This document shows positions 1 through 64,000 of a DNA stretch of 64,000 bases, one piece after another (position 1 is the first letter of the stretch; each line of letters begins with the position of its first letter). This DNA is from Octopus sinensis (taxonomy: Eukaryota): the NCBI RefSeq assembly GCF_006345805.1, contig NW_021831847.1, positions 124,001-188,000 of the forward strand. Reading direction: 5' to 3'. The position numbers and the translations under genes are program-made. Under the pieces are notes generated by a model. It was given only the letters and a program-made list of their open reading frames with translations, was not told the DNA's origin and did no database searches.

Positions 1-2800
1 CACTGCGTAGCCAAATGATCAACTGTTTTCTTGCATTTTTTGCAGTGACTGCATAAAGATCCCATGGATGTGAAGAACAAATTCCTATCCTGCAAGAGAC
101 AGTACAATGCTTCACTTCTCGGGCCAGTATTTCCTTTAGATAACTACTCTGAGGACGTAGCTAGATCAACATTTTGTTCGTCTATGCATTTGAATAGCAC
201 CGAATGTAGCATTTACAATTAATGTTCTTAAGCAAATATTTTCTTTGAGCATCTTTGATAAACTCAACACCCAAATTCTCCATGTCGAGAATTGCATACT
301 TGGAGGCGAGAAATCCTGCAATTGTGGTCATATGCCATTTATTTGTTTTTATCACACACAGGATTCCCGATCTCCGTAAGCATACTGCCGACTGCCTTTC
401 TAAACTATTCAGGAACTGGAAGAGTATCAATTCAATTCTGAAAGAAACTGAAGCAAGTCCTCTCCCAAGAGATTTCCGATTTAAATATAACCTCTCTTTA
501 TTGAGGTGAAGTCTGAGAGTCCTAAGGAGTTGTCGTATTTGACGGTCAATGCAATCAAATTCATGAGGTTAAATATTAATAAGTCCAATGTAATAATTAT
601 ATAGGGAAATGGCATATTCATTTATAGCATGGAACAGGTTGACCGCATTTAATTTCGTCTTTGAAAGCATGGTTATCCTTTTCTTTACATTTCCAAGGAT
701 AGAATCCATTACTTTACTCTTAAGAACATTACTTCCTGCATCTTCAAGTACACCCAAGTAGCGATATCCTTTGACTCCTTCCAAAGTCTCACAACAAGAT
801 AAAGATTTGACATTTGATGCAGACTTTTCTGAATTCATCTCCAAGCCAACAGTTTTAAAGAATCCATCAACAGCTTCCATCATTTTAATTACTACATCTT
901 CTTTAAGAGCGAATATCTTTAGGTCGTCAATGAAGAACAAATGATTAGTAGAATAGGTCAACATATTTGGGTCCTGTTGATTAATCTGAACCTTTGGAAA
1001 CATGGCATTAAGAATCCTGCTTAGTGGGTCCATCACCATAACAAACAGTTGCGGAGATAACGAGTCTCCTTGTAAAATCCCTCGGCTCAACTTTACAGAA
1101 CCAATTCTCCTTCCGTCAACATGGAGCTTTACAGTCCACATTCGTACAGTCCTTTTCACAAAGTTAACAATCCATAAAGGTATCCCAGAGCACTCCAACA
1201 CATGAAATAGAAAGTCGTGGTCAACAGAATCGAAAGCCTTCTTGACATCAATCCATGCAGAGTATAGCCCATTTCCATACTCTTTATTTAGGCATTGGTT
1301 AATAAGGGCCTGTTCTTTAGCACCCTGACACTGTCTCCTCGTACCAAGTTGATTGTCGGAAATTAAGCCAAATACATCCATGAACTCAGACAGTTTTCCA
1401 TTAACACACTTGGTAACTAACTTATAAAGTGTCGACATGCATGTTATAGGCCGTAAATCTTTCGGGGTCTCACAATCGTTCTTTTTAGGAATTAGATATG
1501 TAATTCCAGTATAAAACCAGTTTTCTGGCATGTAATCACCGTTGATTATTTTCTTGATTTCAACACATAAAAATTCATGCAGAGATTCTAGTCTTTTATG
1601 AAGAAATTATATATTCCGTCACATCCCGGTGCCTTCCAGTCAGGAAGATATTTAATGATCTCCATTATGTAATTATTTGTTAAATCTGGCAACATGTCTT
1701 CACTGCCGGTTATTCTTTTACTAACATTGTCCAGTGACACGGATATTTCGCGCCTTTTGCTCCATACTTTTTCCCAGAACGACATGCACTCCTCATCGTC
1801 AAAAGAGTATGTTGTGACTTCATTACTCTTTGATAAGTTTCTGTAAAATCTTCTTCTGTTTAGTTCGAAGCAAACATTGTCCTTACGGAAGTCCTTCCTC
1901 GAGTTATATACAGCAATTTGTTTTTTCTTAACTCTGATTAGGTCATGTAGTAAGGATTCGATTCTCGAAAGCTCTCCTTTTTTCTTCTTTTTATATCCAT
2001 AACGACATAGAATATCCATCACATTTTGTTTTTCACACTGTGGCAGAGCCTGTCTTACGTAACAATTTACAAGTTCTAGTTCTGCGGATAATTTTGAGAT
2101 CTTCGCCTCGGTATTTCCCAACCATGTGGTCTGTGGCTTAACTTTCTTAGTTAAGACTGAGTAGGCACACTGGGCAGCATATAAAATATCACAAATTGCA
2201 TTGATATCTCGAGGTGGATCGTCCTTTGTAATATGATATATTGCAGAGTTTAATCCCATTAAAATATCAGCTTTGACATATTTTCTTGGAATTTTCCATG
2301 TAGGCTTACGAGCCTCTCTCGGTATCGATTTAACTTCCTTAATTTGGAAATTAATCTCTTCCAGGCAATTTCTGAAATTGGAGATTTCCACTGTTCCCTT
2401 GTTGGGAATTGTTTGCTATTAGATCCACCAGCTTCATTATTGTTACCAACTACTGGTTTGAGATTGGCCATATTTTTCAATCTGGTTAGACTCGTACTCT
2501 CAGAAAATTTCACGTTGAACTTTTCAAGGATAAAACTCCAGCCACCTCTGGTATTCTCCCCAGTCTTTGTCTGGTGGCATGAACAGCCTGTGACACCCAT
2601 TCATTCTTAGAGACACAATCGACATCCTCAATAATGGCAGAAAGAGTGTGAAAGTTAGTATTGGCAACACGACTTCCAAACGTAGGGTTATTGTTTATAT
2701 AAGCTCTTGTGGCATTATCCAGCCCCAGAGACATCGTTCCTGCATCCACCATATCTTTTTTATAATTTACTTCTGCAGGAGGGCCCATGGGATTCATTTT
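1..2800 (-). mobile_element. Near full-length RLE-type (R2/R4/NeSL-like) non-LTR retrotransposon, ORF split by several frameshifts, running off the left edge
   Basis: ORF 569..1531 has RT motifs LRPITC, DVKKAFDSV, GILQGDSLSPQLF, LFFIDD and YRYLG. Upstream pieces lie at 1588..2391, 2259..2600 and 2510..2797. Bases 1-80 on the minus strand read CSHCKKCKKTVDHLATQ, the zinc knuckle preceding the RLE domain. Confidence 0.9.
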
Positions 2801-2960
2801 CTTCTTATCGAGAAAAAGGACATGAACAGCACCACAACAACACGTTTTTTCCTATTTCTAAAGATATATAAACAGTGTTTTTAAGAAAAACAGTTTATCT
2901 CGATCAGGATGCCTATATTTAATAATGAAACAATTTCGAACTAAATCTGCGGAATAACAA

Positions 2961-3277
2961 TAACTGAAGTGATTGTTATTGTTAACTGTCCGCCAGAACA
3001 AGGTTGAAAAGAAGTTGACTCAAGAAATATATATTAATTAAAATAAATTTATTTTTTTAAATAAATTATTAATTGTTTTATTTTTTGTGTTGGGTTTTGT
3101 TTATTGTATTTAGATGATTAACTGAAGTGATTGTTATTGTTAAATGTCCGCCAGAACAAGGTTGAAAATAAGTTGACTCAAGAAATATATATTAATTAAA
3201 ATAAATTTATTTTTTTAAATAAATTATTAATTGTTTTATTTTTTGTGTTGGGTTTTGTTTATTGTATTTAGATGATT
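2961..3277 (+). repeat. 158-bp tandem duplication (2961-3118, 3119-3277) directly upstream of and including the RWDD2 start codon
   Basis: Both copies start taactgaagtgattgttattgtt and end tgtatttagatgatt. They differ at two substitutions (gttaac/gttaaa, gaaaag/gaaaat). Confidence 0.95.
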
Positions 3278-4149
3278 TCTGAGTATTTAAATAAAGAATT
3301 AGAAGTATTAAATTGTCTATTTGACTATAAAATATTTTCAAATTTGCACAATGACACTTATAAATATTTAAAAATAGAAATACCAAACAATCTCAAGTTT
3401 AACACATCACTGTTCACTCTTCACTGCCACATACCAATGGAATATCCATTTAGTAAAAGACCGGACTATGAGATAGAGTGGAATCACCCTAATTATGACC
3501 AATTATTATCTGCCTTTAACTTGTACCAAAACAACACAAAAAATAACGTAGAAGAACAGGATATTGTTAGTACAGTTAATTGGCTTTCTTTAAATTTTCC
3601 GAAATATGATTTTATACCAAATATGGAAACAGATTTTCGAGAGATTAAAATTGAAAATGAGAAAAATAAAGAATTGATTGAACTAAAAGAAAATAAATTT
3701 GATTTTAGTCGAATATGGATATACAGTCATCACATATATAATAAATTGAAACGGAATTACATAACCAAGCAAGTATGTATATGCTGCTATTGATTAAGGC
3801 TAGAAACTTGGAATTGGGTGGATTCTCGGTTCCCGGAAAGCCGGGGATTATCTGCGTTGAAGGGATCAAGGATGATGTGGACAGATATTGGATGGGACTG
3901 AAAAGTATGAACTGGAAGCGAATTGTTATTCGCGATAGACTGGATTGGGATAAAATGACACTTTCTGAATTTGGAAATGTCAAAATTTTTACGGGATTTG
4001 AAGAGAAGACTTTCCAATCTACTAATTCATCTGGGATGAGCTATCATTCTAACATTGGGCTTTTGGGAGAGTACATGAACACCATAGGAATGGGGAATAT
4101 ATTTAGAATTATTTTTGGTCTTGAATATCGCAAAAAACAATTTGAATAA
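3272..4149 (+). CDS. RWDD2: RWD domain-containing protein 2 (RWD + DUF1115), 2 exons
   Basis: Hallmark motifs WIYSHHIYNK and GFSVPGKPGIICVEG. A 26-nt GT-AG intron at 3773-3798 joins the two ORFs in frame (ITKQ|ARNLEL). Confidence 0.85.
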
Positions 4150-4264
4150 TATATTTTAAATACCTTAAATCTCTTTTTGTGCAATATCAATGGGACGAAC
4201 TAACCCAAAAAGTTAAAATTAATAACAGATCGTTTATTAAAAAAAGAAACTAGTTAACTAAGTA

Positions 4265-7115
4265 ATTTTTCTAACTAAGTCCAGAGCCTTCGAAGTGAGC
4301 AGAAGGTGGCACTCCACGCACCTCCTCCCCTTCTTCCTCCTCTTCTCTGGCACTGTAGACCTTCGAGAAGGTGCAGTCCAGCGCCTCTCGCTGACTAAAC
4401 GTCAGGAAAGGGCTGGATCGGCGAGCATCAAACGAGACACTTTCCAGAGTCCTCTTAAGAACAGTTGACTGTATATAAGCCTGTAGAGCAGTGGTTCTCA
4501 ACGGTAGGCGATTTTTTCTGCCAGGGGGGCGATGGCTGATTGCTAATATTTGAAAAATTAAAATCTTATGTTAGAAGTCGATAATCTTTGATAAAATAAA
4601 GATATATAATCGAGTCTAATAATATTTATTAATAATATGATATTTTTATTATATTTTATTTAAATTTCTAAGCGTGATTTCTAGTTATCTTTATGGGTCG
4701 TGTTCAAAAAAAATTCAGAATGTATAAAGATGAATATATTTCTCTTGGATTTATTAAAGATCCTCAAGATCCTAATAAACCACTTTGTCTTTGGTACAAT
4801 TTTTTCGAATGAGGTAATGAAACCGTCTCGTTTGATTGAACATTTAAAGCGAAAACATCATAATTCAATTGGAAAAAAGCCAGACTTTTTTCTAGAATTA
4901 AAAAAGAATTTTGAAAATAAAAACACCTTACCGTCAATCTTTAATAAAAATATATCTCAAAATGTCTCTGGATTATCTTATTCATATAAAGTTGCAGAGA
5001 TAATCGCAAAAACTGGTTGCATTATTATTTTAATTTATAGGTAATGCCCATTCGATTGCAGAAAATGTCATCCGTCCTTGTTTAAATTTATTTATAAACG
5101 ATATCTTACAAAAAGATTCTTCAAATATTATGAAGACTATTCCATTAAGCAACGACACTATACGAAGAAGAATTGATGAAATTTCTAATGAAATTGAACA
5201 ATCTTTAATTTTATTTCTCAGAGAACGCAAGTTTTCAGTCCAACTTGACGAATCAGTTGTCGTTGATAATCAGTCAATTTTGATGGCATATGTAAGGTAT
5301 TACTTTTTATAAATACTTTTTATAAAGATATTTCGATGATGATTCTATTTTGCAAGAAGAGTTATTATTTGCAAAATCTTTAGTCACGGATACTACAGGA
5401 TTGTCAATATTCAAAATGTTTGAATCTTATTTATTCTTAAATGATATTCCATTTGAACATATTTTATCGTGCGCAACTGATGGCGCAATGGCTATGGTTG
5501 GAAAATATCGTGGTTTTTTAGCTTTTCTAAAACAAAAATCTCCAATGTCCACTTCAATTCATTGTATTTTACATCGGCATCATTTAATTGCAAAAAAATT
5601 ATCTGAAGAATTGAATGCATCAATGCAAATTGTTATCAAAGTTATCAATAAAATTAAAAGAAACAGCAAGTACGATCGTATTTTTCGTGAATACTGCACT
5701 AATCAAAATGAAGATTATGTTAGGTTACTTTTACATACCGAAGTAAGATGGTTATCCAAGGGAAATTGTCTTGAAAGATTTGTGATATTATTTGATGCAA
5801 TTGTTGATTTTTTAAGATTACAAGAAGAATTTAAATTGTTTAATTCCTGCAAAATTCATAGAAAAAATATTTTTTATTTAAATTGGATTTTTTAAAAATT
5901 AAATGAAGTTTCATTGGCTTTACAAGGAGATTATGTTAATTTAATTGATTGCAAACGAATTATAAATGCATTCATTGAAAAAATTCAATTTTACAAATTT
6001 AATTTAAGTAATAGAAAATTTGGAAAATTCGATTTTTATGACCACACTTTTGATGACAACGATCTGAAAATTTATGAATTTCATTTAGAATCTTTGGAAC
6101 AAGATTTGAAAAAAAGATTTGAAGATTTAATTAATTTAAACTTTTCTGATTTCAATGATTAATCCTTGGTTGCCCATTCATTATGATTCTGATGATGAAT
6201 GTCAAGAAGAATTAATAGAACTAAAAAACGACGAAGAACTGAAAATAAAATTTAAAAATGAAAACCTGACACAATTCTGGGGAGAAAAATCTATAAAAAT
6301 GAAATTCCCGAAATTATGGGAAAAAATGATGCCAATAATATTATGTTTTCCTACGTCATACTGCGTAGAGAGAGGATTCAGCACTCTGAATAGTATGATC
6401 GGAAAAAAAGAAACAAACTAAATATAGAAGAAAGAGGCGACATTAGAATTACACTTACGAAAAGAAGTACAAATTTTGAAAAACTTGTCAATCTTCATCA
6501 ACCACAAGGATCTCATTAAAACTCTTATTTTTTAAATAAAAATTTTTACTAATGAAATAAGGGGGCGCTATAAAAATTGGAGGGGCGAAAAAAATTCCAA
6601 AGGGGCGATACAAAAATAAAGGTTGAGAACCACTGCTGTAGAGACTTATCTACATCAAACTGTCTTAGGTACCGCTTGTGGTATTTGGTGACCAGTCCAT
6701 CCCATGTCATCACACACGGGATGACATGGACTGGTGCATCAGTCCTAGCTCGTTTGCAAGGAGGTCATACTTTCTCCTTTTCTCCACTTCCACTATCTGC
6801 AAACAGTCTAGGCACGTGATGCCCACCTCCACGATAACAATCTCCCCTTATCGTCGACCACAATATCGGGTCTGTTGTGCTGGACAACAATCGAGGTGCG
6901 TATGGGGGTATCCACCTTAATGCACACCCGCGAGTTCTCACACACCGATTGAACTCGATGGGTTCGCAACACCGCCTCAAGCCATACTTATTGCAGAGCA
7001 AAAGATGGAGGGACTTCACTACCTCGTTATGCCTCCATGTGTAATCATGGTAAAGCATACTCCCGCACTTCGTGGCTAAATGGTCAACGGTCATTGCCTT
7101 ACAGTGGTTACACTG
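4265..7115 (-). mobile_element. 5'-truncated RLE-type non-LTR fragment (zinc knuckle + RLE), split by the hAT at 4489-6635
   Basis: The minus strand reads CNHCKAMTVDHLATKC...RHNEVVKSLHLLLC...MTWDGLVTKYHKRYLRQFDVDKS. Removing the hAT and one TSD restores DKSLQAYIQSTVLKRTLES. Confidence 0.9.
4489..6635 (+). mobile_element. hAT DNA transposon (Buster/Charlie, ZBED8/SCAND3-like transposase ~4693-6518 with micro-introns, frameshifts and a stop)
   Basis: 14-bp TIRs cagtggttctcaac (4489) and gttgagaaccactg (6622-6635). Perfect 8-bp TSD ctgtagag (4481-4488, 6636-6643; NNNTANNN). Motifs SVQLDES, CATDGA, HCILHR, EVRWLSKG, PTSYCVERGFS and a terminal QGSH. Confidence 0.97.
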
Positions 7116-7204
7116 TTTCCGTTGACCATTAAAAAAGTTTTAATAACAGTAAATAATAATTAAAATGATTTTTGTACAGTTTGACACTAAATTTTTTGGT
7201 TGAC

Positions 7205-8026
7205 ATGCCTAAGATAGCAAAATGGTTTTTAACCTAAAGCCATTGTGAAGGATTATCCTAACCAATTTATGATTCTTGAGGATGATATTATATTGTCGTC
7301 TTTGTGCAATATTAAGTGCGAGAAAAGGCATTTTTGTAAATTCTCATCGATTCTCACAGAAACATCAAAATTTATTGAGTTTGCTATTACAAATGAAACA
7401 AAAATCCGGGGCCAAAAATACGTTGATGTGATGTTCGAATCGTTAAATTTTCCTGAAACAACATATCTGATATCGTATAAGTTTTAGTTGGGAAAATAAT
7501 TAAAAATCTTTACCCCAGGTTATTCCATGTCACAAGTACCGTTCATCTATTACACAATTGTTGTGAGAAAATAAGAGACTCTTATCCGGGAATTGTCTTA
7601 ATGATAGCTACTGTACAAGAAGCAATTAACAAGAGCGATACAAGAAAACAAATATTTAACGACAGAAACATCGCCATTCCACTACGTGTGCATTTGACAA
7701 AATTTGGGAGTTGGCTTAAAGCTCCTACTTACTATTCAGACAATCTGATCGGAAACATGTATTTTCGAATCATTTAGGGATGTGAATATCAGGTTCAAAC
7801 AGACAAAGAAAGTCTTAAAAAGTATGTGTTAGTGAGCAGTCTGTATGACCCTATCCGAAGCTATTCAAACATTCCAGGCTTTCGAGTAATGTCGTTATTG
7901 CAGATATTATTGAGAAATTTGAAGGTGCGGGCTTCACAATTGAATTGTCTGCCGACCTCGTGCTTGGTTAAAAGAACTCTCTTTCAAATAAAGAGTTTTC
8001 CAAGATCCAGTCGAATTAGAAAATAA
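7205..8026 (+). CDS. Possible unidentified spliced host gene
   Basis: Open coding-like stretches (7245..7487, ~7610-7770, 7826..8026) are separated by short GT...AG segments. No family motif was recognised. Confidence 0.3.
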
Positions 8027-8113
8027 TTTACATTAAAAAGTATTTTTTATTAATATTTAATAATTAAAGCCAATAAAATTTAATTAGAATAAAATAAATA
8101 AAGATCACTTCTT

Positions 8114-11100
8114 ATGGATGCCTTATATTTGTTGTTATCATTAACCGGAATAATCCTATTCTTGGCAGTCTACAAATTCATCCAACAAGCAAAAAACAGT
8201 CTAATATTCCCAAAAAATACTCATACTAGTAAGAATCGTCACAGCCGCTCAGGATGCAAGAAAAAGTGTTGTCGACCAAGGAAACAACGTCATCAAATAC
8301 GGAAAGAAAGTAATGAAACGAGTAATTTCCACAACCTAACTCAAGGTCAAAAGACTAGCCGACAACAAGGGGCACAACCTCAGATATAAACTAAAACAAA
8401 TCCGCCGGTATATCACCCAATCATGCCTTCTAGTTACATTGACACAGAAAAGTCCAACACGGAATTACCCCGTCAAATCAAATCAATCCCCTCCGCCCTG
8501 TTGGAAGAAAACATGGGGAGAAGGGGCAGTGCTGTCCCCTCGCACGTGTACGATGTCCTCAGATGTATGAGGTAGTATTGACGACCTCATCATAGTCTAT
8601 TTGGTTGTTTTGATGAAAATTTATTCCTCTTGTTGTGTCGTTCACTGCAAGTGCTCTCAGTGCCTGCGGAGAGTTATCTATTCCAGTCGGGGGATCAAAG
8701 TGACAGTATTTTTGTAGTACAAAGTGGGGTCATCCACGTCAACATTGTCGATGAGGTACCCCACTCTGCTTATTCTAGGATGACAATATTTATTCTCTAA
8801 AGGACGCCAAATCTGGGGATTGTATATGCAGTTTATTAGATGTTATAGCTGTGTTCACTGTTCGAGTGTCCTTGTTTTATTTATAGGAGTCGGCCACCTC
8901 GAATTATAGCGGGATATCTGCTGTGGCTGGGGTGGACTCACAGGTTGCCAGGTTTCGGTTTTTTGTGATTAAAAGACTGCCCATTGAGTCGTTTAATACT
9001 TTTTTTGAGGAATCGCCGGGGACTAGGGTTTCCACATTGGAGTCAATTTTCCACCGATTTCATAACTCGGCCTTTTATGCCCTACAAAACTACTTTGGGG
9101 TCGCTCATGAATTATTTGTCAATGTTTTTGAGGATTTTTATTTATAGATTGTCCGTCCAAATTCGGCATTGCGTACTCTCGACGTGGATCACAGTGAACT
9201 CACATCATCAAAATGTTTGAATAATTTTATTTAAATATTAGCATTTGATGATATTTCTTTCTCCGTCCGTGAATCATTCTCAGCCGAACCCCGACATCTT
9301 TCCAGTTGCAATGTTCCCTCTCTAATTGCGACGGCAATTGACAATTTGTCAGTCCTGCTCAACATTCAAGTCCCCTTTGGCCTCTAATTCGAAGGAAAAG
9401 AGTCATTTGGAGAAGATCGTCAAGATCCGATGTGTCAACCCGGGAACTATTCTCCAAAAACAAGGCGACAAGGCAAATTCCCTCAAATATTTCAGAACGT
9501 GGAGCTAATTTTGGTGATGAAAGGACGCCTCGAAGCATTTTCCGACATGTGTAGCAACTCTTTTAATAGTTTTAAGCAGGTTAGACCCCATTTTGTTAGC
9601 AGATTCCCATATTCTCCCTCGTGAACGGTAACCTGGTGGGACAGCTCTCTCTGTTGGCCAAATGTGCCTCCCATTTTACCATCAAAGCACAAACGGGGTC
9701 CATCATTGCTGTTATTTCCAAACAAAACTTGAAAAGGTTATCTAATTCTGACACGAAAGACTGACGGAGAATGTGCCGAGTGTCATTCTGGCCATTGCTA
9801 CACACGTTATAACCTCGTTTTCTCCGTTTATGCGTTTAATTGACTATGGGTTGAGTTGGACACATTTGGACGCGGCCACAGCCCTCTACAGGTTTCCGTT
9901 TTCCGTTATTTCACCAGACAGGGGGACGACGCGGATAAAATATATATTGTCCTCCATGGCCGTCTTCGGTCTATCATGACTTTTGTCGACGGTAAAAAAT
10001 ATCTGGAAGGGGAATACGGACATGGAGAATTGGCAGGAATTGTTGAAGTTGTTTCCCGCGCTAAAAGAGCTACAACTTTGATATCCATTAGGTAAATTGA
10101 TTAGGGTTAGGGTTAGGGACTCGGCAGTGGTGGAGATCCCGATTGGACTGCTGGACTACATAAAGTTGAAGTACCCCGACAAAGCCCTAAAACTGATATC
10201 CCTCCTGGGAGACAAGGTTTTGGGGGGCTACAAGAACTTTTGTCCTCTCCAGGCGTCCAGTGAGTGTAATCTCAGTAAATATGGCAGACCAGATAGCAGA
10301 CGGGCTACTCACTACGCTGAATAACATCCACACTGTGGCAGTAGTGCCAATGACCTCAAAAGTCCCCATTGATGCATTTGTGCTTGAATTGTGTCATGCA
10401 ATGAGAGCGATTGATTCGACTTTGGGGTTAACCAGTTCAGACGTACTCCAAAAATTCAAAAAGAATGCATTTGATACGTATAAGTGCCATTAATGACCAG
10501 TTCGAATGAATATCAACTCTGTCATTGGCTTAGTAAACTGGAAGACGCGTTCAAAATGGTGGTCTATCAGGCGGACTATACAAACACTGTGTGGACTCAA
10601 AGGTGTATAACTCAGGCCGATTGTGTCCTTATTGTGGGAAGAGCCGCCGATGGGCACGAAATCAGCGCGGTTGTTTGAATTTGGGTGATTGCCCAGATTG
10701 AGGTTGAAATTGAAAATATGCATCTTCGTGCACAGAAGCAACTCGTATTGCTACATTTGGATGACAAACACAAGCCATCGGGGACATCACGGTGGCTTAA
10801 TGCTCGTTCCTGGTGTACACTCCACCACCATGTCCGCTGTTCCAAGAGATTCTTCTACAATATGAAGGTCTTTGGGGAAATGGACTTTAGGCGAGAAATT
10901 ATGTGAAATATTTGGCTAATCCTGTCGATTGTTTGTCTGATTTTTCCCGACTGGCAAGATTCCTTACGGGATCGACAAGCGGGTTGGTTTTGGGTGGAGG
11001 AGGTGCCAGGTTGGGGTTTTTTGTGGAATAAAAGGGGTATCTCTCACATCGGGGTCATCCGAGCAATGCAGGAGGCTAAAATCCCCATTGATATGGTTGG

Positions 11101-12280
11101 GGGGACGAGTATTGGGGCACTCATTGGAGGCATTTGGGCGATGGATACAAACCACGAGGAAACTGTCACGACTGCGAGGTATTTCTCACGGAAAATGTCT
11201 TCTCTGTGGAATAAAATCATGGATCTTACATTTCCGTATTCCGCGTTCTTCAACGGTTGATTATTTGTAATTTTGGAGGAAAGAGATTCAACATGTTGAT
11301 TGTGGATGTTTTCGGCGATCAGCAGATCGAGGATCTTTGGATTCCGTTTTTTTGCGTGACGTCGGATATTACCAGTTTGGGTATGAGAATACACTACTCG
11401 GGGTCACTCTGGAGATATGTCCGAGCCAGTATGACTCTCTCTGGCTATTTACCCCCACTCTGTGATCCTGTCGATTCCCATTTGTTGCTGGACGGTGGGT
11501 ATGTTAATCTATTGCCGGGTTTGAGTTGATTTTTGTTATTAAAGTTGACGTAATGAGATCTTTTGGGGCTCAGACTGTGTTTGCTGTTGATGTTTCAAGA
11601 AGAGTGGACACGGATTTTGAAAAATATGGTGAACACTTGTCTGGGTGGTGGATTCTTTGGTCTAAATTGAATCCACTCTGCCGTTCTTCAGCTCCGGTTA
11701 GTCAACATTCAGTGTTTTATCCCAGATCCCTTCAATGCATGAGATCCAATCCAGACTAACGTTTATTTCCTCCACTGACAGGATGGATGCGATTAGGAAT
11801 GCAGAATATATGCATTATATTAGTCCACCTGTTCAGAAATTCGCGACTCTTCAGTTCAATGCTTTCGATGAAATTCGGGTCTGTGTAAAGTGCTTTATGT
11901 TTATAGGATATTGGATATCATCACGCAAAGGCGTTTTTTTCTGGCCTTCGGATGAGGCCATTGATTGATAGAAACATATTTTCTCAGTCTAGTTTGGGTA
12001 TTAATCAGTCTGATGTATTGTTGGCTCGTATTCTAATTTAGTGTCAATTAAAAAAATCGTCTACTTTTGCAGAATTGTCGAATTTTGGAATGTTTGAAAG
12101 TTTTAGGCGTCCTTCGTCTGATGAAAATGCTGTGGGTGGTGATATAGGTCAAGAATGTATAATTTTTGATATTATTAAGATGAATTGGTGTTACATGACG
12201 ATGGGTTAGATAACATTTCCTGCAAATCTGAACAACAAATTCAAGACATTTCACTTTCAAATGATAACTATAGTGACTAA
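8114..12280 (+). CDS. PNPLA6: Neuropathy target esterase / swiss cheese (PNPLA6/7): N-terminal TM segment, cNMP-binding domains and patatin domain, many micro-introns; start and end approximate
   Basis: Splicing reconstructs cNMP-domain sequence ([17 protein letters not shown]; [11 protein letters not shown]...[10 protein letters not shown]), the NTE region [26 protein letters not shown] (intron 11010-11034), the nucleophile GGTSIG, and [12 protein letters not shown]. Confidence 0.9.
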
Positions 12281-12341
12281 TCTTAAGCACTTTAAAAATG
12301 ATGAATTTTATTTAGAAACCATAATTTAGGAACTGTTACAG

Positions 12342-12916
12342 GAGCGGTTCTTGACCTTTTATAGACTGAGAACCACTTTTGCACTATAAAATTTTGTGGG
12401 GACCACCTTAAATAAAATAAATATATTATACAAAAATAACATAAAATTATCAAAATAACATGATTGAGACCTATTTTTTTAATTAAAATTACAGCATAGG
12501 ATGCTTATAATCTCCATTTATCTTGGGATTTATTAAACCATTCAAGCTTTGGCTGTGAATTAAATTTCGTTCTTTTGGCTTTAAAATATTTATGTAAGCA
12601 GCAATTTTCTGGATATACATACTTTTTGTGGCGCCTAAGTTGAGAAGATTTCAGTGAATTGGTTCCCTAAATTCTATGGTAAATCATGCATTTTTCCTTT
12701 ATTTCATTATCTGAGGAAATGAATTTAGTAAATCCAAATTAAACACAGGAATCGGCCAAAAGACGACGATTCTTCTTAACCATAACTATAATGACAAATC
12801 ACGCTAATAAAATCGGGTTAAGTTCAATGTTTTTGATTTATACTTAATTACACAATTAACGTTAACCTTAATATATTTTTTTCAAAATTCCTGGGGACCA
12901 CGGTTAAGAACCGCTG
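12342..12916. mobile_element. Degenerate non-autonomous hAT-type MITE (~575 bp)
   Basis: Imperfect TIRs gagcggttcttgacc and ggttaagaaccgctg, with internal ggggaccac motifs near both ends. No matching TSD. Confidence 0.55.
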
Positions 12917-12938
12917 TAGACGAGGTGTCACTTTATAT

Positions 12939-15635
12939 CAGTGGTTCCCAACCTTAAGGTGCTCGCGGAACCCTTTTGGGCTAATTAATTTTTTGCGGAC
13001 CCCTCCAATTCAATTATTATAATTTCACTTAAAACATAATAGTAATAACCAAAAACAATTTTAATGTGAACATTGAGGTAATTTTTTATCATAGCATAGT
13101 TGTGTAACGTTAGGAGTTATTGTTGACAACTGTATCCTCATATCAGCGGAAGCATTAAGTTTATTTCTATATTTTGTTTTGGTGGATGTATATATTATGT
13201 CGCGACCCACGCTGGCGACCATCCCACGCTGGCGACCAGAGCGACCTTCATTGTTGACAAGATTGACAGGGCGACCTACATAGTTTGACACTAATTACTG
13301 ACTAAAGATAATTGCTAAAAAATCAAAAAACTTGACATTTTTTATCTCTATTCATAGTAACTATTTCGTAATTCGATCTAAATGTTTGTTAGGAAAGACA
13401 AATAACCATTAATCTGTATTTAGACATTATATTTTTTACTTTCCATTTTCTTCATATAAGGATTCAAATCTGTGTAGCTTCAATGACGGATTCGTCCTAC
13501 AATTTTTTATTATTCGTTTCTAGAAATAAATACATCGTAAATTTACCATTAAGTTCATCTTCGACAAACGATGCCTCGTTATTTTTATCTAATTATAAAT
13601 AAGATTATAACCTGGTATTTCATGAATCACAGTGTTAATTCCAGAAATACCCCTAAACTTTTGAAGGGGGTCTCATTGATCGCCGAGTGGTGTGTCGTAT
13701 TATAGGAAAAAGTTACTTTGTCTAAAAATTGTTTCCAATTTTTACGTATTTTTTTATGTAGAGAAATTGTACAATAAGACCGGTTTCAGTAGCATGTTGT
13801 ATAATTTGATTTTTAGAGAGGTCGAAATTTGTTCGTAATATGTCCGCCGTATTGTTTCCAATTTTTAGTTCCTTCTTCATCCATCAGTTTTGCCATACCA
13901 CGTGTCAATATCTAGTTAAAGCGCTCAATTACACCCTAATTTATTTCAAATTTATTCCTCGCATAGTTGAGCCATAAGTTGGTTTTTGAATTCCAGCCCG
14001 TTGTCCGTTTGCAAGATCTGATAATATCCAATTTGATAAAACAATTTTTGGAATTTATTCACCACTTCTTCAATTAAATTGTAAGTCTTACCAGAAGCAG
14101 TTTTATTTTTTAAAGATTTGCAGACAACAAATTTGCTGTAGATGTCAATAATTGTCAGTATCCAATTACATCCATCGTCAAACTCTTTATATCTTCTAAC
14201 ATCAATAAGATCCACCTGGAATTTTTCATTGGGTTTTTCTGCAGTTACATGGTAATTAGAATCCGACAACTAGGTATATATTTTTTTAAATACTTTCAAT
14301 GGTAAGGCAAATTTACAAATTTCGCAGTCTTTTATAATTTGTTCGATGATTGGACGTTTTACAGTGAAATAGAATTCACTGCACTTTTTCTGAAGCTTTC
14401 GTATTCCCCAGTGGGATTCTTGGTGAATGGCGAATGCTAGTGTCCTGATCTCCATTTCATTGTCCAGACAAATGACCAATTTGTGTTTTTGATTATTCTC
14501 GTCCTTTAGATAAAGACTATGAGTTAGGAGTCGCAAATATACCGATCATTAATAATGATAAATTGAGTCGCTTTTTTCATGCTAACATCTTTTGAGAGAA
14601 ACTATAATTTTTTTTCTAAAATGACGCTAAACCATTTCTTAAAATGAATTTTTTCCGGTTTAAATATCAAACTAATCACCTGTCAAACTGAAGGTCATAA
14701 CCTGTCAAACTGATGGTCGCCAGCGTGGGTCGCGACATATTAAAAACCCAAACTAGCATAAGTAAGTCGTTGGAAAAGGTAATAGTTTACGTATAGCCAT
14801 TTCTGAGATATCTGGATATTTTGAAATGTATCCCCTCCAAAAATTAAAAAGGGATTCATTTTTATATAACTGATATGACGCTGATTCTGATGTCAAATCA
14901 ATAAGATGTTCATATTCAATTGATGTTAGATTTGCTGGTATTACTTTAACTTTGAATGGGTTTTGAACCCAATCGTCATCAAATTTACCCGGAAAATATT
15001 TCGCAATGTTATCGTCCAAAATCATCAAATGATCTTTGATGTCCTGAAGAACTGTATTGTCCAATGATGATTTTGATTCTTCGAGATACTCTTGTAAAAC
15101 GGCAAAGCATGCAATATTATTATCTACAGATGATCGCCAAAATTCGATTTTCCGTTTTAAGGCCATTACTTTTTCATTCAAAATAAAAACTTTCTGATAT
15201 TTTCCTTGTAATGATAATGTAAATTTATTCAGTTTTTCATAAATTGAAACCAAATATGCAAGTCTCTGTAACCAAATATTGCAGGAACAAGAGATGTGTT
15301 AGGCATTATATGATGGCATATTACACATTCTGCCGTATGTGGTAAATCAGATCCATTCTGAGAAAACCCATATGAGAGGTAGCTTTCATCATATTTCTTT
15401 TCTAAAATTATAATTATAAAAAAAACCTTTTTTGAATATTTTTTGGAACCTCTTATGCAATTATTGTTTCTCATTAAAAATCTTATAAAATTGACCAACT
15501 AACTCAAAAGAGAAACAAGATATAAGCGTGGATGTTTAATATATTTTAATAATTAAAAACTATTATTAAATAAATATAATAAATTTCGCGGAACCCCTAA
15601 ACTGGCTCCGCGGAACCCCAGGTTGGGAACCACTG
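12939..15635 (-). mobile_element. hAT (Buster/Charlie, ZBED5-like) transposon with an internally deleted transposase, carrying a nested Ginger-type element
   Basis: 15-bp TIRs cagtggttcccaacc and ggttgggaaccactg. Perfect TSD ctttatat (12931-12938, 15636-15643). Fragments KYDESYLSYGF...AECVIC, LSLQG, LLPFPTTYLC and YTSTKTKYRNKL...QCSH. Confidence 0.96.
13198..14737 (-). mobile_element. Ginger/TDD-type DNA transposon encoding a retroviral-like (rve) integrase, degenerate at the 3' end
   Basis: 26-bp TIRs tgtcgcgacccacgctggcgaccatc and gatggtcgccagcgtgggtcgcgaca (TGT...ACA). 5-bp TSD tatta (13193-13197, 14738-14742). HHCC zinc domain (HQESHWG...CEIC) and core FQVDLID...IDIYSKF...LQTDNGLEF. Confidence 0.9.
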
Positions 15636-16199
15636 CTTTATATGATCTATAGGCTCGGTTAAAAGAACTTTCTTTCAAATAAAGAGTTTTCTAAGATCCA
15701 GCTGAATTTTTATACAAGAAAATTTAGAAAATTATGTAATTTGTATATGTAGCAAACATTTTTAGTGTCTTCATCGTTTAGTTTTATTATTTATAGCCTT
15801 GTCCGCGAATCCATAGTATTTTATAGTTCCGCATTGGCAGGACACACTTTATTTTAAGTAAAGAGTTAATATTTTAATTAATCGTAGATAGGATCAGGGG
15901 ATCTTTGACTGTTTTTTCTTGTTCTTGTAGTGGATCTTTTTTAGACAATTTGGTCCCGCGATGGAGGGTCACTGATGACGTCACTCGTCAAACCAGCCTG
16001 TGTATTCAGCGGTTAGAATTTCTCGTTGTTTTTAATTATAAAGCTAAATTTTTGGGTTATTTTTTTAGTTTATAGGTTAATAAAGTATAAAATTTTAGGT
16101 TAAAATTTTTATTTTGCCAATTTTTGCTATCCAAATTAATAATGCACGGATATCACCAACTTAATAATGCTCGGATCAATTATGGGTATATGTAAGTTC

Positions 16200-16370
16200 T
16201 ATACACGATAAGCATCTAGAAGATGAATTGTTTTGTGAAACTCAGCACTAATACAACCACCAAGGATATATTTGATAAACTTAACAGTGAATGGGATCAA
16301 TTGGAGTAATTTAATTGATGCGTGTACGGACTACGCACCAGTATTGTCTGTTTTCCGTTCCGGATTTTAA
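16200..16370 (+). mobile_element. hAT transposase remnant
   Basis: Reads LSTNTTTKDIFDKL...INWSNLIDACTDYAP, a degenerate CTDGAP motif. Confidence 0.55.
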
Positions 16371-16399
16371 AACTAGCATTCATTGATTTAAAACTTCTA

Positions 16400-17700
16400 T
16401 TGGATGGATAATTGTCGGAGGTAATTACTCCAAAAGGTTGAAAGACTATTCTTCGATTGTCAAAAATTTTATGGAAGGGAATGAAAATCCAATTTTTGTT
16501 GGAGATTTAAATGCGAAGCATATTGCAAATGGGTCCGCGAAGTCAAATCAGGACGGAAATTGTGTATTTAAGATTAAAAAATCTTCAAATTTTAACGTCT
16601 GAAGAGCTGAACGACTTTCATTGGGAAAGTGGTGATCGATTACAATTGTTTATTGTTGCAAATTCTCTAAATGGTTTCTGTGACAGGCCTTATGTTGAAA
16701 ATGATGTGGGGAATGACCATCTCCAAAACGATAAAATTACGGACGGGAGCAGTTCTCACGAAGGATGTATTTTTTGGTTATAATATCAGCAACATTGATT
16801 GGAATCATTTTTATGTATATAAAATTGACAAATACTTATGAATTGAAAACACCAAATCTTAACGAGATCAATTATTAGGATGCAAAATGAGAAATATTAT
16901 TCTAAGTTATCTGGAGGACTACGCAAAAAAAATTTTTATCTCATACAAAAATCGATTGATAAATGAAGAGGAATCATGAACAAATAAACTTGGAAATAAA
17001 TTAGAGCGGTGTTGGGACTCGCAAGATCCGATCTTCCTCAAACAAAGAATAAATTCGATAAAAAATTTATCAGAGGAATATAGTAGTGGAAAGTTGAAAA
17101 AATTCTCTAAACTTTCTCCTAAAAATCCGAATTTTGAAAAACTTTTTTTAAAATGAATTCTGATAAAAAGGGTGGAAGGATAAAACTTATTCAGTTTAGG
17201 CAATCTGATTTTAAGAGAAAAAGTACCTGAGAAGTTAAAAGAGCAGCTAGCTAAAGTTCAAGAAGTGGACCTTTTGTGGAGATATTTCTATGGAAGAAAT
17301 CAAGTTAGCAATACTCGGATGTAAAAATAAATCCCCTGTTTGGGACTACACACCAATGATTATCTTCAAGAATGTGAAAATGCTTTTATTATATGGACTA
17401 TGAAAGTTATTTAATTCTTCGTGGAGTACAAAAATGTTCCCCAAGCATGGAAGAGGACACTTGTTCGCATGATCTCAAAGAAAGGAAAACCGAGTTCTGA
17501 TTCTGCAAATTACAGACTAATCAGCCTCATATGTTCTATCTCTTAGAAAATTGTCTTGTCTTTAGAAGACTATCAACTTGTATCGAAGATAAACAGTATC
17601 TCTTGCTAAAATAATGGGAATTTTGGCGTAACAAGGGCACTGGAAATTGTTTTTCACTCCTAAAGGAGGCTATATTTACAGCACAAAGGAAAAAAGAATA
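16400..17700 (+). mobile_element. Degenerate APE+RT LINE of the same family as 47021 and 60272
   Basis: FVGDLNAKH, DVGNDH and WKRTLVRMISKKGKP...NYRLISLICS parallel the intact copies. Many stops and frameshifts. Confidence 0.8.
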
Positions 17701-17759
17701 TATTGGATTTTATTTTTAACGAAAATTCGATTTTTCCTTTTTTACGATTACATTTCGTA

Positions 17760-18460
17760 ATTTACCCATAATTGGAATATTTGAAGGTGACTTTTGTAGA
17801 ATAAACTTTTCCATAGTCTCAATTGCACACATTGCATCACAGAAACCAATTTTCTCTACATCTCATCATTTTTATTCTCTTGATCCTTATCTTCACTGGA
17901 CTCAATTGTTCCTACAAATTCTTCATCATTGATGTTGCAAATTTTATAGGAACAATTTTCATTATTATCTGAAACCGGAGAGTCCTCCTTCATAGTAGAC
18001 TCACCCGGAGTGTCCTGCTTTGCCCAAATGTTAGATGCTTTTCGAACCAATTCGTTACTGTTGTTTATGTAATTTCATCCCACGCTTCAATTATCAATGG
18101 TATTGCATCTACTAGTTTGATATTTCTGATTTTCTTTGAGATCATAAAATGACATTTTCGACAAAAAGTCAGCATTGGTTTCATATTGCTCATCTCCTGA
18201 TATAGTACGAGATTTTATTCTAAATTTATTCTTAAAAAAATTAATCCATGTACTTGAAGCCTTAAAATTCAGAAATGAAAATTTTTTATTTCCATTTGTT
18301 GTAGAATTCCGTTTGTAATAGTATCGCCGAGTGATCTTTTATTCTGAATCCATTCATAAAGCGCCATGTGAATTAAGGAAAATTTTGTTAGAATTCTTAA
18401 TTTTCAAAATAGGATTCATTGCTTGGGATTTTGTTTATTGTTTCAATTGGCTTGTTGAAT
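17760..18460 (-). mobile_element. Tigger/pogo (CENP-B HTH) transposase remnant
   Basis: ALYEWIQNKRSLGDTITNGIL...FKASSTWINFFKNKFRI matches the Tc5-type HTH. Confidence 0.7.
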
Positions 18461-18835
18461 ACTTTACTAAATTGAGTTCGAATTAAAACGAAGTTTCGCA
18501 ACAACTTGACTGATAGTCAACCAATAATTTTAATATTTTAAGTAATAACTAATTGTTAAAAAATATTGGTGCCCCCTGTAAATTCTTTATGGCACCTGAT
18601 TAAAAAAGCGTGAGAATCACTAATATTTGATAGGGCGTCTCGACTGCTGTCAAGTACATTGAAAAATGAATTAGCTATCACAAGTTAAAATTAAAAAACA
18701 AATAAGTTTCATTTAATTAAAAATCAAATATTTTAGCCAAAAAAATGTTACTTGGCATTTTGGAAATTTTAACAACATGTTATTAAGGCAAAACAAAAGG
18801 AAAAAACGTTAAGAAATTAGAGAAGTTGATAATAT

Positions 18836-19730
18836 TTAAACCCAGTCAAGAATGGGAGGCTCCACATTCTCAACAGGCCTATCCACAACAGCAGGCTGAA
18901 CCTCCGCACCAGTCGAATACAATTGTTCAAGTTGAGACTCTACAACTCACCCAAATTGAAAACTGTCATATTTTGGTCGCTTCAAAACCTTGACTTTAGT
19001 CAACAAAACTTCGCCCAAAGGATAGATCCTCTCTGTCCGTTTAATCACATCCTTAGCCATCGCCTCTGCTTTACTAAAAATCAAAACCAGAAGACTACAT
19101 TATTTTGATAAACGAAGCCAAGTCGGAGGACGCAATTCCTCTGGTCATCGTGTCCACCATCACCTTCCTTATTCGCTTCACTTGCCTCCTCTGACAATAA
19201 CTGGTCTTTTTGATCTGGTTCTTGTTCCTCCCCGTAGAACCCACCATAAAGCAATGCAGTTTATATCCGTCGGTTGTGCTCGCGGAGGCGTGGGCATCCA
19301 CCAAAGTCTAAATGGAGGTCTACAAAATAAGGCCTACGTGCCATTTTTTGACAATGCTTTGTTTTTTGTCTTGGGTTGTGTCCATTCCGGCAAAGGAGGT
19401 GTAGCAGTTCTTCCCTTCGACGGAATCGCACACAAAACGGAATATTTTGTAGCACAAATTCTCGCTTTTATCGAGATCTGCCAAAGACACTTTGTATGAA
19501 CGCCCTTTCAAGTTGTCGGATGCGAGTTCTAATAATTTCAAAGACTCGGATACTTTCTCCAGTGGTTTTTGTTACGACAGTTTTTCCGATTTTGGTGTTC
19601 TCAAAATAGGAAGGAGCACTCACGTTGTACCATTCCTTCCTCAAAAAGGGGTCAATACTATTTATATTGTTTATTAAGAGTACGTTTTCTTTTTCTTTAT
19701 AGCGGCATATTTAGCATCAGTCTTTCCCAT
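18836..19730 (-). CDS. RPS3A: 40S ribosomal protein S3a (eS1), multi-exon
   Basis: Spliced product MGKTDAKYAAIKKKKT|IDPFLRKEWYNV...LASDNLKGRSYKVSLADL...TTDGYKLHCFMVGST...QIKKTSYCQ...IYPL and C-terminal EPPILDWV. Introns about 25 nt. Confidence 0.93.
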
Positions 19731-21039
19731 GAGCCAACTAGAACAAACTAAACACGTTTAACACGTTATAGTATTTATTTAATTTATAAAAAAACTATGT
19801 TTAAATCAAAAAAGTTTATTTTTAGAATTTCAAAATTTTGTCAAAAAATTGTAGCAGAATAAATGGTGTTAAGAAGCAATTTTCGAACAATGATTTCATA
19901 CAGAAAAAAAGTTAATATTTGTCCGTACTATTTTTTAACAATTTATAATTATTTTAATACAATTATTATTTGTTTTTATTAATTGTTTTATAACTAATAA
20001 ATAAAGACCGCGCTATTATTTACTTTTTCGCTATGTTCAGTAGGACGCCTCGATTTACTGATAAAAAATCATGTATTTTGTAAATTTAATATATATAGCG
20101 GAGATTCCGCCTGTCGGATACTACAATCCAATATATCGGAATGACATTGGCGTCCGCAACACCCCACTAAAGACTCCTAATGTTCGCGAATTTTTTTATT
20201 TTTAGAAATCATCACTCAAGATCGCCCCAAATAGGGAGAGTTTTGTAAAATCCCAGAATAATTTATTTAAACAAGAAACTACGAGTTTTAAAAGGAAATT
20301 GAACATGATTTTGTTGAAATTTATAGGCATGTATTCAATTATTTATATTTTATAGATTGTTTCGAACATGTTGAGAAAAGACTTGAAGGCTACCGAGCTA
20401 GACTGAGTGTTGTGGACAGGGCACTCCAATTGATGGTATTTGACATTCTTATTGCAGAAAATATTGCAATCAAAGCAACTCGAAAAGTCTTTTATTGACA
20501 AAATATGTAAGGAAAAGCAAGTTCGGAAGGAATATTTAGTTTGTAGAAAAATTGTTGATTCTTTTAGCTTCAACTGTCTACGATACAGAAAGAGAATGAT
20601 GTGTTAAGAAAGGACATTGGGGACATGGAGAATAAGATGATTGCCACTTGTAGTGCCGACCATTCAAATAAACGTCCGAAATGTTTCTTAGAATTGTGGA
20701 GAGAAAATCTGGAGATAAAGAAGGTCTGTTGTGTTATTGAGTTGGCAGTCATTGCGTGAGTTGACTTATCAGTACAATCTCAATCAAAGTGAATATTGTT
20801 TGCTACACAAGAAATGCATTTCGCTAGAAAAAAGGATTAGTTGATTATATTTTTTGATTATTTCCTTTTTTGAGGTAAACCGATTTGAATGTGGATTTAA
20901 GAGAGTAATGTTAGTGAGGTCATTTCTTCAACAAAAGTCTCTACGTGGATTAAACAACAATGAAGATCAAATTGGTGATTGTGAACCAGAGATTGTAGTT
21001 AGAGAGCTAGTGCTATATTATTATAGAGCTAGTGCTTTA

Positions 21040-21250
21040 CAAATGGACAGCTGTATGTGAGATGCTCAAGGATATGCCTAAGAGGAAAATTATTCACATA
21101 TGCCAAGAAAGGACAGACGACAAACATCGTTTATCAACAGCCGTTAGAATAGGGTTACATCAAACTAAGTCGTTTTATATATCTACATAAACTTATAATT
21201 GTTTGATGGAACAGGTCCTTTGCAGGAACTAAGTAGCGGTGATATATTTA
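21040..21250 (+). mobile_element. Degenerate Helitron 3'-end remnant, related to 52660-52887
   Basis: The tract atggacagctgtatg...gacgacaaacatcgtttatcaacag...tagaatagggttacat...acataaacttata aligns with the Helitron 3' end at 52.7-52.85 kb. Confidence 0.8.
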
Positions 21251-21959
21251 GTCTATCATTAACAAATTCTAGTCTTATTATTAATCTTACATTGCTGCTT
21301 ATCGAGTCTTCACCCATCTTTGGCTCAATTTTGTTTCTAAAGGAGTCAATCCAACTTTCTAATATCTTTTTATAGTCACCGACTGAATCTTTGTACAGTG
21401 ACGTTCTCAAAAGGATCATTCCGATAGTTATTTGATTTCATAAATTATCAGTTTACTTTGCTGAAACTGACACCTATAATAGGAATAGTCAAAAAAAGAC
21501 TTAGAATTAAATTATGCATGAAGCTTAAATGCATTGAGGTATAGGATTAATTAACATTAATTAGGCCGAACATAATTATCATGACATGTACTTGAACAAA
21601 GATGAGAATGGTGAAAAAACTAACGTACATATATCAAGAATTACAAAAATTGACTAACGATTTTGTTTGAAATTTTTCATCTAATTTTTTTAAGATTTGG
21701 AAGCCCGCATAGGGTTAGGGTTAGTTATTTAAGATTTGGTTAGGATTTGAGTTAGGGATAGGGGTGGGCAAAGCCCGCATGGAGTTAAAAATTAGAGTTA
21801 GGAGCAGGCGAATCTTTTATATGGAATCTAGAATTTTTTTTCCATTTTCTAATGTAAATTTTAATTATTATCTCAATTTTAACCAATAACCGAAAAAATT
21901 TGTCTTGTTATTTTTAATAAAGAAAAATTAACCATTTGATTAAAATTAGTAATTGACTT

Positions 21960-23507
21960 CTAGGAGAGCCAAGATTTAATTATATTGATCGTCTGATTCC
22001 TTGCAGATTTCAGACTTATGCTGTCCAAAGATGACGACTTCCTCAAGTCAGATTGATGAACAGCTCCGGAGATTTCAATGACAGTAATCCCCTCGTTAGC
22101 CGTGTTATGATAGCATCCTCCATTAACGGGGTCAAATTCTCCATTGGTGAATATAATATTCGTAAATGAAGACAAATCATTAATATTCGTATTCATAATA
22201 TTGAATTTCCATTTTGGAATTACATTAAAATTATCCCAACAGGTCTGCTCTATGTTATCAACATCAAAATTCATTTCAGGAAACATGTTGTTTGAACTTT
22301 CTCGCGAACATAGATAAAAAGGCATTTCAGTGCAAAACTAAAATGTTCTTTCATTTAAAAAACCTGGAATTGTTTCTCAGTTGAAAACGAAGAGTCAAAT
22401 GTATTGGTTATGTTAATACATTCCGTTTGGCTATCATTTTGAAAATAAAATTCAAGAGTATTATATAAGGCTGAGACCAATTCATCTCTGTTCATGTTTG
22501 GAGCTGAGAAAAATTCTGAGATTTTCTAAAAATTTTTAGTACAAACAATACATCAAGTGGACGGGCTGGTAAATTCTTTAAAAGTGTTGAAGGAGTTTCG
22601 TAGTTAGCCATTGCCGCCACTGAAAACACATCTTGTATATTTAAATAAGCCATTGAAAGATCATGAAGATCGCAAATTTTAAGTTTACGAAATGTAGTGT
22701 GTTGATATTCTAAACTATGTTGACTTAGATCAGACTGAGGTAATCAAGTTGGACGAGTTTAAGGACATTTTTAATATTTTCGACCGAGTTTGGATTTGCT
22801 TTTCGAAAAGCCTTTGTGGTGATTTCATAGGGAGAACTACAGTCAGCGTATCCGTTGAACATCATAATAGGAGCAGATGAGGCAAAAGCGCTATTTTAGA
22901 GTACAAGGTCAACCCAGTTATTTTTGCCGGATATTTCATCCTCATTTGAACTGCCAAGATCCCTGCATATCCTCCGCCAATGGTTATGACCTTCTCGTCA
23001 GGAAATAATTCATAAATCAGTCCAATGTAGTCTTCAATTGCTTGTTGAGATGACAAATAGGGAAATGGTTCATTCTAAACATTATAATTGTGTTTCACAT
23101 GATGGGTATTCTTTGGGATTGACTCGCCGTAATATCGATGTTCAGCAAATATGATAAATGCGTTTAATTCAGCTGCAGCATTCCATACAAATTCCTATTT
23201 AAATAAATGGAACAAAGGACTAGGTTCTCTGCAAATTTTTCAATTCGGTCTTCGTTTCCGGGATAAAAAAGGATTGGACCGCCTGGTTTATGATACTTTG
23301 AAGAATATATGTATTTCATAGAGAATTCATCCATGTTGTAGGGATCAAAGTGATCGACCTGCAATCTGAAATACAATTTGTTACTTGTGTATTGAACCAT
23401 TCAATATGATAGTTTTCTACTTGTTTCGAATCGACCTTTTTGATTTTGATGCTAATTTCAGATGCCACTTGGTGACACAGTAATATATAGGGCAAAAGGA
23501 ATTTCAT
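21960..23507 (-). CDS. PRCP: Prolyl carboxypeptidase-like (peptidase S28) with signal peptide; catalytic Ser replaced by Gly
   Basis: QVDHFD, GGPILFYPGNE, AEHRYYGES, SSQQAIEDY, GGGYAGILAVQMRMKYP, IIFTNGEFDP and GAVHQSDLR. Confidence 0.85.
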
Positions 23508-23559
23508 TATAATATTTATAATCCTTTATTTAATTATCACAATTTAGGTACCCAACGTA

Positions 23560-24480
23560 AAATTAAAAAAAATCATTTCCAATATAATTCACATCCTTAA
23601 AATAACTCCTTATCTCATTCTCAATGTCATCCATCATTTAGTACCTACATCACTCAACTAAAATTTTTTTTGATGTGTTCGACTTGTTCATTTTTGATAC
23701 ACTAACTTGGATAGAGTTATTTTCCTCTCAAGCATTTTTTGTATTCAAAACAAATTTGGGTTCGCTTTTTTTACATCCACCTCACAATTCTCAATTTCGC
23801 TCAATTTTGTCTCCATTTCGATCAAGAATATTACGTAATCGCTAAATATTTTTCAGCGATTTTATTTCTCTAATTGATAATAATTTATGTTTTAAAAACT
23901 ATAATGCCTTGAAAAACTCATCCTTCTTTGCCCAATATTATCAAAAGAATTGTTCTAAAATTGTACAAATTTTCAAAATATGTTTGAACTTAGCAGTGAA
24001 AGATGATTTAGGCAAATTAAGCTCGTTATTTAACAAAGAGGTAGGAAAATAGAATGACAGGGTGTGAGTGACCAAGTCGAGGGAAACCACTTCCATGCTC
24101 GTCTGGTCAGAAACCGAGCACAAATCAATGTTCCACTGAGTGACCAGTTCCAACAACCGTCCATTTAGTGTCATCGGGAAGCCAGAAAAGCCACGTTTAT
24201 TAACGACGATTTTGTATTCTGTCACAGTAGTGCTGGAGGAGAAGACGAATAGGTTAATAATAAAGCCCTACGTGGAGGGTTTGACTAGTCGGAAATGACC
24301 GACTTGTTCCTCTGGGAGACAGTTGTTGTGGATTATGCCTATGCCCCCATCCAACTACAAAGTTTGTGTATTAGCTCACAAGTTTCTTGTCGAACCGACA
24401 CTCTTTTCTTTCAGTCTGGTTTTAACTCATGAAGATTTTCCTCTTGAGAAGAGTTCGTCAGGGTTCTACTCATAGACTTC
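23560..24480 (-). CDS. Unidentified spliced host gene with a coiled-coil-like C-terminal part
   Basis: ORF 23941..24225 plus flanking open frames separated by ~25-nt GT-AG segments (e.g. gtgagctaatacacaaactttgtag). Family not recognised. Confidence 0.3.
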
Positions 24481-24902
24481 TATTATTTAGCATGGCTACG
24501 AACAACTTCCAAACCCGCGCTGATCTTTGGACTTACTTTCTACTTTACAGACGATTTGCTAATCTTTGACATTTCAAAAAACCTATTTTTTCTGAACGAT
24601 GTCTCTATCTATATAAACAAAATTAATCAAGTTTGCGGCAGTAGGCAACTCAGCATTGCTTTAAACAAGTCCGCTTTCCCCAGAGTCCCATCAAGACACA
24701 CTAGACTTCTGGTACAACTCTAAGCAGTCGCTGATACTTAAACTAGCATTCAAACTTAGTCTGAACGATAATATCTCTGACTGAGCGGAATCCCGACAGT
24801 AGAAAAGGAGCTTCAAAAAAAATATTTAGTCATACCTGAAACGTACTCAAGTAATTTCTCCTGAAAGATATTATAACGTATCTCAGAAGAGCTCGGCTGT
24901 CA

Positions 24903-25444
24903 TCAACCCACTGAGCTGATTTCCAAGTTTAGGAGGTATATAACATGAAGATGCAGGAGGTATAAGATGCAGGCTATCGTCATCCGGAGGGATCCCAAAC
25001 TTATTTTCACTGTGATTTGTTCTAAAAGATCTTCCATGTCCATAATAGCCAATATCTTGTTTGATAGGTCCATAATATTAATCTGATTGTGGATAATGGT
25101 TAGGAGGCCTCCACCTTTTCCAAGTTTTCGGTTTTTTCGGAACACGGAATATCCAGGGAACGTTGGGGTTGAATCTTTGTGTGTGAGTTTTGACTCCTGA
25201 ATTAAAGCAATATCCACTGAGTTAGACTGAAAAATCGTCCAAGTTCCATAATCTTTGTTAGAATTCCATTGATGTTGACTTGGGCAATAATCAGAGCTGG
25301 TCCTGGATTTGGTTTGACATCGCCAGAGATAAATAGAAATGCACGACACCATCCACGTCTCCATGAAGAAGGGATAAGGAGTTTGCGGCTCTTTTTCACA
25401 TTTATTGTGCAATGACACCACGTCGTAGGTGAGCCAAGCGACAA
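24903..25444 (-). mobile_element. N-terminal ORF2 fragment of an APE-type LINE with a 2A-like motif
   Basis: SGDVKPNPGP is followed by IIAQVNINGI, DIALIQESKL, PGYSVFRKNR and GGGLLTII (APE subdomains). Confidence 0.85.
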
Positions 25445-25923
25445 ATGATTTAAGATATACAGCGAAGACTACAAAAGTAAGGACGTCTCCTTGATCACTT
25501 ATTTAGTTGTTTAAATTTATTAAGAATACTAATTTCATAAATCAACGAATTAAAAAAAGCTGAGAACCTTGCCTACATATGAAAGTCCATGTCGTCCGGG
25601 AACTGGTACTCGGTATGTATAAGAGTGTTGGAGAACTCACCAGTCTGCTCTGTTAAATGAATTTCCAAAGAGTTGGTTTTTTGTTTTCTAGGTTCGGAAA
25701 AGATTCAACACAAGTATACATCATCTCCCATATTTTTTCATTGAATGGATCTATCAGCCCTCTGTTCGGAGGGAGTTTGTCGAATCTCTAATAAGTGAAA
25801 TAAAATCGCATATCACGATTTGTCGAGCTCGCCTATCAAAACACACTTTTTTAGACATTTTTGCAGTTATTTAATAAACCAATATTTTTGAAAAGAAAAA
25901 TAATTACCATAACAACCACTCTA

Positions 25924-28900
25924 ATGAACAGTCACGTCGAAACAAACGTCAAAGTCGCAGTCCGCGTATACTAAGAGAGTGACTGTCAATAGATCCGTCC
26001 TCCGTTGAATACTGAGGATAGTGGGGACGGCGGAATTTACACGTGCAATTCTGATCAAATCATTGTAAATGGAAAAGAAGCTTGTTTTACATTTGATTAT
26101 GTGTTGGACAAAAAAGCCAAACAGGTCAATTTATTTGTGTAGTTATTTTTAGGCTGATGTCTTCAATGAGTGCGTTTGCCAATTGGTAGTCAACTTTTTA
26201 GAAGGTTACAACGTGACAATCTTTGCTTATGGGCAGACTGTTAGTTCAGAGTTTTGAATTGTACATTTAGGGAAGTGGGAAAACATTCACAATCAGTGGA
26301 GATGACCACGAAGACTCTTTCGGCGTCATCAGAAGGTCGATCGAAGCCATATATGCACATGTGAAAGTTGGAATTGTCGTTGCATCTTTCACTTAGAAAG
26401 AAAGCCAATCCGAGAACTACGAATATTCCGTGAGGGTCTGCTACGTTGAAATATACAAAGAGGAAGTGGTCGACCTACTTTGCTCCGACTCAAAGGAAGT
26501 CCACATCAGAGAGGACGAAAGAGGAAATACAAGTATTGTTTCACAAGTAAAGTCTGTAGTACTAGTAAACAACCTGGAAGTTGTATGTGACTCCATTGAT
26601 GACGTTATAACGTGTCTAAAGAAAGGATCGGAGACTAGGAGTACTGGAACAACTCTCATGAACGACCGCTCGAGTCGTTCTCATGCAATTTTTACAATTT
26701 TGATTGGTAACTATCCACTTTATATAGACAGATCAGACTTGGAGTGAGTTAGAGGTCGACTGGGAAGGGAACACGACAAAATTAGGTACCCTCCCAGTCC
26801 CGACCCCAGCAAACACGGTGTCCTCCAAGCTGAACTTGGTTGATCTGGCCGGATCTGAGCGGGCAAACAAAACGGGAAATTGCGGAATTAGATTGAAGGA
26901 GTCGATATACATCAACAGCGGACTCCTCGTCCTGGGAAACGTCATCAGCGCACTCTCAGAAAAAAAATCAGTTCACGTGCCTTACAGAGATTCGAAGATT
27001 ACGAGAATATTAAAAGTAGTTACATCTTTTATCTTGTAGGACTCGTTGGGCGGAAATGCTCGAACGTTGATGATTTGTTGCGTCAGTCCCGCACTGAGCA
27101 ACGTGGACGAGACTTTCATCAGTCTCAAATACGCGGACAGAGTCAGAACATCTCCTTTTTATGTATAGGCCCGGAACATCCGAAACAAGGCTGTAATCAA
27201 TAAAAATGTCGATTCTACAAAAATCGAGAAACTGATCGTACAAGTCCGAGACTTAAAGAAGCAACTGCAACTCGAGAAGATGAGTTCTATGTCTTTTAAG
27301 AACGAGGCTGAGGAAGAAAAGACTCGCAAAGTAAAAGACCTCGAAGAGTTTGAGTATTTTGACAAAAAATAGTTTACGTACTCACTCACGACACTACGAA
27401 AACTTAATCAGAGAAGCCAGTTTTTATTTGAACGAGCTTGCCACTGAACAGACAGATTTGCACAGACGACAAAGCATTCGAGCCTGGCTCGCTACGGCTG
27501 ATAAAGTTGTCTCCGACTGCGAAGAAGATCCCCAACAAGCACATGTAAAATATTTGCTTGAACAAAACGAAAAAGTTCTCTTGTCTTATGACCTTTCTAG
27601 TTTTCTAGAGAACTTTCTATTAGAGAGGAAATCGTTCTTCAAAAAATGCAGGAAATTGAACTGCTTTCTCAAGAAAATTCTAAGCTGGTAGTCACTCCAG
27701 GTTTCTATGACACAGCAGCATAAACTGACAAAAAACAGTCAGACCAGTCTCAAAGTTGATAAAAACGTGAATGGGAGATGTTCGGCAAACAAATCCAGCG
27801 GAGAGAGTCACAATGGAACTAACAAGCTGAGGGACAGTCGCCGAACTGGACGTCAGCAACTAATCAAAAATATCGTCGACAAATTTAATTCAGAAAAACG
27901 TTTAAATGTCAATAAAATCATGTACGACGAGTTTGAAAGTGTCCAATCAACTTTTATTCATTCTCCGCCTGACAAGTGCATTTGTCGATCAAACTCAATT
28001 CTGCTGTGGGTTTGCTCATCTTGAACTAACCATATCATCAGAAAAAGATTGGTGAATTGGAAAGCAGCTGCTTTCGTGTGTCACAGGACGGCATCATTCC
28101 TAGAATTAAGTGTTTTGCTCTAAACATCAGATTGCTGAGACCCACAGAGGCGACCTTTGAGGATGTTGTGAGTCAACTTGAAAATTTTTTTGACGAAATT
28201 GAAAAAATAGTCAAGGAAATTAAAATCATTGAAATTCAGTGCTGGTCTACAGACGACCGGCTATTCAAGTCTTCTATCCAGTCCATAAAGCGTGAAATCC
28301 TCGAAGAACAATCAAGCCTGAATTCTCAGCCACGGGAAATTCGAAGGTAGTTCAGCTTTCATAAATATTTAAAAGAACGCTCGAACTGGCAGAAATGTCC
28401 AAACTTGTAGAACTTGTCAACAATCCTACAAAAAATGCTAAAAATCAGGTTTACATTGACGATAGACTCACGGCCAGGCCACATTCAAATTGCTGCTTCC
28501 CTTGCACTTGGTCTCTTTTTTCAGTGCACTATTCGACGATTTCATTGACTGCAAACTCGAGCTACAAAATGCTTCACAAGGAAATACTTCATTGGCAGTA
28601 TTTTTGTGATTTGATTTAAAAAAGACGACGTCATTAGAGACCAATAATTTGTGTCAAGATGGACCGAGTCAGTCTTTTCCCAATTCACGAATACAGAAGC
28701 TTGAGAAAGAATTGTATTTCTACAAACGGTCGCTCAGAGACTTGAAAAAAGCTCTCAAATTTGTCTTTTCGTTCGAATCAAGTCAGCCACTCAAAAAGGA
28801 ACTCAAGTCAAGTTGATTTGACCAAATAATATTGATAGTATTCAAGACTAGAGACAATGAAATAATGTCCCCACTCATCACAATCATGCCGCTCATTAGT

Positions 28901-29010
28901 TCAGAAGAAGGGTACTCCATTTAGGTTATTATAGAAAACAACGGGAAAAGGATCGATTGAACCCTGACGACCAATTCCATCAGAATAGTAGTAATATCAG
29001 TTGTAAATAA
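25924..29010 (+). CDS. KIF27: Kinesin-4 family motor (KIF7/KIF27-like) with coiled-coil tail; 3' end approximate
   Basis: VKVAVR|IRP (27-nt intron 25966-25992), FTFDYV, GQT|[67 protein letters not shown]|DSLGGN. KIF7 and KIF27 cannot be told apart here. Confidence 0.8.
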
Positions 29011-30221
29011 TACATGTATTTGCATGGTTCATTAAATAAAACTTTGTTTAAATAGTTAATTTTCTTCTTTTATAAACTGTCTTGCCTCCGTGTACCCAGA
29101 CAGTTTATTCCCATGTTGACACAAGACAAACAATTAGTCTCTATCCTCAGTGGTAATCAGTTAGTATTGTTGGAAATGGAAAAAGCAGTTGACGAAAGGA
29201 TTGACCAACAATTGCCCTGAAAGATAGTAAATCCTCCAATTTCTTTGCGAATCACTGCGGTGTTGATCAACTTACTGAGTTTAGAAGTCTTAATGTCATT
29301 AAACGCAAAAATGTATATTATTTAAATTCGAAAATAGCTATAGATTATTCGAGATATCCTATTAATGCCTACAGCTAAAACTAAACAAATATTTGTTATT
29401 TTGAATCTAAAATCTATTTTAAAAAACTCAAAAAAGTATTTTAACAATAAATTTTATTTTCTTTTCAACATTTTCTTCAGTTCTGCCTCAGCTGCCAAAT
29501 GAATATCACTTGGTCCCTTGTCTCTGAGTAATTCTGAATAGTTTATATATTCCAGATTATCGGGAGTGATTGAAAATTCTTTGTCGAACTAAAATTAATC
29601 TGTAAATATACTTTTTTCATAAATCTGACGGGATCAATGTAAGTGAATGTTTCAGTGAATGAACATGTCGGTTTATTTACAATTAATTGTTTCTTTTCTT
29701 TTGTTGACCCAATTATCCATACTTTTTCCGTTTTATGGTATCGCCAATTCCGACTATATCTACGCCATATTTCCTCACTAATACAATTCTTTGCTTATAT
29801 GGACGTGGAATTCGTTTTGAGTTTGCAGATAGAATAAGAGCCCTAACGTTTTGTCACTACATTGGTGAGTGCGGAAAAAAGGGAGCTTTTTACATCAGAA
29901 TAATTAAAGTACTTGTTGCTTTATTTTATGACTGTAATAGCAATCGGGAAGAATCATTTCTACAATTTCAGAACTAACAAACCAGTTCCTTCTGTAGTGC
30001 AACCTGTTTCATCCCACTTGGAGTTACTTCAAATAATTATTTTTAACCGTTCACTTGTAGGGTATAGAATCAAAGTCTTCGTAATCGAAGCCTTGAAATT
30101 GTTTATTATCTCCTTTTGTCGACTCCTTTATTAGTTTTTCTAAATTTGCAAATTTGTCAAATGTAGTCTGGCTGGTGGATGTTTCTTTATTGATTAAAGT
30201 AGAAATGCTAGAATTGTCTGT

Positions 30222-30350
30222 CTCTTGTGCCTTCTCTGCCTCTTGTGCCTTCTCTACCTCTTGTGCCTTCTCTGCCTCTTGTGCCTTCTCTACCTCTTGT
30301 GCCTTCTCTACCTCTTGTGTTTTCTTTGCCTCTTGTGCCTTCTCTACCTT
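30222..30350 (-). repeat. 18-bp coding-type tandem repeat (~7 copies, [A/V]EKAQE) within an unidentified minus-strand spliced gene (~29500-30500)
   Basis: Unit tcttgtgccttctct(g/a)cc. The minus frame VEKAQEAKKTQEVEKAQE... stays open into TDNSSIST... Confidence 0.8.
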
Positions 30351-32828
30351 GGGCGCTAGAACCGCCGATTCTGAAAATGGATGATTCTTTTACCTCCAAA
30401 TTTTTCTAATTCTTCTTTTAGTTCGTGAAACGACCAACTAATTTTCATTTAGATATTAAATACCTTTTTCCCTTTTTCCTCTTGGCATTTTATTTCGCCA
30501 ATTTTCACTGAAAGGCTTTTAAATAACTAATTTCCCGATTGTACGTAATTATTATACAATGTCTTTAAAGAAAAAAGTTATGCAACGTGATCCGGGTGAT
30601 ATGATGCGTGCACCACATCTAACAAATTTACCTATTCAAACTAATCATTTAAATACTTGTCTCATAAAACACTTGCTTCGAGGAGGAGTCCTTCCATAGT
30701 TCATGTGCATCAGAGTAGGGTTTATCACTCAAACATTTGTATTCTCTGTGAATCTCTCTGCCTTTTCGTTGGTCTCCAGAGATGACCCGAAAGATACCTG
30801 CGTGTAAGATACTCACCATTTGTTGAGTAAGCAGCCACAGTCTCTAGACGAGATTTTCTTTCTTTATATCAAGTTACTTATGAAGAATTGACGGTTAAGC
30901 CCAGACAACCTAGTACTTGGAAGGACAATATCGCCGCAAAGATTGCCTTGCGAGAGGTAGAGCTGAAAGCACTGATTGGGCACATATTAAATTTGGATAC
31001 GAGGTAAAAGGCAAGGTTTCCCCGTATGTTCTTCACTGCCACAGACTGTGTCTGCCTGTGTGGTTAATTAGTTTTGTTAAACCGGTGATGAGTGTGTGGA
31101 GTGTTCATTTTAAATATAACAAACGCACAATTAATGAGGTACAACTGGATTATCTAGAATTACTTGAACATTAGGGAACTTTCGTGGTAGTTTTAACAGT
31201 GAAGCTCTTTTCAGTGTCTTATAGAACAATAACACCATCAAAATCTGTCACATTTGCTCTTGCTGCTTCGACTGTGTCATGGGCAGCTATGCAAGCGAGT
31301 GCTTTGAGTGATTCCTGCCATGCTGTTTCTCCTGCAAGCTGGATCACTCTTCTTGCAGTATGAGTGAGGTTTCCCCTGGCCAGGACCTAAGACTTCAGTG
31401 CCAACAGTCAAAGTATTTAACTTTGCAAAGACATCTGCCTGATTTACCAGCAGCTGTATAGAATCTATTGAATATTCATATACTGAGATTCTTGGAGTTC
31501 AGCCCAATCAATCCAACCTGATTCTCCTTTTTGCTTTGCTGTCTGTTTGTTTGATTTGTCTTTTTGATTTGTTCAAGATATCTTAAGGCAAATGCACGCA
31601 TGTAAATTGAGTCAAGAATATCGATGATTGCTTCGCGCGATGAATTTGTCTTTTTTACATTTTCGATTGTAGATCAGTCGATCTTTTCCAGACTTTTCAA
31701 CGACTAGAGTTAAGTTTTCGTTGGAACTATCGGTAACTGTATTGATCGATTGAGCAAGATTTGAGGAAAGGTTTAATTATGTCTTTTTTGTGGATCTGAT
31801 AGGTCAATCTTAGCAAGTTGTTGGTCATTATTTGAATACTTTATTCATGGAATTTGATGTTTAAGTCGAAGGCACTTTCCTGTGAAGTATGAGTTGTGCT
31901 GAAAAATCATAAAAAAGACAATATGAGAATGTCCACTAAAATGGGTAGAAACATCACGGTTTGTATTTAATCGAACGCCTTTTTACAAGTAAGACAGGTT
32001 CGGGATCACGAAAGCTGGAAAACTGTGAAAGGAGACATTATGAAATTCATTTGCAAATCCACTTTGACTTTTAATGATTTCAAAACTTTGATTTCTAGAC
32101 AAAGAAACATCCGCAGAGGTATTGACAATAAGATTTCCTCTTAGACTTCCTTGCCTATTGTCAGCAATATTTCAAAAATTCGTGCTTTTGACGAGATTGA
32201 GTGCTAAGATTGCAGAGCTACTTTGTTTGTAGTTGTTTGCTAGGACATAATCTAAAGTTGTGAGGGTTCACTTACTCAATTTTAAGTCTGCATTTGCTGT
32301 GCCTAATGCAGCGCTTTGGCTTAGAGCTTCTAGCAGGACTATCTAAAGTGATCGCGCAGGCACTGCAACATTGCTGGATTTTATAGATTGTGTTAGGAGC
32401 ACTAAAATTCATATCATGAAGAATGATAGGTAAAGCTGCTGTTCGAGGATCTGTTGCAAGAGTGACTGTTGCATCTGCAACAACATTAAACGTTACAGAA
32501 TCCTGATTATCAGAGTAATTCCAGGAACACATCCAGTTTCCAGTTGTTTTTCCAGTTTCCAATAGAGGTGGAAGGCCCAAATACTATCGGAGCCGCCAAT
32601 TCATAAAATCACATTATGCTTGTAATCATACTTTAATTTGCCAAAGGAACGACTGTTTAACGAGAATGGATTGAACATTTAACCATTATTGAATATTAAA
32701 ATAAAGTCTGACATGTCATTTCAATGTATGGTATTCGACTTGGATCAATTTAAAGAGTTATACAAAATAAGTAAAATTTTTTAATTTTTAATATTAAATT
32801 ATAAATTTATCTGATAGTTAATTTTAGC

Positions 32829-34346
32829 ATGCTTTTTGGTCGTTTGTTTACACGACTTAGTAAATCTTCTATTTCAAAAAATAACCGATTTTACAAGCTA
32901 TTTGGGAGCTCAATTCCGTGTCTCGTTGGAAGTATCTGCGGTTATTTCTACTACGATAACAGTCCTTACATACACATGACTGGTAGTATTAAAGAAAACT
33001 TTGAAAATGGGGAAAATAGTAGCAAATATATTCAAAAACTACCAAATCACGTGCAATATTTGCTGATCGGAGACGGAGTGGAAATATTCTCCGCCGCTCA
33101 GGCGATTCGTGCCTCGGATGTGACTTCAAAAGTTGCAGTGGTGTGTCCCCGTGGTCACCCGCCTTACATCAGGGACGCATTTGTTAGGGAATTTGTCGAC
33201 TTTGATCGAGACATCTCTTCTAGACAAGAAATATACAATGTTTTCAAAAAATTGTTTTTTGAGCAACCCAATTTTTATTTGGACATTTCGGATTATTCAA
33301 ACATCGAAAATGGGGCAATTTTCATTGCAAACAACTTAAGAGTCGATTCAGTAGACTCGGAATCCTGCACGGCAAAGTTTGGCCCAGAAATTGTGAAATT
33401 CGACCGCTGCCTTGTCTCACCCTCCGCTGTTCCTAAAATCTCTCGGAACCTAATTCACAACTTGTCTACATTTGACGATTTTTTGGACATTTTTTCGGTC
33501 TTGTCGGAGGCTAAAAATGTGATAATAAGTGGAGATTCGATAATGGTTGCACAACTTATTTCAATCCTTCAAACCCACCCTCAACGATTGTTCAATTTAA
33601 CTTATGTTCGTCGTTCAGATCGCCCTCTACTGTCGGGAGTTCTTCCTCTTCATTTGGCTCAAGTTGTGGAGAATGAACTGGAGAAATATGGTCTAAAAGT
33701 GATTATCACAAAAGAAAACACAGAGACTGTCTGTCCTCACGGCGTGAAGGTTAGTCTGTGTTTGGAAGATGGGGTCACTGTTGAGGGGGACCTATATATT
33801 GAAATTTCGCCAGATTCCAGAATAAACCATCTCTTCGGGACTTCTAGTAGCGATGAAGGGGAAGTTATGGCCGACAAATATTTGAATGTTAGTCCAAATA
33901 TTTGGGCGGTCGGAGATTCCGTATCTGTCGAGAATTTTTACTTTGGAAAGAGGTCATTTCAAGGATATGACAATGCATTCATGTCGGGAAAATTGGCGGG
34001 TCTGAATATGACAGGACATGAAATGATTCACAGAATCATTCCTATGTTTTGGTCGTATGTGGGTCCCATAGAATTGGAAGGCTGCGGAGTCCTCGATCCA
34101 GTTTTGAGAACAGTCTCAGTATTTGAAGACGAACAAGCAAAGAGCATTTCGGAACGACGAGGAGTGATATTTTACTTGAATGAAGACAGTGTTATTGTTG
34201 GAGTATGCCTTTGGAATCCAACGAGAAAATCTTCTTCTCATCTATTACGACAAGTGGTTGCCAGTAAAATGAAGGAAGATGATATTCTGGGAGTTAGCAA
34301 GTTAATCAACCTGTTTGATGTTGAAGATAATAATGACGAGCCTTAA
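32829..34346 (+). CDS. AIFM1: Apoptosis-inducing factor, mitochondrial (divergent, intronless)
   Basis: Presequence-like N-terminus plus TM, PNHVQYLLIG..AAQAIRA, PPY, IWAVGD, AFMSGKLAGLNM, PMFWS and GVIFYL...VGVCLWN all match AIF. Confidence 0.85.
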   Translation: MLFGRLFTRLSKSSISKNNRFYKLFGSSIPCLVGSICGYFYYDNSPYIHMTGSIKENFENGENSSKYIQKLPNHVQYLLIGDGVEIFSAAQAIRASDVTSKVAVVCPRGHPPYIRDAFVREFVDFDRDISSRQEIYNVFKKLFFEQPNFYLDISDYSNIENGAIFIANNLRVDSVDSESCTAKFGPEIVKFDRCLVSPSAVPKISRNLIHNLSTFDDFLDIFSVLSEAKNVIISGDSIMVAQLISILQTHPQRLFNLTYVRRSDRPLLSGVLPLHLAQVVENELEKYGLKVIITKENTETVCPHGVKVSLCLEDGVTVEGDLYIEISPDSRINHLFGTSSSDEGEVMADKYLNVSPNIWAVGDSVSVENFYFGKRSFQGYDNAFMSGKLAGLNMTGHEMIHRIIPMFWSYVGPIELEGCGVLDPVLRTVSVFEDEQAKSISERRGVIFYLNEDSVIVGVCLWNPTRKSSSHLLRQVVASKMKEDDILGVSKLINLFDVEDNNDEP

Positions 34347-34474
34347 AAATATTATAAATGTTTGTATTTTTAACTATTTTTTTCATAAACGCTATAATAA
34401 ACTTTATAAATAAAAGGTAATTTAAACACTAATCATGAGTTAAAAACCCAAATATAATTTTCAGGTAAGCCGGG

Positions 34475-34850
34475 ATGCCGTCTGTTCTCGAACCTGTCGG
34501 TTTGGACAGAGGTGACGGCAAACGCCCTGACGGCTTAACTACATTCCTCTTTGAGCAGGGAAAATCCCTTATATGGGATTCTACCTGCTGTGACACATTC
34601 TCGAACGGGAACCTAGCCATGTTGGCCGTCGACCCAGGCTTTGCTTTCAATCGCGCCAAAGATCTCAAAATCCTAAAGTACGGTCACCTCTCCAATTTCG
34701 TTTTCATGCCGTTGAGACCTCTGGGGTCTTTGGCCGCAAGTGGCTTTGTTTCCTACGCGGTTTGGGGGGAAGAATCGCCAAAAGGAGGGACAACCCGAGA
34801 GAGTCCTTAACGACTCTCCATTCCCGTAATCCGCGGCAACTGCAGTGCGC
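34475..34850 (+). mobile_element. CRE-like non-LTR RLE-domain fragment
   Basis: LEPVGLDRGDGKRPDGLT...KSLIWDSTCCDT. Confidence 0.8.
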
Positions 34851-34859
34851 CTTAAACGC

Positions 34860-36280
34860 TTCGATAGAACCCTCGTATCGGACCCGGTTGAGATGGCTGA
34901 AATATTTTCAACCCACCTCAATGACATCTCTGAAACTGACGGAAGTCAGTAAAAGTGACTTACATGATTCAGTAAACCTGAAACTCGTTACAAATGCCAA
35001 GCCTACGCTAATATAGCACGTTTTTGCAAAGGAGAAGAAAGATGCTTAACATGCGGTGGTCCACATGATATGAAAGAATGTTCAAATCCCATAGCAAACT
35101 TTAAATGTTGCATTAACTGTGGATCATCAGTACACTGGATTACATATGGCGGATGCCCTTCAGCTAAAAATAACAAAATTACACAAGTCAATTTACTTTC
35201 TGAATCCGGATTAAACACAGTTTGGGAGAAAGCCCCAAGTGTGACTTTGTATTGGACAAACAACAAACTTTGACTTCAGTTTGGAAGAATCGTTTGCCAA
35301 CAAAAGTTTTGGAATGCAATGTATCTATTAGAACCCAAATGGATAATCATATGACTCAAAATATAATGACAACTATACGCAGGTCGTCTCAAAAAAGCTT
35401 TCCCCGTTAAAAAGGAACTCAATATGTTGATAGACAGGTCACTTAAATCAAATGAGGCGGAAATCATTAAATTTGGATCTAAATTCTGAATAGCTATCTT
35501 TTGACTGCCGAAAAGAAAACCGAGATGGAAAAATCCTGGGAGAATATTCGATCGAGAAATTTGAAAAGCCAAATCATTTTTCGTGCCATGGAGATGATTT
35601 CTTAGGGATTTTCCTAACTTCATTCGTATCAAAGCTTCTATGTATATCTCAAAGAAAATATCGTTTTCATTATAAAACCGCAAAAAAAGACCGGGCGGTT
35701 TATAAGATATTTATTTTTCCACTTGAAACTCCAGTTTGATAGTCCAGGAGAATGAAGATGCAATAGAAAGAACAGATAACACATTAGAAGTCTGTTAAGA
35801 AATTTAATGGAGAATAACTCTGCAAAATCTACTTAAAACAAAAAATCCTAAATGTTTCTGGGTTCTATGAAAAAACATTTTTTCAAAGAATAGACTTACG
35901 TACGGAACCTCTTTCAGCAAACGACAGAACCATATTGAAACGTTGCCTGATCGCGGACGAAGCAGCCCTTTAAGTCGGTAATGAAACGAATGATCTATCT
36001 AGAGCAAATATAACAATAAATAGCAGTAAAGTAAGTGTGCTTAATCAGTCACTAAAACCAATCGAATACTCTCTATGGTCTTTATTCTGTCCTAGTTCCT
36101 CGGTACACATTCATCAAAAATTACTCATCACATAAACACAGAATAAATACCCACTGCGGAACTGGATTTTCTAAAAGGGACTCACACGCAAGAAAAAAGA
36201 GCAAGGATCATTTTCTCTGTCCTCAATTAATTAACATTGCGGTCTTTACTTAAATAAAGTGTGTTTCCTGCCAGGGCTAT
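34860..36280 (+). mobile_element. Heavily deleted I/Jockey-like LINE (ORF1 zinc knuckles, ORF2 scraps, 3' UTR)
   Basis: CLTCGGPHDMKEC and CINCGSSVH knuckles. The 3' UTR (cacacgcaagaa...caattaattaacatt...aaataaagtgtgt) is shared with 54000-54100. Confidence 0.7.
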
Positions 36281-36324
36281 AAAGTACTATGACTCTCGTG
36301 ATAAGAAAAATAATAATAAACATG

Positions 36325-37031
36325 TTAGTCACTGAGCAAGCAGTCTAACTCTGCAATATCCATATCATCGAACAGTCCCTCTTCAATGCAGTAATCTTCC
36401 TCATCTTTTATCCCTGCAAAGAACTCCTTGCCTACACACTCAGCACATTTATTACCCGTCATTCTCACAATACACTCCTGACTCTCACTCATTTCTTTCT
36501 CAAATTGTACTTTCCAACGAGAAAAAGACTCGACGGTCACAGGCGTCCCCCACCGCTCTGGTTCGTCACCAACAGTCTCCCCCTCCACGCACACAATCCT
36601 CTCACTGACCTGTCGACTCCCTCGAGAATATTCCTTCTCAAACTCGGGTAGAAGACTCAATAGTTCGAATATCATCGGAAGTCCCTTCAGTTTGCTGGCC
36701 TGTGACATTTAATCACTTTTAGAGCACGTGAAGGCTGAGAAAGTCCTCAAGTTGAGTAGCAAACTCCTCGGAGAGATTAGTGAGATCCGCCACCTTGAAG
36801 AATGGGGGGACATTCGGATATTCGTTGGGAAGTGAGATGCACAGGGAAAATGAGGCTGTGGTTGGAAATTTTGATGTACCTTCAAGGAGAGCGATCCTAT
36901 TCTGTAGTTGGAGTGAGAATTTGTAGACGGGAGGAGTGGAGGATATGACTACTCTCAGTTATATCCAAATTACTGGTTAGATTGTCGGGGTAAATGCACT
37001 CCAATGATAATAACTCCTCCGCGACGCTCAT
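36325..37031 (-). CDS. RWDD1: RWD domain-containing protein 1 (Gir2-like), spliced
   Basis: EELLSLECIYPD, GLPMIFELL, GTPVTVESFSRWKVQFEKE, MTG|KEFF (24-nt in-frame intron) and an acidic tail EEGLFDDMDI. Confidence 0.88.
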
Positions 37032-37744
37032 TTCTGCACTAAATAATTAAACATTATTCATTTAAAAACATATATTTTAAAAATCTATTAATTTTTGTTT
37101 TAAGTTTAAGAACATGAAAGTGACCCGTTGAGAGATGCATACTGGGGAAGCTTCCGCCAATTTTCCTTGGAGACCATTTGGACAGTTCACTCACAGATGT
37201 GTCGTTATATTTTGAGACCAAGTCTCAGGTATACATAAAGCCTTAAAAACTTTTTCAAAATTATAAAATGTCTGTCCAAGCTCTCCAGAAAGTAAACTAT
37301 CGTGTCATCGTTGCAAAAATCGCATTTCTGAAAAAGTAATTTTACCCTTTTGTCAAGGCTCGGAATCGCCAATTGAAATATGATAGAGTGGGCAAACGTA
37401 CAGCAATTTAGTAATCTATAACTAATTAATTAAGAGATTCTCAAGGCGGCTTCATCCATGATATCGTGAGTAAGATCGCATTCCGCTATTGTGAGCCTCC
37501 AGAATCATCATGGCCCTGGCAGAGAATTTCGATTCCCCGGAAACAGCTAAGCTATCAAAACAAGAAACATGTTTCTTAGAATAAATTATAATTCTTTTAC
37601 GAATAAAGTCATGTGATAAGTATTAGTCGAATATTCAAACATTTTGGAAATTCAGAAGGAGTGTTATTCTCACACGCCTATTTAATGAAGTTTGCAGTCT
37701 GGCCGTTCAATGTATTTATTCATTGAGCTGTAATTACATTACAT

Positions 37745-38020
37745 TTACATTAGGTGTATTTCGCTGGTTCTTCAATGGGATCCAATAAATGGGTCGTGTT
37801 CTTCCAGGTCTGGCGTTCCAGTCCCCAGCAATGAAGCACATGTATGAAGAACTGAGGGTGTTGTATAAATGTGTAAGGTTTGCAAGGACTCTGACACCAG
37901 TCGGCGTGTACACAGTGATGATTGTGATCAGAGAGTTAGGTCTGGTTCCTTATTTGAGTTGGAGCACCACTATCTTGTCCATGACGGACCACACCCAGGA
38001 TACATGCTTTTGTCCTGATC
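37745..38020 (-). mobile_element. APE endonuclease fragment (RTE-like)
   Basis: Minus frame ITIITVYTPT...LYNTL...FIAGDWNARPG. Confidence 0.6.
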
Positions 38021-38064
38021 TTACACTTTCTCAAAAATTGAAAATAATTAATTTGTTTATTTAA

Positions 38065-39330
38065 GGAGGGCAAACTCAGGCAGCTCTATCTGCAAGATTC
38101 AACTGTTCTCAGTCTCAGGTTTCATGGATTTTGAAGAATAGAGATAAGTACCTATTCGAGTCGCAAATGAACGTAGAAACTGCATTGTCCGTCTTGTTTG
38201 CTCAAACCAGGACCAAAACCTACCAATAAATGGTCACATACTAACCCACAAAGTTACTTACTTTGCTAAAATTATGAAAATGGATGACTTTATTCCTACT
38301 TCAAGTTGGCTTATGCGTTGGAAAGAAACAAAATATCATTTAAACGTATTTATGGGGAGAAAAAAGATTCCGATTTAAATTCTGTTGAATACTGGTACTA
38401 ATGGACATTGCAAGATCTTTTAAAAGATTCTAAACCGGAAAACATTTATAATAAAACAGCACTCATATGAAATACGGATCGAAAGTAAAGAAAAATTAAG
38501 GATAGAATAAATGTAATGGCATCCTGCAACATGACGGGTTCGGACAAACACAAATGAAGGTGCTTCAAAGGAATTTAAACACTTCCAGTTGACTACATTG
38601 TCAATAAGCTATCACGTCAATTTCAGTAGAATTGTAGAATGCATGGATGACATGACGCGTTTTTAAAAACTGGTTATCATGTGGTAACAAGAAAATAATA
38701 TTGCAAAAAAGAAATATAGCCATAGTTTTTGACAATTGTGCTGCGAATTCAAAAGATTCTGGAAAAAATCAATCAAATGTTAAATTGTCTTTTATCCCCA
38801 TGCATTCGGCCATGTGATATGGGGATCATAAAAAGTCTAAAGCACGACTACAGATTGGCAATTTTACAAAAAGTGATTGTTGTAATTAATTCAGACGATA
38901 GTTGTCGCAAATCTGTTGTGAATTTTACCACTTCCTTGGATGCGCTACACATTCTCAAAATGGCTTGGAGGCAAGTCAAAATAACAATTTAAAACTCTCC
39001 GTAAGGCGGGATTCCAGGAGGAAGTGTGGGAAAATACGTTTAGTAACGTTAAATTTGACAAAACATGTTGAGGATGAAGAATGTATTTGAATCATGTCCG
39101 ATGAAGAAATATGTTTAATGTCAAGAGATATTTCTTCCAAAGACGATGGGGACGATGAAGATCCCATGCCCCTAAAAACAACCAGTTCGGAAGCTATGTT
39201 GATACGTTAATTTCTTACTAGCAGCTATTTAACAAGTGAAATGGATATGGAAAACTTTAATGAACCAGAAAAAAGCGTCCCACGCCTTTGCCAAAAGACT
39301 AGGAAGTACAGACCACAATGAGGATTTCCC
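38065..39330 (+). mobile_element. Degenerate Tigger/pogo transposase
   Basis: QAALSARFNCSQSQVSWILKNR (psq HTH), PINGHIL...SWLMRWK, FDNCAA and PCDMGIIKSLK. Confidence 0.75.
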
Positions 39331-40203
39331 TCAACGCAGAGGAACTTGACGATTTCTATTCGTCCTTATGATCGGCTTACTTATCCCTGTCCAGCTCCGA
39401 CATGCTCTTTATAGCTGGAGATTAAAATGCAAAAGTGCAAAACGCCTTGACAAATCAATTTGCCTGGGCAGTTTCGAAGGATCAGAAATCTGTCCGGAAA
39501 GCACTCATATTTTTTTATAAGTAGTTTGCACTGTTCCTCTGTAACAAGACATTCCGACAAGCAGCTCGACATGCTACGACGTGAACAGGCCAGAAAAAAG
39601 ACTGCTATGTAACATTCAATAAAATTGATTACATACTATGCAGACAAACACAGAAGGGGTTATTCACAGACTTCCGTAAGTACAGTGGCATGATTACCTT
39701 GAGTAATCACCGTTTCATTGCACCTTGTACACAGGAAAGGATATTGGCCGTGCAGACCTTTTGTGTTTCAGATAATATTCATATAAAGTATGGCGAGAAA
39801 TACTCAAAATGCTGCACACTATTAAATAGACTACTATGGAAGTATATTTCGATCAGAGTTAAAAAGGCTGCTGAGTGGAATTCGTCCAAGGACATTCAAG
39901 GAAGTTTTGACAAAGAAATAAACAAATTAGCAAAGAACAAAAGAAACTCCATCGATTAAATGAATCTTAAAACACAATCGACCTCACTGATTTTTGACTG
40001 TACAACTCAGAATTCAACTTTACAAATGTCGATCCGATCCTCCTCTACAACTCTAACCGCTAAAGAACGGAAACAGATAAACTATTTTCACATAAAAGTC
40101 TATAAGAAATTGATAATATCACTTCCAATATTTATGAATAAAATTTATCTAATAATTATATCTTTATATAATAAAATTAAGTTTAATTAAAACAACAGTG
40201 TAG

Positions 40204-40864
40204 ATGGAGAAGGCCTTATTTGCAATGTCCTGATTTTGGGGTCCGGAGGCACTATTTGGGTGTGTCTCCGGCGTAATTAGAACGAGGGTTGGATTTACTG
40301 GTGGGAAAAAGCTCAACCCTTCATATCACAATCTGTAAAATTAGTTAATAAATTCAACAGAGGAGATCATACTGAGACTGTCGAAATTGAGTTCGATTCA
40401 AATATAACATCCTATGAAAAACTTGTCGAAATGTTTTGGGAGAATCACGACTATAAATCCTTGAGAACACGGCAATACATGTCTGCCATTTTCACTCTCA
40501 GTCACAAACAACTCGCTGTGGCCATGTCTTCTAAAATCAATCATGAAAACGTCGGGGTGGTCAACACAGTCGTAGAACCAGCCGGAAAATTTTATGTAGC
40601 GGAAAAGTAATTACTTAACCTAATTGTGGTTAGTTATCATCAGAAATATATATTGCGCACATGTTCAAAGATTTTCGACGCTTTGAAGTTGAATGACAGC
40701 CAAGTAATTGAATCACATGCGGCCTGTAGACTGAACGGTTATCTCGCTGGATATGGGAATTTAGAAGCTTTTGACAAAGTTTTATTTTGAAATATAGTCA
40801 GGAATGTGGAGACTGGGGACTTTCAGAATCTGTTTTGGAAAAAGTTAGAGAGATTATCAAATGA
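40204..40864 (+). CDS. MSRA: Peptide methionine sulfoxide reductase A with in-frame TGA (probable selenocysteine) at the catalytic position; 4 exons
   Basis: MEKALFAMS-TGA(40231-40233)-FWGPEALFG...GDHTETV...FWENHD...QYMSAIF...FYVAENYHQKY...SHAACRLNGY. Introns 40335-40360, 40607-40633 and 40779-40801. No other disruption; stop at 40862-40864. Confidence 0.92.
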
Positions 40865-40876
40865 ATGATTTGTTTT

Positions 40877-40937
40877 ATTCCCGATGTGACGAATTTGAAC
40901 GCAAGTTTGGTCATTTTCTGAAATACGGATGAATAAA
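40877..40937 (+). promoter_or_regulatory. Candidate SECIS element (GUGA variant) followed by AATAAA
   Basis: GTGA (40886) ... TGAA (40919) can form the GA/AG core. Upper stem gaa..tga/tca..ttc, apical AA with c-gcaa-g, lower stem attc.ccg/cgg..gaat. Folded by eye only. Confidence 0.55.
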
Positions 40938-41399
40938 ACAAATTAATTAATCTTTAACCAATATAATAAAGTCATTAAGACTGGATTGAAATACGCGGTA
41001 CGAAGGGTAGTCGGCTTCGTTGTCTAATTAGTGTGGCGTTATTTAGAGCAACGGTTCTTAGATTTGGCTTTCAGGAGGTTTTAGTTAGTTAGTCGCTCCG
41101 AACTGCCGGCATGCAGGAAGCCGGTTACTATTAAACGACGCACAGCCTTGGGCGGTCTCTCTAAGGATCTCAAAGCGCTGCGTGTTGAGCGAAATTACCG
41201 TTCAATACCTTAACATTGTGCACAATGACTGGCCTGGATTGCAAATTCTGCCACAATATTACTAAACTGGCTCTTGATATCGAGTTGGACGTTGAGAATT
41301 TGTGATTCCAAAACATCCCTCACGTCCGTCCCCGGCTGGGAGTTCCACTTTGTTAAACGATAAATCTAAATTAGCTGCAAGCACCAATAACTTTATTGA

Positions 41400-42300
41400 A
41401 TGCCACAATAAACGGGGTTTTAACGTTAATTATTAGTTTAATTATCTCGATCGTCTGCTTCTCCAATTCATGCATCACATCGACTACCAACATTGCAATA
41501 TCACACAACAACGACCCACGTGACCTCAAATTACTACAAAATCAATAATATCAAAGACCTAAGGGTCTCGTCCGGGAAACTTGTATTTTCCACAGTCGAT
41601 CTATCAAAATTGTCCCTTATCGAGACCTGAAATAATATTTTTAGGGGATTACCCCTTCTTCGTAACAATTCGTTAACTTTTAACGGTCTTTGTTGATTTT
41701 ACTGTTTGCTAATTTATTTTCCGCGATTTGACGTTTTTTGAGTTCTCGGGCTTCTTGCTTGGCCTTATCCTCTTTTTCGAGCCTCAGTTTTTTTCTTCAT
41801 TGCTTTTTTAGGAAGAGCTTCTTGTTTTAATCTCAGGCGTTCTTCTTCCCGCTCTTTTATTATCATTGCTTTACGAATTTGGGCGTCAAACTGTTTTATT
41901 TAAAAAGTAAAAACCCGCATTTCTTTTTTTTTATTTTTTTGATGAGACTTTTTCTGGTTCCTGTTTCTCCTTTGTGATGTCCTTTTCAGGCACTTCTTCC
42001 TGGACAGGTAGAATGTGTTCGTTTTCAGTTTTTGTTTCTTTTCGCTTTTGTTTGTCTTTTAGCTTTTTCTCCTGTTTTTTTGAGCTGCTGTTTTCATTCC
42101 CCCCCTTTTGAGCATTGTCATTGTTTTCCTCGATCAAAAGGGTGGTTTCCGGTGGATTGTTGGCAGTCATTTTGTTTTTTTATTTCTAGTTTATAGAATT
42201 ACCTTTTTAAATTTTTTTACTTTCTTTTTGTATCATTCTCAAATTCATCACAAAAATCAGACATCACGAGAGACAATATTAGATGTTGGCCATACAATAG
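41400..42300 (-). CDS. Unidentified Lys/Glu-rich spliced gene
   Basis: ORF 41931..42170 and a downstream open frame ([14 protein letters not shown]...) are separated by short GT-AG segments. Confidence 0.3.
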
Positions 42301-42574
42301 TGATTTTGATTCTGAAAAGAAAAATGTTTTTTAGTTCAATGTAGGGAAAGAACACATTGGCTTATATGCTATGCGACGCTAAACACATTAAATAGGTACA
42401 CCATCGAACGACATCATCGTTCTAAATCCGACTTTTATTTCAGTGAAAACCTCATTAACTTGCATTTCAGGCGAGTAAAGAAAAAGAAAATTGAACTTTC
42501 TGAATTCAGAATATTTAAAAACGAAAACTGAACTTTCTGAATTCAGAATATTTTATTCAAAATTCTGGGTTCCC

Positions 42575-42973
42575 CGATTTTTAACACCGGAGTATGGTAA
42601 ACGTCCTGACGGCCTAACGACTTTCCCCTTCGAAAATGGCAAGTCGCTCATTTGGGACGCAACTTGCACGGACACCTTCTCTGCCGGAAACATCTTTACG
42701 TCAGCCGCAGAGCCGGGCTCCGCAGCTAACCTGGTCGAAAAGCTAAAAATCAAGAAATACAGTGCATTATCTCACCACCATATCTTTGCCCCGATCGCAG
42801 TGGAGACGTCGGGAGTCATCGGTCCCAGAACTAAAAAATTCCTTATTAAACTGGGGGACCTAACAAACAGAAGGAGAAATAATCATCGGAAACGGGCATG
42901 GCTTTTCCAACGCATATCAATAGCCATCTTGCGTGAGAATTGTCATTCCATCTTATCCTTTGCTGCTAATTAA
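42575..42973 (+). mobile_element. CRE-like non-LTR RLE-domain 3' fragment
   Basis: GKRPDGLTTFPFENGKSLIWDATCTDT...FAPIAVETSG...LFQRISIAILREN. Confidence 0.85.
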
Positions 42974-43245
42974 ATACTATGAAAATAATTGTTTCTGTAA
43001 AAAAATTTTTTTTAACAGCTTATTTGATCACAAATGGAGCCTGATACTGATGGCAAATTATTTAAGAAGGCAATTCAGTAATTCAAGGAGGTATGTTTAA
43101 GAATCAAAAATTCGTTAACTTTGTTGAACATTGATTTTACTTTAGTATCGGTTCCAACGATTTCTTGAGACGACGGCGTAGCATCGTAGTGTCTATACAC
43201 TTTCCATCCACCCGTCAAATAGATTTTCTATTTGTCTCATATCTT

Positions 43246-43715
<470 letters not shown>

Positions 43716-43724
43716 AAACTAATA

Positions 43725-44095
43725 TTAGAGCTTCAACATTAATGCTTAATACATCAACACTAATGCGTGATGAGTCAACACTAATAATTAATGCGTCAAC
43801 ACTAATTTTGTACTTGGAAAATTCTAGACGCATGTTGAACGGCCACTACCTCAGACCCCATAATAAAGTGATCGAATTCCTGCTTTTGCATTTATGTCAC
43901 AAATATGGAATAAAAAAGTCAAAAAAATTAAAAAAATTCCATGGAGTCCAATTTGTTGACACCAATGAATTTGTGATAATCCGAGTTGACACAAACTCCG
44001 ACAGATACTGCTATCTCGAATAACAAATCAGCAATTTTTGTTCACGACAAATCGAGCAACACAATTAAATTTATCGAGATGGGGATCATTATTCT
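43725..44095 (+). mobile_element. RLE non-LTR fragment preceded by a 21-bp repeat (tcaacactaat x4)
   Basis: HNKVIEFLLLHLCHKYGIKKSKKL...IRVDT matches the element at 6.6-7.1 kb. Confidence 0.75.
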
Positions 44096-44325
44096 AGTCC
44101 AGGTCAAGAAAGAAATTATTATCGTGTAATGTCTCCAGACCGGGTCATTGACAGCACACAATTCCGATCCATAAAAGTTCCCAGAATGGAATAACGTTTA
44201 TCGACTGTCTCTGAAAATTTTTTTTTGTCGTTTTTTAAAGATTTAAAAATCAACAAAATTTAATTTTTTGTAAACAATAATATCACACTTGATTATTAAA
44301 ATATTTCATAGATAATAAATAGAAC

Positions 44326-45748
44326 ATGCTAATTATCTTTTGTTTGACTGTTGTATTTCAATTTTCAACACCAATCGAGTTATGATTGGATAAAACTATT
44401 TTAGTGTTCCAGAATATACAATAAATCTCGATTTGTCTCCTCATGAAAGATGGAGAGAGGTCCTTACTGACAAAAACGAATCAGTTGAAATAAAAATAAT
44501 AATTTTAGATTTGGGCAATTAAAGGATTTATTGAAAAATTGATAAAAGATGTCCCATTTGTTGGAAAAATTATTTTAAATAAGATCAGCCATTTGGATGT
44601 AAAATTATATAAATTTTAATAATTAGAACTATTTATACAAAATTCCGATTAAATATCAAAACGAAATTAGAGCAGCACATGAAATTACCAAAATTGACAG
44701 GGGTTAGTCTTAGTTAGTTGAATTGTCGAAGGGTGGTTGATTATGATGAATTTTTTAATGGAAATAACCACGTTTTGTACTTCAATCGTGGCTAAGAACT
44801 CGAATGGAGGTTCTTCTTTCTATTTACATAATATAGAACAATTTTTTGCTAGAAGTCTCGATTTTGGTTTACTTGGGTTTATTTTTTCAATATTGACTAA
44901 CAAATTTAGATTTGATTTTGTTCATCGATCATTTCCAATGGTCGATTATATCAGAAATCTTACAGTTATTACACATTTTTACAGAGGAGGGGAGTCTTTG
45001 TTCACTTCTATAACCTCTGCCGGATATTTTGGGGTAATTACCGGACTTAAAAATGTTGTTTTCTAAATTTATATATTCAGGGAAAATTTGCTGTGAGCAT
45101 AAATCAGAGAGTTGAGCCTCTAAAACAACTTCCTGGACTTATTTGTGAGCTTCTTCATTAATATATTAGCATTAATTGAATTTATTTTCATCGGTTGTAA
45201 AAAGAAACAATTTGCATCATTTTTGGTCAGAGATGTCCTTGAAAGTTCTTCCACATATGACGAGGCTGTAAATCGACTCAAATCAACTCCCATTATATCG
45301 CCATGCTACTTCATTGTGGGTTCAGTTAACGAATCAGATGTTTTGTAAAATTAATGACTTTGAAAGGGGACTGTGATTACACGTACCTCTACCAAATACA
45401 ATCTTTGGAATATGACCGACAATAGCAACATTGGGAATCCATGGTTTATTCTGCAGACAAATTATGATCATTATTCAAATACACACTTTGGCGATAATAG
45501 ACGTCAAAAGGGATACCAATATATGAGAGAAGCCAGTATAAATGTACTAATTCTACTATTAATGATGATTAGTCCATGGGAAATGATGGATTGATCAATG
45601 TACTGAGTAAAATTCCTCTGCTAAACAAGGTCGTTTTGTTTTGCTTTAGAATTAGTTGACTGTATATTCTGTCGTATTTGACATTAAACGATCTGAACTT
45701 TTGCTTAAGATGCAGTACTGTACTCAGCCCGAATGTCCTCTCTTTTAA
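44326..45748 (+). CDS. ASAH1: Acid ceramidase-like Ntn hydrolase (ASAH1/NAAA family), multi-exon
   Basis: VPEYTINLDLSPHERWRE, nucleophile CTSIVA, RSLDFG, AGYFGVITGLK, ILQTNYDH and C-terminal CTQPECPLF. Confidence 0.8.
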
Positions 45749-45964
45749 CCTAATATCCTATACTACTAACCTGCATTCTTTAAGTTACGTGTTACTCTAA
45801 ATTGACGTATAATATGTAGACAGTCTATATAAACGTTAAAGTAAAATTTAATCTATCTACTCTTTGGGAATATATTTACTAAATGAAAGTCCAAAAACAA
45901 AGTTGGATGCTCGCTAGGTAAGCAGCTAAGAAAATAGTCGAGAGCCTAAAGGTCACCTTAATGA

Positions 45965-46186
45965 CGCCTCGCTGCGTATTGAATAGCAGTTTCAGCGGAG
46001 CACAGTGACCGAGGCAAGGGGGAAAATTTTAAAGCGTACAAAATTTTTTTTACTCTTCGGCCTGAGCACTCTAGACAGTCCTATGTAGGATCGTCGCAGA
46101 AAAAGAGTCACGCAGGTAGCATCCCAAACCATAAACTTTCCTTCCATAAAAAGAAAGGTAGTCGCCCAGTCGGGAAAGACCGTCAC
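45965..46186 (-). mobile_element. CRE-like RLE fragment
   Basis: [23 protein letters not shown] parallels the 34.5 and 42.6 kb copies. Confidence 0.65.
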
Positions 46187-47020
46187 TCCGGGAAAGACCG
46201 ACTGGCTCTAGAGTGGAAAGGAAACCTGCCGACTCTAGAGCTCTTCTGACAACGTCGTTGAGTTGAGAGTGGCGGAGAATTCAACCAGCACTCTTCCTGA
46301 AGACAAGGCCTTAGTCCCGTTTGGCGAAATTCTTGTCTGCTCTTTTCTCCTGTTTCTATTTTTTTTATTTTTTTCTCTATTATTTGTTTAATCTTATTCC
46401 TGTCTTTTTCTGCCAACCTTATTTGATTTGTATTTTTTTCTTGTCTTTTTTATCTTAGTGTTTGTCTTTCTCGAGACGGCATTGAAAAAACCGAACGGGA
46501 GAATTTGCCCCGTCCTAATTATCAACGTTTTCAAAAAATTTTCTGCAAAAATTGTCAATCGGAAAATTGTTCCTTCTGCCAACAATCTCTTGCTACTTTC
46601 AAGTGCCTACTAGCTACAGCTCATGGCATATGTCACATTGTTTTTTAAAAGAAAATTTACTTTCTCTTAAAACTTTATGTTTCAGATGGGTTTAACCTAG
46701 TCGGCCTTGATCATATTCTTGAAGTTGTTCATAATCATTTCCCTTCTTTATATCCCATCTCTTTATATCCCTGGCTGCCTTTTTTCTAGAGATAGTATTA
46801 TTTGGTTCAATACAGGAATCCAGCAACTTCCCCTCTCTTTCGCCTTGTCTGTCGATCCCGTTGCTAGTTTCCTAAATCCAAAATGAATTTTTGGTATTTC
46901 GACGATCTCACTTTTGGGAAGTCATTTACTTGGTTCTAAATAGAGTTTACTAAAAATCGAAAAAAGTCCTCAAACTTAATTTTGTTTAAATGTTTGATGA
47001 ACACTAAAGTTAATGTTAGT

Positions 47021-49532
47021 CTACTACAGGGCGAACCTTAAGGTAAGAAACATCAGAATTGTGGAGGAGTCACTCTGTGAACTTATTGTGCTCGAGCTGC
47101 ACACGACTGCTGGCTGGCTAACCGTCGGGGGAATGTACTCAAAGTCGCTAAGGCGCTATTCAAACGTTATTGGGACGTTCTTTGAGGAAAATTGCCTGTC
47201 AATCCTAGCAGGAGATCTTAATGCCAAAAATGTGAGTTATGGATGTGAAACTACGAATATGGATGGAACTGTCCTTGAGGACTTGGCCAGTAGCTTGGGT
47301 TTTTCGGTCTTTACATCGGAAGAATTGAATCATTATGCAGACAGAGGCAGGGCTGATCGCTTGGGTCTCTTTCTATGCTCGGCATCAATTAGTCCTTTAT
47401 GTTACATACCGAGGTTGGAAGCGGACATTGGCTCTGACCACGTGCCGCAAACGATGTTGATAAAGATGACTATGAATGTTACGGAGGACTTGTTCATTGG
47501 TTACAACCTCGTGAACATGAACTGGAGTTTATTCGAATCATATATGCGGGATTCTCTTCGAAATGTCGTGTCTCAGCCTCTGAGAAGCAGAGATGATATT
47601 GACAATCTCGATGATCACCTTAGATCGTCAATCATAAAATTCCTGGATGTTTATGCATTAAAAAATGTATGGAAACCCAAAGGAACGCAAAAGCGGATGA
47701 ATTCGAAACTTGTCACTCTGATCAGAACGAAAGGTACCCTGGAAAATCGCAGGAGAAGATGTCGGGTTGAGTCAATCAAATGCCGCCTGAAATTGGAGAT
47801 CGACAAGATAAAATTTACTATTGCAAAAATGGCCAAGACTGAGGTCGAAAGTAAATGGAGGTCTGAATGCAGAAAACTGGATAAGCGAAACCCTAATTTC
47901 TGGAAAGCATATCAACGCCTTACCAGAAATGATGCCAAAGGATTTGAAATTTCACTAAAAGAACCAGACGGGAAATATATCTCCTCTGATCGTATCCCGG
48001 AAGTACTCAGGAACCAACTTAGTCAGGTTCAAGAGGTCGAATCTACCGTTCCACGAGGGACTTATGACCGAATTGTGAAGAAGCTTGGCTCTTCGCAATT
48101 ATCGGAGGGACCATTATGTGGGGCGATAACACAGGAAGAGGTTGAAAGGGCAATTGCTGGGTTGAAGAACAAGGCGCCTGGCTTCGACTACATCCCTCCG
48201 AAGTTGTTAAAGAAGGCCCCTGAAATCTTGATACGAGCATTGACTATGTTGTTTCACGCCAGCTGGACGTTCGGACACCTTCCATCGGCGTGGAAGCATA
48301 CGATTGTTCGAATGATTCCAAAATCTGGTAAATCGACACTGCTGGCACAGAACTACCGGCCAATTAGCCTCATTTGTGCTTTCTCTAAGACAATGGAAAA
48401 GATTGTCTTTAACAGACTCTCTGGTCATATAGAATCACAAAATTTGCTTTTACCTGAACAATGGGGATTTCGTGGAGGAAGATCCACAGGGGACTGCCTC
48501 AGGGAGTTAGAGCACCAATTATCCCGTGCTGACAGAAATGAAGCATGGCTAACTGTGGTGTGTCTGGATCTGGCCAAAGCCTTCGATAGCGTGTGGCACC
48601 TGGGCCTACTCTCCAGAATCCATGACATCGGAGCCGGGATAAAGACCTATCGATGGCTGGAGAGCTTCTTGTCAGGAAGACAATCATTTGTCCGCTGTGG
48701 AAACCGTCTATCGGGGTGTGTGGAACTTAGAAGGGGAGTCCCGCAGGGATCTATCTTGAGTCCACTTCTGTTCAACCTCTTCTTGGCGGACATTCCTCTG
48801 CCGTCGACACGTACTGGCAAGCTCGTTATCTATGCTGACGATATCCTGGTCATGGATACCTCGAAAAGGATATCGCAGTCTTGGAGACGACTGAAATCAT
48901 ACATTGCAACGCTAAAGATGTGGACTATAGAGAAGGGTTTGACCCTAGCACCGGAGAAGAGCACCATTTCATGGTTGCGGAGAGGGAGTCGCTATGCGGA
49001 GTCTTGTGCATATGCGATGAGTAGCTATGTGATGGATCTCTCGAAAAGAAAAAATCTTTCTTACCTGGGAGCAACCATTAACTGTCGTGGCTCGTACGTA
49101 GAGCATATAGCAAATCAGAGAAAGAGGAGTGTGAGGATCCTGAAAAGCTTAACCAGGTTCCATCTGGATCCGGAAACGTACATCTACGTATACAAAACGT
49201 GTGTGCAGCCAGTCCTCACATATGGCTACGAGGGCTGGTACGGTACGGAGGAGAGTGACTACCTGATCGAACAGTTGGAAAAGACAAGACGTCTCGCTAT
49301 GAAATTGGCTTACGGAGTACAACTTGACGGAAGGCTAAAAGACTCACAAGAATCCTCTGTGCCCACGATCCGGATGGTCTTGGAGAATTGTCGTCAAACA
49401 TGACTAGTATTGGGGATACGCATGGAAAGAGACACTTCGGTGCCTTGTTTTTATCTCCCCGCCGATGTTTTTCTTCCTTGTTTTTCTTTTTCTTTTCGCT
49501 CAATAAACACTATTCTATTCTATTCTATTCTA
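47021..49532 (+). mobile_element. Young 5'-truncated APE+RT LINE (Jockey/I-like) with open ORF2 and (CTATT)n tail
   Basis: 16-bp TSD taaagttaatgttagt (47005-47020, 49533-49548). ORF 47013..49403 with GDLNAK, GSDH, NYRPISL, DLAKAFDSVWH, GVPQGSILSP and YADD. Confidence 0.97.
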
Positions 49533-49780
49533 TAAAGTTAATGTTAGTGAATTGAGCGAAACTTCATTTGTTTGCAAATTGAGCGTGGCGAAAGCGAATA
49601 GCCGCCTTGTAAAATCTTGTCTGGGCTCGTGAAGAGATCACCGAGCGAGGATGAAGTCCCTGGTTGAGTGCGTCGGGATCACGTGAGTTTTATTCGGTTT
49701 TTACCGCGGTCTTGATGTTTTCATAATAAGTAAATCTTTCAAGTATTTTGCTAAATTTTTCAATAATTTACTCTTCATCA

Positions 49781-50420
49781 TTACCTGAACATGCTGAATT
49801 TGATTAAAGTCAGATGATTGAGACACCTAATCAATAATTTTATATTTTCTATCATATATTCTGCTACTACTCGCGAAGTATTGCAAGGAGCATTATCTTG
49901 CCTGAAATAAACGATTTTAACTCCATTTTTATTGAGATTATTTAATAAAATGTCTAAATATTTCGTACTGCTCATTTTTACATTTATAGTAACGGGATTG
50001 CCCAGAGCATTAACTTCTTCCGCCACAATCAACAGTAGATTTTTTATAGGCAGAACCGTTTTCAGGGTAAACAATTTTTTGTACCTTACTTAAGCTGTTA
50101 TATTCGATCATTAGAGAAGTTTCTATTTTGTAAATATGAGAATAGATATTTTTCGCACATTCACCGAGTTGTAATTGTTTCTTTATAAATTAAAGACGCC
50201 TTTGAAAACAGTGTGCGTTATCGCTCCAACAAAAACCAAGATTTTGAATTTTCCAAATTTAAAATATTCTAAAAGTGCGTCGGGTCCATCCATGCATGCT
50301 ATTTTCTTAGCAATTCTTAAGAAGGTGTCTCTGATAGAAATTGATTGTAATTCTTTTTACTAATAGTAGTTAACCATGTTGAACGTTTAGCTCTCATGCA
50401 AAGAAATACTATATAAAAGA
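49781..50420 (-). mobile_element. Tc1/mariner (DDE_3) transposase remnant
   Basis: KMSSTKYLDIL...FRQDNAPC. Confidence 0.7.
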
Positions 50421-50870
50421 AAAACCAAGGCATATATGCAGTAAGTTATCAGAAACATAACTAAAAGATTTCTCAGAATCTGGATTGTAGATAGTTGCCA
50501 AAAATAACCATTTTGGTTTTTCTTAATCACTCTAAAAAATAAGGTTGTAGAGAGTCGGCTTAAATTTTTTTATTGATTTAATTTTAGAAAAAGGGTATAA
50601 GAAAGATGACAAAAACGGTATTTTTGACAAAAATAAAATTATATTTTAGACGATCCTCCAGTCTTCAGTATCGATTGGCTACTTGAAAAATAGCTTTTCT
50701 TATTTCTTGTTTTTGTTAACTTTGTTGTTGGTTTCGCTTAAGTTCAATTTAATCAATCTTAATAATAAAATGGTATGGTGTGTGTCTGTCTGTCTGTCTG
50801 TCTGTCTGTGTGTCTGTCTGTGTGTCTGTCTGTCTGTCTGTCTGTGTGTGCACACCAACTTCAAATTGGC

Positions 50871-51860
50871 AATACGATGTCCTCGACTTACATGATGAGG
50901 TCCTTAAAACCTTCCCCCCAAAAAAAATTAAAAAAAATTTTTCTGCGTTTTGGTCAAAATGAACAACTACGATGTCCTCGACTTACATGATGAGGTCCTT
51001 AAAACCTTCCCCCCCAAAAAAAATTAAAAAAAAATTTTCTGCATTTTGGTTAAAATGAACAACTACGATGTCCTCGACTTACATGATGAGGTCCTTAAAA
51101 CCTTCCCCCCCAAAAAAATTAAAAAAAAATTTTCTGCATTTTGGTTAAAATGAATAACTACGATGTCCTCGACTTACATGATGAGGTCCTTAAAACCTTC
51201 CCCCCAAAAAAATTAAAAAAAAATTTTCTGCATTTTGGTTAAAATGAATAACTACGATGTCCTCGACTTACATGATGAGGTCCTTAAAACCTTCCCCCCA
51301 AAAAAATTAAAAAAAAATTTTCTGCATTTTGGTTAAAATGAACAACTACGATGTCCTCGACTTACATGATGAGGTCCTTAAAACCTTCCCCCCAAAAAAA
51401 TTAAAAAAAAATTTTCTGCATTTTGGTTAAAATGAACAACTACGATGTCCTCGACTTACATGATGAGGTCCTTAAAACCTTCCCCCCCAAAAAAATTAAA
51501 AAAAAATTTTCTGCGTTTTGGTTAAAATGAATAACTACGATGTCCTCGACTTACATGATGAGGTCCTAAAACCTTCCCCCCCAAAAAAATTAAAAAAAAA
51601 TTTTCTGCATTTTGGTTAAAATGAACAACTACGATGTCCTCGACTTACATGATGAGGTCCTTAAAACCTTCCCCCCCAAAAAAATTAAAAAAAAATTTTC
51701 TGCATTTTGGTTAAAATGAACAACTACGATGTCCTCGACTTACATGATGAGGTCCTTAAAACCTCCCGCCAAAAAATCAAAAAATTATTTTCTGCATTTT
51801 GATTAAAATGAACAACGCGAATGTCCTCGACATTCATGATGAGGTCCATTAAAACTTTCC
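50871..51860 (+). repeat. Tandem array of ~94-96 bp units (9 near-identical, plus diverged 10th and partial 11th) inside the Helitron
   Basis: Unit starts at 50871, 50965, 51061, 51156, 51250, 51344, 51438, 51533, 51627 and 51722. Variation is mostly homopolymer length; there are no spacers. Confidence 0.97.
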
Positions 51861-52034
51861 AGGCAAAAATCTCTCGTATTAAGAATATCCTTGATGAAAA
51901 CGACAGCGAGAATATTAACAATGATGAACTCCCAATTATTCGCGATAAAGAAATTCAATTCATCCTATGTTTTTCTCTTTAAAATTAAATGCATATATCA
52001 TTAACGACCATGAATCAAAATTAAAGCTATTATC

Positions 52035-52228
52035 ATAGAGTGTGCAATTAACAGATTTTGAAAAACCACTTTGATAGTTGAAACCACATTAGCACAATCA
52101 TTAACACAATTTACCACCAATTGACGCACGACCTTGAATAGAGTGTGCAATTAACAGATTTTGAAAAACACTTTGATAGTTGAAACCACATTAGCACAAC
52201 CATTAACACAATTTACCACCAATTGACA
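52035..52228 (+). repeat. ~91-bp direct repeat (period 103) inside the Helitron
   Basis: atagagtgtgcaattaacagattttg...ttaccaccaattgac at 52035 and 52138. Confidence 0.9.
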
Positions 52229-53379
52229 GCGCAATCAGAAGAATTTGCGTAAAAATATTAACTATTTACTTGAGTTTTTCGTAAAGATAGAATTTATTTT
52301 CGGTATGCCTCTTTTCCTAAACTTTTTTATTATTCAAAAATAATTTTTTAAATAGATAACCGAAGGAGGAAAAACGAAGCTGAAGAAAAAACGGTCAGCT
52401 TAATAAGGTAATTAATTAAATCTTTTTTGTGTGTCGCTTTCTTGCCTGCCGCATTTCCGCCTGCCGTATCTCCCCCTGCCCCATTTCCGCCAGTAAAAAA
52501 TAAAAAAAGAAAAAAAAGGAAATTACAAAGGAAAAATGAAAAAATTAAATATAAAAAAAAATAAACCACAAAAAATGAAAAAAAAGTTTGCAATGACAAT
52601 AAACAAGGCCCAGGGACAGTCATTAAAGGTAGTTGGGTTATTTTTAGAGAGTGAGTGCTTTTCACATGGACAGCTGTATGTGGGATGCTCGAGGGTAGGC
52701 AGAAGAGAAAATTTATTCATATATGCCAAGGAAGGACGGACGACAAACATCGTTTATCAACAGGCGATAGAATAGGGTTACATTAAACCAGGTAGTTTTA
52801 TACATCTACATAAACTTATAGTTGTTTGATGAAACAGGCCCTCCGCAGGAGCTAGGTCGCGGTGAGCGAAGCGAGCTGCCGAGCTAGTTATAAATATTTG
52901 TTGTTTTGATCTGATTTCAAATAGTGATCTTATCCATTCAGGCATTCATTAAGTAGTTTTAAACTTTACACACGTTCAATATTTTATCCGCAAATAATAA
53001 AATTAGTTATAAAGGTAAGTTTTGTTTGTGATGTTTATTTACCTTTGAAATAATTTTGAGAAAAAATAGCTATTGTGACGATTTAAATTTATATAATTTT
53101 TTTGTTGTTTTCAAAGCATGCTAAAAAGAACATGAACTTTAAAGCCAACCTCAATGTATTATGAATTGATTTAACTGCATTAAATGAAAACATTGAGAGG
53201 TGGAGACAAATTGGGATTGTTTCCTGATAGCTCAATATCCAAATATGATAAAAATTGTTATCAATTGAGGGTTCGTCTCTAACCTTATATATTATTGAAT
53301 CATCCAAATATAAGAAAATCGGTTATTAAACAAATACTTAAAAATTATAAAAATCATTTTAATTGCGTTGCATTTTGAG

Positions 53380-54105
53380 CTTCAGCTCAGCAACCACAGG
53401 CATTGTAAAACTTTTTATAAAAAAGCGTCTGACTAAGAAAAAATATATTGACTACGCAAAGAAGGCGAAAAAAGGTCAAATATACATTTTCAGACAGAAA
53501 AACTGTGGTTAGAGTCAACTTGAAAAAACAAATATCACCCGCAAATCGAGACTCTTATGGATAAAAAAGCACCGGAATCATCAGCACGAACTCTGTGGAA
53601 TCTAAAAAACAAGTAATCTATAAGTCGGCCAATATACGTCTTGGAGGCGAAACTCATCGTGTCCTAACGTGCCACGTATGACAAAGCATTACAGAGACCT
53701 ATGGGAGACAAACACATCAGACAAGTTTAAAAAAGAGCTTAATATTCAACAAAGAGAACTTGAATAAAAATTAAAAGGATGAACAGAACAATTTACTGGA
53801 AATTATTACATTCATAGGTACTCAGCATAAATGTAAACAAAATTCAAATTACGGAAATCAAAAAAGACAATATTATTCATGAAAGATGGAGACGTCCCAA
53901 TAAGTTCGGGTCTCTACTAGGAGACGCTGAAGATAGACTAAAAAGGAAAAAAACTGGCAAATGCGACAATGGATAAACCGTTACCAGTGGTTTTCGGAAG
54001 GACCCACACGCAAGAAACAAAATAATTGAAGAACATGTTTCTGCAATTAATTAACATTAACTGTCCTTCACTTATAAATAAAGTGTGTGTCTGCCTATGC
54101 GGGCT
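53380..54105 (+). mobile_element. Degenerate 3' part of an I/Jockey-like LINE
   Basis: Post-RT homology scraps and a 3' UTR shared with 36170-36270. Confidence 0.6.
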
Positions 54106-54219
54106 CTGGCTATCTTAAAAGGTTTATGTTAGATAATTTAGAAAATAAATATGTAAGAAAACTACTGTCGATATGGAAAAAAGAAAATAAAAACTACTGG
54201 GAGTTAAAAAAAACATTTC

Positions 54220-54620
54220 TTCCGGGCGTTTTATTACGTGTATTTTATTCGCAATTTCTAACTTAGCTTCAATCGAGACTTTCCCAAGCCTTCTGTTTTT
54301 CGTAAACAGGGTCAAAATAGATTTTTCCGGACTTGCCTCCAGTTCGTTTTTATATAGCCATGAAATCAGATTGTTGAGGTTATCCTGTATTCTATCCGTT
54401 GCTTTTATCATGCTCACATCCCTTGATGCGATAAATAAATGATAATAAATAAATGCATATAGTAATAACAGATCGTTGTCCCCTTCTGGCTGTGGTATGT
54501 CGTTTATCATGCGATTGAATAAAAGTGGAGATAGTGGAGAACCCTGAGGGACCCCATTTGGTAATAGTCTCGATATGAAAGATCTGTTTCCACAGCAAGC
54601 CCTTCCCCATTTGGTAAATG
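54220..54620 (-). mobile_element. RT fragment
   Basis: GVPQGSPLSPLLFN...LYA...ASPEKS. Confidence 0.8.
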
Positions 54621-55197
54621 TTTCCACTTGGGTTTTACTGGTGATACTCAACTTCTTTAATTCATTTAATTGTTTGTGTTCTTCTTGTCGTCGAATTTTC
54701 ATATGAAGTGCAGCTTTTCTTTTCTTTTCAATTCTAAACAAAAAAGTATCAAAAACTATTACTTTGCCAAACTGTTTTGATCTTTATTTGATAATTCAAA
54801 ATCATTTCCAATTTTTTCCATACATATTAACATTTTCCAATTTAAATTGGAGTTATAAGTTTTTAAAAAGTGAAATTAACTCAATTACTTTCAGCCAGTT
54901 TAGGAGTTGTGTTTAATCAAATTTCCAACGAACATTCCATCAAATAAATGATCACTTTGCTTTTTAAAATGGAAGAAAAATTTAAAAATCAGATATTTGT
55001 GATAACTGACTTAAAAAATATCCCAATGCTCTCCTCTCCCTCATATATTCCCTACAATCATTGATCTCCAGTCAATAGGAAACAATCTATAAACCACTCT
55101 GTCGTCATTTACATCCATCTCACGATTACACAACTTTTAGTACTACAAGCACTATTTGCTCATAATTAGATAATCAAAAAATAATATGTAAATAAAA

Positions 55198-55830
55198 TCA
55201 ATGATAGGCTAGATTGTGTTCAAACAGTTCTCCATTCGTCCGAAACCAAACACTACACATCTCACACCTAAATGACACAAAGAGGACTCACATTAGTTCC
55301 CCATTCACATCAAAACAACAGTCCTCCACATCCGAAATAACTCAAATACACCAACAAAGCAAACCAGTTCTTTTACTAGCACATGCCGTGTCTTCCTTCT
55401 CAATGCTTTCCCAATCAACCAGGGAGGACACGGACTGTCTCAGATATTTGGTCTCCTGCCAAAAAAGGAGAAACTTGTCGTCGACGAATTCCGTGGTCGC
55501 CAGTATTTTTTTCACGTTCCCCACCAATTTGGTCACGTTTTTTACACCTGGATGATTGACTGTGACAATTTTAGATTAAAAATAAACCAAAATTTCCCCC
55601 AATCTCAGTTGGTTCGGGAAGACATTTTTTGGGAATAAAATTTGTAGTTTGAGGGGATGGGGGGTCTTCATATTTCTGGTTAAAACTATATAAATCAATA
55701 AAAGATAGATCATTGCTTGTTGGTTGGTTGTCAGGCCTAAAATAAAGAAGGAGAAAATGTGCCATTTAAATAATTGACTGTCCTTGGAGTCCATTTCAGA
55801 ACTATCTCGTTTTTTATCGGGTATTGACAT
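55198..55830 (-). CDS. Unidentified spliced gene ending in a C2H2 zinc finger
   Basis: Removing three short GT-AG introns gives ...NF|VNHPGVKNV...SKRT|VISDVEDCCFDVNGELM|CEMCSVWFRTNGELFEHNLAYH*. Confidence 0.55.
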
Positions 55831-56259
55831 TTTTGGAATCAAAATACTTTCAGGGGAATCATATGTTATAGAATTACTTGGATATTTAGGACTATAATTG
55901 ACTAACCTGTTATTGATATCATTGCATGGGGCAATCTCTTCATTATTTCTTTGACTAATTTATGAAATAAGTAAATTTGTACATTTCGGAGAAAATACTC
56001 TTAAGATAATCTCGTACTTGGTCTTTACCTGACATGACAACAAGTGCCAAATCTCAAGTCATATTTGAATATTCAATTTAAATTAATAATAATTATAATA
56101 ATAATATTTTTTTAATGTTATTCCACTAAGTTCAAAAAAATTTATTCTTTATCTTCTCTGAATCCGATTCACAACGTAAAAAATTAAATTAGCACAAAGC
56201 AAGATATCCTTTCATAATCAACTAATTAATTGCTTTACTAAGTCATAAACATTCAAAGT

Positions 56260-56760
56260 GAGTCGAGAGTGAGACTCCACGCACTTCCTTCCCTTCTTCC
56301 TCCTCTTCTTTGGCTGTGTAGATTTCCGAGAAGGTACAGTCCAGCGTATATTGCAACTAAATGTCAAGAAAGATAGTCTCAGGAGTCCTCTTAAAAACAG
56401 TTGACTGCATAAACAGAGAGTATATACACGCTAATGTACTCTGTGTCGCATTTAGTGACCTGTCTATGCCATGTCATCACACACGGTTCAGGTCCCCGGC
56501 CTCCACCTGTCCACAGGGTCACGCAAAGGAGGTACTAAATATTATCGCTCCCGAACAAAAATGAGTATTACTTATATACAACTATTTTGGGAAAAATTAC
56601 AGAGGATATCCTTCGCTATTCTCCGTGGCACAACGCATGCGGTACTTTCCGCAGGAGGGTGCCTGCTTTACGCCCCCGGAGTTTCCTCTCTGCCCATTCC
56701 TAACTTAATTTGTTTTCATTTGGTACAATAAAACCAGGTCATATATTAAAAAAATTACAT
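56260..56760. mobile_element. Composite: RLE non-LTR 3' fragment (-, 56260-56480) and CRE-like 3' end (+, ~56500-56755)
   Basis: The first part parallels 4300-4480. The second reads QRISFAILRG, followed by a 3' UTR, AATAAA and an A-run. Confidence 0.75.
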
Positions 56761-57477
56761 ACTTAATAAAATAAAAGTACGACACTATTCGTTCCCAGGC
56801 AATTATCCAAAATCAAACAAATTACATTGTACTTAATTGCTCTAACACTTTAAAAATTAAACTGTGGTATCAAGGTTACTGATAAAAAATATTTAACATT
56901 ATTTAGAAGTTCCGTATGTGAATTACATGTTGAACAAAAATTTTCGCTTATATTCTTTTTGTTTTAATAGGGAACATGACCCAGAAATTAACTCAAGAAA
57001 ACATATAATTCTGGTGATTTTAGTAATTTTATATAATAAAGTTCAATAATAAAATTGGATTTACGCGTGTAAGATCAAATATAATTTACAATGTTGCATC
57101 GTCCCAAATAAAGACGTTTTCATCAAAAAATTTTAAACGAAACCATTTCATTTAGTAGTCGCTTGAATTCTTTTATATATTTAAATTTTTCGTATATTCT
57201 CAAAAAAGTTCGTTTTATTATGCGCAAAAATGTTCTTCAATTTTTCATTGATACAAAATCAAATAACTTGAGTTCGTGCAATTTGTGCATCGAGGATTCA
57301 TGTAGTGAAACGACCAATAATATTTACTTGATTTTGCAATTCAGAAATCGGGCAAATATTAACAAATAAAATTGGCAATATAAAGATTGTTGTGAAATTC
57401 ACTTTACCAGAAGGAAATAAAGAATTTTATCATTTAATTTATGAAATTAAAACCACACATATTTCCGTAAATTTTAC

Positions 57478-57850
57478 ATTTTAGAACAACAGATTGAATA
57501 TAAGTCCTTTTGGATTTTTCACTCGATAATTTGTCCATATAGTTTTTAAAATATCTCGAAACAACGCCATCCCACGTCAAGACAACCGGGATACCACAGG
57601 CTTGGCACAAATGAAGATGAATGCGCTTCACAGGCAGTAGGGACTGAGTGCAAGATTACATTTCAACATTTCTTCTTCGGCAATCAGTTCAAGGTGGCAC
57701 GGAGAGTACACAAAGTTGGTCAAATTACCTTTCGAAATGGTCAACTGTTCTTGTTTGATCAAATAGGCAAAAGTATATGCGTCCAGCATCATTTTTGTTG
57801 ATGAAATCGATGCCATTTGTTCCACTAGGGGAGTCCAAGGGAGAACACGG
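57478..57850. pseudogene. RLE/katanin p60 chimera, copy 2 (katanin intron intact)
   Basis: FEM|gtcaactgttcttgtttgatcaaatag|AKVYASSIIFVDEIDAICSTRGVQGEH. Aligns with 43345-43710. Confidence 0.85.
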
Positions 57851-58325
57851 ATAAGAGCAATGTCAAATAAAATAAATATTTAGATTATATCATCTTGTTA
57901 AATGTTCTGACACTCTGGATGAGAATAAGGATGGAAAATAAAATAACAGTGTTGAGAAATTAGAAAAAAATATAAACAGATTATAGGAATAAACTCAAAA
58001 AATATCACAAAATGATTAATTTTCAGATAATGTAAGCATTAAAAGAATTCAATCACAGATTATTCCTTTAAATCCATTTACATAAAAAATAAAGTGCAAA
58101 TTAAATAATAAACATAATCAAACTACCATAAAAAAATTCCAACAAATGCATCAATAATACACGTGTCATTAATAATAAAATTTATATATATAAGATTGTC
58201 AGGAGGGTGCCTGCTTTACGCCCCCGGAATTTCCTCTCTCCCCATTCCTAACTTAATTTGTTTTCATTTGGTACAATAAAACCAGGTCAAATATTAAAAA
58301 AATTATATAAACTTAATAAAATAAA

Positions 58326-58440
58326 AGTACGACACTGTTTGTTCCCAGTAGGTCACCCAGCAAGTACTAGAACATCCTGTAATCGCTTAACTGCCGTGTT
58401 CGGATGGGAACGGTATTTACGACTAAGTCTGATCGTAAGT
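58326..58440 (-). rRNA. 5S: 5S rRNA gene or slightly degenerate copy, followed by an oligo-T terminator; a 3' fragment also lies at 56776-56799
   Basis: The minus strand ACUUACGAUCAGACUUAGUCGUAAAUACCGUUCCCAUCCGAACACGGCAGUUAAGCGAUUACAGG...UAGUAC...GGGAAC...GUGUCGUACU has helix I (UACGA/UCGUA), helix II (UAGUCG/CGAUUA), CCGU/ACGG closing a 12-nt eukaryote-type loop, and the loop E motif. Helix IV is imperfect. Confidence 0.85.
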
Positions 58441-60059
58441 TTTTCAGATTCTGACCTAGACAGCTGAAACAGACATTATAATCTGAATGACAAAGTTATT
58501 TATAAACAGAATAAAAGTAAATTTGATTTGTTCCTGTTCGATTTGATTTATCATTTCAAAATTTACAACATGTGGAAATTAAGTAAAATTCGAAAATGAG
58601 ACTCTTTATTTAATGAGCTAAAATTAATTTATCACAAAAAGTGAAATAGTACCTATTGTACAGGATCGACATGTAACTTTAAATTTGTCAGGATTTTGAT
58701 AAAAGATTTTTAACAAATTCCCAGCTACAATTAATGAAATAGATATCCACATGTTATATACTGGGCTGAGTCGAAATTAAGATCCGACATTTTGTTTCAC
58801 ATGTTAATGAATTAGTATCTTTATCAAATAGCCTCTTTATAGAAAGATTTTGTGAATGGAATGATAGTTTGTTCCGCGCGCGAGGAAAGGGATGGATAGA
58901 AAAGACTGACCGGGATGATAGTTGAGAGTACGGCATGAGACATTTACGTGATTAACGCGGAAGTGCTATTAACTAACTAATGATAGCTTCAAGAAGAGCC
59001 AATTAATTGTTTGCAAACGATGAATGCATAAAGTTAGAAGATTATTAAATTTAGATTAATGATTTAGCCAAAGATGACGAAATTAGTCTTTAAAGAGTTC
59101 CAATATCATTGGAAATATTATTGTTTGGTCCGAATTTCCTAGGGACAAGACCAGATGCAGTCTAAACTTTGAGAGGAGAATAAAATTCAGTCATTTAGAA
59201 ATGTTCAGCAGGTGGAAAAGAAACAGAATTCACAAAATTTCTCGATGCCAAGAAGATAGGTAGCAAGGAGTAATGTCTATAAATGAGAGGATGATCACAA
59301 TTTGTTGACCTCTTTTGCAAAAAGCATACTTCTTTTCTCTCCTGCAATTATCACTATCTGCTCCCCTAAAAAGTTAAATAAACGTTAAAACATACCATCA
59401 ACTGACATTTATTGTGGGGTTTCAATAACTGGATGTTTTTAGGCGGACATTCTTCGATTATTGTGACATCAATTGGAGGGTAGGAAGTATATTTTTCTTC
59501 TCTGTATGTTTTTTTACGTAATTTAAATGTTCTTGAACTCTATGCTGTTCTCCGATCGCAAATATTTACATGGGCCGTACTCCAAAAAATTTCTTTTGAT
59601 TTTTTTTTCACTTCAAAACCACATTTATTTAGATTTTCGAAAAAAATATTATCAGATCGACTTGGAATATCTCATTACGCCCATCGGCAACATTATAAGT
59701 TGAATCAACGTATTGTTTTAGTGGTACTGAAAATTGTCAAATATTGCATTATCTACCAACTTCCCGAATGATCTTTTAAAGCACTGTGTCCACAATGATT
59801 GCCAAACGTCTCTAATGAGAAGGAAAAATATAATCATTGACTTTTTCGGTGTGATTGCCGTAAAAACGTACTCTGTAAGGCGTGTCGGATCTCGGTATCT
59901 GTCGAAATAACGATCATCGGGCTAGATGGTGTGAAGGTCGAACGTAAGATATATGTTAAGTAAAATTTCTCTAAAATTAGGGAGCAGACTGACAAATCCC
60001 AAAAATATTATTTGAAAGCACTACCATGTCTGTCGATAATTTGAACAAACAGTGTTGTA

Positions 60060-62000
60060 CAAATCTACGAGATATGTTTTTGAAAATCATGACCGGCCGA
60101 CAGTTTTCCACTGCCCTCTCCAAAATGAACAGTGGGTTGCACTCTAATAAAACGTCCTCGTTTTTCATTTTTCTTATTTGCCAGTGTTTTAGATAAGAAA
60201 ACGCTTTTTAACTGAGTTTAAATGCCAACTTTGTCGACAATAATTCGTGCTGTGCCCCTCTTTCCTGAGCGAAAGGAGAAGAAATCATTCTTAAATCGGT
60301 GGATGGAGGCTTTGTTCCTACTGAGGAAGTCCCGGAGGTCTTCCGCCAGCAGCTAGCAGGGATTCAGGAGGTGGACCCTTCGTCTATCCTGCCTCTGAAA
60401 ATATTCGAGGAGTCGACCCGAAATTCCCGCTCAAAACTTGTTTTGGATGGACCCTTGTGCAGAGAAATAACCACGGAAGAGACGTTCGAAGCAATCAGAG
60501 GTTGCAAGAACAACGCTCCTGGATTTGACTTCATCCCTATGGAGGTGTTCAAGAAGGCACCCGGATGCTTGCTTCGTATTCTGGTGAAACTATTCAATGC
60601 CAGTTGGGACAATGGTCACGTCCCATCTAGCTGGAAACGAACAATCGTCCGAATGATCCCAAAACCTGGAAAACCAAATACGCAGGCAGGAAGTTATAGG
60701 CCAATTAGCCTTATCTGCACAACGTCGAGGATAATGGAAAGAATTATTTTCAATCGTTTATCGGCTTACGTGGAACAAAATAATATACTCGCGGAGGAAC
60801 AGTGGGGTTTTAGACCTGGTCGATCAACCGGTCACTGTCTCTCGCTTCTTGAGGAAGAACTGACTCGGGCCAAACAACATAAAGCCTGCCTAACGGCGGT
60901 CTGCCTGGACGTCTGCAAGGCCTTTGACAGTGTCTGGCACTTGGGGTTGTTAGATAAAGTAGCGGAGTTGGGTGCTGGGCGAAAAACTGTCGGATGGCTT
61001 AAGGACTTCTTGTGCGAGAGAAAATCGTTCATTCGTTGTGGAAATTTGCTATCGAAGGCCGTGAATCTGAGGAGAGGTGTTCCTCAGGGATCGGTTCTCA
61101 GCCCCTTGCTCTTTAATATATTTCTGGCCGACGTTCCGAAACCACATTTTCCTACGAGCAGACTAATTATCTACGCAGACGATATCTTGGTTACGGATGT
61201 CTCGATGTGGGGACCCCGACACAGAAGAAGGCTGTCCTGGAGCAGACTAGAACCGTACTTGGAGGAACTTGAAATCTGGTGCAATGGTAAAGGCTTGAAT
61301 CTCGCTTTGGACAAAAGTACCATTTGTTGGATTTCAATGGGTCGTGACAAAAAACCGACTTTCGAGGATTATGGGAACCTGATTATATCGAAGAACCTAC
61401 GTTACCTGGGAGTAACTATAGACCCCACCGGGTCATACAAACCCCATGTGCATGCAAAGCGGAAACAAGGAGCGAAAATCCTAAAAGGACTGAGGCGTTT
61501 TTGTCTAAGCGCAGAAACGTTTCTACACATCTACCAGACTTGTGTTCAGCCACTAATAATCTATGGCTCGGAGGGCTGGTACCAAACTGATGAAAGGGAC
61601 CTTCTAATCGCCAAACTCGAAAAAACCAGACAATTTGCCATCAAACTGGCATTCGGCCTGGAGCTCAGCAGTCCGCTGGAAGACCTACATGAGCGGAGTG
61701 TTGACACGATTGACGCGATCCTGGCAAAAACTCGAACTCGCTGAGGGAGATAAGACAGTCTCCTGGGGCAAAACCGAAGTTGAGACCTTCGTGGCTCTCG
61801 TTATCAAGCCCCCTAAGCTCTAATTCCTCGGCCACTTTTCTTTTGGACCTATTGTAATAAATAAACCATATTCATTCATTCTTTCCTGAGCGCATGCATG
61901 TATTGGTAGTGGTTTATAAGTTCTCTAGTTTATATTTGATTGAATAACTCTTTTATGTGGCCATACCCAATGTGAGGCACGTGTAAATTAAAAGCGCTTT
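60060..62000 (-). pseudogene. MRPS7: uS7-family (MRPS7-like) gene interrupted by the LINE at 60272-61879
   Basis: Removing the LINE and one TSD gives TNTCMRSGKRGTARIIVDK|AFSYLK...LECNPLFILERAVENCRPVM, matching the uS7 pattern. Extra small frameshifts; C-terminus not found. Confidence 0.65.
60272..61879 (+). mobile_element. Young 5'-truncated LINE (RT only) with (ATTC)n tail, same family as 47021
   Basis: 13-bp TSD tctttcctgagcg (60259-60271, 61880-61892). Open RT ORF with SYRPISL, KAFDSVWH, GVPQGSVLSP and YADD. Confidence 0.96.
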
Positions 62001-62639
62001 TGACGGGATGAAACTTTCTTTGACGAGTTTATTTGTCTAATTGATCGATTTGAAATATTTGATCAACGTGGTGATTGAGCTGGGAATTGAGCTGTCTATT
62101 TAGACTGTTAATTTATATGTTGTGTCATACCATATATATCTTTGTGATGAAGTACCAATCAACTGACAAAGCATCTCAACGTTCAATTTTAAATCTTACA
62201 AAAATAATCATAGTCAATTCGTATGTGAATGTTTTAGTGAAGGAATCGAAGGTCTGTTTGTCTGAAGGACTCTACCTTTATTAAGAGTCGAGTTTTATTA
62301 GAATTCTTTTCAAGAAATACGGCGTTGACAAAAAGATGGCTGTCCTTGTAAGAGGGAAGGAAAACTTTCTCGTGGTTACAGAATTTATTCGTTTTTAAAT
62401 GAATAAAAGCAGAAAAGATTGAATAACCAAATTTTTTATCGAGGGGTGTATTTCCATTGGTAATTCTTTGATAAATCATTATAATACGTTAGTAAACGGC
62501 CGTGTATCATTTTGTCAAACATGCGCCACACGTCACTCATTCTATATTATGATCACTTTCACAAACATGTGCACTAGCCAAAAAGACAATATCAGTTATT
62601 AGTTTTTCCCGTCTTTAGATTTCTTCTCACCCGATGTAG

Positions 62640-63130
62640 GTCTTTTTTAAGGCAGTCGGAAGTGTTGATCTAGGTCGTCCGCGGAAGGGTTTGTGCAACC
62701 GTCAAAGCAATTTTCATCGTTTGTTAGGGGGTACGTCCGGGTTCATTCTTAGTACACGTTTAAACAGCTTTTATCGGCCATCTACTACATTCCCGCTGAT
62801 ATAACTCACTTGTTGTAGATACCAGGGGTTTACATTCTTCATGGCTTCTTAGTCGTCCAGTTTCAATAGTTTGTTGGAGGAATTTCAACAGTAGGATCGA
62901 TTTCACAAAAACATTGTAAAGCCTGCATTTGAAGTCAATTACGAGTCCTTTGTCTCTTAGCAATCATTTCTTTAGTGTCTCCATTTCCGCGGTTGCCAAT
63001 GTTTCCTTCCTTAGTACATCTTCAGTGTCTCTTTGTTGAGAGCCATGCTTAAAATAGAGTTTTTTTATTCAGTGCCACGTCGTCTTGTTGCAAGCTGAAT
63101 GTGTGAAGGCCGTGTTGCACAGGAAGAGGC
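62640..63130 (-). mobile_element. RTE-like LINE C-terminal remnant
   Basis: RDKGLVIDFKCRLYNVFVKSILL...RGRPRSTLPTALKKDL. Confidence 0.65.
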
Positions 63131-64000
63131 TATTTGGCTTGCAGAAGTTCACTTTTTTATTCAGATACTTCACTATGAAAGAGAACTAGTTTGTGTTATA
63201 AGCTGAAATATAGACTTTATCTTTTCGAAATATTTATATTACTGATAACTTTTCTTTCGAATTTGAATAATGTATTATGGGCTTTATGGTACTCACTTAT
63301 TATAAAGTTATTAAATAAAATGTTTTATTGGGAATTGAAAGAGAATTGATTTAATAAAAACCTTTTTCCTCTTTTGGATTAGCCAAACAAACGGTACTGT
63401 CCGTTGAAATGACACTGACATTATATAACAATTATATCACATAATAATAAGATTTTTCTATGTATTACACAATAATCTATATATAAACTAGAAGTTTGTG
63501 AAATAATATAATATGTATATTTGATATTTTTTTATTCACATTTTATATGACTCTAAAACAGTACTTCTACAAAATACACAACATTCTTTTCAAAGATTAA
63601 AAAGATATTTTATATTCACACTCTCAAACATACAGAGAATATATCACGATAAATACATACAAAACATATTAATGATGTTCGTTCAATATTACATAATATA
63701 CTGAAACTCCATGAAAGGAAAAAGTAGCTAACTAAACAAATTAAATCAAGAAATAAAAAATATTACCATTAATAATAAAGAACAAATTGAAACATCACCA
63801 AAAACCAATTGGAAAATTAACTAAAACAAAATCTTCATTTTATTTCACCATTTTTGCAGTCTCCATTGCCCTTGATCACTATTAACCAACCAAGGTCAGC
63901 CTCACACAGCTGTTCTGCATAAATTCGAATAATTTGGAGGCCATCCACTCAATTTATGGATCCTCCCTGATTGTCTAATAGACACCACTACACGTGAGTA

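What the first reader, a model, noticed from the sequence alone, without database searches (positions are those of the whole stretch)
40204..40937. Hidden selenoprotein: MsrA with UGA at the catalytic cysteine plus a candidate SECIS
Seen: the active site reads AMS-TGA-FWG where MsrA has GCFWG. The remaining ~185 codons over four exons are intact, with all conserved motifs, and a SECIS-like hairpin lies between the stop and AATAAA. TGA also ends this and other ORFs, so the codon is not globally reassigned. Established: Sec-MsrA exists in some algae, bacteria and invertebrates, while vertebrate MsrA uses Cys; UGA recoding needs tRNA-Sec, PSTK, SEPSECS, SEPHS2, EEFSEC and SBP2. Inference: this miniaturised genome retains a working selenocysteine system with a very short 3' UTR and a non-canonical GUGA SECIS. 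The gene is entirely absent from the ORF track.
Basis: partly seen in the sequence, partly recalled or inferred. Interest (0 to 1): 0.88.

Follow-up and report, generated by a model that had tools for sequence, protein, structure and literature searches.

The report
Selenocysteine MsrA gene of a dicyemid parasite
The in-frame TGA is real and sits exactly where related animal MsrA genes encode selenocysteine, so this is most likely a working selenoprotein gene of a known family, apparently from a dicyemid parasite whose DNA was assembled into an octopus genome.

Summary
Observation confirmed. A four-exon gene (40204-40864, + strand; GT..AG introns of 26, 27 and 23 nt) encodes a 193-residue MsrA (Pfam PMSR 2.7e-35, plus the 'selenoprotein MsrA helical domain'). 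Its only in-frame stop is TGA at codon 10 (40231-40233), in the catalytic position.

All eleven homologous transcripts I fetched carry TGA at this same codon (..MS-TGA-FWFPE..). The window protein keeps 33 of 34 residues invariant in its homologues. It is therefore a conserved Sec-type MsrA, not a decayed pseudogene.

The 3'UTR hairpin (40866-40945) fits the SECIS primary consensus: R-UGA-N, AA 12 nt on, and KGAW. Such a match is rare by chance (about 0.3%). However, its helix 2 is weak (8 of 11 pairs, 6% ensemble probability against 0.5-1.0 for most pairs in five confirmed SECIS), and the minimum-energy fold buries the UGA.

A second SECIS-like structure lies inside exon 3 (40693-40752). It folds well, but its statistical support is weak.

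The selenocysteine machinery and transcription could not be tested.

The contig belongs to the Octopus sinensis assembly, but its ultrashort introns and orphan proteins point to a dicyemid. Verdict: a new member of a known kind, of moderate interest.

The parts
40204..40334 (+). Exon 1 of the MsrA gene. ATG at 40204, with an in-frame TAG just upstream at 40201-40203. Contains the Sec codon.
40231..40233 (+). In-frame TGA (codon 10) at the catalytic Cys/Sec position, in the motif FAMS-U-FWGPE.
   Evidence: homologous transcripts carry TGA at the same aligned codon
40335..40360 (+). Intron 1, 26 nt, GT..AG.
   Evidence: the junction ..SYHNL|GDHTE.. aligns without a gap
40361..40606 (+). Exon 2 (GDHTE ... 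FYVAE).
40607..40633 (+). Intron 2, 27 nt, GT..AG.
   Evidence: the junction FYVAE|NYHQKY aligns without a gap
40634..40778 (+). Exon 3. Carries the end of the PMSR domain and the start of the C-terminal helical domain.
40675..40773 (+). Alternative SECIS-like element of type II shape, entirely inside exon 3. AUGAC 40693-40697; helix 2 40698-40710 with 40736-40748 (11 of 13 pairs); AA 40711-40712; GGAU 40749-40752; helix 1 about 40675-40690 with 40758-40773.
   Evidence: it is the local minimum-energy fold; helix 2 probability 0.5-0.93. Weakened (the pattern arises in 1.8-4.5% of synonymous shuffles; MFE z = +0.6). Absent from 11 homologous coding sequences.
40779..40801 (+). Intron 3, 23 nt, GT..AG.
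   Evidence: the junction AFDK|ECGDWG aligns without a gap
40802..40864 (+). Exon 4 coding part, ending in the stop codon TGA at 40862-40864.
40866..40945 (+). 3'UTR SECIS candidate of type I shape. Helix 1: 40866-40883 with 40926-40945 (15+3 bp, 2-nt bulge). G 40886 precedes the quartet UGAC 40887-40890. Helix 2: 40891-40901 with 40908-40918 (8 of 11 pairs, tandem U.U). Apical loop CAAGUU 40902-40907, with AA at 40903-40904. 3' quartet UGAA 40919-40922.
40932..40937 (+). AATAAA poly(A) signal, embedded in the 3' arm of helix 1. A second AATAAA starts at 40965.

Best explanation
The locus is an intact, selectively maintained gene for a selenocysteine-containing methionine-S-sulfoxide reductase A. 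It belongs to the subfamily that has a PMSR domain plus the C-terminal 'MsrA helical' domain.

The gene sits in a genome with 23-27 nt introns. That genome is most probably a dicyemid (renal parasite of octopus) whose DNA was co-assembled into the Octopus sinensis genome.

Proposed mechanism. Translation starts at 40204. UGA at codon 10 is recoded to selenocysteine, which serves as the catalytic nucleophile. Cys20, in the conserved FGC motif, is a candidate resolving residue.

Recoding is directed by a SECIS element in the same mRNA. The most likely one is the hairpin that fills the roughly 85-nt 3'UTR (40866-40945: G-UGA-C ... AA ... U-GA-A), with the poly(A) signal inside its basal helix. 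The terminal UGA lies only 22 nt before the SECIS core, below the minimal UGA-SECIS spacing of 51-111 nt, so it acts as a stop.

Shown: the gene structure, the homology of the TGA to the Sec codon, protein-level conservation, and the presence and rarity of the SECIS-like motif.

Inferred: that Sec is really inserted, which hairpin is the functional SECIS, that the Sec machinery is present, and the dicyemid origin.
For: (1) Pfam PMSR 2.7e-35 and PF20939 1.9e-9. The best PDB matches cover residues 4-193 at E about 1e-45 (4LWJ-M, 4U66, 7C13). Classical MsrAs match only the PMSR domain, at about 1e-22.

(2) All 11 homologous transcripts fetched (L002-L013) have an in-frame TGA at the aligned codon (..MS*FWFPE..). 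The database proteins show W there because the gene caller read TGA as Trp. NCBI models from sponge, starfish, shrimp and bivalves are truncated at or just downstream of that codon.

(3) Conservation runs across the TGA: window KALFAMS-U-FWGPEALFGC against P0004 KATFAMS-U-FWFPEAQYGC. Residue -1 is Ser (or Ala) in the animal-type Sec forms, whereas all Cys forms, and two FWGPDA-type Sec forms, have Gly.

(4) 33 of 34 columns invariant among 16 homologues are kept, and the single change is L to V. 21 of 29 columns conserved at 85% or more are kept. There are no frameshifts, and all six splice sites are intact. By contrast, the neighbouring AIF-like protein has no homologue at E <= 1e-10 in 5.8 billion proteins. 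So MsrA is under strong constraint in a fast-evolving genome.

(5) The 3'UTR hairpin is far more stable than shuffles (z = -3.6 to -4.0). Two other 3'UTRs in the window are not.

(6) The hairpin satisfies the SECIS primary consensus R-UGAN / AA at 10-13 nt / KGAW, with a G:C first pair of helix 2 (consensus from PMC2647825). Only 5 sites in 128 kb meet this strict pattern, and only 0.31% of shuffles of the hairpin interior do. The same strict pattern recovers the SECIS in 5 of 11 homologous transcripts.

(7) A very short spacing between the stop codon and the SECIS has a precedent. In homologue L005 the stop is also TGA, and the SECIS core lies 43 nt after it.

(8) Sec-MsrA is documented as widespread in marine invertebrates (PMC3473315).
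Against: Helix 2 of the 3'UTR candidate is weak: -2.2 kcal/mol, 8 of 11 pairs, with two adjacent U.U mismatches. In the thermodynamic ensemble it forms with probability about 0.06. In five confirmed family SECIS most helix-2 pairs form at 0.5-1.0.

The minimum-energy fold (-23.8 against -20.4 kcal/mol) pairs UGAC with GUCA in a plain helix.

Rfam SECIS models do not hit the region, although they also miss the SECIS regions of three Sec-MsrA transcripts. A covariance model built from five homologous SECIS scores the region at only 8.4 bits, and it uses a different 3' GA.

SECISaln lists MsrA among families with type II SECIS in all species investigated; this candidate is type I.

No independent copy of the gene was found: no reads, no cDNA and no orthologue from another dicyemid. 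Transcription is therefore unverified.

The Sec machinery was not examined. Parasitic flatworms are reported to have lost Sec-MsrA (PMC3828610).
Confidence: 0.7

Rival explanations
1. It is the same selenoprotein gene, but the functional SECIS is the type II-like element inside coding exon 3 (40693-40752). It acts either alone or together with the 3'UTR hairpin.
For: It has a canonical AUGA, AA 13 nt after the quartet, a GGAU 3' core and 11 of 13 helix-2 pairs. It is the local minimum-energy fold, and its helix-2 probability of 0.5-0.93 is within the range of confirmed SECIS. No such pattern occurs in the 11 homologous coding sequences (7.3 kb). Two of the five strict SECIS-pattern sites in 128 kb fall in this one gene. 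SECIS elements located in coding regions have been shown to function in eukaryotic cells (PMC1802603).
Against: Given this amino-acid sequence, the pattern appears in 4.5% of synonymous-codon shuffles at 8 of 11 pairs or better, and in 1.8% at 9 of 11 or better. The native fold is no more stable than the shuffles (z = +0.6). The 3' core GGAU comes from conserved Gly-Tyr codons. Cellular eukaryotic SECIS elements are otherwise found in 3'UTRs. The covariance model R1 did not score the element.
Confidence: 0.12
2. It is a dead or dying gene. The lineage has lost selenocysteine decoding, or this copy is a recent nonsense allele, so TGA simply terminates translation after nine residues.
For: The Sec machinery is untested. 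Parasitic flatworms lost Sec-MsrA. The 3'UTR SECIS candidate is thermodynamically poor. No transcript evidence was found.
Against: There is no second defect in 193 codons. All splice sites are intact. 33 of 34 invariant residues are kept, in a genome whose other proteins are extremely diverged. The TGA is the ancestral state of the family rather than a new mutation. A specific, highly structured 3'UTR with SECIS motifs is retained.
Confidence: 0.1
3. It is an assembly or sequencing error, or a case of non-Sec decoding. Either the true codon is TGT or TGC (a Cys-type MsrA), or UGA is read by a near-cognate tRNA as Cys or Trp.
For: Only one assembly was available. The segment after the codon reads FWGPEALFG, as in the Cys form P0096.
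Against: A substitution error would have to land exactly on the family's Sec codon. Residue -1 is Ser, as in the animal-type Sec forms. TGA terminates this ORF and others in the window. Trp at the catalytic position would leave the enzyme inactive.
Confidence: 0.06

Closest known systems
Sec-containing MsrA of marine invertebrates (Amphimedon, Trichoplax, Nematostella, Capitella, Branchiostoma; Jiang et al. 2012, PMC3473315), together with the crustacean-like, mollusc and echinoderm transcripts and proteins found here
   Same: Same domain architecture (PMSR plus MsrA_helical). Sec codon at the same aligned position within ..MS-U-FW.PE..FGC... 46-51% identity over the full length. GDHTE, RQYMSAIF and AE.YHQKY motifs are all present.
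   Different: The motif is FWG rather than FWF after Sec. There is no N-terminal extension and no C-terminal ..G.C tail. The 3'UTR is about 85 nt, against 0.1-1 kb in most homologues. The SECIS candidate has G instead of A before UGA, is type I rather than type II, and has a much weaker helix 2.
Bacterial selenoprotein MsrA with solved structures (PDB 4LWJ, 4LWK, 4LWL, 4LWM, 4U66, 7C13). From memory, these are the 1-Cys type selenoprotein MsrA of Clostridium (Alkaliphilus) oremlandii; the tool names only the molecule.
   Same: Full-length match over residues 4-193 at E about 1e-45, including the C-terminal helical domain that gives Pfam PF20939 its name.
   Different: Bacterial Sec insertion uses a SelB-dependent SECIS immediately after the UGA. 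Here the candidate elements are of the eukaryotic K-turn type and lie hundreds of nucleotides downstream.
Classical Cys-type MsrA (bovine 1FVG, E. coli 1FF3, human mitochondrial 6AGV)
   Same: PMSR fold, with the catalytic residue in the G-C-F-W-G motif at the N-terminus of the domain.
   Different: Only the PMSR domain matches (E about 1e-22). These enzymes have Cys rather than Sec, a different C-terminal region and different resolving cysteines.
Caenorhabditis elegans thioredoxin reductase SECIS (Buettner et al. 1999, cited in PMC2647825). That its divergent feature is a G before the UGA quartet is recalled from memory, not read in the paper.
   Same: [quoted passage not shown] So GUGA lies within known functional variation.
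   Different: A different gene and phylum. I did not compare the two sequences.
SECIS elements inside coding regions (fowlpox virus GPx4 homologue; Mix et al., PMC1802603)
   Same: It is a precedent for the exon-3 SECIS-like element: a eukaryote-type SECIS located in the ORF downstream of the UGA.
   Different: That case is viral. No cellular animal gene with an in-ORF SECIS is known to me, and the evidence for the exon-3 element here is weak.

Membership tests
Selenoprotein MsrA (PMSR + MsrA_helical subfamily) | PMSR catalytic domain (PF01625) | tested here: met
   E = 2.7e-35, residues 3-135, profile positions 1-147 of 153
Selenoprotein MsrA (PMSR + MsrA_helical subfamily) | C-terminal helical domain (PF20939) | tested here: met
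   E = 1.9e-9, residues 145-193. Full-length PDB matches to 4LWJ and related entries.
Selenoprotein MsrA (PMSR + MsrA_helical subfamily) | In-frame UGA aligned with the catalytic Cys/Sec, and with the UGA of orthologous mRNAs | tested here: met
   TGA at 40231-40233. 11 of 11 homologous transcripts have TGA at the same codon. Cys forms have C at that position.
Selenoprotein MsrA (PMSR + MsrA_helical subfamily) | [quoted passage not shown] | tested here: met
   KALFAMS precedes the codon and FWGPEALFGC follows it. 33 of 34 invariant columns are kept. There is a single open frame across four exons.
Selenoprotein MsrA (PMSR + MsrA_helical subfamily) | A functional eukaryotic SECIS element in the same mRNA | tested here: inconclusive
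   There are two candidates. The 3'UTR one fits the primary consensus and is rare by chance, but has a weak helix 2. The exon-3 one folds well, but is weakly significant and unusually placed. Rfam and my own covariance model give no convincing hit.
Selenoprotein MsrA (PMSR + MsrA_helical subfamily) | Sec machinery in the same genome (tRNA-Sec, EEFSEC, SECISBP2, PSTK, SEPSECS, SEPHS2) | not testable with these tools
   The window holds no tRNA gene and no motif of another selenoprotein. The rest of the genome cannot be searched here.
Selenoprotein MsrA (PMSR + MsrA_helical subfamily) | Transcription, splicing and selenium incorporation | not testable with these tools
   No matching transcript-derived protein is in the database.
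Eukaryotic SECIS element (3'UTR candidate 40866-40945) | Quartet UGAN/KGAW, with R 5' of UGA | tested here: met
   G-UGAC with UGAA. The first helix-2 pair is G:C, as in the consensus.
Eukaryotic SECIS element (3'UTR candidate 40866-40945) | Unpaired AA in the apical loop, 10-13 nt after the quartet | tested here: met
   AA at 40903-40904, 12 nt after UGAC
Eukaryotic SECIS element (3'UTR candidate 40866-40945) | A stable helix 2 of about 11-16 bp without consecutive mismatches | tested here: not met
   8 of 11 pairs, tandem U.U, -2.2 kcal/mol, ensemble probability 0.06 against 0.5-1.0 for most pairs in five confirmed SECIS. The minimum-energy fold is a different structure.
Eukaryotic SECIS element (3'UTR candidate 40866-40945) | Located in the 3'UTR, more than about 51-111 nt downstream of the Sec UGA | tested here: met
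   The element lies between the stop codon (40864) and the poly(A) signal, about 575 nt of mRNA after the Sec codon.
Dicyemida (assignment of the source organism) | Ultrashort spliceosomal introns (<30 nt), GC about 37%, LINE-rich genome, host Octopus sinensis | tested here: met
   Introns of 23, 26, 27 and 27 nt in two genes. Window GC is about 0.30-0.46, mostly 0.32-0.40. Reverse-transcriptase ORFs are present. The contig belongs to the O. sinensis assembly. Literature values come from PMC6736024 and PMC13644364. No direct sequence match to a dicyemid could be made.

The most novel reading that the evidence does not exclude
Dicyemids are among the most reduced animals (about 30 cells, about 5,000 genes). 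Under this reading they keep the full selenocysteine recoding system and drive it with an extremely compact or atypically placed SECIS. That SECIS would be either an 80-nt element that fills the whole 3'UTR and carries the poly(A) signal in its basal helix, or an element inside the coding exon. The second would be the first in-ORF SECIS in a cellular animal gene.
Probability: 0.12. Interest if true: 0.7.

Novelty: new member of a known kind. Interest (0 to 1): 0.4.

Why it matters
Sec-type MsrA is already known in algae, bacteria and many marine invertebrates, so the gene family itself is not new.

Three things would be new:
- This would be the first indication that a dicyemid uses selenocysteine. 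I found no paper on dicyemid selenoproteins in the searchable literature. Parasitic flatworms are reported to have lost Sec-MsrA.
- The SECIS would be unusually compact or unusually placed, which could help define the minimal requirements of eukaryotic Sec recoding.
- There is a practical point. A 429-kb contig in the Octopus sinensis reference assembly, with RefSeq proteins labelled as octopus, looks like parasite DNA. Standard gene callers missed this gene, or translate its homologues with Trp at the Sec codon.

Tried and rejected
1. Rfam scans. At gathering thresholds over the whole window, only 5S rRNA was found. At E <= 10 over 40780-41100 there was no SECIS family, only a weak mir-355-like hit that reflects the long stem. 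As a control, Rfam also finds no SECIS family in three Sec-MsrA transcripts, including the SECIS located in L005. The negative result is therefore uninformative.

2. Covariance model R1. I built it from five homologous MsrA SECIS with their apical parts trimmed. It recovers its own training sequences at 36-43 bits, but scores L005 at only 15.9 bits. It is over-fitted to closely related sequences. In the window it gives no hit at the locus at E <= 10. Searched locally, it gives 8.4 bits.

3. An alternative register for the 3'UTR element, using GGAU at 40927-40930 as the 3' core. This gives a canonical asymmetric internal loop. I rejected it because helix 2 collapses after 6 positions and the energy is only -13.6 kcal/mol.

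4. A search for an independent dicyemid copy. The full-length query gave at best 47-50% identity. The exon-2 peptide query gave a single distant hit.

5. A search for other selenoprotein genes in the window, using active-site motifs with TGA read as X. Nothing convincing was found. ARAGORN found no tRNA in the window.

6. SECIS-like hits elsewhere in the window, at 17962(-) and 48064(+). Both lie inside transposon-derived ORFs and I judged them chance matches.

7. The supplements of the dicyemid genome paper. They contain only the pathway label 'Selenocompound metabolism', with no values.

8. The idea that the hairpin belongs to a repeat family. The sequence is unique in the window.

9. Reading the terminal TGA as a second Sec codon. 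I rejected this because the extension would run through the hairpin and has no homology to the C-terminal tails of the homologues.
Full report
**1. Observation**

The + strand from 40204 reads ATG GAG AAG GCC TTA TTT GCA ATG TCC TGA TTT TGG GGT. Removing three GT..AG introns gives one open reading frame of 193 codons ending in TGA at 40862-40864. The introns are 40335-40360 (26 nt), 40607-40633 (27 nt) and 40779-40801 (23 nt). The only internal stop is the TGA at codon 10 (40231-40233).

With that codon masked, the product matches Pfam PMSR (2.7e-35, nearly the whole profile). It also matches PF20939, 'Selenoprotein methionine sulfoxide reductase A, helical domain' (1.9e-9). The three exon junctions fall inside ungapped, conserved stretches of the family alignment (SYHNL|GDHTE, FYVAE|NYHQKY, AFDK|ECGDWG).

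**2. The TGA is the family's selenocysteine codon**

A search of 5.8 billion proteins returned 1,238 relatives, the best 47-50% identical.

- Many metagenome- or transcriptome-derived hits read ..F[GA]MS-W-FWFPE...
- NCBI models from a sponge, a starfish, shrimps and bivalves begin at or a few to about 20 residues after that position.
- Insect and spider proteins have GMGCFWG.

I fetched the DNA of eleven W-containing hits (L002-L013). In every one the 'W' is an in-frame TGA at the aligned codon (the last two, L012 and L013, were inspected only as proteins carrying W there). The gene caller had simply read it as Trp. So the window's TGA is homologous to a codon that is TGA across this family.

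The literature supports this. Sec-MsrA was reported as widespread in marine invertebrates and replaced by Cys in vertebrates (PMC3473315).

The closest solved structures (4LWJ-M, 4U66, 7C13) match over residues 4-193 at E about 1e-45. Classical MsrAs match only the PMSR domain, at about 1e-22.

**3. The gene is under purifying selection**

Of 34 alignment columns invariant among 16 homologues, the window protein keeps 33, and the exception is L to V. It keeps 21 of 29 columns conserved at 85% or more. Conservation extends upstream of the TGA: KALFAMS against KATFAMS in P0004. Residue -1 is Ser (or Ala) in the animal-type Sec forms, whereas Cys forms, and two FWGPDA-type Sec forms, have Gly.

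The next in-frame ATG is codon 67. A product starting there would lack the catalytic motif.

This conservation stands out against the genomic background. The neighbouring AIF-like ORF (32829-34346) has no homologue at E <= 1e-10 in the whole database. Such conservation makes sense only if the full-length protein is made, which requires decoding of the TGA. This is the main, though indirect, argument for a working Sec system.

TGA is not reassigned in this genome. It ends the MsrA frame where homology ends, and it ends two reverse-transcriptase ORFs.

**4. The 3'UTR hairpin**

The 94 nt from the stop codon fold at -24.2 kcal/mol (z = -3.6; 0 of 200 shuffles as stable). In a second test z = -4.0, against +0.3 and +1.8 for the 3'UTRs of two other genes in the window. 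The sequence is unique in the window.

Read as a SECIS, it has these parts:

| Part | Coordinates |
|---|---|
| Helix 1 (15+3 bp) | 40866-40883 with 40926-40945 |
| Unpaired G before the quartet | 40886 |
| Quartet, 5' side (UGAC) | 40887-40890 |
| Quartet, 3' side (UGAA) | 40919-40922 |
| Helix 2 | 40891-40901 with 40908-40918 |
| AA | 40903-40904, in a 6-nt apical loop |

This matches the published primary consensus: UGAN/KGAW, a purine before UGA, and G:Y as the first helix-2 pair. [quoted passage not shown] 'GUGA' is therefore within known variation.

I ran a strict ungapped pattern: R-UGA-N, AA at 10-13 nt, KGAW, and at least 8 of 11 helix-2 pairs including the closing pair.

- It occurs at only 5 sites in both strands of the window (128 kb).
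- It occurs in 0.31% of 200,000 shuffles of the hairpin's interior.
- It recovers the SECIS in 5 of 11 homologous transcripts.

The poly(A) signal AATAAA (40932-40937) sits in the 3' arm of helix 1, so the 3'UTR would be about 85-110 nt. One homologue (L005) likewise has a TGA stop with its SECIS core only 43 nt downstream. The terminal TGA here lies 22 nt before the core. That is below the minimal functional UGA-SECIS spacing of 51-111 nt (PMC3753652), which explains why it would terminate translation rather than recode.

**5. Weaknesses of that SECIS reading**

- Helix 2 has 8 of 11 pairs, with two adjacent U.U mismatches and an A.G, and contributes only -2.2 kcal/mol.
- The unconstrained minimum-energy fold (-23.8 kcal/mol) pairs UGAC with GUCA in a regular helix. 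The SECIS-type fold costs -20.4 kcal/mol.
- In the ensemble, the SECIS-type helix-2 pairs have probability about 0.06. In five confirmed SECIS of homologues most helix-2 pairs lie at 0.5-1.0. The nearest-neighbour model ignores the sheared G.A pairs and protein binding, so this is a caveat and not a refutation.
- Rfam finds no SECIS. It also misses the SECIS regions of three Sec-MsrA transcripts.
- A covariance model built from five homologous SECIS gives only 8.4 bits locally and prefers another 3' GA. That alternative register folds poorly.
- The homologous SECIS I located mostly look type II with strong helices, and SECISaln lists MsrA as type II in all species investigated. This candidate is type I.

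**6. A second candidate inside the coding sequence**

The same scans flagged an element wholly inside exon 3: AUGAC 40693-40697, helix 2 40698-40710 with 40736-40748 (11 of 13 pairs), AA 40711-40712, a small helix 3, GGAU 40749-40752, and a roughly 14-bp helix 1. It is the local minimum-energy fold, and its helix-2 probability is 0.5-0.93. None of the eleven homologous coding sequences has such a pattern. In-ORF SECIS elements can function in eukaryotic cells (PMC1802603).

However, with the amino-acid sequence held fixed, 4.5% of synonymous-codon shuffles show the pattern at 8 of 11 pairs or better, and 1.8% at 9 of 11 or better. The native fold is no more stable than the shuffles (z = +0.6). 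I therefore treat it as a minority alternative.

**7. Source organism**

The AIF-like ORF is found on contig VCDQ01011214.1 (429 kb) of GCA_006345805.1. This is the Octopus sinensis assembly, and RefSeq labels the protein as octopus (XP_029654636.1).

Several features argue against an octopus origin:

- Introns of 23-27 nt occur in MsrA. A 27-nt intron (45340-45366) occurs in a neighbouring acid-ceramidase-like gene; that family assignment rests on my reading of the sequence, because Pfam gave no hit.
- GC is mostly 0.32-0.40.
- There are several LINE reverse-transcriptase ORFs.
- The AIF-like protein has no detectable orthologue in any other octopus.

Among animals, introns under 30 nt are known only from dicyemids and myxozoans (PMC13644364). 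Dicyema japonicum lives in O. sinensis kidneys. Its genome is 36.7% GC, 49% repeats with many LINE ORF2 copies, and has very short introns (PMC6736024). The MsrA itself is metazoan-like. A dicyemid contig in the octopus assembly is the coherent reading, but I could not match it directly to dicyemid sequence.

**8. What is known about dicyemids and selenium**

The dicyemid genome papers do not mention selenoproteins. The one paper containing both terms is unrelated. Parasitic flatworms lost Sec-MsrA while free-living planarians kept it (PMC3828610).

**9. Verdict**

The best explanation is a genuine, conserved Sec-MsrA gene (confidence about 0.7). Its SECIS is probably, but not securely, the 3'UTR hairpin.

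The rival explanations are:

| Rival | Confidence |
|---|---|
| The functional SECIS is the exon-3 element | about 0.12 |
| A recently dead gene, or loss of Sec decoding | about 0.10 |
| A sequencing error or non-Sec decoding | about 0.06 |

It is a new member of a known kind and of moderate interest. Its value lies in showing that a dicyemid probably uses selenocysteine, in the very compact SECIS context, and in flagging parasite DNA in an octopus reference genome.

The decisive tests are a genome-wide search for the Sec machinery, read and RNA-seq mapping, comparison with other dicyemids, and reporter or 75Se assays. None of these could be run here.

Noticed in passing
whole window (contig VCDQ01011214.1 of GCA_006345805.1); e.g. 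32829-34346: The window lies in the Octopus sinensis reference assembly, and RefSeq names the AIF-like ORF as an octopus protein (XP_029654636.1). However, 23-27 nt introns, GC of about 36%, LINE content and the lack of any homologue at E <= 1e-10 point to DNA of a dicyemid parasite mislabelled as host.
   Followed up: partly
window 44737-45600 (+): A multi-exon gene that reads like acid ceramidase or NAAA (..FIVGSVNESD|GTVITRTS..NPWFILQTNYDHY..) has a 27-nt GT..AG intron at 45340-45366. Pfam gave no hit on the single exons, so the family assignment is by eye.
   Followed up: partly
window 58324-58440 (-): A 5S rRNA gene (Rfam RF00001, 72.6 bits).
   Followed up: no
window 569-2391 (-), 47013-49403 (+), 54124-54741 (-), 60299-61744 (+); 38729-38992 (+): Several non-LTR retrotransposon (reverse transcriptase) ORFs and a pogo-like DDE transposase remnant. 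This is consistent with the repeat-rich, LINE-rich genome described for Dicyema.
   Followed up: partly
window about 17900-17965 (-) and about 48064-48130 (+): Two further hairpins with canonical AUGA..AA..GA SECIS-like geometry and strong helices. Both lie inside transposon-derived reading frames and are probably chance matches.
   Followed up: partly
proteins P0001-P0005, P0007-P0014, P0016-P0019, P0022-P0025, P0039; loci L002-L013: The public protein collection holds many Sec-MsrA sequences with Trp at the selenocysteine position, because the gene caller read TGA as Trp. NCBI models of the same family are instead N-terminally truncated at or just after the Sec codon.
   Followed up: yes
L005 738-830: This Sec-MsrA transcript also ends in a TGA stop codon, and its SECIS core (AUGAA at 783) lies only 43 nt downstream. 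Rfam's SECIS models do not detect it.
   Followed up: yes
window 36325-36708 (-): The last exon of a DRG-family-regulatory-protein/RWDD1-like gene (weak Pfam DFRP_C hit, E = 0.0015), ending in TAA.
   Followed up: no
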